Under the pieces are notes generated by a model, which saw only the letters and a list, made by a program, of their open reading frames with translations, did not search any database and was not told the origin of the DNA. Positions 1 through 64,000 of a stretch of 64,000 bases of DNA are shown here, piece by piece. The translations under genes were made by a program, and so were the position numbers. The stretch is taken from positions 1,184,001 through 1,248,000 of the forward strand of contig CAVOHZ010000010.1 in assembly GCA_963695855.1 (NCBI GenBank), written 5' to 3'. Within the stretch, counting starts at the first letter, position 1. Each line of letters opens with the position of its first letter. The stretch comes from an uncultured Nitrososphaerales archaeon. GTDB lineage: Archaea; Thermoproteota; Nitrososphaeria; Nitrososphaerales; Nitrososphaeraceae.

Positions 1-40
1 TTATCTTCAAATAAGTAAGTGATTGTTTTCCTCTAAAATC

Positions 41-1442
41 AAAATTACATTTTATGGGGGAGTAAATGAAATAGGTGGAAACAAAATCCTAATTGAAGAT
101 AAGATACAAAGGTTTTCTTGGATTTGGAAAAAGTTTCAGCCGTAGAGCAAGATTTTTCTAAGAGTTCATCAATCCTAGAACGTCAAATGGTATTGTTGAC
201 TTTATTGCTATGGGACTAGTTCCAGGTATTTCTGGAATATATAGAAATGATTTGATAAAACTAACAGGCAGAAAAACCGAAAAACCTGAAATTGCTGCAG
301 TATTACTTTCTCATGCTCATTCAGACCATGCTGATTACATCTCTTTTTTGCATGAGGATATACCGGTTTACATGGGAGAAACATGTTATATGATTTTAAA
401 GGCACTGGAGGAAAGGTCGTCCAGAAATATTGAAAGAGAGATACTAAACTACAAACCAAGACCATACAGTACAAAAGACAAAGCTATAGAAAGAAAAATA
501 GAGACTTTTAGAACAGGAGACAAGTTCAAGATAGGTTCTCTCGAAATAGAACCAATCCATGTTGACCATTCAGTACCCGGAGCATATGGATTCATTATCT
601 ATACATCAAGTGGACCTGTTGTGTATACTGGTGATATCAGACTACATGGATTCAAATCTCAAATGACATTTGACTTTATAGAAAGAGCTAAAGCGGTAAA
701 ACCGATTGCTCTGATTACTGAAGGAACCAGGATAAACGACATAGAAAAGATAGAAAGCGAAGAATTAGTCTACAGAGAATCAGGCAAAATAGTTAGAGAG
801 ACTGATAGGCTCGTTCTTGTTGATTTTAATTTCAAAGATGTCGACAGATTCCGGACATTTTACAACATAGCAAAAGAAAATAATAGAAAATTTGTTGTAA
901 AACTAAACGATGCATATTTTCTAAAATATTTATCTCAAGACAAAAATCTTGACGTTCCAAATATAGATGACGAAGATATTATTATTTATTTGCCAAAGAG
1001 AGGTTCTGGAACATACTCAGATTCAGATTATAAGGGCAAAGATGGTCAGTTTCTAGATCTTCATAATGCATGGACCGCAGAACAAATTGCTCCAAGGGAA
1101 GACAAGGTGCTCTGTGCAATAGGATTTTTCAGTTTTACCGCGTTAATTGACATGAAACTAAAACCAGGTGCAAGATATATCCACTCCGCAAGTGAACCGT
1201 ATAATGAAGAACAAGAGTTTGACCAAGTTAGGATAAACAATTGGATTGAACATTTTGGTATGACAAAGTTTCAGAGTCACTGTTCAGGACATGCAAGAGG
1301 TCGAGATCTTTTAAATGTAGTCAGAGAGATAGACTCAAAGATGTTATTTCCTGTTCATACTGAATATCCAGATGCTTATGCCAAAGTCACAAAAAACATG
1401 ACGATAATAGAAGAGGGAAAAAAATATGTCATCAAAGGGTGA
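41..1442 (+). CDS. RNase J-like MBL-fold/beta-CASP nuclease; open frame 210-1442, N-terminus (41-209) broken by two 1-nt deletions and a TAA
   Basis: Motifs SHAHSDH, HVDHSVPGA, YTGD, ITEGT, HCSGHA, PVHTE. The upstream DNA reads KITFYGGVNEIGGNKILIED-KDTKVFLD-FGKSF across frame changes near 101 and 123, with TAA at 159-161. Confidence 0.85.
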
Positions 1443-1467
1443 TATGAGGAAAGAACCAATGCGATCA

Positions 1468-1516
1468 GAAAAAATCTCACTTATAATTATCACACATATA
1501 CAATATTAATTGTATA
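1468..1516 (+). promoter_or_regulatory. Possible BRE/TATA promoter and minimal CRISPR leader
   Basis: GAAAAAA followed by TTATAATT (1481-1488), about 30 bp before the first repeat. Confidence 0.4.
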
Positions 1517-2396
1517 GTTTCAAACCTATTTTAGTCAATTTCTAAGTTTGATATAATGGACATCACCAGCCGGCCCATTTGCGTTTCAAACCTATTTTAG
1601 TCAATTTCTAAGCATGAAGATAACCCAATCAATGGATTTGGATGCTCTGTTTCAAACCTATTTTAGTCAATTTCTAAGGTTATATCATAGACAAGTTTGA
1701 GCTTATGTTTTTGAAGTTTCAAACCTATTTTAGTCAATTTCTAAGGAATACTAAGGACACTGCTCAAAGTATCGGTCATGGGTTTCAAACCTATTTTAGT
1801 CAATTTCTAAGTTGTTTTACCTCTTTTTGCTTTCTATTGTTCATAGCAAGTTTCAAACCTATTTTAGTCAATTTCTAAGGCATTATTTATGCTGCCGATA
1901 TTTACAAGAACAAAGGTTTCAAACCTATTTTAGTCAATTTCTAAGATTATTACAACGACATAGGTTTGGATAGAAAAGAATTAGTTTCAAACCCATTTTA
2001 GTCAATTTCTAAGCTACTAGGAATTAAAACCTTATTCATGTCTGTTATTCCAGTTTCAAACCCATTTTAGTCAATTTCTAAGAAATGTGATAAAATTGGA
2101 TCAGTTTTCACTCCGTTTCAAACCCATTTTAGTCAATTTCTAAGGCAAAAAAAGAGATTACTATTGACCCAAAGAGAGGACAGTTTCAAACCCATTTTAG
2201 TCAATTTCTAAGGCAAAAAAAGAGATTACTATTGACCCAAAGAGAGGACAGTTTCAAACCCATTTTAGTCAATTTCTAAGATAAATATGTTGGGTTTAAA
2301 AGGAAAGTAATAATTAAGTTTCAAACCCATTTTAGTCAATTTCTAAGTCAGGATGAAAATTGATCCGTCGTTATCACATTTTTCTAGTTTCAAACC
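1517..2396. CRISPR. CRISPR array: 13 complete 30-bp repeats GTTTCAAACC(T/C)ATTTTAGTCAATTTCTAAG, one truncated repeat, 13 spacers of 32-39 bp
   Basis: Repeats start at 1517, 1583, 1649, 1716, 1782, 1850, 1916, 1984, 2053, 2115, 2183, 2251, 2318; partial GTTTCAAACC at 2387. Spacers 10 and 11 are identical. Confidence 0.98.
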
Positions 2397-2406
2397 GTAT
2401 GTATAC

Positions 2407-2694
2407 TACTGTCATTTTAAGTATTAATTCATTATAAATATTAATAAATTTCTGACTCAACTTATATGTATGGTTTTTCCAAATGGAAAAACTAATGAAG
2501 TCTCTAAAGATGATTCATCACTTTCTAAGAGGCTTCAATTTGTCATGCTAAAAAATGTTAGACCAGCATTTGATCTTAAAAAATGAAATATTAATAAAAT
2601 TCTTTCTAATAGAAAATATATCAATGATATTTTAGGAATAAAAAAAAGTTTTGTAACAATATTGTTACATTATTTTCTATTCAACTAGATTTCT
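2407..2694 (+). repeat. Copy 1 of a ~288-bp direct duplication (partner 7934-8220)
   Basis: Near-identical from TACTGTCATTTTAAGTA to CTATTCAACTAGATTTCT, with scattered substitutions. Confidence 0.95.
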
Positions 2695-2915
2695 TCATAC
2701 ATAAAAACTTTACCAAAATGGGATTTATTGACTATAATGAGAAAAATCGAAAAGTATTTTTTAAAGGAATTCAAAAAATCTTCAGAAATATGTTACTATA
2801 AATTTTCCAGAAATATATTAGTAGAGATTTTACAGAAAAATATTACTAGTATATTAATATCAGTTAACTAAGTTAACTCATCCTTACATATTAGATTTCG
2901 TAATGCAAGAGGAAC

Positions 2916-3200
2916 ATGAAATCTCTTTACGAAAAAAACACTTTCGCTGTAATCGCTATAGTAACTGCCATATTCATGGTTGGTATAATGATGTCCGGCC
3001 CAATATTTGAAAATGCATATGCAAATGATGACCATCATGGCCACTACCATCACCACTACCATCACCACTACCGTCACCACCACCATCATGACCATGACAA
3101 CGACTGCTACGATCATCATGACCATGACCACGACTACTACGATCATCATGACCATGACAACGACTGCTACGATCATCATGACCATGACCACGACGACTAA
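2916..3200 (+). CDS. Secreted His/Asp-rich low-complexity protein
   Basis: Signal peptide ending AYA, followed by HHHY and DHHDHD repeats; similar layout to 52272-52685. Confidence 0.75.
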   Translation: MKSLYEKNTFAVIAIVTAIFMVGIMMSGPIFENAYANDDHHGHYHHHYHHHYRHHHHHDHDNDCYDHHDHDHDYYDHHDHDNDCYDHHDHDHDD

Positions 3201-3246
3201 CAACACAAATCTAGAAACATCTAGATCTTTTTTTAATTTGAATCAA

Positions 3247-3600
3247 TTAACAATTCCTTGGTAAGATGCTAATATTTGGTGTATAAAGATATTTGAATTT
3301 ATAGCTGTATGGTATTGTAAAGAATATCAATAGATGGCCTTTATCATTTCTTTTTATTTTTGTACGCTGAGATAACAATTCTATAGCCACATTAATATTA
3401 TGTATCTCACCAATGGATATTAAAGACTCAATGAAATTTTTAAAATCCTTCGAATGTATATTAGTTACATGCAGTATAAGATTACCATTTTGTATGTTGT
3501 CGTTATAACTTCTAGGCTTGAGTTTAGGTTTCTCTTCTTTATTAAAAATTGAAAATTGAAAGATCTCATCCATTGCGCTTGTAGTTAAATTACTTTCCAT
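3247..3600 (-). CDS. Hypothetical protein
   Basis: 117-aa ORF with ATG start and no recognised motif. Confidence 0.4.
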   Translation of the reverse strand: MESNLTTSAMDEIFQFSIFNKEEKPKLKPRSYNDNIQNGNLILHVTNIHSKDFKNFIESLISIGEIHNINVAIELLSQRTKIKRNDKGHLLIFFTIPYSYKFKYLYTPNISILPRNC

Positions 3601-3864
3601 CTATAAAATCTATAACCCATAGATTAAATGAATTATCGATATTGTATATACTACAGATAGTTTACATATATTACTTCAAACTTTAGATCTGTATGGCTTC
3701 AAACAAATATTTGCGAATGATCTCTAAATCTAATGATTGTTTACACGTTAATTTGCCAAAGGCAGTTAAGAATTTAGGTTTTGAATTCCAAAATTATGTT
3801 ACAGTACAATTGAATCCAGATGAATCTATTACGATTAAAAAAATCGATTTGGATTTGAATTAGA

Positions 3865-4149
3865 ATGAATTTAATAGAGAAAAGTTTAAAAAAATTTGAG
3901 AAATTAAGTAAAGTAAGACCTTTACCAATAGAAGTAAAGCATAAGGCTGAAGAAAAAATCAATCAAATTATACAGAACAAAGTTTCTAATACAGAGGTAC
4001 AAGAATTGAATTCAGCAGTCAAAAATATATCGAATCTAACAGGTTATCCTAGTTCTAGAGTTATGGAAGCTTTAATGAAATCAGATACAAAGAAGATCAT
4101 TATGGTCAATACTGAAGGTAAAATTTTTATTAAAAGAAACGAAGAATAG
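3865..4149 (+). CDS. Hypothetical protein
   Basis: 94-aa ORF, charged and helical composition. Confidence 0.55.
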   Translation: MNLIEKSLKKFEKLSKVRPLPIEVKHKAEEKINQIIQNKVSNTEVQELNSAVKNISNLTGYPSSRVMEALMKSDTKKIIMVNTEGKIFIKRNEE

Positions 4150-4444
4150 AAAGATTAAGGTTTATTTGTCCGCAATAATTGTAGGTTCTCTATGGTTGAG
4201 TTTAAAACTTTCTACTAAACTTTCAATTCTTCTATGTTCAAAGGCAGATAGATTAAAAACTGAATTTTTGTCAATTATAATATAAGAATCTTTATTTTTC
4301 TCTATAGATTTAAATTCTTTATTCCTATCATCATACAAACTAAAATCATTTGAAAATATCGATTCTATCGCTTTAAATCTATTTCCAAAATAAATTATAA
4401 AGGCTACACATCTAAATCCACTTAAATCCTTATTCTATCAATAT

Positions 4445-5800
4445 TCAATAGACATTTTTCTCAAAAGATAATGGTTTAAAGTTAAGATTTAGATCATTAG
4501 CATATCTGTATGCTCTTTTTATTTCTTCTTTGGTGGGAGATCTTGCAATTTCATTATACCGATCTTTATATTTTGGGGACAATGGATTACATAGATTGTC
4601 TGGATGGTATTGATCCATAATGTTGATCTGAACTTCTGGCATATTCTTGGCAATCCACTCTAAAACAGGATTAGTACAACACTCAATATGATTGGGCATT
4701 ACTAGATGACGTATTACAAAATCCTCTCCCCATCGATGCACAAGTTTTAGATTTTTAGTTACAGTTTCCCAGTACCAAGGAGTTCTAGAAAGGTCTAACG
4801 CACATTTGCCAGGACCAAACTTGAAGTCTGGTAGCCAGCCGTCCATGAGTGTGCGCAGAATACTCATTGTCTCACTACTCATAAAGAAGTTCGAGTTCCA
4901 GAGCTGTGGACTATTGAATATAGACTGTTTATAGAATGCATATCCCGAATCAGGAGGTGAATTGTCAAAATATTTATCAGATTTGACCGATTCAATATAA
5001 TCAAGATCCTTTATATTATTTATCCAGTCTATCTTGAAGGAGTCGAGCATACTTATTGCCTGTGTAATGGTATGGAGGTGTATAGTTGGATCACCCCCAA
5101 CCCAGTTAATATTATGACATCCTTCCATTCTAAGCTGCCAAATCATTAAGGCTAAATTATTTGGGGTAATAAGAATACCATTTTCCTTGTCTGTGCTTAT
5201 ATCTCCATTTTGACAAAAAGAGCACCTCATATTGCAGCTTGTAAAAAAAATTGTTCCTGATCCATTGGTTCCTCTGAAAATAAGTTCCTCACCACGATGA
5301 TGAAAATAACTGCTTACTTTAGAAGTTGATTCAAGCTGACAAGTACCACGCTTTTTATGTGTTTTAGTCTGGCATGATCCGTCTTCATTAACTGTTAGTT
5401 GATTAGATCGGTCAATCTGACAATTCCAGCGACAAAAGTTGCAGTGTGTTAGCATGCGTTTGACAAGCTCAACAGTCAAATCCAGTAGTGAGGTTTTCTT
5501 ATGTTGTTTTAATTCGGTTATTATGTCAGTTTCTTCAGATCTTATTGATTTCCACCTCTCTAGGAATATTTTTGTTAGATTTGTAAATTCTTCCCAAAGT
5601 TTTTGTTCATTTATGCCTGATAAATCCATAAATTTACAGGGTATGGATCTGGAAATCAAGTATTTGGCAGGCATCCGATTTGTTGACACAGCGAAGTACC
5701 AAGGTAAGCCCGTTCCCCTATTCTCTTTTAGCTGTTTCCATATGTATAAAGATTCAAAATTCAGAAAGCCTTTATTATCAGTTTGAAAGGATGATCTCAT
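4445..5800 (-). CDS. pflX: Radical SAM protein, PflX (pyruvate formate-lyase activating enzyme-like) family
   Basis: CNFCRWNC, GEE...GSGTIFF, CNMRCSFCQN (CxxxCxxC), NINWVGGDPT, PDFKFG, IRHLVMPNH, MDQYHP. Confidence 0.85.
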   Translation of the reverse strand: MRSSFQTDNKGFLNFESLYIWKQLKENRGTGLPWYFAVSTNRMPAKYLISRSIPCKFMDLSGINEQKLWEEFTNLTKIFLERWKSIRSEETDIITELKQHKKTSLLDLTVELVKRMLTHCNFCRWNCQIDRSNQLTVNEDGSCQTKTHKKRGTCQLESTSKVSSYFHHRGEELIFRGTNGSGTIFFTSCNMRCSFCQNGDISTDKENGILITPNNLALMIWQLRMEGCHNINWVGGDPTIHLHTITQAISMLDSFKIDWINNIKDLDYIESVKSDKYFDNSPPDSGYAFYKQSIFNSPQLWNSNFFMSSETMSILRTLMDGWLPDFKFGPGKCALDLSRTPWYWETVTKNLKLVHRWGEDFVIRHLVMPNHIECCTNPVLEWIAKNMPEVQINIMDQYHPDNLCNPLSPKYKDRYNEIARSPTKEEIKRAYRYANDLNLNFKPLSFEKNVY

Positions 5801-6217
5801 GGTATTATATTATAATAGTAATATATTTGACAAGATTTATTTATATTTGTAACCCTTTATCTTCAATAAACTAAAATCAATTTACTTTCATAGTTTTCAT
5901 AGAATATGAGAGGATATCCTCAGCTATATAAGTATGAAAATTAATAATGTAATAGCAATTCAATAATCAATATTAGCGACAAGATTACTTAACTAGATTT
6001 TCAAGTTTTAATCGATAATATTAATAAAATTTTTACTTTCTGTCATATTTTTAATTGGAGATTCTAGAGATTTAATCTATGAGGTTTGTTCTTACTTGTT
6101 TTTATTACCAATAGGGAACATATCTCCATTGCTTTCTCAATAAAATCTCACACTTTTATTTTTTATAAATCTATATTGAATAGATTGTTTGGATACGAAC
6201 AAAAAAATGGAAAATAA

Positions 6218-6712
6218 TCAAGGTTTATAAATAGTATCAAAAATCCGATCCCGAAATTGTTCCAAAATAGAATACGAAGGTTCAAACTCTTTACTGTCAT
6301 AATAATCAGACAACAAGTCTTTATTACTCAGAATGGGTTTAATTATATCTTTATCAGTAATTATTCCAATTAGTTTTTGTTCATTATTAATTACTGGTAG
6401 TCTTCTAAAGTTATGTGAATGCATAATTTGTAAGGCCTCTATTAACGAATTAGAATCTTTAATTGTAATTAGTGGAGAAGTCATTATCTTTTGTGCTTGT
6501 AATTGTAAAGTATCTTCTTCTTGCGCAATACAGTATACTATATCTCGTTCTGTGATTATTCCAACAGGATCATTAGATTCATTTACTACTATAAGACTGC
6601 CGATATTGTTATTTTTCATAATTTGGCATATTTGTAATAATGGTCTTGTTATTTGACTTGTCTTCACGTTACTAGACATAAAATTCGAAATATTGGTACT
6701 TTTTAAGCTCAA
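6218..6712 (-). CDS. CBS-domain pair protein
   Basis: IGSLIVV..PVGIITERDI and RRLPVI..LIGIITDKDI. Confidence 0.9.
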   Translation of the reverse strand: MSLKSTNISNFMSSNVKTSQITRPLLQICQIMKNNNIGSLIVVNESNDPVGIITERDIVYCIAQEEDTLQLQAQKIMTSPLITIKDSNSLIEALQIMHSHNFRRLPVINNEQKLIGIITDKDIIKPILSNKDLLSDYYDSKEFEPSYSILEQFRDRIFDTIYKP

Positions 6713-7933
6713 GATGAATATATTTATAGAAGAATACTTCTACATATCTCTTTTCTTTTTTAATCAATTTATTACCTGAATCTGATCCGGTTACATCCAA
6801 ATCTTTTTGCTATACGTAAATCCAGAATTTATTGTTATATCTCATTTGTTACTTTATGACATTGTATATTGTGTGGTCTTCTACTTCACTTCTTATCATC
6901 TCTTTATAAGTTAATTGTTCTGTTTTTATTAATTTTATTTCTTCATCCTTTTGGAGCATTAATTGCTGAAATATTTTTCTTGCATCTTGTAATTCCTTAT
7001 CCTTATAATCCTTGGGATAGGTTTTAGAATAAAAATTTGTTGTTTATTTTATCATGTAATTTAACATGATAAAATATTATATTATATTATATTATGTCTG
7101 TGGAATAAATAGATAGGTAGATAGATAGAAATACTATTATTTTTGTATTTGTTGTATTTTTTCTAGATATTCACAAATATGTTTCTTGTTGGTCTGCACT
7201 TCCAAATATTCTCCCTTTGAGGGATGCCAATATATTGGAATATCGCAGCCATAGCACGATTTAACATTCATTTTGTTTTACTTCACTTCTTAGTATAATT
7301 AATCACATTTCTATTTTTTAAAATATTGCTATATAATATAGATAGTATCAATAGTTCTATCTACCTATATTCTCATGATATTATAACAATTTAAAAAAAT
7401 ATTTTTATAAATTTATAAATCTATTACTCTAGCGATATTGTCAATATAAAATCAGAATTTTGAATAATTCCGGAGTAGAAGGAGGGTAGAAATGGTCACC
7501 TTCTTCGTTCCGGAGTCCTGGTAAGTCGTTGAAGGATGTAAATTCAATTACGATAAAGTGGTTTATCTCTATTTATAATAGAAAACCTTTACGGGTATAT
7601 TGATCTAAATAATTACATTAGCATATGCGTGTTACTAATTGACTGCTATTCAACACAGTAATCCAACATCTTCTAAATACTGTAATCAATGTGGTTCAAA
7701 CTTAATGATCTTACCTGAACATCTATCAAAAATATGATGATAAATAATGGGGATATATTCATTGACAAGATAAACAGAGATCATTGAATAGCTTTGATAA
7801 ATACTCACCAATAGTTGAAGAAATGGCAAATAGTATTAAAATAACAAAGCCAAATTTTGAAGGAGTAAATTGTTGAAACTATCTTTCAATTTTTTAGATA
7901 ATAATTTTTAATTCTGTAACACTTGTGTTTATT

Positions 7934-8220
7934 TACTGTCATTTTAAGTACTAATTCATTATAAATATTAATAAATTTCCTACTCAACATACATTTATGG
8001 TCTTTTCAAATGGGAAAACTAATGAAGTCTCTAAAGATGATTCATCACTTTCTAAGAGGCTTCAATTTGTCATGCTAAAAAATGTTAGACCAGCATTTGA
8101 GCTTAAAAAATTAAATATTAATAAAATTCTTTCTAATAGAAAATATATCAATGATATTTAGGAATAAAAAAAAGTTTTGTAACAATATTGTTACATTATT
8201 TTCTATTCAACTAGATTTCT
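7934..8220 (+). repeat. Copy 2 of the ~288-bp duplication; includes the stop and putative terminator of gene 8203-8625
   Basis: Matches 2407-2694. Confidence 0.95.
8166..8195 (-). terminator. Putative terminator of 8203-8625
   Basis: Perfect palindrome TGTAACAATATTGTTACA (8178-8195) followed on the minus strand by a T tract, just after the stop. Confidence 0.55.
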
Positions 8221-8625
8221 GCCGTGGATTTTTAGTAGTCTTTGTAAAATCTCAGCAGCAATATGTCCTTTAACAGTTTGTTTGAGGTCAAGACCCGATA
8301 TTTCTTGAACAATTGTAGCAAATTTTGGATGTTTTGCCTTGATTTCTGATGCTTTTGCCTTGATTTCTTCTTCTGTCATATATTCCTCTAACGGTGAACG
8401 ACTCTGACCAGTTATTTTTTCCTCAACTAGATTTCTGGCATGTGCTTTTAGTATTCTCTGTAAAACTCCCGCTACAAAATAAGCTCTGAAAGTTTCTTTC
8501 AGATCAAGATCAGGAATTTCTTGAACAATTGTAGCATACTTTGGATGGCTTGTTTTAAATTCTGCTGCTTTTGACTTAAATTCTTCTTTTGTCATTCTAA
8601 TATCTTCTAAAATGGTTGTCATCAT
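8203..8625 (-). CDS. Hypothetical protein with two tandem ~70-aa helical repeats, no signal peptide
   Basis: Repeat MT.EE.K.KA.E.K..HPK.ATIVQEI..LDLK.T...LQR.LK.H.RNLVE; paralog of 11265-11798. Confidence 0.85.
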   Translation of the reverse strand: MMTTILEDIRMTKEEFKSKAAEFKTSHPKYATIVQEIPDLDLKETFRAYFVAGVLQRILKAHARNLVEEKITGQSRSPLEEYMTEEEIKAKASEIKAKHPKFATIVQEISGLDLKQTVKGHIAAEILQRLLKIHGRNLVE

Positions 8626-9049
8626 AATGTGTGTATAAAAACACGTATATAACGATCTGTATCTCTGGAATAGATATATTTATATATAAATAAGAATACA
8701 GGAAACATATTGCATAGTATTGCAAACCATTACAATATATGTCAATAACAGAGTAATATATTTACAAATCTATACTTGCGTACGATTTTATATAACTCAA
8801 TTAAAATACCATATTCATATATTTAGCTAATCTGATTTCAGTCATACTATGTGAGTTGTAAACCGACCTTGGCGAAGAATGGTAATCAGGCATTATTACT
8901 TTTATTAATAAAATCCATTATTATAGAACATTTTTAATATTACTAGTTGATAATTTCATTAACGTTGAAGATAAAAATTATTTCAAGTCTTAAATATAAA
9001 TAGAAAAATTTCATTTTATATACACATGGAACATAAAATACTATTTTTC

Positions 9050-10168
9050 TCATTTAATTATTTTGAATTCATCTAATACTTCGCCATCATTGGAATAGTA
9101 TTTACCTATTAACGTATTTCCATTATCGGCTACATCGACGTTTAAAAATCCATAGCTGGAATCTTGCTGATATACGATATAAGGTTCTTGGTTGGTAAAA
9201 GCATCAAAATTAACTCCACCAGTTCCTACTATTATCTGAAACATTCCTTTAGGGGATGTGTATTCTGTTTTGCCGTTATCGTTAATAATTGGTTGTGATG
9301 AATTTTTTTCATTATAAGATATGGGGTAGGTTCTTTGGTAATTATGAGCATGGCCACTAAACAGTATATCAACTCCATATTTTTCAAATAGTGGATGGTA
9401 TGTATCTCTCAATTTTTTTATTGGATCACAAGAGTCATGAAGTCCACAAAGCGAAGAATATTGCTGTCTATGGGTCATAACAATAATCCATTTTATATCC
9501 GGATTTTTTGATGCTTGTGACAGATCTTTATTAACATATTCATATTGTTCTGTTTCTTCAGCATCTGAGAAACGATCTTCCTCACCAGCATTATATGTAG
9601 ATTCAGAAGACATCATTAGAAAATGGATATTTTTGTCGTCAAATGAATAATACGGATCGGATAATTCAAAGTTTTCCATATATTGTTGAAAAAAGGTTGG
9701 CGTCATATAATCATGATTACCAACTATTGCCTTCATTTTATCAGAGATAGGTTTCACTATATCTAGCCAACAATTCATATCAGTACCATAGGATGTATCC
9801 CCAAGATTGAAGACTATTTCTGGATTGTGGTCTTGAATAGAATCTACTGTCTTTTTAGTATCTTTAGTGCAACCCCAATCACCAACCAATGCAAAATTGA
9901 AATTGGAGAAATTTTTTTCATCCTCAAACTGTTCATTTTTTTCCTTAAAAGACGTAAGTTGACTTTTAGGATCTGTACTTTCAGAGTTGTCACTTTTATG
10001 CGATGAAGAGCTTTTATCGCTAAATTCATTAGTATCATAATATTCTTCTGACTGGAATTCAAAAAAATCATCAGATTTGGAAAATGCAGTTTTTAATGAA
10101 ATATCAATAGAAAGTAATAAGGACAAGCTTAAGGAAATGATTAATATTTTATTATATTTATATAACAT
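9050..10168 (-). CDS. Secreted calcineurin-like metallophosphoesterase (purple acid phosphatase-like)
   Basis: Signal peptide; GDWG, GDTSY, GNHD, GHAHNYQR. Confidence 0.9.
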   Translation of the reverse strand: MLYKYNKILIISLSLSLLLSIDISLKTAFSKSDDFFEFQSEEYYDTNEFSDKSSSSHKSDNSESTDPKSQLTSFKEKNEQFEDEKNFSNFNFALVGDWGCTKDTKKTVDSIQDHNPEIVFNLGDTSYGTDMNCWLDIVKPISDKMKAIVGNHDYMTPTFFQQYMENFELSDPYYSFDDKNIHFLMMSSESTYNAGEEDRFSDAEETEQYEYVNKDLSQASKNPDIKWIIVMTHRQQYSSLCGLHDSCDPIKKLRDTYHPLFEKYGVDILFSGHAHNYQRTYPISYNEKNSSQPIINDNGKTEYTSPKGMFQIIVGTGGVNFDAFTNQEPYIVYQQDSSYGFLNVDVADNGNTLIGKYYSNDGEVLDEFKIIK

Positions 10169-10454
10169 ATTAACATAAAGATTTTAATTGCATATATATT
10201 TGTAATAAATAAGGTTTAATGTGTCAGCTAACATATGCTAAGCGATAATCCAAAGAACTTGATTTTCATCTATCTGTAATATTGACTATATGTATATACT
10301 TATCTCGTGCTTTGTCATTATGTTGATATATGATTTTAAATGCTTTGTTTTTTGCTATGTAATATTTATCTTGAATAGGTAGGTATCATTACACATATTT
10401 ATTTTCTATACTATTATAGATGAGATTTAAAAAATTTAAAATAGTAACCCTATT

Positions 10455-11030
10455 TTATTTTTCAACATCCATTCTTGTCGCTTCTAACGATAGTTTTCTT
10501 CCTCTCAAGCCTGCGACCAAAATTTGAATTCCAGTTATAAAAATCGATATTCCTATTAAAAAGCCTACAAATGCAAAACCAAATAGTGGTGACGCCATAA
10601 TATATGTTGCTATAGCAATAGATATTATTCCTACACCTATACTAAAGAACCTATTGAATTTGCTCTCTGATTTTTCACCAATCCCATGAGCTATACGAGC
10701 AAAACCATCAAACATCAAGGCCAAAGCAACAAACAGTACGAGTATAGACGTAGCACCAACTGGAAATGCTAATGCCAAACCAGCCAATATCACAACTAGA
10801 ACTCCCAAACCTATACTTGCAAGACGTGACTTACTCTTGAAGATAATCCCTGTTATAATCTTCTCAATTCCTACAATAAAGAACAGAATAGCAAGAAAAT
10901 ATACTAAAGATATAGTAGTAAGTCCAGGATATGTCATAACAATTAAGGATATAATTATAGCAATAGCTCCTAAACCAATTTGAGCAAATCGCATCAATCC
11001 ATGAGTTTTTGAATCAGATTCTCTTATCAT
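10455..11030 (-). CDS. HdeD/DUF308 family membrane protein
   Basis: About six short TM helices in repeated G-rich pairs. Confidence 0.8.
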   Translation of the reverse strand: MIRESDSKTHGLMRFAQIGLGAIAIIISLIVMTYPGLTTISLVYFLAILFFIVGIEKIITGIIFKSKSRLASIGLGVLVVILAGLALAFPVGATSILVLFVALALMFDGFARIAHGIGEKSESKFNRFFSIGVGIISIAIATYIMASPLFGFAFVGFLIGISIFITGIQILVAGLRGRKLSLEATRMDVEK

Positions 11031-11264
11031 TTGTAGAATACATGCGATAGTTATTCTGTATATATTCGTTGTTATTGTTTCGGTAACAATACGTTTTTTA
11101 ATAACAATACGTGTTTAAAATAAATATGCATGTTTATTAAAACAAAAAAATAATATTTCTAGTTTACAAGATCTTATATGGTTCAATAAATATAATATGA
11201 GACTTCAAAATACAATAAAAAAAATAAAAAATTTTAGATATTTTTATATCCAAAATTTAGTTAC

Positions 11265-11798
11265 TTACATTACTTTTTCTTCAAGTAGATTTTTAGCGTG
11301 TCCCTTTAACAGTTTTTGTAAAACTTCAGCGGCAAAATAACCTTTGGCAGTTTCTTTCAGGTCTAGAGTAGATATTCCTTCAGCTAAAGCGGTGAATTTT
11401 GGATGGTTTGCTTTGAAATGTGCTATCTCTGCTTGAATCTGCTCGTCTGTCATCATTTCTTCTAATGGTGAACTAGTTTGATTGCCTACTTTTTCTTCAA
11501 CTAGATTTTTAGCGTGGAATTTTAGCATTTTTTGTACAGCTTCAGCAGCAATGTATGCTTTGACAGTTTCTTTCAGGTCTAGAGTGGGTATTTGTTCAGC
11601 GATAGCAGCGAATTTTGGATGTTTTGCCTTGAAGTCTGCTATTTTTGCCTTGATCTCATCTTCTGTTAATGTGTAATCAGGGGCCATAGCTTGAGCAGGG
11701 GCAGTAGCTTGAGCAAATGCACTTCTAGGAACAGTTGTAAGTACTGCTGCACTTATTAAGAGAATTCCTAAAGTTAGGAATATTGATACATTTTTCAT
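11265..11798 (-). CDS. Secreted protein with two tandem HPKF...LDLKET...HAKNL repeats
   Basis: Signal peptide ending AFA plus two repeats homologous to 8203-8625. Confidence 0.85.
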   Translation of the reverse strand: MKNVSIFLTLGILLISAAVLTTVPRSAFAQATAPAQAMAPDYTLTEDEIKAKIADFKAKHPKFAAIAEQIPTLDLKETVKAYIAAEAVQKMLKFHAKNLVEEKVGNQTSSPLEEMMTDEQIQAEIAHFKANHPKFTALAEGISTLDLKETAKGYFAAEVLQKLLKGHAKNLLEEKVM

Positions 11799-12490
11799 AG
11801 TAAAAACACTTGATAAATATACTATAATATACTTTCGCTTATTCTCTTTATAGAAAATTATATTCTCTATAGAAGATTGTATTATACCTTTTCTTCTATA
11901 TAACTTTCAGGTAAAGATAGAAAGTTATACTTTAATCACTACATAAATAAAAGTTTTAAAACAAATTTTTAAGCTGTAATTATATATAAAAAACTAAAAA
12001 ATCTTTAAACCTAAATATGTATATACACATGTATACATATATCTAATTTTTATAAACCAAAATGATGACTCATAACACCTATCAGAAGAAACCCTATAAA
12101 TGCAAGTGAAAGCCCACAGATCGTATATGGTAGTATTTTGTTCTTAATGTTTTTATCGATTTTTGTTCTGAAAGAAGCTATACTCATTTTCCTATATAGT
12201 CTATAGATAGCATGTATATGAATTTTTTAATATTTACTAATGTTATATAACAATAGTATATTGTTAGGGAAAAATGTTCTAGATATAATGTTTATTTAAG
12301 CAGTATTTAGACTTATTTTGTGAGACCTAAGGAAGATAGAGGTTGAATTAGCTTTCAAATATTTTCCTAGCATAGATATTATTGCTATAAATCTATCTTA
12401 TTGTATGACCAAAAGTCCTACTACTTACAACATCAGACATGAAAAATACAGGTACTGAAAATTCTGATATTAATTTTGTTTATATTCGCA

Positions 12491-12753
12491 GGTGCTGTTA
12501 AGTTAACGAAAGATCTGAAACATCGATTACATTCACCATTTGAGAAAAGTCTGATTGAAAGAGTGATGCAGTATTTCAAGGATAGAACCAAATGTTTTGA
12601 TGATTACTATCCATGTAATAATATACAAAAGTGTTACCTACAGCATGTATACAATTGGATCTGGTTATTCATATATCTGTATAATGCAAAAATCAGAAAC
12701 AATATCGTATTCAAGATAGGTAGGAGGTGAGATATCTTTAACTTAACAGCACC
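12491..12753 (+). mobile_element. Internally deleted IS6-like element (263 bp)
   Basis: Perfect 16-bp IRs GGTGCTGTTAAGTTAA / TTAACTTAACAGCACC enclosing a transposase C-terminus (KSLIERVMQYFKDRT.CFDDYYPC). Confidence 0.85.
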
Positions 12754-12820
12754 TTCAGCATGAAATTAATATATTAAAATTTGGTACTGTATTGGATTAT
12801 ATACCATCATCTTTTTTTTG

Positions 12821-14326
12821 TTACTTTTTATCTTTTGTAGCAGTATTAGTTTTTTTAGATACTAAATCTTTTATAACATCAGATGTATTTTCTTTTAATA
12901 TCTCATATTGATCTTTAGTTATCTTTCCTCTAATAAATTCTTGTTTTAGGAATCTTAGATTACTCATTATTTTTTTAATAGCAATATCAGGATTATCTGA
13001 CAAATGTTGGTCAAGTATAGTTTTTAGGTGTTTATTGGCATTTCGTTTTTGAGAATATTCCTTGGTTGATCTCATAATAAATGGAATGAAAAAGGTGAAT
13101 ATAGCTCCAAGGAATACTGCAATATATTGGGAGGGTATTTCGTCAAAGTGAATTAAACGATTCCTTTCGTCAATAAGATTAAGATTCAAGTAAAGTATTT
13201 TATTGTATACGTTTTCTTGTGTTAATGAATTATTTAAACCAGATTCGATAAAATCATTTTCACCTATAACACTATAAGATAGGTTGAGGGGAACAACAAT
13301 ATTTTTCTGATGATAATTCGAATTAGCAATAATGTCAATAGGAATTACACCTTTCCCACCTAATATAGTAAAATGATTTCCTTGACTAAAATTAATTGAT
13401 AAATCATCAGAAAGATCTTTTTTTACGAGTTCAGCTTTCAGATTTAATTTGTATAAACCACTGTTATTGAATTCTAGACCAACCGAGGTTTTGCCATTGT
13501 TGATATTTATTGATTTTACTTCTAAATTCAGATCTGGATGTGGAACATGAATTTTTCCAAAAACATGGGAAAACTTGTAATCTTCTGATATTCTTCCAAC
13601 TTCAACCAACATTGCATAATTTGTAGGATAACCTATTTGGGCAAGGTCCAAAGTAACCTTAAAGCCACTTGGGATAATAGACAAATATTGTTTAGTAAGA
13701 TTGGAGGAAAACAATAGAGGTTGAAAGTCATAGTCTAAGAGTTCATATCCTCGTATACTCCAGCCAAGTTTTTCAATTAAATCTTTAGAATTTATTGTTC
13801 TTTTAATTATTTCATTTAGTTGCTCACCTTCAAGAATCTCAATATGGTTTGAATGATTTTGTGTAAGACTCGAAATGTTTGTAGTAGAACTTGACTTGTT
13901 ATTATTATTGTAAAAATTTGGATTGTTATTGGTTAATAAATATCTATAATTATAACCTAAGAAACCAGTTGTTTCGTCATGATCAGAGTCTACAAATATA
14001 TTAATAAAAAGGTTCTGTGGAACAGTAGTACTATTTAATATTGCATTTTTTAGTTTATCTAGAAAATCATTAAATAAAAATTTTATTTCAAGATGAGTAC
14101 CATTACTTGATACATATACTTTGTCTAGATCACTACTTTGTAGTAAATAGTTAAGAGTTTTATTGGAACCATCATCTGCACCATGATATATATAATTTTG
14201 TATTTCTTTATTTAGGAATTCGGTTTTTAATTTTGGAGAAGATCCATATACATCAGAATATAAAAAAGTAAGACAAACCATAAAAGAAAGAAAGAAAAAA
14301 ATAGCAGCAGGAATTGCAGTTTTCAA
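12821..14326 (-). CDS. Hypothetical secreted protein with C-terminal membrane anchor
   Basis: 501 aa; N-terminal hydrophobic segment, DSDHDETTG loop, C-terminal TM and GKITKDQYEIL tail. Confidence 0.8.
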   Translation of the reverse strand: MKTAIPAAIFFFLSFMVCLTFLYSDVYGSSPKLKTEFLNKEIQNYIYHGADDGSNKTLNYLLQSSDLDKVYVSSNGTHLEIKFLFNDFLDKLKNAILNSTTVPQNLFINIFVDSDHDETTGFLGYNYRYLLTNNNPNFYNNNNKSSSTTNISSLTQNHSNHIEILEGEQLNEIIKRTINSKDLIEKLGWSIRGYELLDYDFQPLLFSSNLTKQYLSIIPSGFKVTLDLAQIGYPTNYAMLVEVGRISEDYKFSHVFGKIHVPHPDLNLEVKSININNGKTSVGLEFNNSGLYKLNLKAELVKKDLSDDLSINFSQGNHFTILGGKGVIPIDIIANSNYHQKNIVVPLNLSYSVIGENDFIESGLNNSLTQENVYNKILYLNLNLIDERNRLIHFDEIPSQYIAVFLGAIFTFFIPFIMRSTKEYSQKRNANKHLKTILDQHLSDNPDIAIKKIMSNLRFLKQEFIRGKITKDQYEILKENTSDVIKDLVSKKTNTATKDKK

Positions 14327-14398
14327 TAATAAATTTTCATATACTTTCCAATTTTAATTTTTTTATTGACTTTTAGATTTGTAATCTCCTAAAATATG

Positions 14399-14650
14399 AG
14401 CTCTGTTCAGATAAGCAGCGAAAGCTATAGCTGAGGATGTTCTAAATATACCATGAAAATCAAATTTGAAAGAAATAAAACATCTTCTTCTTTTATTGTA
14501 ATGTATTCTGTTTATCTATACTTTCTTGGTTTATTTAAGTTTAAGAAATACTTCCAAGGCATTAACTATATTTAGAGATCAGAAGAGAAGTTATGTTTAT
14601 GTTTGGAATTGGATTCAGATATTCGGATCCTGCGATATATATAAAAAAAA
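14399..14650 (+). mobile_element. IS6-like left end with degraded transposase N-terminus
   Basis: AGCTCTGTTCAGATAAG end, then MKIKFERNKT..YSVYLYFLGL..RNTSKAL..KRSYVYVWNWIQ with frameshifts; homologous to 63796-64000. Confidence 0.75.
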
Positions 14651-14847
14651 GAATAAAACTTATGTAATGGAGCAGTAGGAAGTGGGAATCAAGTTAATTG
14701 TGATGTTACTGTGATAGATGATATAGATTAAATTTTGACGAATTAGGTAAAGCAGTATTTGAAAAATATTCATAAATAGTAGATGAAATGGTTAATAGTA
14801 TTAAAATAACAAAGCCAAATTTTGAAGGAATAAACTGTTAATTAATT

Positions 14848-15275
14848 GAGGCTAGGTCATAATTATTTTTCCATTTTCATAACGAATAAAGCTAGTTTAT
14901 TGGTGTATGATGTTTTGGTGAAACACTATACAAACCAACAAACTAACACAAAATAGATCAGAATCTCTCCTAATTAGGATTTTGTATTTGATTGGTTTGA
15001 TTCGTTGGCCACATAACAATAATAATAAAACAAGACGTGAAACACTATATTTCTATTCCCATAGTGTTATACTGAAATGTTTTATTGTTCGTATATGGTT
15101 TCGATTAGATTCCAACAGAGCATTGCATGAATATCTTGCAATTGATCTATCATATAACAGAAAGATAATGAAACGATGTGTATTATCCAAGGTACAAAGC
15201 AGAAGAACATTCGACTGACGCCCTGGTACAATATCAGGGGTATAAAAAACAGGATTACTGCTATGAGTGAATATG
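14848..15275 (+). mobile_element. Truncated, diverged copy of the IS at 16843-18011
   Basis: Same left IR (GAGGCTAGGTCATAATT), same leader, transposase start MYLIGLIRWPHN..VRIWFRLDSNRALHEYL; stops at 15218. Confidence 0.9.
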
Positions 15276-15320
15276 ATCCCAGTTCCAATCAGTTAAAAAA
15301 AGAAAAAAAAGAAAGAAAAT

Positions 15321-15743
15321 TTATCCAGGGAACGGGATTATTCCTGATATGAATTCTGGAACTTCAGACCTTAGTTGATTGTTAAAGTCCAAGTTGATGC
15401 ATATATTTACAAGATTCTTGTTAAAGTTTATATCTCCAACGCCATCACCATTTTGTTGACCGTTTACTGCTGTTTCAGTATCCTGTAACTCATTTGTTGC
15501 AACGCCATCCTCTGGAATCTCGGTGATATCTACACCATTTACATTGATGTTGCTGTTGATACATTTTATTTTCTGGATATTTACATCAGTCTTTTTTGCA
15601 TGACTATCATATCCATATCCATTTCCATATTCATCACCATATGGTTCTGCTTGCGCAGTTGTAATCATTGATGGGAATAGAGTGAACAGACTTGCTGCTA
15701 CTGCCAGCACAATTGAAGCCAACACTACTTTATGATCGTTCAT
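15321..15743 (-). CDS. Secreted hypothetical protein of the IQKIKC.NSN.NVNG...NLVNIC.N family
   Basis: Signal peptide; paralog of 50236-50853 and 51051-51730. Confidence 0.85.
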   Translation of the reverse strand: MNDHKVVLASIVLAVAASLFTLFPSMITTAQAEPYGDEYGNGYGYDSHAKKTDVNIQKIKCINSNINVNGVDITEIPEDGVATNELQDTETAVNGQQNGDGVGDINFNKNLVNICINLDFNNQLRSEVPEFISGIIPFPG

Positions 15744-16842
15744 TACATTGTTAATTAGAATTATAATATATGAAAGATTGGAAGGAAGATTATATGATCT
15801 TGTAATATGTTATCATTCCGAATTATTGACAATAAAAAGAATAGCAATTGTTGTTCGGGTATGACATGAAATTGTATCATGCGTATTCTTCAATAGGTTA
15901 TTTTTTATTCTCTCATATTCTTGTCTTGTCTGTTCTTGTACCAGACTGGAAACTCTTTGATCATAAAAGATTAACAGACTTATTACCGAACGCCTAAAAG
16001 ACTACCTGAAAAAGAAAACAGAAGAAGAGAAGAGAAAAAAATTAGAACAAAATGATTGAATTCTTGTTACTGAAAATTTAAGTATCTAGAATTCCATAAT
16101 ATTATTGCCACTGGTAAATTCTCTATAGTGAGAAGACTAGTTCGGTTGTTCAAGCAATATGCTACGATGATCAAATGTCATCATAATACACGTTTCTCTA
16201 CTATCGAGATTTTTATACTTTATTTAGTGGTGTTGGAGAGAAAAAGAATTGCAAGTAATGAATGGATATCTAGTCATTCGCTCCATTGTGACTGATATCT
16301 CATAATTTGCACAATCTTTGCTCTATCCCTCTCTCCAACTATTATACTAACCAAGATTATTTTTTAAAGAATGTTACAGTTAGATAGATTGATAGATTGA
16401 TAAACTGTTAAATATTTCGTGATTCTTCTGTTAATACGTAACTGATTAACTGTTTACCCTGGTCCAGATGATTTTTGTAAGTCTGCATCTGTGTCTTCTA
16501 AATATGCTCTTATCTTTCTGTTGATTGATAGGCTTTAACTTTCTTGGTTTTATGGAATCACCGTTTAGTAACTTTCTAGAGTATGTATTGTCTATTCCGA
16601 AATGTCGTTTATCAGCATGTAAGAGAGACCAAGTGAGTATAGTATTATACATACAAGATGTGAACAACTATCCATTTCCTTTGGAAAACTAGCGACAACG
16701 ATAGAAATGAGATGAAAAAAAGGACCCAAAGATTCTATAGAATGAACCAAAGAAAAGAAGTATGAAACTATTGTATCGGTCATAAAGATATTATTTGGAG
16801 AATATGTCATGTAGAGACGATACGAATGCAGAATAGATAACT

Positions 16843-18011
16843 GAGGCTGGGTCATAATTATTCCATTTTCAAAACGAATAAAGCTAGTTTATTGGTGTAT
16901 GATGTTTTGGTGTAACTATCATCCAAACCAACAAACTAGCACAGCAGAAGAGATCAACATCTATTCTAATTAGTATTTTGTATTTGATTGGTTTGATTCA
17001 TTGGCCACATAACAGTAGAGGAGGAGGACGTGGTAGACCATATCTCTATTCTCCTACTGTTATTTTGAGATGTTTTGTAGTACGTATATGGTTTCGATTG
17101 GATTCCAACAGAGCATTGCATGAATACCTTGGAATGGAGATGCCATATAACAAAAAGGTAATGAGGGAATGTGGACTATCCAGAATACCTAGCAGACGAA
17201 CATTTGATAGACGTCTTGCTACGATATCTAATGATATCAAAAACAGAATTACTACAATGGGTAAACTTTTTGTGCATGATAAAATAATTGATCCATCTAT
17301 TCTTTCAGCAGACAGTACTCTTGTAAAGGCTAAAGGTCATGTATGGCACAAATCCTCTATAAAGAAGAAAGTAGTACCTCGTTCCGGTATCGATACAGAT
17401 GCAATGTGGGGAATTAGCCATACAAAGGGCTGGATATTTGGATACAAATTACATTTGATATCAAGTACAGGTTCTGTTATTGTACCTTTGGCAGCAGACT
17501 TTACAACTGCCAACATACCAGACAATCAGATGTACAGTATATTGACAGCAAGTCTTCCGTTTACAATGATTAAAAGAACATTATACATGTCTGCAGATCC
17601 TGGATACGATGATCATGAACTGTACGATCTTAGTACAGATATGGGATTTCAACTAGTGTGTCCAGTAAAGAGATATAGAAATACACCCTCTGACAGAATA
17701 AAACTGATAGAATTTTATGAATCTGAAGTTGGACAGACTATCTATTCTCTCAGAAGTATATCAATTGAACCATTGATAGAACATATCAAATCTGTCTTTA
17801 GAATAGATCCATTACCTGTGAGAGGATATGCCAAGGCTTCTTCAGTAGTACTACTATCAGTACTGCTCTATCAGATACTTGTGTATTATAACTGTAAAAC
17901 TAGAAAAGATAATCCAAGAGCAATCAAATACATGCTAGGAACATAATGACTGAAAACATCCTACTATTGTTAGCATCATAAAATTTGTTTATTGAATTAT
18001 GACCCACTCTC
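16843..18011 (+). mobile_element. Intact insertion sequence (1169 bp), DDE_Tnp_1-type (IS4/IS5/IS982-like; family not resolved)
   Basis: IRs GAGGCTGGGTCATAATT / AATTATGACCCACTCTC (15/17 match); 8-bp TSD AGATAACT at 16835-16842 and 18012-18019. Confidence 0.93.
16978..17946 (+). CDS. DDE transposase (true start may lie upstream)
   Basis: ADSTLV, GWIFGYKLHLI, ADPGYD, YSLRSISIEPLIEHIK. Confidence 0.92.
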   Translation: MYLIGLIHWPHNSRGGGRGRPYLYSPTVILRCFVVRIWFRLDSNRALHEYLGMEMPYNKKVMRECGLSRIPSRRTFDRRLATISNDIKNRITTMGKLFVHDKIIDPSILSADSTLVKAKGHVWHKSSIKKKVVPRSGIDTDAMWGISHTKGWIFGYKLHLISSTGSVIVPLAADFTTANIPDNQMYSILTASLPFTMIKRTLYMSADPGYDDHELYDLSTDMGFQLVCPVKRYRNTPSDRIKLIEFYESEVGQTIYSLRSISIEPLIEHIKSVFRIDPLPVRGYAKASSVVLLSVLLYQILVYYNCKTRKDNPRAIKYMLGT

Positions 18012-18476
18012 AGATAACTAGTCTTTAGGTATTGGGTTCAACGTTGATAGCCTGATAGGTTAGTAGTTATTCTTATATGCCTTAAACAAATCTATCTTAA
18101 TCAAAATATAGATCTACACATCACTTAAAGTCCAAAGGAATTAGTGTCATAGTGATTGTATTTTACTAATTTTTCTAACCTTATTTTGAACTATGTCCTC
18201 TACTTGATGAATTGTATCAAATATTATTTTGACTATAATATCATACATCCAATAAATTATGTTTCAGGTTAATACATTATCTATCGATTTAATACTTTTA
18301 TCAACTGCGATTTCATTGTGATTGACAATTGACCAAGATATGTGCCTTTTGCATACAATTCTAATATGGTAATCTAACCAAAAAACTTTATCAAAAATGA
18401 TTGTAAAAAAGTTATTTACTTTGTATACAGAAACATAACTTTATTTTAACATTTTTATGATCGTTTATTATATATA

Positions 18477-19571
18477 GTGACATTATACAAATTGCAACCA
18501 AATAACGCGGTTTTAGGAAAAGAAGCGGAGCTGGCCATGAAAGTAGATAACAACAGAATAAAATGTACTGCTTGTGCAAGATATTGTCAAATACCAGAGG
18601 GAAAAATTGGGTTATGTGGGATTCGCGGAGTAATTGACAACAAATTATTTCTATTCTCTTACGGAAGAGTTATTTCAGGTAATATTGACCCTATCGAAAA
18701 GAAACCTGTATCGCACTATATGCCTGGGACATCAATTTATTCGATCGCTACTACTGGTTGCAACTGGTTATGTAAGTATTGTCAGAATTACGATATCTCT
18801 CAGAGAAGAAAGATTGAAGGTATAGAAATGTCACCCTACAAAGTAATAGAAACTGCAAAAAAATATGGAGTGGAAGGGATTGCATATACATATAATGAAC
18901 CATCAATTTTTATGGAATTTGCCAAAGACTGTGGATTACAAGCACATAAAAATAATATTTTCAATATTTTTGTCTCCAATGGATACCTTACTCCTGAATC
19001 TATTAACATGGCTAAAAGCTTCCTAGATTGCATAACTGTTGATTTTAAGGGCAGTGGAGAACAAAGTTTCGTTAAGAAGTATATAGGAATTCCTTCTTCT
19101 GATCCAATTTTTCGATCTCTTAAAGAAATTAAAAACCATACCGATATTCATATAGAGATCACAGATCTTATTGTTCCAGAAGTAGGTGACGATTTAATAG
19201 CTGCAAGAAAATTATGTAAATTTATATATGATGAATTAGGAGATGATATCCCGATACATTTTTTACGATTTCATCCAGATTATAAGATGATGGAATTTCC
19301 ATTAACTCCTGTTGAAACACTTGAAAAGCATTATAACATTGCTAAAAATGAAGGTCTAAAATATGTTTATATTGGAAATGTACCAGGACATAAACTAGAA
19401 CATACCTATTGTCCAGAATGTGGAATGATTGTAATCCAACGTTATGGATTTGATATCATTTCGTGGAATCTTGATAAAGAGAATAGATGCAGACATTGTT
19501 CTAAACCGATTTCGATAATTGGTAAACCTAAAAAAATAGGAATGAGAAATAGATTCCAAATTATTAACTAA
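18477..19571 (+). CDS. amrS: AmmeMemoRadiSam system radical SAM enzyme
   Basis: CTACARYC, G.CG.R, DPIEKKP, GCNWLCKYCQN, AYTYNEP, RFHPDY, YVYIGNVPGH, TYCPECG. Confidence 0.9.
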   Translation: MTLYKLQPNNAVLGKEAELAMKVDNNRIKCTACARYCQIPEGKIGLCGIRGVIDNKLFLFSYGRVISGNIDPIEKKPVSHYMPGTSIYSIATTGCNWLCKYCQNYDISQRRKIEGIEMSPYKVIETAKKYGVEGIAYTYNEPSIFMEFAKDCGLQAHKNNIFNIFVSNGYLTPESINMAKSFLDCITVDFKGSGEQSFVKKYIGIPSSDPIFRSLKEIKNHTDIHIEITDLIVPEVGDDLIAARKLCKFIYDELGDDIPIHFLRFHPDYKMMEFPLTPVETLEKHYNIAKNEGLKYVYIGNVPGHKLEHTYCPECGMIVIQRYGFDIISWNLDKENRCRHCSKPISIIGKPKKIGMRNRFQIIN

Positions 19572-20057
19572 TCAAGATTGAATAAAATTTAAGTAACTAG
19601 TAACATATTACAATTAGATAAGACACCCATTAAATAAGTATCATACTGTAATTTTATATAAGGAATCAAATGGATTTTCTAAAGGAATTTTTTAGTATAT
19701 TTGAATCCAGCAGGGATACTACATTCTCTTACTTTAGATTATAAAGCTTATCAGTTTCCATCTTCAACACTTTCAAGGAAGATGGTCAGCCATACAAACG
19801 ATGATACTACATCCGATTGTGTTAACTGGAGGTGTTAATATAAGGAAATAGATTTAGCTGTCAATACGTAATTCTAATAGATTTATTGTTAAAGTTTGTC
19901 AAAATAGAGCAGCCACCTGTATTCTAATACTCTTTGCTTTCATACTTTATTGGTATCTCAATATAGAACATGTCAAATATCTTAACTTGATTGACGCTCG
20001 TAAATAAGAAATAAGAAATATGAGTATAAATATTCATAGTAACATATTATTTATTAA

Positions 20058-20387
20058 TTGAATGACAAAATGGTAATTACTGCAGAAATTAGTATAATCC
20101 CAATACGCCTAAATAATAAAACAACAGGTATGAGTAAAGAAATTGCAGCTGTATATGATGCTATAAAGGAAATAGACGATACTAAAATTACTCTTACTGG
20201 TATGGGTACTCAAATCGAAACTAGAAATTTAGAAAGGATTCTAAACATTATAGAGATATCACATAAAACACTCAGAGAAATAGGTGTCAAACGAATAATC
20301 TCATCAATAAGAATTGATGAGAGATTAGACAAGTCTCAGACGTTAAATAATAAAATAACGTCCGTAAAACAAAAGCTTAAAAAATAA
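20058..20387 (+). CDS. MTH1187/YkoF-like thiamine-binding protein
   Basis: AEISIIPI, LTGMGTQIE, RIISSIRIDERLDK. Confidence 0.85.
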   Translation: MNDKMVITAEISIIPIRLNNKTTGMSKEIAAVYDAIKEIDDTKITLTGMGTQIETRNLERILNIIEISHKTLREIGVKRIISSIRIDERLDKSQTLNNKITSVKQKLKK

Positions 20388-20499
20388 AAGAGAATAATTG
20401 ACCAGAGATTTTATTTTTTTTATTTTTTTTATTTTTATTCTTTATAACGAATAACAGAATTCATAAAAGCTATCTTTTCTCCTTTAACATTTTGTATTA

Positions 20500-21791
20500 T
20501 TAATTATCGAGTATGTCCAACATACATATAATAGGAAAATGATCACTATAACCCGAATTGTTTTCTCTTCCTCGAGGAAAATTCTTATCAATTTCATATT
20601 GTTTGGTATTATCATTATAGTATTTTTTTTGAAATACAAATTCTGTAGGATTATCTTTCAACGATGGATGAATTTTTGTCTTATCTAGATAATAGTATTC
20701 GTTAATACTGTCATTAAATTTATCATAGGAAAGATTATCTACAAGTCTTAAGCCTTGGTAAAATATCTTTATACTGTTATCTCTAAATTTTAATTTCTGT
20801 TTTCCGCGATAAAGTCCCTGAGAGATAATAAATTGGTCAAAAAGGCTCCATCGTTTTGTTTTCCAATAGTATATAGTACCACCAGGAACGTTTGGATCAA
20901 TATCTGTATTTCCGATAGAATGCGGGTCAGCTACAAATTTCATCATAGGATTATATAAGCAAACGGGTTCTTCTAGGTAGTATTTTCTGAATGATACATC
21001 TACAGAACTTTTTTCTTCTCTAGCTCTTAATTCAAATATTTCTTTCCATTCTTTACAATATCTAATGTTAAAAACGGCATTTAAATATCTAGTTATACTT
21101 TCATCATACGGGTCATCATTGAAATCTCCCATTAACAGAATATTTTTGTTTAATTCGTAGTCAAGTTTCATTATATGAGGCATTTTATATACTTCCTCAG
21201 TAGGAACTTTTAGTAATGTATCAACTATTTTCCACATTTCTCTGCTACACTATTTCTAGCCTGAGCAGTATCATTTGGCTGGCATGCTTCATATTTTCCT
21301 CTTCTCGAAGGCCAATGATTGACCAGAACGTACAAATCAGAATTATTTTCTTTGACCTTGAGATGTGCTTGGAATATGTTCCTAGTGGGATATCTGAAAT
21401 CAATATTATATGCATTAGTGTCTAAACAATCAAATTTATATTTAGAATACACTAAACAAGTATCTATTCCTCGTAGATCTGGACTATCATTATATTGGGC
21501 TATTGCATATTTATCAGGATTTATTTTCTCTATTAATTTATCAAGTATGTTTTTATTTTCTACTTCGCATAAGCCTAGTAAATCTGGCCCATACTCAATA
21601 CTTTCATTCTCTTCATTATACTTCATAGATTTAATAATTTTAGATAGGTTTTCCACCTTGATATCGCGTACTTCCTTGTTCCACCCCTTTTCAGGAGTAA
21701 ACTCAAAATCGGTTGCTATCTCATTTTTTTCTATATCAAAGAGGTTTCCTACATTCCAGAATGCTATTTTAATATTTTTTTGTTGGGTCAC
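20500..21791 (-). pseudogene. Endonuclease/exonuclease/phosphatase (EEP) family gene split by a frameshift at ~21228-21231
   Basis: ORF 21225-21791 has FWNVGNLFD, LCEVEN, RGID, VNHWPSR; ORF 20500-21237 has MGDFND, FDQF, GYSDHFPI. One extra A restores EKCGKIVDTLL. Confidence 0.85.
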
Positions 21792-21998
21792 ACTTCCAAT
21801 TTGTTTTCTTTTTTAATAATGGTTTTGATATGATTCTTTCTTTTTCTATACCGAAAAATTAACGAATGTATTAAAGTTATGGGATTCGAAAAAATAATTC
21901 AAAATTTTATTATTAATTGTATCTATTAGTTTAGAAATTAGTACTATAGAAAAAAAATGATCGATAGTAATATATGCATCATTTGATTAATAGATTAA

Positions 21999-22823
21999 AT
22001 GTCTATAATAGATAAACTGATTTTAAGACCAGTACCTGATGTTGAAGAACTTTACAAAAATAGTCATGTAAAAGACGAATTACCAGAAATTTTAAAAATT
22101 TTAGCATTATGGGGAAAAAATACTACAAATCTATGGAGATTACATATTATCTTTGGGGTAACTGCTACAATTTTTTCAATACTTGCTGCCATTGGATTCA
22201 GTTCTACTGGAATCATTCCAGATACCTTAGATGATAAAAATAATTCAACCACGATAATGCAAGCTGCAGTAAAAGAAATAAAGCAATTACATGATCAAAA
22301 AATAGCAAGCCAGATTTTTGGCTTTCTAGCTGCAGTGAGTATCTCTTTAATGACTGCCTTTAACTTTGGAGCGAAATCAAATGATACAAGAAATGCATGG
22401 AGAGAACTGAATGCTGCTGTATTGAAATTCAATCAAAATATTATTGGAAAACGTGAAGTAATAGGTGTATACGAACATGCAGAAACATTAATCGGAGGAT
22501 TAATCTTTACAAAAGACGGAACAAGTCAACCGGGAACAAGTCAACCGGGAACAAGTCAACCGGGAACAAGTCAACCCGGAACAAGTCAACCGGGAACAAG
22601 TCAACCGGGAACAAGTCAACCGGGAACAAGTCAACCGGGAACAAGTCAACCCGGAACAAGTCAACCGGGAACAAGTCAACCGGGAACAAGTCAACCGGGA
22701 ACAAGTCAACCGGGAACAAGTCAACCCGGAACAAGTCAACCGGGAACAAGTCAACCGGGAACAAGTCAACCGGGAACAAGTCAACCGGGAACAAGTCAAC
22801 CGGGAACAAGTCAACAAAGTTAA
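21999..22823 (+). CDS. SLATT/DUF4231-like membrane protein with (GTSQP)n tail
   Basis: W..LHIIFGV.A.I.S.LAA TM1, FGFLAAVSISL.TAFNF TM2, then amphipathic K..R.AW..L helix. Confidence 0.65.
   Translation: MSIIDKLILRPVPDVEELYKNSHVKDELPEILKILALWGKNTTNLWRLHIIFGVTATIFSILAAIGFSSTGIIPDTLDDKNNSTTIMQAAVKEIKQLHDQKIASQIFGFLAAVSISLMTAFNFGAKSNDTRNAWRELNAAVLKFNQNIIGKREVIGVYEHAETLIGGLIFTKDGTSQPGTSQPGTSQPGTSQPGTSQPGTSQPGTSQPGTSQPGTSQPGTSQPGTSQPGTSQPGTSQPGTSQPGTSQPGTSQPGTSQPGTSQPGTSQPGTSQQS
22518..22814 (+). repeat. 15-bp coding tandem repeat GGAACAAGTCAACC(G/C), 19 full units plus 1 partial
   Basis: Counted directly; CCC variant in units 4, 9 and 14. Confidence 0.98.
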
Positions 22824-23208
22824 AAGATCAAAATAAGCTCAGTTATTAAATATATGATTTAATTATATTCTTTACTACAAAAATCTTACAAAAGAGTAAC
22901 AAAAAAGATTTCACTTTTCCCATTGTATTTTTTTCTGAACCACAAATTCGAGTTGAAAACCTATGAGTACCTCTGATTTATCAGTTAAACCAAATTTTGA
23001 AAAGACTTGATAAAAAGGATAATCTCCTATCTTAGGAAATAGGATATATATTTGATTTATTGGCATGCAATTTTACCCATAATAAATCCTTTGATAGATT
23101 GCTGAATTTTATCACAGATATGTGCATTATTCAATGTGTAACATAGACTATCTCAATATTATTTGACCAAAATATATATATTCATTCAATCAATTTGGTT
23201 ATAAAATA

Positions 23209-23475
23209 ATGGTTTCAGAATTTAATGATGTCAATGTAACTGGAATGGATGTAAAAAAGGATTCCAAAACAAAGCTATCTCTATGGGGTGGTGGTCCTGA
23301 TGTCGGTTGGTATAATATTACGAATAATCATGACAGTGCATTTAATGGGATGGTAAATGTATTTACTGCAGCAGCAATGCTTGGAAACAAGAAAGTGACG
23401 GTTGTATTTGGTGGCTCCTTTAGTGGTTCGCCGCCTACAGATAAAGAAATTGAACAAGTCATTATGCTAGGATAG
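23209..23475 (+). CDS. Hypothetical protein
   Basis: 88-aa ORF with ATG and upstream TATA-like sequence. Confidence 0.65.
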   Translation: MVSEFNDVNVTGMDVKKDSKTKLSLWGGGPDVGWYNITNNHDSAFNGMVNVFTAAAMLGNKKVTVVFGGSFSGSPPTDKEIEQVIMLG

Positions 23476-23589
23476 TATCTTATAAGAAAATTGTAATAAG
23501 ATCTAATATTTCTTTAAAATAGTAAAATATTAAAACAATATAATTTGATCTCTTGTAAGGAGAATTTGAGTCCTCTAAGCTTAACAACA

Positions 23590-24140
23590 GGATCTTATTC
23601 AACTAATGATAATAAGCTATTTTTGAGCTATTGCATATAACGCGTTACTTCCAAAACTTTGACTCTATTTTCCTTAATTAAATCTGTATTTGCCTCTTTA
23701 ATCTTTGTATAAAGAACAGGATCTAATTGGTCTATAATCCATCCAAGCCCTGATCCTAAAGCAATGGTCCGCCAATCTTCAGGATTATTCAATAATTGAG
23801 ATGCCGCCTCTTCTTTTATAATTACATTTATTATATCGCTTTCTTCAAATAATTTTTTTAAATTATCATTATTACTAATTTTATCCCAAAGATTATATGA
23901 TTATAACAAGCCAGGTCTATGCTTTTGATACCTATTCCAATGAGAATACGCTGGTTCAAACATTCTTGGTCCCCAAGTAATAACCGCTAACTTTCCTTAT
24001 GGTTTAACCAGTCTCCACATCTCATCAATCTGTCTTTTCATGTTATCTGCAAAAAAGATGACAAAAATACAAACTACAGTATCAAATTCACCGTCGCAAA
24101 AATATATAAGATTAGTCATGCCTCGATTACGAAATTCAAT
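23590..24140 (-). pseudogene. Class I SAM-dependent methyltransferase remnant
   Basis: Minus strand reads DGEFDTVVCIFVIFFADNM...EMWRLVKP*GKLAVITWGPRMFEP, with stops. Confidence 0.6.
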
Positions 24141-24173
24141 ATCTTTAAAAGATAAGGTATTAAAAAATTAGTA

Positions 24174-24740
24174 ATGATAATAATCACTTTAAGTGGTGTT
24201 ATTATTCTTGTTATCCTCAATTTTTCTGTAATTACTAATATTTACGGACAAGAAAATATTAATAATACAACACTAAGAAAAACATTCTATTTTGAAATTG
24301 AAATTCCAGATGATTGGATATATCGAAAGTTTTCGAATGCTTATGCTACAGGCCTTTTAGGGTTTGGTCCATCTAACTCTCTAGTTGCAATACCAGTAGA
24401 ATATTGGGGTTCAAACACGAGTTATGCAGTAGCACAATTTAGACAAGATGCTTATTATGGTGTCAAAAATGCACCTCTTGATGCGTATGTAAAATATAAG
24501 TTAGCCGAACAAGATGCAATGAAAGTTATTACGCAGAAAGATATAATTCTGGCTAATGAGACCTCAAGACAGATATATGCAGAAGGAATTGGAAAATTCG
24601 AAGGATTCAAGTTCTTAGAATATTATGCATTTCATAATAAAGAACCATATATAATAGCATACTATGCATCTAATCCTGTATATGAAAAATATCTTCCAGA
24701 CTTTCAAAAAATGGTAAATTCATTCAAGTGGATAAATTGA
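24174..24740 (+). CDS. Secreted PsbP/Mog1-like protein
   Basis: Signal peptide; FEIEIPDDW and C-terminal Y...YEKYLPDFQKMVNSF. Confidence 0.75.
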   Translation: MIIITLSGVIILVILNFSVITNIYGQENINNTTLRKTFYFEIEIPDDWIYRKFSNAYATGLLGFGPSNSLVAIPVEYWGSNTSYAVAQFRQDAYYGVKNAPLDAYVKYKLAEQDAMKVITQKDIILANETSRQIYAEGIGKFEGFKFLEYYAFHNKEPYIIAYYASNPVYEKYLPDFQKMVNSFKWIN

Positions 24741-25009
24741 AAATAATTCGTTAGAAGGTATAGCCCTTATATTTTTATTATTTTTTGTTTCTAGTCTTGG
24801 TACATTTACAGGATTATTGTTGGTCAAACCTTCAGACTTTCCCCTTAGTTCATCTTTTACTATTCATTTTCTTTGAATAATTACGTTCTCTTCAATTGAA
24901 GGCTACGCTCATTTTACAAAATATCGCTAGAGTAATAGATAAATATGCAATTACATACTATTTAATATAACTACCAATAAATTAATAAATACATTCTCGA
25001 ATTAAGGTT

Positions 25010-25250
25010 ATACCAGCATTTTTAGACGTACACACTATTCCTTCTCTAGACAATGAAAAAGTAGAAGAATTAATAGGTTCCAATGACGAGTTTGATGTTA
25101 CCCCCATTAACATTCTGTTTAATAGAGATGTGAATCTAAGCTACTGTCTGCAGGAGGGAGGCACCCAACAAGGAAGCAGTAGAAAAACATCATTCCAAAT
25201 TCAATTTGAAATGTGAGTAGATTACAGAAGTAACTATGGCCAAAAAATAA
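25010..25250 (+). pseudogene. DUF4242 (SCO4226-like) protein remnant
   Basis: PAFLDVHTIP...DEFDVTPINILFN...YCLQE-APNKEAVEKHHSKFNLKCE*ITEV; a related remnant lies at ~51760-51930 on the minus strand. Confidence 0.55.
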
Positions 25251-25372
25251 AATAAAATAAAATAAAATATCGCTAGAGTAGTTGAATAATTAATCGTGAA
25301 AGAATTTTTTATTCATAATAATACTTATCCATAACTTTTTTATTACGATTAAAAAAATTATCTAACTAACAA

Positions 25373-25762
25373 ATGGTATTAAATAATGAATTTCATTCTG
25401 TTTTTATTGAAAATATAATCAATTGCGAGCAGTCTATAAGATGGGTAGGAATAACTGATCATACCGGTACTATTATAAATGAAAGACTTAGAGAAGGGCT
25501 AAAGCGCCTCCTTACCGAAGAAGAAAATAATCAGTTTGCAAAAAATTCAATAATTAGGCATAAAGCAAGATTAAAATTTGAATCAAAAATGGGTAAATTA
25601 ATGTATGCATTTAGGAGATATGAAAACATGAGTAGATGTCTAATTCCAATCAATGAAGGTTATTACCTATTTTTAACTATGGATTTTGAGGAAAGTAATT
25701 TTGATGAAATAATAATGGAAAAAATTATTCCTTTTATTCAAAAAGAAAAGAGAAATTTATAA
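25373..25762 (+). CDS. Thaumarchaeal roadblock/DUF6659-like protein
   Basis: SIRWVGI...REGL..LLT.EE...G.L.YAF.RYE pattern. Confidence 0.7.
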   Translation: MVLNNEFHSVFIENIINCEQSIRWVGITDHTGTIINERLREGLKRLLTEEENNQFAKNSIIRHKARLKFESKMGKLMYAFRRYENMSRCLIPINEGYYLFLTMDFEESNFDEIIMEKIIPFIQKEKRNL

Positions 25763-26764
25763 ATTAATAATTCTCTTTCGGGTTATTCGTATCGCATCTC
25801 ATCTCTCTTCGTCCTTCAACATTCTGAATCTATCATGGTAACATAATTAGAAAATGATCTTTAGGTACAAAATGAAATTATCAGCGTAACAATATCGCTA
25901 GAGCAATAAAATTATAATTATAATTTTATTTTTATCAAGTATTATATTATTTTTACAAGATAGATAGAAACTCAAGACTCACTCTACAGTAGGAATAAGG
26001 AATAGCACTTAAATACAGATAGCAATAGACACTTAAACATTTTCAATCTATTAGTCAAATAAATAAATAACATATTATGGGAATGAAATTTTCTAACCTC
26101 CTACTTTCAATGAAACCGTTTTTATTGTATCATCATACAACCAGTTGTTATAGTCATAAACATCTTTAGAAGTTTTTCCAATGACACAAACATCATACTC
26201 AGAATATAAAAAATCATTAATATGAAATTCTAATTTCTATTTCTTCTCATCAACAACATTTATCTCTTGATTTTCATAGTTATTTGCTGATCTTAATGAT
26301 ATAATTATAACATCGTCCGGTATATCTTGATCAATTTTTACATTCACCTTTACTTCAAAAGTAGGTTGTGTTTTCATTCATATATTCATCCCATTCTTCC
26401 TCATTGGAAAACTTTCCTAATTTGGATTCAATATCTTCTGTAGTTTTTTCTAATTCCGATTCTACCGCCTTATCTGAGATACTATTCACATCACTGGATC
26501 CACCTGTAATGGCTATCGTTCTATCCGTTTGTTTATCTTCTGTTTCATCAATACTGATTTGTAGAGACCTATGTCTCATTGTCATTATTGCCTTCGATAC
26601 CTTCTTGTTGTTGATAACTACTATCGGAAAAGTAAAAATCTATGAAATTAAAACTGACTAAACAAATTATACAAGTTATTTTCTTTGTGGATACCAATTA
26701 ATTTGATTACTTTATTATGGATATAATATTTTTCATACTTTAAAAATAATTAACAAGAAATGAG

Positions 26765-27211
26765 TTAGTAAGGTATCAAAGAATTGACATGCTTTATGAA
26801 AATATCTTTTGCAACTTTTTTGCAGACGTAACATTCTTCTCCAAATTCTGGATGCATTTCTGCCAAGACTTTATAATTTATTAATGATGATGTCATAAAA
26901 CATATTTTAAATTGTTGTGGTGTACCTTCTACCATTTTTGAAATGTCAATTAACTTATTATAAAGATCAAAACCATCCGTCATAGACATTCTATAACCAA
27001 TAAGAACTAGATCATAGTCTTGAGATCTAAAATTTTTTTCTGCTAATTGTGGGTCGTTTATTAAAGTTAGATTGAAACCTTCTTCTTCCAACCATTTCTT
27101 ATATCTTAAAGAAGTGTCAAGATCATCATCAACTATTAAGATATTTTTCAATATAATGTAATTAATAGTGCAGGTTATTAAAAAATGATATTCTAGAGAG
27201 CTGAATCCCAT
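26765..27211 (-). CDS. Stand-alone atypical response regulator receiver
   Basis: ILIVDDD, DGFDLY, ICFMTS; phospho-acceptor region reads LVLIGYRM (Asp replaced) and KP is absent. Confidence 0.8.
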   Translation of the reverse strand: MGFSSLEYHFLITCTINYIILKNILIVDDDLDTSLRYKKWLEEEGFNLTLINDPQLAEKNFRSQDYDLVLIGYRMSMTDGFDLYNKLIDISKMVEGTPQQFKICFMTSSLINYKVLAEMHPEFGEECYVCKKVAKDIFIKHVNSLIPY

Positions 27212-27542
27212 TATGACGAAATTCCAGAGATATAATTTTTAACGAATAATGAACAGTGGGTCCTAGTAATATTTCATTTCAAATATCAGAAACGCTATTA
27301 ATAATATTGAAGGTGATAGAAACAGAAATATGAACAATACCCGTTGCTATGGTTGCAATGCTTCCATCTAATGGAATCCTGAAAAAGGAGAGTATTGGGA
27401 ATTACAGAAAAACAGGAAACACGTTTGCCCATATCTGCAGAAACAAGAGCAAGAAATATACTAGCAGTATTGTGACTATTTCAATATAATGCACAGTGTA
27501 TTTCATTATTAAATAGAAAGATGTTAAAGAAATTTCCTACAA

Positions 27543-27725
27543 TTGTATATAGAAGAAAAAAATAAAATAAAAAGTTATACCACATTCATTATCATAGCAT
27601 TGATCATAGTGTTTATTGCAGCATTAGCAATAATATCAGTCTATGATCTTTTTGTTCATGACATTACAAATAATTTCACTGAACTTTGTGCACGATATGG
27701 CTTCCCTGTATCTCTAGGATGTTGA
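27543..27725 (+). CDS. Small single-TM protein
   Basis: One TM helix and a C-terminal C..YGFP..LGC segment. Confidence 0.5.
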   Translation: MYIEEKNKIKSYTTFIIIALIIVFIAALAIISVYDLFVHDITNNFTELCARYGFPVSLGC

Positions 27726-27824
27726 CGCCTTTATTTATATTTTCGAATTGATTAATTGTAATATACAGAACTCGTCATATTATTAAATTTCAATTATAAA
27801 TTAATTAATTAATTATTATAACAT

Positions 27825-28307
27825 ATGAAAAATTTCGTTTTTAGAGAATTCAAATTTACTGAAGGTAGACTAGTTGTATTTAGTTTAGTACGAATGGTTC
27901 TAGTACTAGTTATATCTTTGATGTTAATTGGGAATGGAGTAGTCGGACATGTTGCAAACACATACAAGGAAATAAAAGCCACAGTCGCATTCAAAAACAT
28001 TGATGGCGATATCAAGGTTGTAGGTATTATAGGAAATATTGGAATAAATCCTACATTAGTGTCTAGAAGCGGGGAAACAGAATATGCTCTTAACGTCATT
28101 AATGAAGATAAAGAACCACATATGTTTTACATTGATGGATTAAATGTTCATACAAAATTACTAAGATTTGGAGAAAATGATACAATAACTATACGTCCAG
28201 ATAACGAAGGAACATACAATTACTATGATAGGGTTTCTTTGGAGAAAAATAATGGTTCAATAATACCAATTGGCGAATTCAAAACTTTGAGGGTAGCAGG
28301 AGATTGA
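27825..28307 (+). CDS. Membrane-anchored cupredoxin-like protein
   Basis: INPTL, VINED..PH.F.I, EGTYNYY; the canonical Cys ligand is absent. Confidence 0.65.
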   Translation: MKNFVFREFKFTEGRLVVFSLVRMVLVLVISLMLIGNGVVGHVANTYKEIKATVAFKNIDGDIKVVGIIGNIGINPTLVSRSGETEYALNVINEDKEPHMFYIDGLNVHTKLLRFGENDTITIRPDNEGTYNYYDRVSLEKNNGSIIPIGEFKTLRVAGD

Positions 28308-28534
28308 AAGAATTAGTTCAAGATATTGGAGAGTTTTATATTTATTTTATTTATCAATCAGAATTAAAATTTTTAATGTTCTATCAAACTCGGTCAATAG
28401 TAGTCTGGACATGCATTCCTACCTTGTCCAGTTCGAAAATTCTATGTTATTATATTGACTTTATTCTTCCGTCTCTTTATTATTCTTGGCTTGGTACAGA
28501 ATTGAAAAAAATTCCATAAATGGAAATTAATTTA

Positions 28535-28873
28535 TCAATTTAAGGCATTATTCACAAATGCTTCGTATTTTTCCTTTGGAGAAACTCCCACCGTTCGAGC
28601 TATCTCATTGCCATTTTTAAACAATACTAGTGAAGGTATAGATTGAATATTATATTTTACTGCAATTTCTTCATTTTGATCAACGTTAATTTTAGACACT
28701 TTAACTTTTCCGTCTAGAGAGTAAGCTAATTGTTCAACAATTGGACCAACCATTTTACAGGGACCACACCACTCTGCCCAAAAATCCACTAGCACTGGGA
28801 TATCAGAATTCAAAACTTTATCGTTCCAATTTGTTGTATTCAATGAAACAACTTTTTCTAATTCTTTTGTCAT
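28535..28873 (-). CDS. trxA: Thioredoxin
   Basis: VLVDFWAEWCGPCKM, SIPSLVLFKNG. Confidence 0.97.
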   Translation of the reverse strand: MTKELEKVVSLNTTNWNDKVLNSDIPVLVDFWAEWCGPCKMVGPIVEQLAYSLDGKVKVSKINVDQNEEIAVKYNIQSIPSLVLFKNGNEIARTVGVSPKEKYEAFVNNALN

Positions 28874-29421
28874 AATATATATATTATCGTATTAGGTAAT
28901 TATAGACCTACAATTTCAAATAAAGTCACAACAGAGTGTATATTTATACCATCTTCAAACATGAATAGATCAATATGTTTGTCAAAATATTGACTAATTC
29001 TTGCTTTTGAAACCATATTTCTTAACTTTACAAAATAAAATTTAGACAAATTTATTTTTCATCTATCTTAATTATAACATTTTTTTACCATCTGTTTTCT
29101 TGACTTCTCGGTTTTTGACATCTTGCAAATATTCTAGTACATTATTTCAAAAGTACCAACAACAATGAACTCTGGTCAGTGGGAGATCAAGTCATTTTTT
29201 TTACTTGGGATAGTGTTCGTTTCTCATATCGGTTTCAATTGGATGGTCACTTCTCTCTATTAGCTTGATTCTCTTTATCTCTTTTATCCTAATCGATAAA
29301 GTGATTGGACCAAATCCTATATAGATTTCTTTTATCTTTATGTTATTAATTATTTTTTTTGTTATAAAAGGTGTATAGATATGAAAAATAACATATATTT
29401 ACAAGAATCATTAATTTGTCA

Positions 29422-30213
29422 TTAATTATCTATTTTATTGTAATCGTTATTTTTTATAGGATAAATTAAAGATTTATTTTCATTTACTATGTCACCAATT
29501 GATTCTATTATTCTTGTAGAATATCTGAAAGCTTTGTTAATATCTGAAGGATTGTCATTTGTTTCTACGATGATATTATTCTCAGACAGATACACAACTA
29601 TTTCGATACGGTTTTCTATATCTTTCCATTTTAACTGATACCCTGTTAATGTTTGTACCATACCTACCCATCTTAAGTTATCAAACCATTTTCCTGAAAT
29701 ACTTTGAACTATTTTTTTATTAACAAGTTTGTATGGTACATATACTTGAAGGATTTGCGAATATTTTGTTTGATTACTTCTTTCTTCATTTGATGAACCC
29801 TTCAGATTTGAAAATATTATTTTTCCATCTTTCGTAGATTTATATCCTAATTTGGTTCTCTCAATCAAACCCAATTCTTGTAGTCGTCTCAGTGATCTTG
29901 ACAAAATTTCTTGATGTATATCTAACATACTTTTCAGTCCATTAAATGAAAATGTGGATATAGTATTTTCATCTTCATTACCATACAAAATATTCATAAT
30001 ATCTATATCATGTTGTCTAAGGTCTGAGAGAGATATAGAGGAATCATTATCATATATCTTTTGTTTATCGGGAAACGATGTAAGTAAAATGGTTAAATTG
30101 TCATTATCTATATTATTATTTTTATTTTCAATTTTGGTATTTTCTTTTACTTTTATTTTACACACCACATTAACTATATTAATGTAAGTATATATAAATT
30201 GGTAAGTGCGCAT
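29422..30213 (-). CDS. Winged-helix domain protein
   Basis: FSFNGLKSMLDIHQEILSRSLRRLQELGLIE HTH; start uncertain. Confidence 0.7.
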   Translation of the reverse strand: MRTYQFIYTYINIVNVVCKIKVKENTKIENKNNNIDNDNLTILLTSFPDKQKIYDNDSSISLSDLRQHDIDIMNILYGNEDENTISTFSFNGLKSMLDIHQEILSRSLRRLQELGLIERTKLGYKSTKDGKIIFSNLKGSSNEERSNQTKYSQILQVYVPYKLVNKKIVQSISGKWFDNLRWVGMVQTLTGYQLKWKDIENRIEIVVYLSENNIIVETNDNPSDINKAFRYSTRIIESIGDIVNENKSLIYPIKNNDYNKIDN

Positions 30214-30285
30214 GTATAAAGCAACTTACTATATGGTAAGTAAAATAAAATCATTTAATAACAGAAGACATAAAAATAAAAATAG

Positions 30286-31284
30286 TTATGGCTGATTCTC
30301 CAATATCACTGAAACATTAAATCGTCTTCCATATCTATTTACAGATAATGAAGTTTTTTCGTTTATCTTCTTCTTTTTGATTTGAGATGAAAGCTCTGTT
30401 ATTTCTTCTATCCTTTTATCATCAATCTCCTCGATAATATCACCTGGTCTTATTCCTGCATCAGCTGCGGGACTATATTCTTCCACCTTTACAACTAGTG
30501 CACCTTCATTGGTTGGTAACCGATAATATCTAGCTATTCTACCGGTTATCTTGATCGTAGAGATGCCTAACCATGGTCTATTAACTTTCCCATATTGTAT
30601 TAACTCCTCTAAGACCTTTTTTGCAGTATTTACAGGAATTGCAAATCCTATTCCATGGGCATACGGTATTTTTGCGGTATTGATGGCAATTACTTCGCCG
30701 CTAGTATTTACTAAAGGTCCCCCAGAATTGCCCGGATTTATTGCTGCATCGGTTTGAACCAATTCTAATACTCCATCTTCAAGTTCGATGTTCCTATTTA
30801 TGGAACTAATAATTCCTGTTGTAACCGTAGGTCCTCCTGTTAGACCAAAAGGATTGCCAACAGCAATGACTATTTGACCCACTTTTAGAATATCAGAATT
30901 TCCTAATTTAGCAAATGGCACTGAGGTTATTGACTTGTTATCATGATAATTAGTATCATTATTATTGTTAGAGTCATCAAAACTATTCGAATTCAATTCA
31001 ATTTTTAATACAGCAAGGTCAGTGAGCTTATCAGTTCCGATTACTTTAGCATTAAATGTTCTTCCATCATGTAATGTAACTTTTAATCTCCTGGCATGGT
31101 CGACTACATGATAATTTGTGAGTATATGACCTTGATTATCAAAGATAATGCCAGATCCTACACCTTCAATTGGAAATATACGGAAGAGCTGATCAGTTAC
31201 CATTTTGACACTCGCAATATTAACTACATTCTTAGTTATTTTTTCAATAGCGTCGATAAATGTTTCTTCAGTTATAGGAATCAG
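30286..31284 (-). CDS. htrA: HtrA/DegP-type serine protease with PDZ domain; probable CTG start at 31284
   Basis: [35 protein letters not shown]. The frame is open to CTG 31284, which has a GGAGGT Shine-Dalgarno 8 nt upstream. Confidence 0.92.
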
Positions 31285-31379
31285 AATTTTATACCTCCTC
31301 GTTCTAGAGGTGATTTAGGTTTTGATGGCGTAATCGGTAGTTTCTTTATCGTTGGTTGACTTATGATTATATCATACAT
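31281..31379 (-). CDS. Putative 32-aa leader peptide coupled to htrA
   Basis: [32 protein letters not shown]; its TGA overlaps the CTG start (CTGA). Confidence 0.45.
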
Positions 31380-31867
31380 ACTTGTATTATATTAGAAGGA
31401 GATGACTAAATTGATTAATTTTTAAATATTTGGTCACCATCAATAATAACACTTTCTAATCGATGCTGTTTAGAGAATCTACAAAGTATTAAATGGCCAA
31501 ATATAAAAAAAGGGAGGTCATGACTACCTGATGAGAACTACAACCATGCAGAGTTTTTTTTATGTCAGGCGAACGTCTGTAGCAACCAAGTATTATCATC
31601 AGACAGACGACACTCCCCAACTTCAAAAAGTACAGAAAAGGTTATAACGGTTATAGAAAGATGTGCAAAAATGTAATCAAGAATCACATTTTCACCGAAG
31701 CACTTTCATCTAAAACAGACTTTTAAAGGGAAAGCAAAGATGAATGACATGAAATTCAAATAAACCGATTTTAAGATAGTAAGGCCTCAGAGGCCTACCG
31801 CAAGGATAAAACATTGTCTTAACTTTTGGGAAAAACTTTAATATGATTATCAAAAAATTCTGTAGAT

Positions 31868-32254
31868 ATGTCTTCACAATCCATTCTTACAAATAAAGAT
31901 CCAGCGATAACCATAAAGATTATCAAATATATGATTATGGAACATTATGAATGTCCTCCAGACTCCAAGTATTGTCTAGAACTATTTACAGAAAGTAGAA
32001 AGAATCAAATTCTTACACGAATAAATCAGGACAATGTGGTAAGGGATGTAAACAGACCAGTTATCGCCACAAAAATCAATTGTTGGGAGTGTGGTCTAGA
32101 AATCTTTGTTCACAGCTTGGTTGTATCGAACAAGTATTCAAAAGGTAGAAAAAGACGATACCACTTTAGGTGTGCATTGAAAAAGAAACTTGTACAGGAA
32201 AAGACAATGATGCATGAAGATTATAGAAAATTCCTGTTAGGTATATTAATTTGA
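31868..32254 (+). CDS. Hypothetical Zn-finger protein
   Basis: CWECG...YHFRCA (CxxC/HxxC). Confidence 0.6.
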   Translation: MSSQSILTNKDPAITIKIIKYMIMEHYECPPDSKYCLELFTESRKNQILTRINQDNVVRDVNRPVIATKINCWECGLEIFVHSLVVSNKYSKGRKRRYHFRCALKKKLVQEKTMMHEDYRKFLLGILI

Positions 32255-32373
32255 GATGGTGTGACAGTCCTAGGCAAAACACCCGGTGACGACTAGGAGC
32301 ACCAAAATGGAAGCACCATCATCCTACAACCTCATTTCTTTATTTATTATTTCTTTAATATTCATAAAAATTC

Positions 32374-32826
32374 TCAAATATGATCTAACTTTTTAATTTG
32401 CCCTCTTACTTTTCCCTTCGGTTTATCCTCTGTCGATATATTTACATATGCCTCTCCGTTTTCTATTTTTTCGACCAATTCTTCGGTATCCTTTCCTTGT
32501 AACGGCCCTTTAAGATCCTGTGAACTTATATCCCCTTCACATAATTTGCCCGTAACTTCGTCTGTTGGAGTTTCAGACTTATACAGCTCTGCAACCGTTT
32601 CTCCTTTCTCGTGTTTACCTACGTCAATACTTACTTCTTTTATATTGCTCATCTCTGTAATTTTAACAGAGAATTTTAGATCTTCATTATCTTTGGATTG
32701 AAATGTTGCTAAAGCAGTATCTAATGTATTTACTACTGGCACTTCTTCTTTTCCAGTTAGTATTGCAGCAAAATCTATATTCTTTTTATCATTTTTATTA
32801 TATTCTTTATCATTAGAGAAATTCAT
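32374..32826 (-). CDS. CHRD-domain protein
   Basis: FAAILTGKEEVP.V.T and L.GPL.G...GEAYVNI.T...P.G..RGQI. Confidence 0.85.
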   Translation of the reverse strand: MNFSNDKEYNKNDKKNIDFAAILTGKEEVPVVNTLDTALATFQSKDNEDLKFSVKITEMSNIKEVSIDVGKHEKGETVAELYKSETPTDEVTGKLCEGDISSQDLKGPLQGKDTEELVEKIENGEAYVNISTEDKPKGKVRGQIKKLDHI

Positions 32827-32850
32827 TGTAGTTTAAAGTACACACCATTT

Positions 32851-33033
32851 TATATAATAGTTTCAGTACAACTTTATAGTAATTATTAATCTAATTAAAT
32901 TATAAGTCTCATATATAATAGTTTCAGTACAACTTTATAGTAATTATTAATCTAATTAAATTATAAGTCTCATATATAATAGTTTCAGTACAACTTTATA
33001 GTAATTATTAATCTAATTAAATTATAAGTCTCA
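32851..33033. repeat. Exact 61-bp tandem triplication in the promoter region of the CHRD gene
   Basis: Units at 32851, 32912 and 32973 beginning TATATAATAGTTTCAGTAC. Confidence 0.97.
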
Positions 33034-33383
33034 TTACAATTAATTATCTTTTACAAAGTTTTTATATCATAATTCGTTTCTGGCAAAGACAAATTTTTTC
33101 TTAACGACTTGCCTGCTCTGACCTCCAACATCCAAATAGCGTTTCTGTTATTGTAGTAAAAAAAGAAATCCTTTATTCTATTAGTTACTACTATATTGGA
33201 TTGTTATGACAAAATTTGTTGAAATGGACGAGAGAGTAAAATTTAAGGATCAGATTGAAGAAAAATAAATAGCGAGTTCGGTAATTCTGATAAATAAATT
33301 CAATGTAGAACCAGAAAAGGTTGAACAGTACCATTTTAAGATTTAATGATTCTTATCCAAAATATGTGAAGCTAATTGGTTGA

Positions 33384-33403
33384 CGGGCTCGGAGGGCTTC
33401 GAA
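33384..33403 (-). other. tRNA 3'-end fragment (candidate att site)
   Basis: Minus strand TTCGAAG-CCCTC-CGAGCCC-G equals T-loop, 3' T-stem, 3' acceptor stem and discriminator; the 5' part of the tRNA is absent. Confidence 0.6.
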
Positions 33404-33835
33404 TTTCAATTATAACAGGGTTTGGTTACATAATATATTAACCTTATTTGGTAAAATGATTATCTCTATAAATGAGATTTATGGAAGTCTAATAATGGAT
33501 CTCATTTAGTCAGTGTGTTGAGGATAATTCTCCGGTTGATGTCGGGATTGGAGCTGTAGGAAAATGATGTTATTGTAGAACGACTTGAAACCATTAATTA
33601 TTGAATACATGATTTCTATTTTTATAATTAACATATAGTATACCGTAACGTTTATCGGCTACTTATAACAAGTAAATATTCCAATGTCTTCTATCACGTT
33701 TCGATCATCATTAAAGAAGATGATTAATAACTATAAGTTGAAACCCTTATTAAAAGAAGAGGCATTAAAGGATATTGACGGACTTAAAGAAGATTTAGGA
33801 ATAAAAAATTTTAGACTGACGAAAAATCGTATTAA

Positions 33836-34720
33836 TTATAGAAAATCAGTAATCAAATGATTTTCACTATTTTTAATTAATTTGATAATCTCTTTTTTGT
33901 ATGAATTTTCTGTAGGTATTTTAAAAAATTCACAAAATTTATTTAGAAATTTTATCTCTTCCTGTAACAAAAAATTCTCATCCAAAACATTAGTTCCAAA
34001 TCTGAATAGATAGTTAAACACCAGTTTCTGGTTTATCGTTTCTAGTGTAACCAGACTTTTATATATTTTATCTATGTCACTAAATTTTTTTGTTACTTTA
34101 CTATCGAGTAGTAACTTGTTAAAACTTCTCTTTGGAATACTAAATATTCCGTTCGTTACGAATCTATCGAATACAGACAGTACTTCAAAAAAATCATCTT
34201 TACCTGTATATCCTATAATTGTTGTTGGAAGAAGTTTTAACAGATGAAGATTCTTGGAAATATGTTTCTTATCAAGTACTAAAAATGACCGACCAAAGGT
34301 TAGGATAGCATTTAATATTTGATTAGGAAGACGTTCATCAAGTACATCACTATCTGATTTTACTTCTACTGGAATAAACGTTAATTTTTTTATACTGCAT
34401 TTTTCTTGTTTAGCTATTTGAATAAACTGATGGGTTCGCATACGAATGTTCTGATAAAAATCATCATCACGCCCTTGGTCTTGAAAGAAAAGGTCATTTC
34501 TGGCGGTACCAATATAGGTATTATCCGTATATCTTTGATTCTTTTTATTTTTATGAACAATTACAATTACAAAGTCAAAATTGCCAAAATATGCTTCCTC
34601 CTTTATCTTTATTTGATGAGATTGATAATCTGAAATATGGATAGGAAGATGATGATTATTTTGAATATGTCTGTTTTTAATTGAACTTTTAAATAGTTGT
34701 TTAAGTTCTGTTTCATTCAT
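33836..34720 (-). CDS. Putative PD-(D/E)XK nuclease, MmcB/sce7726-like
   Basis: E...FD.V...FIPVEVKSDSDVLDERLPNQI matches the E(I/V)KS..D....RL..Q pattern. Confidence 0.6.
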   Translation of the reverse strand: MNETELKQLFKSSIKNRHIQNNHHLPIHISDYQSHQIKIKEEAYFGNFDFVIVIVHKNKKNQRYTDNTYIGTARNDLFFQDQGRDDDFYQNIRMRTHQFIQIAKQEKCSIKKLTFIPVEVKSDSDVLDERLPNQILNAILTFGRSFLVLDKKHISKNLHLLKLLPTTIIGYTGKDDFFEVLSVFDRFVTNGIFSIPKRSFNKLLLDSKVTKKFSDIDKIYKSLVTLETINQKLVFNYLFRFGTNVLDENFLLQEEIKFLNKFCEFFKIPTENSYKKEIIKLIKNSENHLITDFL

Positions 34721-34847
34721 GGATTGGTAACTATAATGGATTCATTTAGTAAATAATAATTATAGTATATCAATAATATTTGACTTGATGTAAAGATTTC
34801 TGGTATCTTATATACAACTTCATATAGCAATACTTTTATAATTTCAT

Positions 34848-34864
34848 TACCGTAAAGTACGGTA
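34848..34864. promoter_or_regulatory. Palindromic operator TACCGTA-AAG-TACGGTA
   Basis: Perfect 7-bp arms; lies after TTTTATAA (34834-34841) and overlaps the A of the ATG at 34864. Confidence 0.7.
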
Positions 34865-35442
34865 TGAAAACGGTGTTACACTATACAAAACCGTTAACTG
34901 CCTATGAATATTTGAATATACTGACTTTCCATATAAACAACGAATCTATTGAATTAAGATATGGTGACAAGATTTCCTTTGTAGATTGTGATGAATTAGT
35001 TAGTGATATAATTGTTAAAGGATTACTTCCAAAAAGATATGGTGGTCTAGAATCTTCAAATGTACTTGTTATTACAAGTAATAATAGATTTGATTTTTAT
35101 CAATGTATAAATCTCGCAAAGAAAAAGTATGGGATGGATGTCAATGAGGTTTTAGACCATGTAATAATTACCAGAGTGTTTACCATTTATCAATTAGCAG
35201 AGACATTAATTCATGAACTTTTTGAATTAATGGAAAAATTCCAATCAAAATTATTAGTTATTATTTCTGATCTATTTCTCTTGAATTCGGTCAACCAGCA
35301 AATAGAACAAGAAGAGAAAGATTGGATTGTTAAACAGATTACAAAATCACTAAATAATATTAACAATTCTATTGTAACCATTTTCTCTTCTATCACTATG
35401 CCAGATTTCAAGAATCATAAAAAACTCACAAAAAAGAGATAG
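34864..35442 (+). CDS. Truncated, inactive RadA/Rad51-like protein (PolB2-associated)
   Basis: LPKRYGGL..V.VI...RFD...GMD..EVLDHVIITRVFT.YQ..LLVIISD resembles the RadA core; no Walker A. Confidence 0.75.
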   Translation: MKTVLHYTKPLTAYEYLNILTFHINNESIELRYGDKISFVDCDELVSDIIVKGLLPKRYGGLESSNVLVITSNNRFDFYQCINLAKKKYGMDVNEVLDHVIITRVFTIYQLAETLIHELFELMEKFQSKLLVIISDLFLLNSVNQQIEQEEKDWIVKQITKSLNNINNSIVTIFSSITMPDFKNHKKLTKKR

Positions 35443-35455
35443 AACGTGAATATAA

Positions 35456-35953
35456 ATGGGTAGAACTATTCCCTCATTTAGAATAGCAATTGATCTCGAA
35501 CAAAAGGAATGGAAATCATATCAAAAATATCTGAATCTAGAAAAGAGAAAATTATTTAGAGAAATGTTTTCAATTGCCAGGTTATACAATTCTGCTTGTT
35601 CTTATTGTAGTAATCCCATTAGAATATATCCTATTTTATTATCTATTATTTTTAATCAATACAAGTCTTTAAAAAAAAAAGACGAATGTGATATCAAGAT
35701 GAATCTATTTCCATATGAAGATATACTAACAAAAGAGATAGACTCATGGAAAAGTTATTCAGACTGTCTGAGAAAAAAAGACAGAGAACTATTTGATCAG
35801 ATGCTAAAAAATTCTTACCAATATTCAGAATCTATCAGTGCAAAAGGAAGGGATTATTCAACCGAATCTCTATTAATGACACTTTTATTTGAACAATACA
35901 AGCGAACAACATCTACTACTGTTTCTACTATGGATGGAGTGACTACAATTTAG
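35456..35953 (+). CDS. arCOG07300-like PolB2 partner with tandemly duplicated domain
   Basis: MGRTIPSFR start; two copies of E...WKSY..L....R.LF..M......Y..(A/S).S....LL..F.QYK. Confidence 0.75.
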   Translation: MGRTIPSFRIAIDLEQKEWKSYQKYLNLEKRKLFREMFSIARLYNSACSYCSNPIRIYPILLSIIFNQYKSLKKKDECDIKMNLFPYEDILTKEIDSWKSYSDCLRKKDRELFDQMLKNSYQYSESISAKGRDYSTESLLMTLLFEQYKRTTSTTVSTMDGVTTI

Positions 35954-36000
35954 TTAAAATAACTGGATGGATTTTTGACGCTTACCGTTTAGATAACAAA

Positions 36001-38175
36001 ATGGTTTTTTGGATTAAAGATTCCAAAAATAATACAATAAAAATAGAAGACACCAAATGGAACAATTATTTTTATTTAGCAACCAATAATATCTCTAATT
36101 TAGAACAGATATGTAATCTTAGAGAGACAGAAGATTTCATTAAAAAAACTGAATACGTATATAGATATGAGAAAATAACAGACGATGAAAAATCCAAAGT
36201 ATTAAAGATATACACACAATATATTGGAAGCAATGTAAAACTTGCAAATATAATAGAAAGGAAAATAATAAAAGTATCTGGAGGATTTCAATTATACAAT
36301 ATAGATCTTTTACCAGTACAACATTATTTTTATGAACATGATTTATTTCCATGTGGCACCTTTGATGTTGAAGAGTCCCCGTATGGATTATTTTGGAAAG
36401 TACTTGATAATGATTGTGTATCTTTGACAGATTATATTGTACCAAATTTTAGAAATATTTATTTAAAGATTCACTTTCAAAAAGGAGGGATACCACGATT
36501 ATCAGATAAATTAAAACATATTACTATTACTACAACTTGTGACAAAGAATCAAAAATAAATATTCAAAATGAATCAGAAGATGAAATAATTATACAGTTA
36601 TCCAAGATAGTAAAAAAATTAGATCCTGATATAATTATAACAGAGAATGGAGATTCATTTCTTTTTCCCTATCTAATTCATAGGGCATCAGAAAATAATC
36701 TGGATTTGGTACTTGGTAGAGATTCTAATGTCACACTAAAAAAACCTACGAGAAACGGCGTTTCGTATTTTTCATATGGTAGAACATACTATAAACCATC
36801 TAGCATCAGATTTTATGGTAGATGGCATATAGATACTAGTTCCTCTTTTCTTTGGAGAGAAACTCAAGATATCCATGGACTTGTTGAGATTTCTAGACTA
36901 TCAAGACTTCCCTTGCATGAGACCTCAAGAGCAACAATTGGTAAATGCTTGACAAGTTTTCATCTGTATAATGCAACGAAAAAAGGTATTCTCGTACCCT
37001 GGAAACCAACAATGTCAGAATATCCAAAAACATTAAGAGAACTTTTTATTGCTGATAGAGGAGGTCTCATACTGGAACCAGAAATTGGAGTTCATGAAAA
37101 AGTAGCCGAATTTGATTTTGTATCTTTATATCCAAATATAATATACAAAAAGAATATCTCAGCGGAGACAATTCGATGTCAATGTTGTTACTTAGATTCA
37201 AATAACAAAATACCTGAATTAAACTATCACATCTGTAAAAGAAAGGACGGATTGATCCCAAAATCACTGGAACTAGTTCTCAAAAAAAGGTTGCATTATA
37301 AACAATTGAAAAAGACAACTCTTAATGATAAACTAAAAAAAATATATAATGCAAGACAATCTGCATTAAAATGGATTCTTGTAACGTCTTTTGGTTATCT
37401 TGGATTTAGTAATGCAAAATTTGGAAGAATCGATGCACATATTGCAGTTTGTGCTTTTGCTAGAAATATTCTTCTTGAATCAGTAAAGATAGCAGAAGAA
37501 TTAGGATTCGAAGTTTTACATGGAATTGTAGATTCAATATGGATAAAAAAAGAAAATGCTACAAAAAATGATTATATCAAATTAAAAAACAGTATTGAAG
37601 AAAGAACCGGCTTTGAAATATCCTTTGAAGGTGTCTATAAATGGATCGCCTTTCTATCTTCTGAACAAGACAATCGCATTCCTGTTACAAATAGATACTT
37701 TGGTGTTTTTGAAGATGGAACATTGAAAATGAGAGGGATTGAAACGAGAAGACACGATACGCCATTATTTTTTTCAAATTTTCAACAAAATATTCTTGAG
37801 ATTCTTGCAAGTGCTAATAATAGACAGGAACTAAGACAAAAATTGTCAGAAATCCATTTTCTTTATAAAAAATACTTATTGCTACTTAGAGAAAGAAAAG
37901 TATCAATAGAAGATTTAATTTTTACAAAACAATTGTCTAAAAATTATGATGAATATGAAAATAGAAATACCATTGAAAATAATGTATTAAAGATTCTAAC
38001 ATCTAACAAAGAATTTCCAAAGGCAGGTCAACTTCTAAAATATGTAATAACTTATTATCCAAGACGGAAAGCAATACCATTACAACTTGTAGATGATAAA
38101 ACTAGATATGATATAGATAGATATTCTGAAATGCTAACAGATATTTATGATTCAATTGTGAAAATCATAAATTAG
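36001..38175 (+). CDS. polB2: Family B DNA polymerase, PolB2/Dpo2 group
   Basis: Motif A DFVSLYP, motif B ALKWILVTSFGYLG, altered motif C HGIVDS, degenerate exonuclease; frame stays open upstream through ITGWIFDAY. Confidence 0.92.
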   Translation: MVFWIKDSKNNTIKIEDTKWNNYFYLATNNISNLEQICNLRETEDFIKKTEYVYRYEKITDDEKSKVLKIYTQYIGSNVKLANIIERKIIKVSGGFQLYNIDLLPVQHYFYEHDLFPCGTFDVEESPYGLFWKVLDNDCVSLTDYIVPNFRNIYLKIHFQKGGIPRLSDKLKHITITTTCDKESKINIQNESEDEIIIQLSKIVKKLDPDIIITENGDSFLFPYLIHRASENNLDLVLGRDSNVTLKKPTRNGVSYFSYGRTYYKPSSIRFYGRWHIDTSSSFLWRETQDIHGLVEISRLSRLPLHETSRATIGKCLTSFHLYNATKKGILVPWKPTMSEYPKTLRELFIADRGGLILEPEIGVHEKVAEFDFVSLYPNIIYKKNISAETIRCQCCYLDSNNKIPELNYHICKRKDGLIPKSLELVLKKRLHYKQLKKTTLNDKLKKIYNARQSALKWILVTSFGYLGFSNAKFGRIDAHIAVCAFARNILLESVKIAEELGFEVLHGIVDSIWIKKENATKNDYIKLKNSIEERTGFEISFEGVYKWIAFLSSEQDNRIPVTNRYFGVFEDGTLKMRGIETRRHDTPLFFSNFQQNILEILASANNRQELRQKLSEIHFLYKKYLLLLRERKVSIEDLIFTKQLSKNYDEYENRNTIENNVLKILTSNKEFPKAGQLLKYVITYYPRRKAIPLQLVDDKTRYDIDRYSEMLTDIYDSIVKIIN

Positions 38176-38627
38176 AAAGTCTATAAACGAGAAACTATAT
38201 TTTTCATTGTTTATCATATATAGTAAATGTAAAAGCATACATTAATTCTAATTCTGAATATGTATCCCAAATAAACAGCTGAATGAATACAACCAATTAG
38301 CAAATCATTTGTTATTATACTGCCTAACATAATTTAGTAAATCTTTTAAAACCCAGAAAATGGATTTTTTAAGCGTAGTAAACCTCACATATTAAGAAAA
38401 ATATGTAAACGAACTTTTGTTGGTTAGTATAGTACATTATGTCGATTGTTTTTATGTCATATGATCCGTTCTAATCAATATATGACAATAAAAATCTAAA
38501 TAATGCATTAGAGTCGGCAGCAGCAATGTACGTAATTAACAAATTTCTAAAAATCGGTGTATTGATTCAGAAAAGTGAAAAAAAGATAACTATAATGATA
38601 ACAATATAATAACAATAACATAACGCT

Positions 38628-38906
38628 ATGAGTCAGAAATCACTAATTTGTATATATACAAACAAAGACAGAAATGAATTTGCTATTGGGCTCAAGGGAG
38701 ACGAGAATTTTAGGGCAGTTACGAAAGTAGGTGAATTTTATACAAGATTTGTTGATGCTTTTGATCAGATGGTGGACGAGAAGGAAATTGATTGGAAACA
38801 GGAATTAAAGAAATGGATTACGGCTGCAAAGAAAAACGAAACCATATTTGTTGAAGTGGACCTGAGTGGTTGCTACGAAGTAACGGACAAACTTTATGAG
38901 GCGTAA
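38628..38906 (+). CDS. Hypothetical protein
   Basis: 92-aa ORF with higher GC than its flanks. Confidence 0.65.
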   Translation: MSQKSLICIYTNKDRNEFAIGLKGDENFRAVTKVGEFYTRFVDAFDQMVDEKEIDWKQELKKWITAAKKNETIFVEVDLSGCYEVTDKLYEA

Positions 38907-40111
38907 AGGAAATGAAAGACGGACCACGTCTTGCATGATATTTCAAGATATCTACACCTGTGGCTAAATCCTCTTCCGAATATCAATTCATGATAAAACA
39001 TATTAGGAGAACAAGTTGCAGAGCTGCAGGGAAAAATAATAGGTCAAAGGGTTCTGGATGTAGAGGGCCCTAGCGATATTAGTACTAACAGCAATAAGAC
39101 GAATAGTAAAAAATTTTTGTCTCCCTTGATTAATTAGGCTTGTATTTATTGTTTATTCTATAAATACGGACAAATATGTTTTTTATTTGTCTTAACTTCC
39201 TAGTACTCACCATTTAGAAGATTCCAGAAAATGGGAGCATTGCATCGTTAATATTGTATCGTTACAACAGGTAATACATAGAAATTAACTTGTTCATTGG
39301 AAATGCTATTACAACAAAAATTTTTATATCATCTTTATTTTTGATTATATATCCAAGTTTTTTAAAAATTAACTAATGTGGATTCAAAAAATTTGAGTGC
39401 TAACATTATAAATCCAACCGAATCCGCCTGAGATAATATGTTGTGTGGGTCTAAATATACAAGACCACCAAATTGATTTCTTTAGATTTTAACTTCAATA
39501 ACTTACCATCGAACTTTAATCCATAATAACGAGAAAACAAAACTAGTTTCTTGATATGATCTCAATCTATATAAGACTATTCAAACGATAAAATTACTTT
39601 TTATCCTTACTTTTTTATTCTATAGAAATCAAAGATAGTTTTTCAGGAAATTTGTGTGATAGTTTAAACTTTTTAAAAGTTTAATGAACATTCACGTTTC
39701 GTAAATACATCTTATGTTTTTCTGAATGACATTGTTTAGTACAAAAATAATCAATAAATATATAACACAATATTGGATCTGAATGAATCAATTTACTACA
39801 ATTACTACAATACAAAGAGACATTATTTTGACTAATATAAGTTGAAATAATTTTCATTTGTATAAATCTAATTTCATATCATTCATATTAAAATATTTTG
39901 GTCTATATTTTTGTGGCTAAAAAATTATTAATGTTAATCTGTATAAGAATATGACAGTATGACATATAATTAATATCATATATGGGAATAGGTTTTGGAT
40001 AAATATCATATTTTTCGGCGCCGAAAAAAATGGTTATCGTATATAAAAGTTTAGTAACGCTTTATTTATTATTAGAGGATCACATTTAAAAAGTATTTTT
40101 ACAATAAAGAT

Positions 40112-40582
40112 ATGATGTCACATATAAGACAAATAGTTGTTAAAATAGAAACAAGTGATATACCTGACGCAGGCACAAATGGTGAAGTATATTTAGGAGT
40201 AGGAGGAAGAGAATTTCGAGTTGATAAACCTGGAAATCAATTTAGTAGAGGTAATGTAGCTGCCCAAGCAGATGTCTTTATATTCGGCACAGAAGGCGGC
40301 ACAAATGCAAACGTAGAAAATCCAGATATTAACGATCCCCAAGCGACAAGGATGGAAACTAGTAGTGGAGAAGCCTATAACTTTCCAGTCTACATTAGAC
40401 TTGATCCTAAAAATGATCAGGATAATGATTGGAGCGTTCAAAGTGTAAATGTAGACATAAATGCTGCAGCAGCAGGGGGTCAAAATGCCAATTATAGATT
40501 TCCCGACAACACTATTCAGAATGGACCAGTATGGTTAGGTAGAAAATCAGGACTAACATTACTTCTAGAAAAACAACCCTAA
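40112..40582 (+). CDS. PLAT/LH2-like domain protein
   Basis: V.I.TS....AGTNG.VYL...G, F.RG..D.F, D.W....V.V, F....WL. Confidence 0.7.
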   Translation: MMSHIRQIVVKIETSDIPDAGTNGEVYLGVGGREFRVDKPGNQFSRGNVAAQADVFIFGTEGGTNANVENPDINDPQATRMETSSGEAYNFPVYIRLDPKNDQDNDWSVQSVNVDINAAAAGGQNANYRFPDNTIQNGPVWLGRKSGLTLLLEKQP

Positions 40583-40646
40583 AAATTCCACCTATTTTTT
40601 TATTTTTCTAACAATTTAAGACTCAGTTAAGGTATAAAAAAGAGAT

Positions 40647-40916
40647 ATGTTCTACTTTTCTATTTTGTTCCATGCTCAATATTGGAACGATTTTTTAACA
40701 TTTTATAATAACGCTGAATTAGATAAAATAAATGAATTTACAGAAGCGACAAGAATAAATCAAGAAAATACGAAATTGATGGAAGAGTTTAATAAACGAA
40801 GTAGTGAAAGCCATGAAAAATTTATGGAAACGCTTAGAAATATCCCTCACCAAGAGTGTGAGGGGCACTTTGTAATTGATCATTATGTACTGGAATGCCG
40901 GACCGTCTATGGGTAA
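40647..40916 (+). CDS. Hypothetical protein
   Basis: 89-aa ORF only. Confidence 0.45.
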   Translation: MFYFSILFHAQYWNDFLTFYNNAELDKINEFTEATRINQENTKLMEEFNKRSSESHEKFMETLRNIPHQECEGHFVIDHYVLECRTVYG

Positions 40917-41391
40917 GGTGAATCCGTTAGAGTATGAACATGAATATGTTATTAAATTCTCATATTAAAAATAAGATATTTCCTTGGATTAATGTTGAAA
41001 TGGCATCTGGCAATTTTATAGGAAGAGATAACTCATTTTTTGAAATCAACAAGAAAGAACAAACTATAGAATTTCTTATTACTAAAGTTAAAAGCTATGA
41101 TGAAGATCCAAATAATACATAACAACTTGGACAATTACTTTAACCCGTTAAGACTATTTTATAAATGGTTAAACAATCATGATAACGACATTGATCATGA
41201 AAGTTGGCAAACTCCTGAATTTATGAAGATAAAGAATAAAAAAAGTAAAAGAATAACTGCATATTTAGAAAGTGAAAATTGGGAAAAAAAGGAATATTAT
41301 CTATTATAAAATATGAACCTTATAAAGAAATAAGGCAGCTCTAACATTATTTTGGGATTTGAATGGAAGAAATCATGAATTGACTATACTT

Positions 41392-42325
41392 AGAACCTAT
41401 CCTAAAAATCGATAGGACTATAGCTCTTCATTTTTATAATCTTTATTTATACTACAATTGAACAAAAGGAAACGTCGAGAACAACAAGTTAAAACAATTA
41501 CACCTATTCCCGATGACCTATGGAATGAAATTAAAAATATTTTACCAGATGAGAAACCAGATAATACAATAGGTTGTCCGATTGTTCCATACAGAAAAGT
41601 ATTTGATGGTATCATGTTTATCCTGAGAACTGGATGTCAATGGAAAATGTACCCAAAGAATATGGTTCTGGTTCAACGTGCCACAGAAGATTTCAAGAAT
41701 GGAGAGAATCAGGTATATTTGATAAATTATGGACCAGATTACTAAAATTATACGATAACGCGAGAGGAATAAAATGGAACTGGCAATCACTTGACAGCAT
41801 ATCAGTAAAATCTCCTTTAGGGGGCGATGACTGGTCATAATCCTACAGATAGGAGTAAATTAGGAAGCAAAAGACATATTTTAACAGAAAGATGGTATTC
41901 CTCTTTCTACTTTTATAACATCAGTCAATACTCACGATGTTACCGTTGCAACAAATACAATTGATAATATTGTTATCAAAAGACCATCATCATCGATAAC
42001 AAAATACAGAAACAACAACAATAACAAGAGGAAGAAGAAAAAGCAGAATCTATGTCTTGATAAAGCATATCATTGCAAAGACCTAGAACAAGAAATTGTC
42101 AAAAGGGGATATATCCATCTCACATATTAGACACAGAAGAGAAGAAAAGAAACTCAACAAGAAACATCCTACAAGAAGATGGGTTGTAGAGAGAACAAAT
42201 TCATGGCATAACAGATTTAGGAAATTATTTACAAGGTATGAAAAGAAGGATGAGAACTAACTGGGTCTTGTACGGTTAGCAAATAGTATAATTGTTTACA
42301 GGAGGATAATTTTGGGATATGCTCT
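41392..42325 (+). mobile_element. Inactivated IS5-family element (IS427/IS1031-like)
   Basis: Imperfect IRs AGAACCTATCCTAAAA / TTTTGGGATATGCTCT. Fragments IPDDLW..LRTGCQW, GSGSTCHRRFQEW, SLDS, PTDRSKLGSKRH, LDKAY, RWVVERTNSWHNRFR, with several frameshifts and a stop. Confidence 0.9.
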
Positions 42326-42527
42326 TAATATCCTTATTGGAAAAATATTGAATTCTTTTCTTGAATTGGACCAAGCAGATATGAATTGCAATTGCATGGG
42401 TTTTACTTTTGATTTAATGAATTAATAGAATTTATATAAATATAATTGTCATTTATCTTACTAAAAGAAGGATTTGGCTAAAACCTTTCAATTTCCTTTT
42501 CTAAATCATTGGTATGATATCCATTAT

Positions 42528-42540
42528 TTCCGATTCGGAA
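42528..42540. promoter_or_regulatory. Palindromic operator TTCCGATTCGGAA (copy 1)
   Basis: Identical copy at 44941-44953; variant TTCCGAAATGGAA at 42601-42613. Confidence 0.65.
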
Positions 42541-42670
42541 AGTCATGATGATGATTATTAAAATAACATATTCATACCATAGAAATATCTCGTATATAGT
42601 TTCCGAAATGGAAAATAAAAACCAAAAATAATTCCGTAGAAAATATTATTGCAAATGGCGTAGTATAGTT

Positions 42671-42994
42671 ATGACTCAATTAAAAAATATAGATCTCTTC
42701 GAACTAGATAGAGTATTAGATGATATTGCAAAAACATATGCTGCACCTTCAGCGACTGTATGGTTTAAAGTAACCAATAATGGTAAACCTTCACAAGAAG
42801 AATATCATGAAAAGGTTATTGAATTTATAAAAAAATTTGAAAATTTGCTAATATCTTGTTTTCCAAATAATGAACATTCAGATTACATGAAAGAGTATAT
42901 TTCAAAAAATATAAGATATGGAATCTCTTCAATTAATGCAGGAAATAACAAGGAAGTAGAAAGGAGGTATCGATATTACGTCGATTACAATTAA
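42671..42994 (+). CDS. Hypothetical protein
   Basis: 107-aa ORF, probably co-transcribed with 43016-43612. Confidence 0.75.
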   Translation: MTQLKNIDLFELDRVLDDIAKTYAAPSATVWFKVTNNGKPSQEEYHEKVIEFIKKFENLLISCFPNNEHSDYMKEYISKNIRYGISSINAGNNKEVERRYRYYVDYN

Positions 42995-43015
42995 CAGGTA
43001 GGATGAATAAAAGAA

Positions 43016-43612
43016 ATGGCTTTAAATTTATATAAACTTGCATATCCTGGAATATTAGCATTAATAGTAGTTGGAACGGTAGGCTTTCTACTTGCATTCA
43101 CTTATTATCCAGAAAAACATGTAAATGTAAATATTGATGGAACATGTTATGAGTTATTAGATACTTCTAATGAAAAACATAAAATTCTGAGCGCAGAAAA
43201 TGAAATCAACGTTAAGCAAATGCAATTAAAAATGATTGAATACGGTGATGCCAGTTTACCAATAATCTTTAGTGGATTTAAAGAAAGTGTAAATGATTTC
43301 ATAAAACATTATAATATTAGAAACATTATATCAATACAAAAAATTTCTGATAATGCAACATTCGATAAATTTATAGTAAATGCAATACTATCAAAGAATG
43401 AGCTTGAGAAAATAGTAAATGATCTGACAGTAAGCGACTTTTATCCAACAATATCCGTAAAAGGAAGTGTAGGATTAGGACCAAATAAATACATTAGTAG
43501 TGAAGAAGGAAAGATAATTTCAGCAGAATCAAAAGATTTTATGCAAAATGGCATCAAAAATATTGTTGAATCTAATGTTGGAATAAAATTAGCCGAATGT
43601 CGAAATATTTAG
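43016..43612 (+). CDS. Membrane-anchored hypothetical protein
   Basis: N-terminal TM and two Cys residues. Confidence 0.75.
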   Translation: MALNLYKLAYPGILALIVVGTVGFLLAFTYYPEKHVNVNIDGTCYELLDTSNEKHKILSAENEINVKQMQLKMIEYGDASLPIIFSGFKESVNDFIKHYNIRNIISIQKISDNATFDKFIVNAILSKNELEKIVNDLTVSDFYPTISVKGSVGLGPNKYISSEEGKIISAESKDFMQNGIKNIVESNVGIKLAECRNI

Positions 43613-43641
43613 CGAAAATGATAATAAATAATCATATAGAT

Positions 43642-43760
43642 AGCTCTGTTAAGTTAAGTAAAAATTACAAATTAAATTGAAAAAACCTACTAAAATTGAG
43701 TGTAGAACATAATAGATAAACAAAACATATCTTATATTTTTTACTTAAATTAACAGAGCC
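43642..43760. mobile_element. 119-bp IS6-derived MITE
   Basis: IRs GCTCTGTTAAGTTAAGTAAAAA / TTTTTACTTAAATTAACAGAGC; 8-bp TSD ATATAGAT at 43634-43641 and 43761-43768. Confidence 0.9.
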
Positions 43761-43905
43761 ATATAGATTATATAAAATCTAAAATGAATTGTTGATTTAT
43801 TTGTCAATTAATACTTGACTATCGAAAATATTATTTCCTAATTTTTAGCTTTCTTGTGATGGAAATCTTCATAAATCTAAAATATTAAAAATTACTAATT
43901 AAAAG

Positions 43906-44901
43906 TTATTTTATTTGTAAGTATTCTTGAGCATCAAAATGTGTAGATAATTCTATTGATACCTTGTCAGAGAAAACTCCCAATAGTTCAAAATCACCTA
44001 TATCGAGTCTTTTTTTGCTAAACATAGCAAGAACTCCTATTATTTTTCCTTTATGTTTCAAAGGATAGCCTGCAAAAGATTCAAGTTTTTCTTTTTTTGC
44101 CCATTCAGGATATTTTATTCGTGGATCATTTACCACATCATTAGTGATAATCGGCTTACCAGTTTTAGCTATATAACCGATTTTCAAAGAATCAACAGGT
44201 ATTCTTGAGAATTCTCCGATAATATTTTTATACTTTCCGGCACTAAACTTTAGAATTAAATGTTGTTCATCTTTATCCAATAACCAAATCCTTGCAAATT
44301 TTGCATCAAAAAATTTTACTAGTCCATCTACAATTAACTGTAGCTTATCTTGTAAAAATTGTGATCTTTCAACAGATTCAAGAATTTTATAGACAAGTAT
44401 TTTTCTTTCAGTAAGTTTACTATCATTAAGAAAAGTATAGGGGGATAGTTTGAATGTTTTGGTTTCATAAGAACGATAGTCCATAATAATTTCTGCAAAT
44501 CTTTGTAAGAAATTACTGCTTTCAAGTTCGTATTGTTCTACTGTGTCAAAGACAAAATGAAAAATCCAGTCATAGTCTCCGCTTGCTTTTGCCGAAAAAA
44601 CACAAAATGGTGCCTCTTTTGAATAATTAATTAATCCATTAATTAAATTAGTTGAAAGTGATGTATATTTGAATTTTAATAAAATAGTACGATTTACTTT
44701 TTGTGATATTAGCTCAGGATTAATAATAGCACAATATCCTAATATCACATTTCTATTCTCTAACCTTTTCAATCTCTGTCTTATTGCTCGGTCTGTTATC
44801 TTGTAATCCATTTCATGAAGGATATGCGCTATCTGATATGCGGAAATTCGAGCGTTTTTTCCTAGTTCATGAAGGATAACCTTATCGATTTCATCTATCA
44901 A
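43906..44901 (-). CDS. Lrp/AsnC regulator fused to a C-terminal GAF domain
   Basis: IDEIDKVIL.EL..NARIS..I HTH, SGDYD RAM domain, then ARIWLLD..GKPIITNDV.NDPR..SFAGYPL..IIGVL GAF. Confidence 0.9.
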   Translation of the reverse strand: MIDEIDKVILHELGKNARISAYQIAHILHEMDYKITDRAIRQRLKRLENRNVILGYCAIINPELISQKVNRTILLKFKYTSLSTNLINGLINYSKEAPFCVFSAKASGDYDWIFHFVFDTVEQYELESSNFLQRFAEIIMDYRSYETKTFKLSPYTFLNDSKLTERKILVYKILESVERSQFLQDKLQLIVDGLVKFFDAKFARIWLLDKDEQHLILKFSAGKYKNIIGEFSRIPVDSLKIGYIAKTGKPIITNDVVNDPRIKYPEWAKKEKLESFAGYPLKHKGKIIGVLAMFSKKRLDIGDFELLGVFSDKVSIELSTHFDAQEYLQIK

Positions 44902-44940
44902 GCAAATCTATATCTGTTGTATTTTTTACTTATACAAATA

Positions 44941-44953
44941 TTCCGATTCGGAA
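44941..44953. promoter_or_regulatory. Palindromic operator TTCCGATTCGGAA (copy 2)
   Basis: 40 bp upstream of the Lrp-GAF start, in the divergent intergenic region. Confidence 0.65.
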
Positions 44954-45136
44954 ATAATTATAATATTGTAAAAACTGTCACAGTAATTTTCTTCCGCTTT
45001 ATAGCAAACATACTTACTTTTCGTTCCCTTTTGTAGATCGTTGTTTTTTGTTGCTTTATAAATAAATAAATAAATTCTAATACAATATAGCAATAGAAGA
45101 GAAATAGTAATAAGAGAAGGTAACCAAAATAACCTA

Positions 45137-45691
45137 ATGAAAAAAATATCTGAAAAGAATACAGTAACAAGCTCTTTTATGATTGCCTATCTGGTGATCG
45201 CTAGTGGTGGATTATTGTTGTTATTTTCGTCAAATGTAGGTCTAGTAATGGGAATTCCTCCTGGTGTAGTACAAGGAGACTATTTGTTTGGAAGAACAGT
45301 AGGTATTGTAGAAGACGAAAATGGAAAACCATCATGGATTATATCTGGAACGTGGAAAACTAATTTATCAAATCAAAGTCAAGTTACAGACAATTCAACT
45401 GTTTTTGATGCATCTTTTGAAATGATAAAACCTGATGGAACAGGAAAACATACACATACTCTTACCAATTATATCTTAACCGATGTTTCAAATCCAAATA
45501 ATAACAGCACAATATTTAATGGAACAGCAACAATCAGTATGAAGGAAGCACCAATTACTGAAGTTCCTGTAAGTATTAAAGTAATGAATAATAATCTTGG
45601 TGTTATATCCATCGATCCAAAAAAGACAGATAATCACTTTGGCACTAATCCAGTATATGGCATTCCTTTAGAAGAAAGTGAATATAAATAA
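45137..45691 (+). CDS. Secreted thaumarchaeal hypothetical protein
   Basis: Signal peptide; WIISGTW, F.M.KPDG...HTH, HFG..P.YG. Confidence 0.8.
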   Translation: MKKISEKNTVTSSFMIAYLVIASGGLLLLFSSNVGLVMGIPPGVVQGDYLFGRTVGIVEDENGKPSWIISGTWKTNLSNQSQVTDNSTVFDASFEMIKPDGTGKHTHTLTNYILTDVSNPNNNSTIFNGTATISMKEAPITEVPVSIKVMNNNLGVISIDPKKTDNHFGTNPVYGIPLEESEYK

Positions 45692-45811
45692 AAGAAATCC
45701 TAGCGAATCTAGCAATTAATTTTATTTTATTTTTTATCAGCAAAAGTATTTTATCGAAAAAATTACAAGTTTATAGGTATAGTTAATATACTATTAATTT
45801 GTTATAAGTTT

Positions 45812-46783
45812 ATGAATTTTAAAAATACCTTTTTTTTTAGCAGTATGCTGGTTTTATTGTCACTATTGATTTTTTTGAATAGTATGACATTCAATTCCTC
45901 ATTTGCAGCAACAGAATATGAACAGAAAATGAAATGGGGAGCAAAAGGTGTTGCTATTGGTCAATTTAATCAGGCAGGTGGAATTGCTGCTGACTCTGAA
46001 AATAATATTTATATTGCCGATTTTACTGGTCGTTCAAATATGATTCAGAAATTTACAGATAACGGAACCTTTATCCTTGGTTTTGGTATATTAGGTAATG
46101 GTCCCCAATATTTTACTAATCCTGCTGGTATAGCTGCTGACTCTGAAAATAATATTTATGTTTCTGATTTTGGAAATCCTAATTATGCTATTAAAAAATT
46201 CAGCAATGATGGAAAATTCATTACTTCATTTGGATCATTTGGCCTTGGAGATGGAGAATTTATTAGCCCTGGTGGATTAGCTGTAGATAAAGAAAATAAT
46301 ATTTATGCTACTGATTTCGGAGAAAATAATAATGTACAAAAATTTGACCAAAATGGTAATTTTATAATGAAATTTGGTACTTATGGAACTGGAGATGGGC
46401 GATTCTTAAATCCAACAGATGTAGCGACAGATTCACTTGGAAATATATTTGTTGTAGATTCTTCTAACAATCGTGTACAAAAATTTGACCAAAATGGTAA
46501 TTTTATAATGAAATTTGGTAAACTAGGTAATGGTGATGGAGAATTCAATTCTCCTATAGAATTAGCAATTGATTCATCTGATAATATCTTTGTCGTTGAT
46601 AATGATAACAATCGTGTACAGATATTCAATAGAGATGGAGGATATATTACTCAATTCGGAAATCAAGGTACTGCATCTGACAGAATTCAAGATCCAATTG
46701 GTATCACACTAGATTCTTCTGGTAATGCATATGTAGCTGATGGAACGGATAGTGATATACATGTATTCAGTCCAGTAAAATAA
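45812..46783 (+). CDS. Secreted NHL-repeat six-bladed beta-propeller
   Basis: Six G.G.G.F..P.GIA.D...NIYV.D..N.RVQKF repeats. Confidence 0.95.
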   Translation: MNFKNTFFFSSMLVLLSLLIFLNSMTFNSSFAATEYEQKMKWGAKGVAIGQFNQAGGIAADSENNIYIADFTGRSNMIQKFTDNGTFILGFGILGNGPQYFTNPAGIAADSENNIYVSDFGNPNYAIKKFSNDGKFITSFGSFGLGDGEFISPGGLAVDKENNIYATDFGENNNVQKFDQNGNFIMKFGTYGTGDGRFLNPTDVATDSLGNIFVVDSSNNRVQKFDQNGNFIMKFGKLGNGDGEFNSPIELAIDSSDNIFVVDNDNNRVQIFNRDGGYITQFGNQGTASDRIQDPIGITLDSSGNAYVADGTDSDIHVFSPVK

Positions 46784-46862
46784 TATTCAATACAAATTTT
46801 TTTACATTTAATACATACATTAATTATTTTTCCTTAAATGTGCCATAATCTTCTATATAATA

Positions 46863-47786
46863 ATGATTAATCTAAAATTAAAGATAGATCATGTACATCT
46901 TAAAGTATCAGATTTAGAAAAATCTCTTGAATTTTACCAGTCAATCCTTGGATTTAAAATAGTAAGACGAGAATCTAAGACTGCATTTCTTTCATCAGAT
47001 ATCAAAAACTCATCTTTTTTTTTGATTGCACTTACAGAAGTAAATAATGCTCTCAAAGCTCAAAGGAAACAGAGAGTAGCAGGATTATATCATTTTGCGA
47101 TTTTATTACCAGAAAGAAGATATTTATCATATTTTCTTAAACATATACAAAAAAATCTTAATACTGAATATTATGAAGGTATGGCAGATCATGCCGTATC
47201 AGAATCCATTTACATACATGACCCTGATTTTAATGGAATTGAAGTTTATAGAGATAGAGCTCCCTCGGAATGGAAATGGAACAATCATACAGTACATATG
47301 GTTACTGAACCATTAGATGTACAAGGTCTACTGAAAGAATCGATTGATATGGATAATGAATGGAATGAACTTCCTCCCAAGACATCTATAGGTCATGTTC
47401 ATTTGCATGTGTCTAATCTTGCTAAAGCAAAAAAATTCTATCAAGAGATTTTGGGTCTAAATCATACTGCTACTTTTCCGGGCGTAAATTTCTTTGCTGC
47501 AAATAGGTATCATCATCATGTTGCTACCAACACATGGCTTGGAAAAAACATTTCTTCTGCAATTGATAATAGTAGACCAGGATTAGATCATTATGCAATA
47601 AATTTACATAGTCAAAATGATTTATTTTTACTAAAGAATCATCTTTTAGAATTTAAAATAGTTATTGACGAAGAACAACTAATTGAAAATGATAATAAAT
47701 ACTCTTCATCGTTCTACGCTTATGATTTTGATGGAATAAAAATACAATTTTTGTATACTAATCCCACAAAAAAAACGATAAATTAA
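46863..47786 (+). CDS. Two-domain VOC protein, CatE-like (catechol 2,3-dioxygenase family)
   Basis: HVHLKVSDL, GLYHFAILLP, DHAVSESIY..DPD.NGIEVY.DR, IGHVHL.V, YHHH.A.N.W. Confidence 0.9.
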   Translation: MINLKLKIDHVHLKVSDLEKSLEFYQSILGFKIVRRESKTAFLSSDIKNSSFFLIALTEVNNALKAQRKQRVAGLYHFAILLPERRYLSYFLKHIQKNLNTEYYEGMADHAVSESIYIHDPDFNGIEVYRDRAPSEWKWNNHTVHMVTEPLDVQGLLKESIDMDNEWNELPPKTSIGHVHLHVSNLAKAKKFYQEILGLNHTATFPGVNFFAANRYHHHVATNTWLGKNISSAIDNSRPGLDHYAINLHSQNDLFLLKNHLLEFKIVIDEEQLIENDNKYSSSFYAYDFDGIKIQFLYTNPTKKTIN

Positions 47787-48005
47787 AGTAACAATACAAT
47801 ATTAGAAAAAATCATTCAACGTAATAATCAATATGTTTCATACATATTTTCATTTGGGATTTTATATTTAGTATTCTTAGTCTTTTCAATATATATGAAA
47901 TATCATGTATGAATATTTTTTTGTAAAAACATTTCATTGTTATTTCAATAAAATTTTTAAGACACAAATTCTGATTGATATTATTTTTTTATTTATTTCT
48001 TTTTA

Positions 48006-48506
48006 TTATGTAGCCTCTTTTTTTGACATTGTTGTACAGAAATCCTCAGCTGCTTTTTTAATTTCCTCTGAGGAAAGATCTTTCTTATGAGTTGCTATTG
48101 ACCACTGATATCCAAAAGGATCTTTTAGTGAACCAACACGATCTCCCCAGAATGCATCGTTGATTGGTTGAATTATGGTAGCACCAGCAGATACAGCTTG
48201 ATTGAAAGTCGAATCAACATCATTGACGTATACATAAAGCCAAACTGGATTTCCTCCTACAGATTGAGGTGAAAAAGATTTCATTTCTTTGGATTCTTCA
48301 GAAAGCATAATAGCAGAATCTCCAATTCTAATTTCTGCATGCATTATAGTCTTATTATCAGGTCCATACATTCGATGACGTTCTTCTGCGTTGAATGATT
48401 TTTTATAAAATTCTATCGCACGTTCTGCATCTTTTATTATTATGTAAGGTGTAATAGTATGGTAATCATCTGGTACTGGCTTTACATTATCTGTCATATT
48501 TGTCAT
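48006..48506 (-). CDS. VOC/PhnB-like glyoxalase family protein
   Basis: TITPY, AIEFY..F.A.E, MHAE.RIGDS, FWGDR.G..KDPFG..W. Confidence 0.92.
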   Translation of the reverse strand: MTNMTDNVKPVPDDYHTITPYIIIKDAERAIEFYKKSFNAEERHRMYGPDNKTIMHAEIRIGDSAIMLSEESKEMKSFSPQSVGGNPVWLYVYVNDVDSTFNQAVSAGATIIQPINDAFWGDRVGSLKDPFGYQWSIATHKKDLSSEEIKKAAEDFCTTMSKKEAT

Positions 48507-48814
48507 AATCTGTGTTCCTTAAATTTATAAATTTGCTTATTAGATCATATAGAAAATGATCAAAAATATCAAAAAGCCAATTTTAGTACGTCACTTAATC
48601 ACATTCATTTTGAAAGAATAAATTTTTTATTTTCTTTGAACCAAGTATCTCTTACAAGCTATATCCAAATATATGGAACGGTGAGAAAGAGACGAAATCT
48701 AATCAAATTTGTTTTGGATAGGAAGTGATTATACTATAGATCTAAAAACTATATACATTTTCGGAATAAGGTTATACATATTTATTAAATACCTGCAAAT
48801 ATATTTTTCAGAAC

Positions 48815-49849
48815 GTGCTACAACAAGTCGACAATATAAAGATTACAATTTTGATGGATAATATAACTGATAGATTGTTACCCAGCTCACAAGTAGTAGA
48901 ACGATCGCCAATGATAAGCAATCAAAAATTTAACAAACCGCCAATTGCAGAACATGGTTTTTCGGCACTGTTAGAAATAATATATATATACAAAAATAAG
49001 AAACTAATCAATAAATTTCTTTTTGATACTGGAGTTAGTGAAAATGGTGTTATTTACAATTCAGATATCTTTGGTATAAACTTTGAAGATATTGAAACTA
49101 TAGTATTAAGTCATGGACATTTTGATCATTTTATAGGACTTGTAAGTGTTTTAAAGAGAATTAACAAACCAACAAAAATTATAATGCATCCAGATGCATT
49201 ACTTAAACGATGGATTGTATTTCCTAATGGCAATAAAGCAAAAATGGATTCCTTAAATGAACAAACAATAAGGGACGTCAACGGCATAATAATGAAAAGA
49301 AGTGGACTAAATTATTTGCCATATGAAAAGAAAATTATGAATAATAATGAAGAAGATTATGGAGATAATAACAATCATTATAATAATGGGAATAGAAGAA
49401 TATTAATAACCGGAGAAATACCACGAATTACAACTTTTGAGAAAGGATTTCCATTACAATACAAAGAAGCTGCAGATGAAAGTAATCTTCTTATTCCAGA
49501 TCCCCTTGTTAAAGATGACCAGGCCCTGGTAATGAATCTAAAGAATAAGGGCTTAGTTATACTGAGCGGTTGCGGTCATGCTGGAATAATAAATACTATA
49601 AAATATGCCACTAAAGTTACAGGGGTTAGAAAAATTTTTGCAGTTATAGGTGGATTTCATCTAACAGGGGAAGGGTATGAGCATGCAATTTCCTTGACAA
49701 TAAACGAACTTAAAACAATTGATCCAAAGTATATTATTCCGTGTCACTGTACCGGCTGGAAGGCTTCTAATGAAATAATTAAAGAGATGCCACAAAAGTA
49801 TATACAAACAAGTGTTGGATCTACATTTGTTTTTAATTCACTCGAATAA
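48815..49849 (+). CDS. MBL-fold metallohydrolase (COG1237-like)
   Basis: AEHGFS, LFDTG, SHGHFDH, DDQAL, SGCGHAG, GGFHL, PCHCTG. Confidence 0.9.
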   Translation: MLQQVDNIKITILMDNITDRLLPSSQVVERSPMISNQKFNKPPIAEHGFSALLEIIYIYKNKKLINKFLFDTGVSENGVIYNSDIFGINFEDIETIVLSHGHFDHFIGLVSVLKRINKPTKIIMHPDALLKRWIVFPNGNKAKMDSLNEQTIRDVNGIIMKRSGLNYLPYEKKIMNNNEEDYGDNNNHYNNGNRRILITGEIPRITTFEKGFPLQYKEAADESNLLIPDPLVKDDQALVMNLKNKGLVILSGCGHAGIINTIKYATKVTGVRKIFAVIGGFHLTGEGYEHAISLTINELKTIDPKYIIPCHCTGWKASNEIIKEMPQKYIQTSVGSTFVFNSLE

Positions 49850-50235
49850 AACATTCTTCATATTTTCTAATATTACCTTTGTCATCTGCTATCTGATTTT
49901 TATTGCTTTTATGTTGTTTATGGGGTTAATCTTTCATATTCTTTCTACTCAATACTCTTATTGCCTAACTCAATCTATAAGATTTGGCAAAAAAACGATC
50001 TGCTCCTTTAACATAAATTTTGGTGGGATTACATTCAAAAACTAGATAAATCTATTAGTCTAGCGATATTCCTTCTTATGAGATCCCTTGTGGCTGCTCC
50101 TGACTGATTTCATTTTGTACCTAAACATTAATTACTACTCTTTTTCTTGATGATTATTCAGAATGATTAAATACTACAAGATCACGTAATGTTCCTTCTA
50201 AGCTCAGATATATTAAATTCATATTTAATTTTGCA

Positions 50236-50853
50236 ATGAGCAATCAAAAGATAGTTCTGGCTTCTATCACAGTGATGGTAGCCGCAGGTTTATTGGCTCT
50301 AAACCCGTCAATGATAGGAAATGTACAAGCCCAAATGTACGACAATAACTACGGATACGACAATAACTACGGATACGACAATAACTACGGATACGACAAT
50401 AACTACGGATACGACAATAACTACGGATACGACAATAACTACGGATACGACAATAACTACGGATACGACAATAACTACGGATACGACAATAACTACGGAT
50501 ACGACAATAACTACGGATACGACAATAACTATTACCAAGACGATAATAGATATAGTCATGATAAAAAGGATCCAAAGAGCTCTCTTGTAGATATCCAGAA
50601 AATAAAGTGTGTTAACAGTAACGTCAATGTCAACGGTATAGATATTACAAAGATAGAAGATCCGACCACATTGGGAGCAACAAATGACTTGGCTGCCAAT
50701 GAAGCAGACGGTCCAGATGGAACAAATACACAAAACGGTAACGGTGGTGGAGATAGAATAAACTTCGACAGGAACCTCGTAAATATATGTGTCAACCTCA
50801 ACTTTAACAACCAAGAAAAAGTACCTTTTGATGTTGATAGCCTATTAGGCTAA
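50236..50853 (+). CDS. Secreted protein of the IQKIKC...NLVNICVN family with (YDNNYG)n insert
   Basis: Signal peptide ending AQA/VQA; paralog of 15321-15743. Confidence 0.88.
   Translation: MSNQKIVLASITVMVAAGLLALNPSMIGNVQAQMYDNNYGYDNNYGYDNNYGYDNNYGYDNNYGYDNNYGYDNNYGYDNNYGYDNNYGYDNNYGYDNNYYQDDNRYSHDKKDPKSSLVDIQKIKCVNSNVNVNGIDITKIEDPTTLGATNDLAANEADGPDGTNTQNGNGGGDRINFDRNLVNICVNLNFNNQEKVPFDVDSLLG
50338..50532 (+). repeat. 18-bp coding tandem repeat TACGACAATAACTACGGA, 10 full units plus 1 partial
   Basis: Read directly. Confidence 0.97.
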
Positions 50854-51050
50854 ATTTATCTACCCTTCTTTTTTTTATTTGAATTATTAATTATTTTGAT
50901 ATTCTAGCGATAATATTATCAGATCTCATATTTTACCTAAACATCATTTTGTATCCTTGTTACTATAGTTGATTAGGAATCTTGAAATAATAAGTTTGCA
51001 TATAACGATCCTTCAAAGGTTAGAAATATTTTAATCATATGTTACGACCC

Positions 51051-51730
51051 ATGATCAATCTTAAAGTAGTGTTAGGCCTTTTATTGGTATTGATATTTAT
51101 TGCAGGTCTATTGATTCTAACCCCATCAATTATAGGAAATGTACAGGCACAAATTTATGGCTACCAGCATGAAAATGATCACTATAAGGTTTATACAGAT
51201 TCAAATCTTCTGATCTAAACCTTCAGAATATAAAATGTGTAAGTAGCAACGTCAATGTAAACGGTGTAGATATTAACCAGATACCTAAAGACGGTACTGC
51301 TACTACCGCAGAACCAAATGAAGTAGGAGAAGATCCAGATGGTAGAAATACACAGAATGGTGACAGAATTGGAGATAGAATAAACTTCGACAGGAACCTC
51401 GTAAATATATGTATCAATTCTAACCAGAACGAACAGGTAAAAATTAATGCTGATGAATAAAATGAAGAGCAAACATGTAAAGACTGTTTTTCGATTCTAA
51501 GTTATGAACAAATCCAAGGTATAAAGGCCGGTCTTTCAGATCAGTCTGAAGGTAAAGTAACAACAATTGAAGAATTTTGCGAACAACTAAGCAATAATGC
51601 TATTTCCAATGAAGATAAATTATCTGGTTTTGAGACTATACTAACATTAGCCGACATACCTCTTTATACTCAACAATCCATACTAAAATGCCTGGAAGGT
51701 TTGGGAATAATTGAAATACCATCAGTATAA
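51051..51730 (+). pseudogene. Disrupted tandem paralog of 50236-50853
   Basis: Signal peptide ..LNPSIIGNVQAQ, stop near 51216, then IKCVSSNVNVNGVDI..DRINFDRNLVNICIN, and a further stop before a Cys-containing tail. Confidence 0.8.
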
Positions 51731-52271
51731 AATTAAATTTTATCTTTCTTTTGCTATTTTTTAGTCATGGTTACTTCGTAATCCAATCAACATTTTACAT
51801 TAATATTGGAATGATGTTTTTCCCATTCTTCCTTGCCGAGTGTTTCGGAAGAGAGGCGCATAGGTCTCCTTCGCTGTTTTAGACAATGTTAATATGGTTA
51901 CTTCAAATCGTCCTTGTGTAAATATATCAACTCTTAATGTTTTCTAACATATTTAACAAGATGGTAAAAAACGTTATTGAACCCTACTAATATACGTGGC
52001 ACAGAGGATAGTCAACTAATTTTGACCCAATTTGAGTTTTAAAACAAGAAATAAGTGCAGTTGATAATCATACTCAAAATAAAACTATTGATCTAAATGT
52101 CGCTATGATTAAATGGTTAGCTAAATGTGTTAGGAATGCAAGTTACACAACATGGCAATATAATCAATAGATCCAGAATTTGAAATTCCGAATTCTTTTC
52201 TGTACTAATTTTCTAGAAACTTTGATTAGAAAGTATATTAAAAACAAACTTTAATAAATAATTTAGGGAAG

Positions 52272-52685
52272 ATGTTCCTAGATAACAAAAATACTTTTTA
52301 TGTGGTAGTCCTATTGTCTGCTTCATTTTTAATCGGTGGGATGATAACAGCACCGGTAGTTTCAAAAATATATGCTGATCCTGATACCAAATTCTTTAAA
52401 AAAGAAAATATAAAGATACAATATGATAAGAAATACAAGCACAAGCACCACAATTACGACGACAGATGTTATGACAACCATCATAATAAATACAAGGACA
52501 AACATCACGAGTACAACGACAGATGTTATGACAACCATCATCATAAATATTACAAAGATCATAAACATCATGATAACCATCATCATAAATATTACAAAGA
52601 TCATAAACATCATGATAACCATCATCATAAATATTACAAAGATCATGAAAATTACAAACACGATAGAGAGTATCATAAATACTAA
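52272..52685 (+). CDS. Secreted His/Lys/Asp/Tyr-rich protein
   Basis: Signal peptide ending IYA; repeats DRCYDNHH and HHDNHHHKYYKDH. Confidence 0.8.
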   Translation: MFLDNKNTFYVVVLLSASFLIGGMITAPVVSKIYADPDTKFFKKENIKIQYDKKYKHKHHNYDDRCYDNHHNKYKDKHHEYNDRCYDNHHHKYYKDHKHHDNHHHKYYKDHKHHDNHHHKYYKDHENYKHDREYHKY

Positions 52686-52827
52686 TTTTATTAGAATAAT
52701 AGGATCTGTAAATTAAATAACAAATAAAGAAGTAACATATAATTACTATTACAGAGTTTCGATTGAAAAAAATAATGGACATAACTTACTAATGGATAAA
52801 TTTAAAGGGTTAAAATTAGCAGAAGAT

Positions 52828-52955
52828 GAATAGCCCCAAATTATCCTCCTATAAACAATTATGCTATTGGCTAATTGTACTATACCAAGATAGTTTTCGT
52901 ACCTTACAAACAACATTATTTACTAACACCTTTTCTTCTTGTCTATGTCGGATGG
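52828..52955 (-). mobile_element. Right-end remnant of the IS5 element type at 41392-42325
   Basis: CCCAAATTATCCTCCTATAAACAATTATGCTATTGGCTAA matches the reverse complement of 42277-42318. Confidence 0.75.
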
Positions 52956-53391
52956 AATTCATGAATTATGTCATTTGAAAATTCAAGGACATTCTTGTCA
53001 TTTGAGTTTTTTTAAACAATTTGTGGTTGGATAACAGAAAAAAATGACTGGCTTCATAAAAATACGAGACGTACGTTGATATCATGAACGACCATGATTT
53101 TCACAATTTTATTTTTTTATACTCCGTATGATTTGATAACCTTTTAAAATTTTTTTAATAATCCTTGTTTCAAATACCTATAAATTTTTCAAAAAGGTTA
53201 TGAACTATTTATAGGGATTCGGTTTTTTATCTTAATATTTGCAGGTTATTTAGTAATTACCTTAAGAATGAACTCATCTTTGCGATCGTTTGACAAATCA
53301 AGTATGATATTGGAAAATTTGAGGTCTTTTTGTTAATGGCGGCACAAATATTGACAAATAAAATCGATATGCTATAATACTACTTTTTTTA

Positions 53392-53961
53392 TTGCAAAAT
53401 GTGGGCTATGATAATGAAGAATATGAAAAGAAAATGCTTATAGATTTCCTAAAATTAACTAAAGAGAGATTTCATATTTTAATAGATAATGAAAATGGAG
53501 ACCTCAGAACTATAATTTCTGATGATATGAGACCACTTCTTCCTTTGTATGAAAGATCGTATAAAGATGTTGAGAAGAATATTGACAGGTGTATGGAGAT
53601 AATACCAAATATACCATATGGCCTTTTAGTTCGACATGGATTTACCAATAATCATCTTATTCTTAAATTAATTCAGGTAGATATATGTTGGATAAATATA
53701 GTAACTATAAGAAAAGATCCTTTAAGAAATTTTGATAAAATATACAAGGATCAAAAAGAACCATCTAAAGAAGAAAAACGTAAATGGGAGAATTTTAAAG
53801 ATAAACTTAGAAGAAATTGGTATAAATTTCTAAGAGCAACTGATAGTTGTATTTTTGAAAGCTTAAATGATATTATTAATGCAATGCCTGGCCAATCTGG
53901 AATTTTTGCTATGGTTAAAGAATGGAAAAATTCAGTAGAAATAGCAATTGAAGAAAAATAA
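53392..53961 (+). CDS. Hypothetical protein
   Basis: 189-aa helical ORF. Confidence 0.65.
   Translation: MQNVGYDNEEYEKKMLIDFLKLTKERFHILIDNENGDLRTIISDDMRPLLPLYERSYKDVEKNIDRCMEIIPNIPYGLLVRHGFTNNHLILKLIQVDICWINIVTIRKDPLRNFDKIYKDQKEPSKEEKRKWENFKDKLRRNWYKFLRATDSCIFESLNDIINAMPGQSGIFAMVKEWKNSVEIAIEEK

Positions 53962-64000: not shown

What the first reader, a model, noticed from the sequence alone, without database searches (positions are those of the whole stretch)
41..2396. CRISPR array directly behind an RNase J-like beta-CASP nuclease, with no cas genes in view
Seen: a well-conserved 13-spacer array starts 74 bp after the stop of an MBL/beta-CASP nuclease gene, and no cas gene was recognised in the 61 kb to the right. 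Known: His in beta-CASP motif C (PVH) is typical of RNA-acting members, and arrays normally need Cas6/Cas5 plus an effector. Inference: this nuclease may be a CRISPR-linked accessory, or the processor/effector of a non-canonical system. The window starts at this gene, so ordinary cas genes may simply lie just upstream.
Basis: partly seen in the sequence, partly recalled or inferred. Interest (0 to 1): 0.75.

Follow-up and report, generated by a model that had tools for sequence, protein, structure and literature searches.

The report
Orphan CRISPR array beside broken nuclease
A genuine CRISPR array lies next to a broken nuclease gene in a soil archaeon whose genome has no cas genes, and it looks like a leftover of a lost type I-B immune system, not a new kind of CRISPR machinery.

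Summary
The array is real: 13 perfect 30-nt repeats at 1517-2347, 0 expected by chance, plus a 13th spacer and a 10-nt repeat stub ending at 2396. The neighbouring gene (23-1442) is an MBL/beta-CASP hydrolase, closest to PDB 2az4 (EF2904) and far below the RNase J and Cas14 cut-offs. It is broken by two 1-base deletions and a TAA.

No cas gene lies in the 40 kb fetched upstream (20 kb read) or anywhere in this 99.87%-complete genome, and 0 of 25 genomes of the genus have Cas1, RAMP or Cas7 over cut-off. The repeat is a type I-B-like repeat read on the minus strand, so the array converges on the nuclease gene. A metagenome contig carries cas4-cas1-cas2 next to it.

The window array is a fragment of a larger array. 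Its right end continues on another contig, and that piece is cut by an insertion sequence.

Of 29 nuclease homolog loci in other genera, 0 have an array or type I-B cas gene nearby. Inside the genus the nuclease, always decayed, recurs beside arrays and an intact HerA/NurA-like pair, a known CRISPR accessory type.

Verdict: remnant of a decayed CRISPR-Cas locus. The nuclease is not the processor or effector. Modest interest.

The parts
23..1442 (+). Pseudogene of an MBL/beta-CASP hydrolase of the EF2904-like, RNase J-related branch. TTG start at 23. One-base deletions at 103/104 and in the T run at 122-125, and an in-frame TAA at 159-161. The longest remaining ORF is 210-1442 (410 aa). HAHSDH at 312-329, PVH at 1350-1358.
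   Evidence: Three-frame translations. tblastn of the intact homolog P0002 gives 88% identity over 440 aa, with the N-terminus in another frame. Pfam Lactamase_B_2 and RMMBL. TIGR00649 scores 65.5 bits against a cut-off of 400. Best PDB match is 2az4, E 3.5e-33.
1443..1516 (.). 74-bp gap between the nuclease stop codon and the first repeat. With the array read on the minus strand, this is the promoter-distal (trailer) side.
   Evidence: Sequence. Orientation. No similarity to the flanks of other arrays.
1517..2347 (-). CRISPR array fragment of 13 repeats of 30 nt and 12 spacers (11 distinct). The crRNA-sense repeat is the reverse complement of the + strand. The repeat belongs to a type I-B-like family.
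   Evidence: for the array. for the strand (cas4-cas1-cas2-leader-repeat on contig L132). for the related repeat beside a complete type I-B operon in G079.
2348..2396 (-). 13th spacer (39 nt) plus the first 10 nt of a 14th repeat. This is a rearrangement breakpoint. The last 16 nt of the spacer plus the 10-nt stub (26 nt) recur at the left edge of the 12-repeat array at C8:550856.
   Evidence: G000:C8:550840-550865 matches query 855-880 at 100%. A contig of run X2 carries different sequence left of 2397, and a contig of X1 bridges the junction.
2397..2915 (.). AT-rich non-coding stretch where a leader would be expected for a minus-strand array. It shows no similarity to the flanks of any other array examined, so it is not a recognisable leader.

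Best explanation
The window holds a leaderless fragment of a canonical type I-B-like CRISPR array, encoded on the minus strand. It sits in the remains of a decayed CRISPR-Cas locus.

Shown:
- The core cas genes are missing from this assembly, and Cas1, RAMP and Cas7 from all 24 other genomes of the genus examined.
- What remains at the locus is an intact HerA plus NurA-like operon 3.4 kb upstream of the nuclease gene (a known type of CRISPR accessory pair), the broken beta-CASP gene, and the array.
- The array has been cut and scattered by rearrangements and insertion sequences.

Inferred:
- The nuclease gene is a decayed neighbour, at most a former accessory or defence-island gene. It does not process or use the crRNAs.
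- Any transcript starting from the nuclease gene would be antisense to the crRNAs.
- The array is now inert unless Cas proteins are supplied from elsewhere. With no Cas6, no effector and no Cas1-Cas2 it can neither acquire spacers nor interfere.
For: 1. Cas searches of the own genome (completeness 99.87). There was no match at E<=0.001 for Cas1, Cas2, Cas6, RAMP, DevR/Cas7, Cas5d, Cmr2 or Csm1. Cas3 core and the Cas14 model matched only below their cut-offs. tblastn with the eight type I-B Cas ORFs of relative G079 gave no hit at E<=1e-4, while the flanking housekeeping ORFs did hit. By eye, the 20 kb upstream hold no cas gene.

2. Genus. 0 of 25 genomes are over cut-off for Cas1, and 0 of 25 match RAMP or DevR.

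3. Repeat type and strand. The reverse complement is 20 of 30 (window form) or 23 of 30 (genus variant) identical to the repeat next to a complete cas6-cas3-cas5-cas7-cas8b-cas6-cas4-cas1 operon in G079. The forward orientation gives 16 or 17 of 30. Contig L132 reads cas4-cas1-cas2, 97 nt, then the repeat, on that strand.

4. Fragmentation.
- The 26-nt junction is shared with the C8:550856 array.
- That array ends in a 7-copy insertion sequence.
- The third array has duplicated spacer blocks and abuts 37-nt repeats.
- A 1.4-kb transposase plus mini-array unit is present in 3 full copies and 1 partial copy.
- No flank is shared between arrays.

5. Nuclease decay and lack of linkage. It is decayed here and in L141, G012, G026 and G111. 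0 of 29 homolog loci elsewhere have arrays, or type I-B Cas, HerA or NurA-like hits. 0 of those 29 genomes have RAMP matches.

6. Accessory pair. The HerA's best PADLOC model is 'HerA, Type III coevolved', E 7.6e-34. The HerA/NurA-like operon adjoins arrays in G012, G026 and L141. HerA/NurA pairs are listed as CRISPR accessory genes in passages of PMC3973734 and PMC6546367.
Against: 1. The repeats are perfectly conserved within arrays and differ slightly between species. No spacer is shared between this genome's arrays and 19 other loci. That argues for activity until recently, which fits poorly with an old loss.

2. The genome may be a metagenome bin. Soil metagenome runs hold its words. A cas operon on an unbinned contig or a plasmid would be missed, and L132 shows that such cas genes exist in nature next to this repeat.

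3. The nuclease-array adjacency recurs in at least three genomes of the genus, which is more than chance. A past functional link is therefore not excluded.

4. All three lesions of the nuclease gene lie in its first 140 nt, and the remaining 1,280 nt are open. The two 1-base deletions could be assembly errors. The reads laid did not cover 78-238.

5. The Cas models used may miss very divergent effectors. No Cas9, Cas12, Cas13 or type IV model was run.
Confidence: 0.7

Rival explanations
1. The arrays are still in use. The type I-B cas genes are carried by a strain-variable or extrachromosomal element that was not assembled or binned with this genome, and they act in trans on the chromosomal arrays. 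The nuclease plays no part.
For: Repeats are identical within arrays: 12 of 12 at C8:550856 apart from the last base of the last copy, and 13 of 13 here with one variant position. Repeat variants are species-specific and homogeneous. No spacers are shared between genomes, although the arrays lie beside the same HerA/NurA-like operon. Metagenome contig L132 has cas4-cas1-cas2 directly beside this repeat. 17 of 24 congeners hold repeat-like matches while none has Cas1.
Against: All three arrays of this repeat in the genome lack a recognisable leader. They are truncated, cut by an insertion sequence, or carry internal spacer duplications. No cas gene is on any of the 11 contigs. No protospacer was found in 24 congeners, the phage collection, or one IMG/VR scan.
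Confidence: 0.17
2. The EF2904-like beta-CASP nuclease was a genuine, so far unlisted, CRISPR-associated accessory gene of the type I-B (or a lost type III) system of this lineage, together with the HerA/NurA-like pair. It decayed after the core cas genes were lost.
For: The nuclease or its fragments lie beside arrays in G000, G012 (both halves, on C15 and C20) and L141. A remnant lies just upstream of the NurA-like gene in G111. Homologs in other families neighbour a Csa3-like CARF-wHTH gene in 5 of 29 loci, with a Cas4-like gene in 3 of those and DISARM-type genes in 3 loci.
Against: 0 of 29 loci with homologs (22 open, 7 with an internal stop or split) have an array or type I-B cas gene within the fetched flanks, and 0 of 29 of those genomes have RAMP matches. 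Where Cas1 places were listed on the same contig as the nuclease, they lie 96-340 kb away. The within-genus cases are syntenic and so may be one ancestral event. No PADLOC model matches the protein.
Confidence: 0.1
3. A non-canonical, cas-less system. The beta-CASP nuclease, or the HerA/NurA-like pair, processes or uses the array transcripts directly.
For: The intact HerA/NurA-like operon lies next to arrays in three genomes (G012, G026, L141) and near one in this genome, in a genus where no Cas1, RAMP or Cas7 was found. Precedents exist. Type VII uses a beta-CASP effector (PMC10910872, passages). The title and abstract start of PMC3886909 describe an orphan Listeria array that depends on a housekeeping RNase (search listing only).
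Against: The nuclease is a pseudogene in every such genome. It scores 27.8 bits against 800 on the Cas14 model and lacks the extra C-terminal domain. Seven HerA/NurA-like ortholog loci in other genera have no arrays. The gene and the crRNA strand converge.
Confidence: 0.03

Closest known systems
Orphan (cas-less) CRISPR arrays, e.g. the CRISPR2 locus of Enterococcus faecalis and the 'isolated' arrays surveyed by Zhang and Ye 2017 (PMC4580645 and PMC5294841, search listing and abstract start only)
   Same: It is a bona fide repeat-spacer array in a genome without cas genes. The repeat belongs to a family that has a full cas operon in relatives.
   Different: Here the state extends to a whole genus: 0 of 25 genomes have Cas1, RAMP or Cas7, while 17 of 24 congeners have repeat matches. 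In addition, one array has been broken into pieces on different contigs.
Type I-B CRISPR-Cas of a same-family relative (G079 locus L100: cas6-cas3-cas5-cas7-cas8b-cas6-cas4-cas1 plus a 32-repeat array)
   Same: The repeat is also 30 nt. 20-23 of 30 positions are identical in the same orientation, including the GTTTGAA start and TTGAAA near the 3' end. The repeat is unstructured.
   Different: None of the eight cas genes is present in this genome, and no leader is recognisable.
Type VII CRISPR-Cas with the beta-CASP effector Cas14 (PMC10910872, passages read)
   Different: The Cas14 model scores 27.8 bits against a cut-off of 800 on the intact homolog. The protein is 474 aa with no Cas10-like C-terminal domain. 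There is no Cas7 or Cas5 operon, and the gene is broken.
EF2904 of Enterococcus faecalis (PDB 2az4, deposited as a hypothetical protein) and RNase J
   Same: EF2904 is the best solved relative (E 3.5e-33 over residues 4-244, plus the C-terminal motif region). It shares the MBL HxHxDH motif and the RMMBL motif with His.
   Different: No function is on record for EF2904 in the entry title. The RNase J models match only weakly: TIGR00649 scores 77.8 bits against a cut-off of 400 on the intact homolog.
Cas-HerA / Cas-NurA accessory pair of archaeal type I and III systems (PMC3973734 and PMC6546367, passages read)
   Same: A HerA ATPase is co-operonic with a roughly 620-aa partner and lies beside CRISPR arrays. 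The best PADLOC model is the 'Type III coevolved' HerA.
   Different: No cas genes are nearby. The partner has no Pfam, NCBIfam or PADLOC match, and its NurA label rests only on an Atlas lead in which 14-16% of cluster members carry PF09376.

Membership tests
CRISPR array | Three or more near-identical direct repeats of 23-50 nt at regular spacing | tested here: met
   13 copies of 30 nt, spaced 62-69 nt apart, with 0 expected by chance.
CRISPR array | Unique spacers of similar length | tested here: met
   12 full spacers of 32-39 nt, 11 of them distinct, plus a 13th of 39 nt.
CRISPR array | Repeat family found next to cas genes somewhere | tested here: met
   On L132, cas4-cas1-cas2 are followed 97 nt later by the repeat.
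CRISPR array | Leader sequence conserved with other arrays of the same repeat | tested here: not met
   The flanks of the window array and of the two other arrays in this genome matched no flank of 22 further loci, nor the candidate leaders of L141 and L182.
Type I-B CRISPR-Cas system (complete) | cas8b, cas7, cas5, cas3 and cas6 interference genes plus the cas1-cas2(-cas4) adaptation genes in the genome | tested here: not met
   There were no matches for PF01867, PF09827, PF01881, PF01905 or PF09704. TIGR01587 matched only below cut-off, at 79.4 bits against 102.45. tblastn with G079's eight proteins gave no hit.
Type III CRISPR-Cas | Cas10 plus RAMP subunits | tested here: not met
   PF03787, TIGR02577 and TIGR02578 gave 0 matches in the own genome.
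Type VII CRISPR-Cas (Cas14) | The protein scores as Cas14 (NF045584, cut-off 800 bits) | tested here: not met
   27.8 bits on the intact homolog P0002. In the genome search the best scorers were three other beta-CASP genes at 231-300 bits, none over cut-off, and the window gene was not among the four matches.
Type VII CRISPR-Cas (Cas14) | C-terminal Cas10-like adaptor domain of about 200 aa behind the beta-CASP domain (PMC10910872) | tested here: not met
   Intact homologs are 465-476 aa. The RMMBL motif lies at 421-453 of 474, which leaves about 20 residues behind it.
Type VII CRISPR-Cas (Cas14) | Operon with Cas7 and Cas5 | tested here: not met
   The neighbours are a 182-aa protein with no family match, a beta-propeller protein, a His-rich protein and a radical SAM protein. 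There are no RAMP, DevR or Cas5d matches in the genome. Type VII-specific Cas7 and Cas5 models were not run.
RNase J | Score over the TIGR00649 or NF047419 cut-offs | tested here: not met
   TIGR00649 scores 65.5 bits (window ORF) and 77.8 bits (P0002) against a cut-off of 400. NF047419 scores 53.8 and 60.7 bits against 820.
MBL/beta-CASP superfamily | HxHxDH metal motif and the C-terminal RMMBL motif with His (motif C) | tested here: met
   HAHSDH at nt 312-329 and PVH at nt 1350-1358. Pfam Lactamase_B_2 E 2.4e-11 and RMMBL E 2.2e-6. The assignment of beta-CASP motifs A and B was not checked residue by residue.
Cas-HerA/Cas-NurA accessory pair | HerA of the CRISPR-coevolved type | tested here: inconclusive
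   The best PADLOC model is PDLC01055, 'Type III coevolved', E 7.6e-34 (PADLOC has no curated cut-off). NCBIfam HerA_antiphage scores 58.4 bits against a cut-off of 800.
Cas-HerA/Cas-NurA accessory pair | Partner with a NurA domain | tested here: inconclusive
   There was no Pfam, NCBIfam or PADLOC match. The Atlas's nearest clusters score 0.96 and carry PF09376 on 14-16% of members.
Cas-HerA/Cas-NurA accessory pair | Located beside cas gene cassettes | tested here: not met
   It lies beside arrays but not beside cas genes in G000, G012, G026 and L141. The seven ortholog loci in other genera have neither.

The most novel reading that the evidence does not exclude
In this genus the chromosomal CRISPR arrays, kept homogeneous and with species-specific spacers although no genome holds Cas1, RAMP or Cas7, would be served by something other than resident Cas proteins. 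Either the intact HerA/NurA-like operon that sits beside them in three genomes (and near the array in this one) uses array transcripts directly, as a cas-less guided defence, or a mobile cas module visits and reloads them.
Probability: 0.05. Interest if true: 0.85.

Novelty: new member of a known kind. Interest (0 to 1): 0.28.

Why it matters
As first proposed, a beta-CASP nuclease acting as CRISPR processor or effector outside type VII would have been a new CRISPR mechanism. The evidence does not support that.

What remains is a well-documented example of how a CRISPR-Cas locus decays. The core cas genes are gone, while the arrays are still perfect but cut by rearrangement and insertion sequences. 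An accessory HerA/NurA-like pair survives intact.

The genus-wide pattern is worth a note for people who study CRISPR loss, orphan arrays and binning artefacts in soil ammonia-oxidiser relatives. Repeat matches occur in 17 of 24 congeners, and Cas1, RAMP and Cas7 in 0 of 25 genomes. The pattern also bears on the use of spacers from such arrays for virus-host linking.

Tried and rejected
Expression. The look-up of sequencing runs listed no RNA holder, so nothing can be said about transcription.

Read support. The reads laid were Logan contigs of four soil metagenome runs from one study, at low depth. They did not cover 78-238, so they neither confirm nor refute the frameshifts.

Spacer targets:
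- blastn of the whole array against 50,697 phage records gave only two chance-level hits at E 0.9.
- One 26-nt piece of spacer 1 found nothing in IMG/VR.
- BLAST of the array against 24 congeners gave repeat-driven matches and only short hits at or below 92% identity that touched spacers. None was convincing.
- Within the own genome the only spacer-like hit was 92% over 37 nt with 2 gaps, at C3:303179-303213, E 0.005. I did not follow it up.

Leader and RNA families:
- Leader search: no shared flank.
- Rfam: no family matched 1-3000 at E<=1.
- The repeat does not fold in either strand, with z-scores of 0.48 and -0.24.

Nuclease on viral contigs: none encodes a relative.

Considered and dropped:
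- The nuclease locus in G382 and G435 lies next to genes that flank a CRISPR-Cas locus in G079. However, the nuclease sits outside the insertion point, so I draw nothing from it.
- The tandem repeat near the homolog in G327 (L061/L090) is not a CRISPR.
- Cross-tabulating Cas1 with the nuclease across the class is confounded. Many of the Cas1 matches have open frames of about 400-420 aa and occur several times per genome. From recall, not tested here, these may be casposon-type Cas1. In addition, 55 Cas1 places were not listed.

Not done:
- Models for Cas9, Cas12, Cas13, type IV or type VII Cas7/Cas5.
- Structure prediction.
- dN/dS.
- Paper supplements were closed. Table S5 and Data S2 of PMC10910872 and Table S1 of PMC3973734 might list a related beta-CASP or HerA/NurA module.

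Labels that rest on my eye or recall, not on a call:
- 'IS630-like' and 'IS6-like' for the two transposases.
- 'AbrB-like' for the small ORF at 3693-3863.
- The guess that the assembly is a metagenome bin.
- The tRNA-like fragment in G012:C15.
- My sorting of the rows into CRISPR-like arrays and coding tandem repeats.

Unpublished genomes:
- G448 and G330 are 2 of the 29 homolog loci in the counts.
- G448 is 1 of the 5 loci with the Csa3-like neighbour.
- G409 appears only in the Cas1 tally.
Full report
WHAT IS THERE

The window is G000:C10:1184001-1248000, part of a 3.55-Mb, 11-contig, roughly 31% G+C assembly scored 99.87% complete.

The repeat GTTTCAAACC[T/C]ATTTTAGTCAATTTCTAAG occurs 13 times at 1517-2347 with no mismatch. 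Shuffles gave 0. The spacers are 32-39 nt, and two neighbouring spacers are identical. A 13th spacer is followed by only 10 nt of a repeat, ending at 2396.

THE NUCLEASE GENE

Aligned to an intact 474-aa homolog (P0002, 88% identity over 440 residues), the gene starts at a TTG at position 23. It carries three lesions in its first 140 nt: a 1-base deletion at 103/104, a 1-base deletion in the T run at 122-125, and a TAA at 159-161 where homologs have glutamate. The rest is open (ORF 210-1442, 410 aa).

Its scores against the named families are:

| Model or entry | Score | Cut-off |
|---|---|---|
| RNase J, TIGR00649 (window ORF) | 65.5 bits | 400 |
| RNase J, TIGR00649 (P0002) | 77.8 bits | 400 |
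| Type VII Cas14, NF045584 (P0002) | 27.8 bits | 800 |
| PDB 2az4, 'hypothetical protein EF2904' | E 3.5e-33 | none |

It is therefore a beta-CASP/MBL hydrolase of an uncharacterised, RNase J-related branch, and here it is a pseudogene. One caveat applies. The two deletions could be assembly errors, because the laid metagenome contigs did not cover 78-238.

CAS GENES

The 20 kb to the left that I read contain no cas gene. By eye and by Pfam they hold a multicopper-oxidase-like protein, dehydrogenases, a HerA ATPase with a 618-aa partner, a beta-propeller protein and a 182-aa protein. A further 20 kb upstream was fetched but not read.

In the whole genome there was no match at E<=0.001 for Cas1, Cas2, Cas6, RAMP, DevR/Cas7, Cas5d, Cmr2 or Csm1. 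Cas3 core matched only below its cut-off (best 79.4 bits against 102.45). The Cas14 model hit three other beta-CASP genes at 231-300 bits against a cut-off of 800. Each of the Cas models except Cas14 rang over its cut-off in 2-7 of the 14 control genomes. The Cas14 model rang in 10, none over its cut-off.

tblastn with all ORFs of 100 aa or more from nine cas neighbourhoods of relatives gave hits only to housekeeping flanks and to translated arrays. The eight type I-B cas ORFs of G079 gave none.

Across the genus, 0 of 25 genomes are over cut-off for Cas1. The single sub-threshold match is an 18.9-bit, 34-residue piece in G012. RAMP and DevR gave 0 of 25. Cas1 is found in 121 of 301 genomes of the class, 120 of them over cut-off, so the search works in this lineage.

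REPEAT TYPE AND STRAND

In the same family, G079 carries a 30-nt repeat next to cas6-cas3-cas5-cas7-cas8b-cas6-cas4-cas1, as named by PADLOC. Identity to that repeat depends on orientation:

| Repeat form | Reverse complement | Forward |
|---|---|---|
| Window repeat | 20 of 30 | 16 of 30 |
| Common genus variant | 23 of 30 | 17 of 30 |

A 2.3-kb metagenome contig (L132) reads, on one strand, cas4 (171 aa), cas1 (334 aa, 46% identical to G079's), cas2 (87 aa), 97 nt, and then the reverse-complement form of the repeat at the contig end.

The repeat family is therefore type I-B-like, and the crRNA strand of the window array is the minus strand. Array and nuclease gene converge, and the 74-bp gap lies at the promoter-distal end. 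No Rfam family matches, and the repeat is unstructured.

THE ARRAY IS A FRAGMENT

The last 16 nt of the 13th spacer plus the 10-nt repeat stub recur at the left edge of a 12-repeat array at C8:550856. A contig of run X2 shows other sequence left of 2397, and one of X1 bridges the junction.

The C8:550856 array ends in a sequence present at six other places in the genome. By eye it is the end of a transposase-bearing insertion sequence.

A third array with the same repeat (C8:583598-584178, 9 repeats) has duplicated spacer blocks, with 5 distinct spacers among 8. It runs straight into three 37-nt repeats of another family that is also known next to Cas1 in relatives.

A scan of the genome found nine CRISPR-like places by my reading of the rows, plus solitary copies. 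Several of these belong to a 1.4-kb unit made of a transposase gene plus a mini-array, present in three near-complete copies and one partial copy.

None of the three arrays shares a flank with any other array examined, so no leader can be named. A 1.7-kb segment is duplicated about 17-18 kb upstream of the window array and about 2-4 kb upstream of the C8:550856 array.

The protein has about 3,800 database relatives, many at 72-88% identity and some labelled MBL fold metallo-hydrolase of Nitrosarchaeum or Nitrosopumilaceae.

In 301 genomes of the class, 73 have a match at E<=1e-60. These fall into a 44-80% identity group that is patchy across families, and a 33-43% group of roughly 500-aa proteins.

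I took the 29 loci that the tool returned for the first group. I dropped second partial copies in G406 and G369, G205 and G237 (no locus was given for them), G012, and all rows of 33-43% identity. I then fetched 4.7-19.9 kb around each. The results were:
- 0 of 29 have a CRISPR-like array. One has an unrelated tandem repeat.
- 0 of 29 have a tblastn hit to the type I-B Cas proteins, HerA or the NurA-like protein.
- 0 of the 29 genomes have a RAMP match.
- 13 of the 29 have a Cas1 match. Where listed, these lie on other contigs or 96-340 kb away. Not every Cas1 place was listed.
- 5 of 29 have a Csa3-like CARF-wHTH gene nearby (HFX_2341_N plus DUF6293_C). Three of those five also have a Cas4-like gene, and three loci have DISARM-type genes (DrmB model on the one ORF scanned).
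- 7 of the 29 copies are themselves interrupted: six have an in-frame stop and one is split into two ORFs.

The gene behaves like variable defence-island cargo. It does not behave like a CRISPR companion.

INSIDE THE GENUS THE PICTURE DIFFERS

5 of 25 genomes match the nuclease at E<=1e-20. The state of each copy is as follows:

| Genome or contig | What remains of the nuclease | What lies beside it |
|---|---|---|
| G012:C20 | Residues 224-473 | A degenerate array, truncated in its last repeat, runs straight into the coding sequence. On the other side lies the HerA/NurA-like operon. |
| G012:C15 | Residues 12-193, with a stop and a frameshift | A 4-repeat array about 165 bp away, followed by a truncated Csa3-like gene. 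|
| Metagenome contig L141 | Nearly full length, two frameshifts | About 1.4 kb away, a 7-repeat array, then the NurA-like and HerA genes. |
| G026:C122 | No nuclease on this contig | The HerA/NurA-like operon with a 5-repeat array 88 nt behind it. |
| G026:C33 | Residues 324-473 | No array within about 10 kb. |
| G037, G048 | Full-length relatives at 36-40% identity | No array on their short contigs. |
| G111 (another genus) | Residues 8-106 | Lies just upstream of the NurA-like gene. |

The HerA/NurA-like pair is intact in G000, G012, G026 and L141, at 76-85% identity. The HerA's best PADLOC model is the 'Type III coevolved' HerA. HerA/NurA pairs are listed as accessory genes of archaeal type I and III systems in passages of PMC3973734 and PMC6546367. 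The partner's NurA label is only a lead. Seven ortholog loci of the pair in other genera have no array and no type I-B cas gene in the fetched flanks.

My reading is that a variable locus holding the nuclease and the HerA/NurA-like pair also held a CRISPR-Cas system in the ancestor of these species. The G000 and G012 loci are syntenic, so this linkage may count as one event and not as several independent ones.

WERE THE ARRAYS RECENTLY ALIVE?

Repeat variants are homogeneous within arrays and differ by one to a few bases between species. None of the spacers of the three G000 arrays matches a spacer from the 19 other loci examined. The only cross-locus identity is between two metagenome contigs that are clearly the same organism.

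Repeat-like matches occur in 17 of 24 congeners, or 8 of 24 at 3 mismatches or fewer.

My inference is as follows. Neutral DNA would not stay this uniform at the divergence seen between these species, where orthologous proteins are 76-85% identical. Adaptation must therefore have continued after the species split. Either cas genes were lost recently and repeatedly, or they live on elements that the assemblies miss. This is the main point against a simple 'old remnant' reading, and the reason the trans-acting rival gets 0.17.

EXPLANATION AND RIVALS

The best-supported account, at 0.70, is a decayed type I-B-like CRISPR locus. Its core cas genes are gone, the array is cut into leaderless pieces, the accessory HerA/NurA-like pair is retained, and the beta-CASP gene is dead. 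Without Cas6, Cascade, Cas3 and Cas1-Cas2 the array cannot work by the known route.

The rivals are:
- Trans-acting cas genes on an unassembled element (0.17).
- The nuclease as a former, unlisted accessory gene (0.10).
- A cas-less guided system that uses the nuclease or HerA/NurA (0.03).

Its precedent, type VII, fails all three membership tests.

NOVELTY AND CAVEATS

Orphan arrays are well known (listings), so this is a new member of a known kind. The genus-wide extent and the surviving accessory pair are the only unusual aspects.

The caveats are:
- The assembly may be a bin.
- Most congeners are fragmented.
- Class 2, type IV and type VII Cas7/Cas5 models were not run.
- No RNA data exist.
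- Transposase family names and some gene labels are by eye.
- Two of the 29 homolog loci come from unpublished genomes (G448, G330).

Noticed in passing
Upstream of the window: G000:C10:1176891-1180627 (L001 12891-16627): An intact two-gene operon of a 618-aa protein (no Pfam, NCBIfam or PADLOC match; Atlas lead to NurA) and a 627-aa HerA ATPase. The HerA's best PADLOC model is 'HerA, Type III coevolved'. The pair lies next to arrays in G012, G026 and metagenome contig L141, and is found in 31 of 201 genomes of the family.
   Followed up: partly
G000:C3:255290-256700, C8:~259,600-261,000 (-), C10:1665950-1667500, partial at C10:1359273: A 1.4-kb repeated unit made of a 233-aa transposase gene (IS6-like by eye), a conserved 60-nt stretch, a mini-array of the variant repeat with the same 'spacers' in each copy, and a tRNA-like 3' fragment. 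It looks like an array fragment carried around by an insertion sequence.
   Followed up: partly
G000:C8:583375-584178: A composite array. Nine 30-nt repeats run directly into three 37-nt repeats of a second family. That family also occurs at C8:198147-198394, and in relatives G079 and G107 it lies next to Cas1. A third repeat form, close to the type I-B repeat of G079, sits at C2:123031, C5:27439 and C6:111343.
   Followed up: partly
L075-L077, L087, L097 (genomes G344, G353, G448, G397, G311): In other families the nuclease gene neighbours a 255-265-aa Csa3-like CARF-wHTH protein (HFX_2341_N plus DUF6293_C). Three of those five loci also hold a Cas4-like PD-(D/E)xK protein, and three loci (G405, G344, G353) hold DISARM-type genes (DrmB model, E 1.9e-200, on the G405 ORF). 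This may be a small signalling module or just defence-island company. G448 is an unpublished genome.
   Followed up: partly
window 2916-3200 (+), DNA repeat family at 3019-3222: A 94-aa predicted protein with an N-terminal hydrophobic stretch and a His/Asp/Tyr-rich tail (HHHYHHH..., DHHDHDHD...), encoded by imperfect 12/18-nt periodic DNA. It has no meaningful Pfam match.
   Followed up: no
L040 (G012:C15) 9820-9880: The N-terminal nuclease fragment in G012 ends at a sequence that looks like the 3' end of a tRNA gene (GGGTTCGAATCCC... on the minus strand). This may be an attachment-site copy left by an integrating element.
   Followed up: no
L001 1439-3114 and L003 15910-17574 (C10:1165439-1167114 and C8:546910-548574): The same 1.7-kb segment lies upstream of both the window array and the C8:550856 array, in opposite orientation. 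It holds a transposase fragment, a 139-aa CoA-binding-like protein and a 117-aa fragment. This fits the idea that the two array pieces were separated by a rearrangement.
   Followed up: no
G000:C10:392251-393579 (-), open frame 728 aa: This beta-CASP paralog is the genome's best scorer on the Cas14 model (300 bits against a cut-off of 800). It is probably an aCPSF1-type housekeeping gene and is not near any array.
   Followed up: no
L005 3449-5222 (G000:C8:574449-576222): Two overlapping same-strand ORFs (235 and 384 aa) look like one gene split by a frameshift. This is either another pseudogene or a hint of indel errors in the assembly.
   Followed up: no
window 4445-5800 (-): A 451-aa radical SAM protein (Pfam Radical_SAM and Fer4_12) is the first sizeable gene to the right of the array. 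Small ORFs at 3247-4338 have no family match.
   Followed up: no
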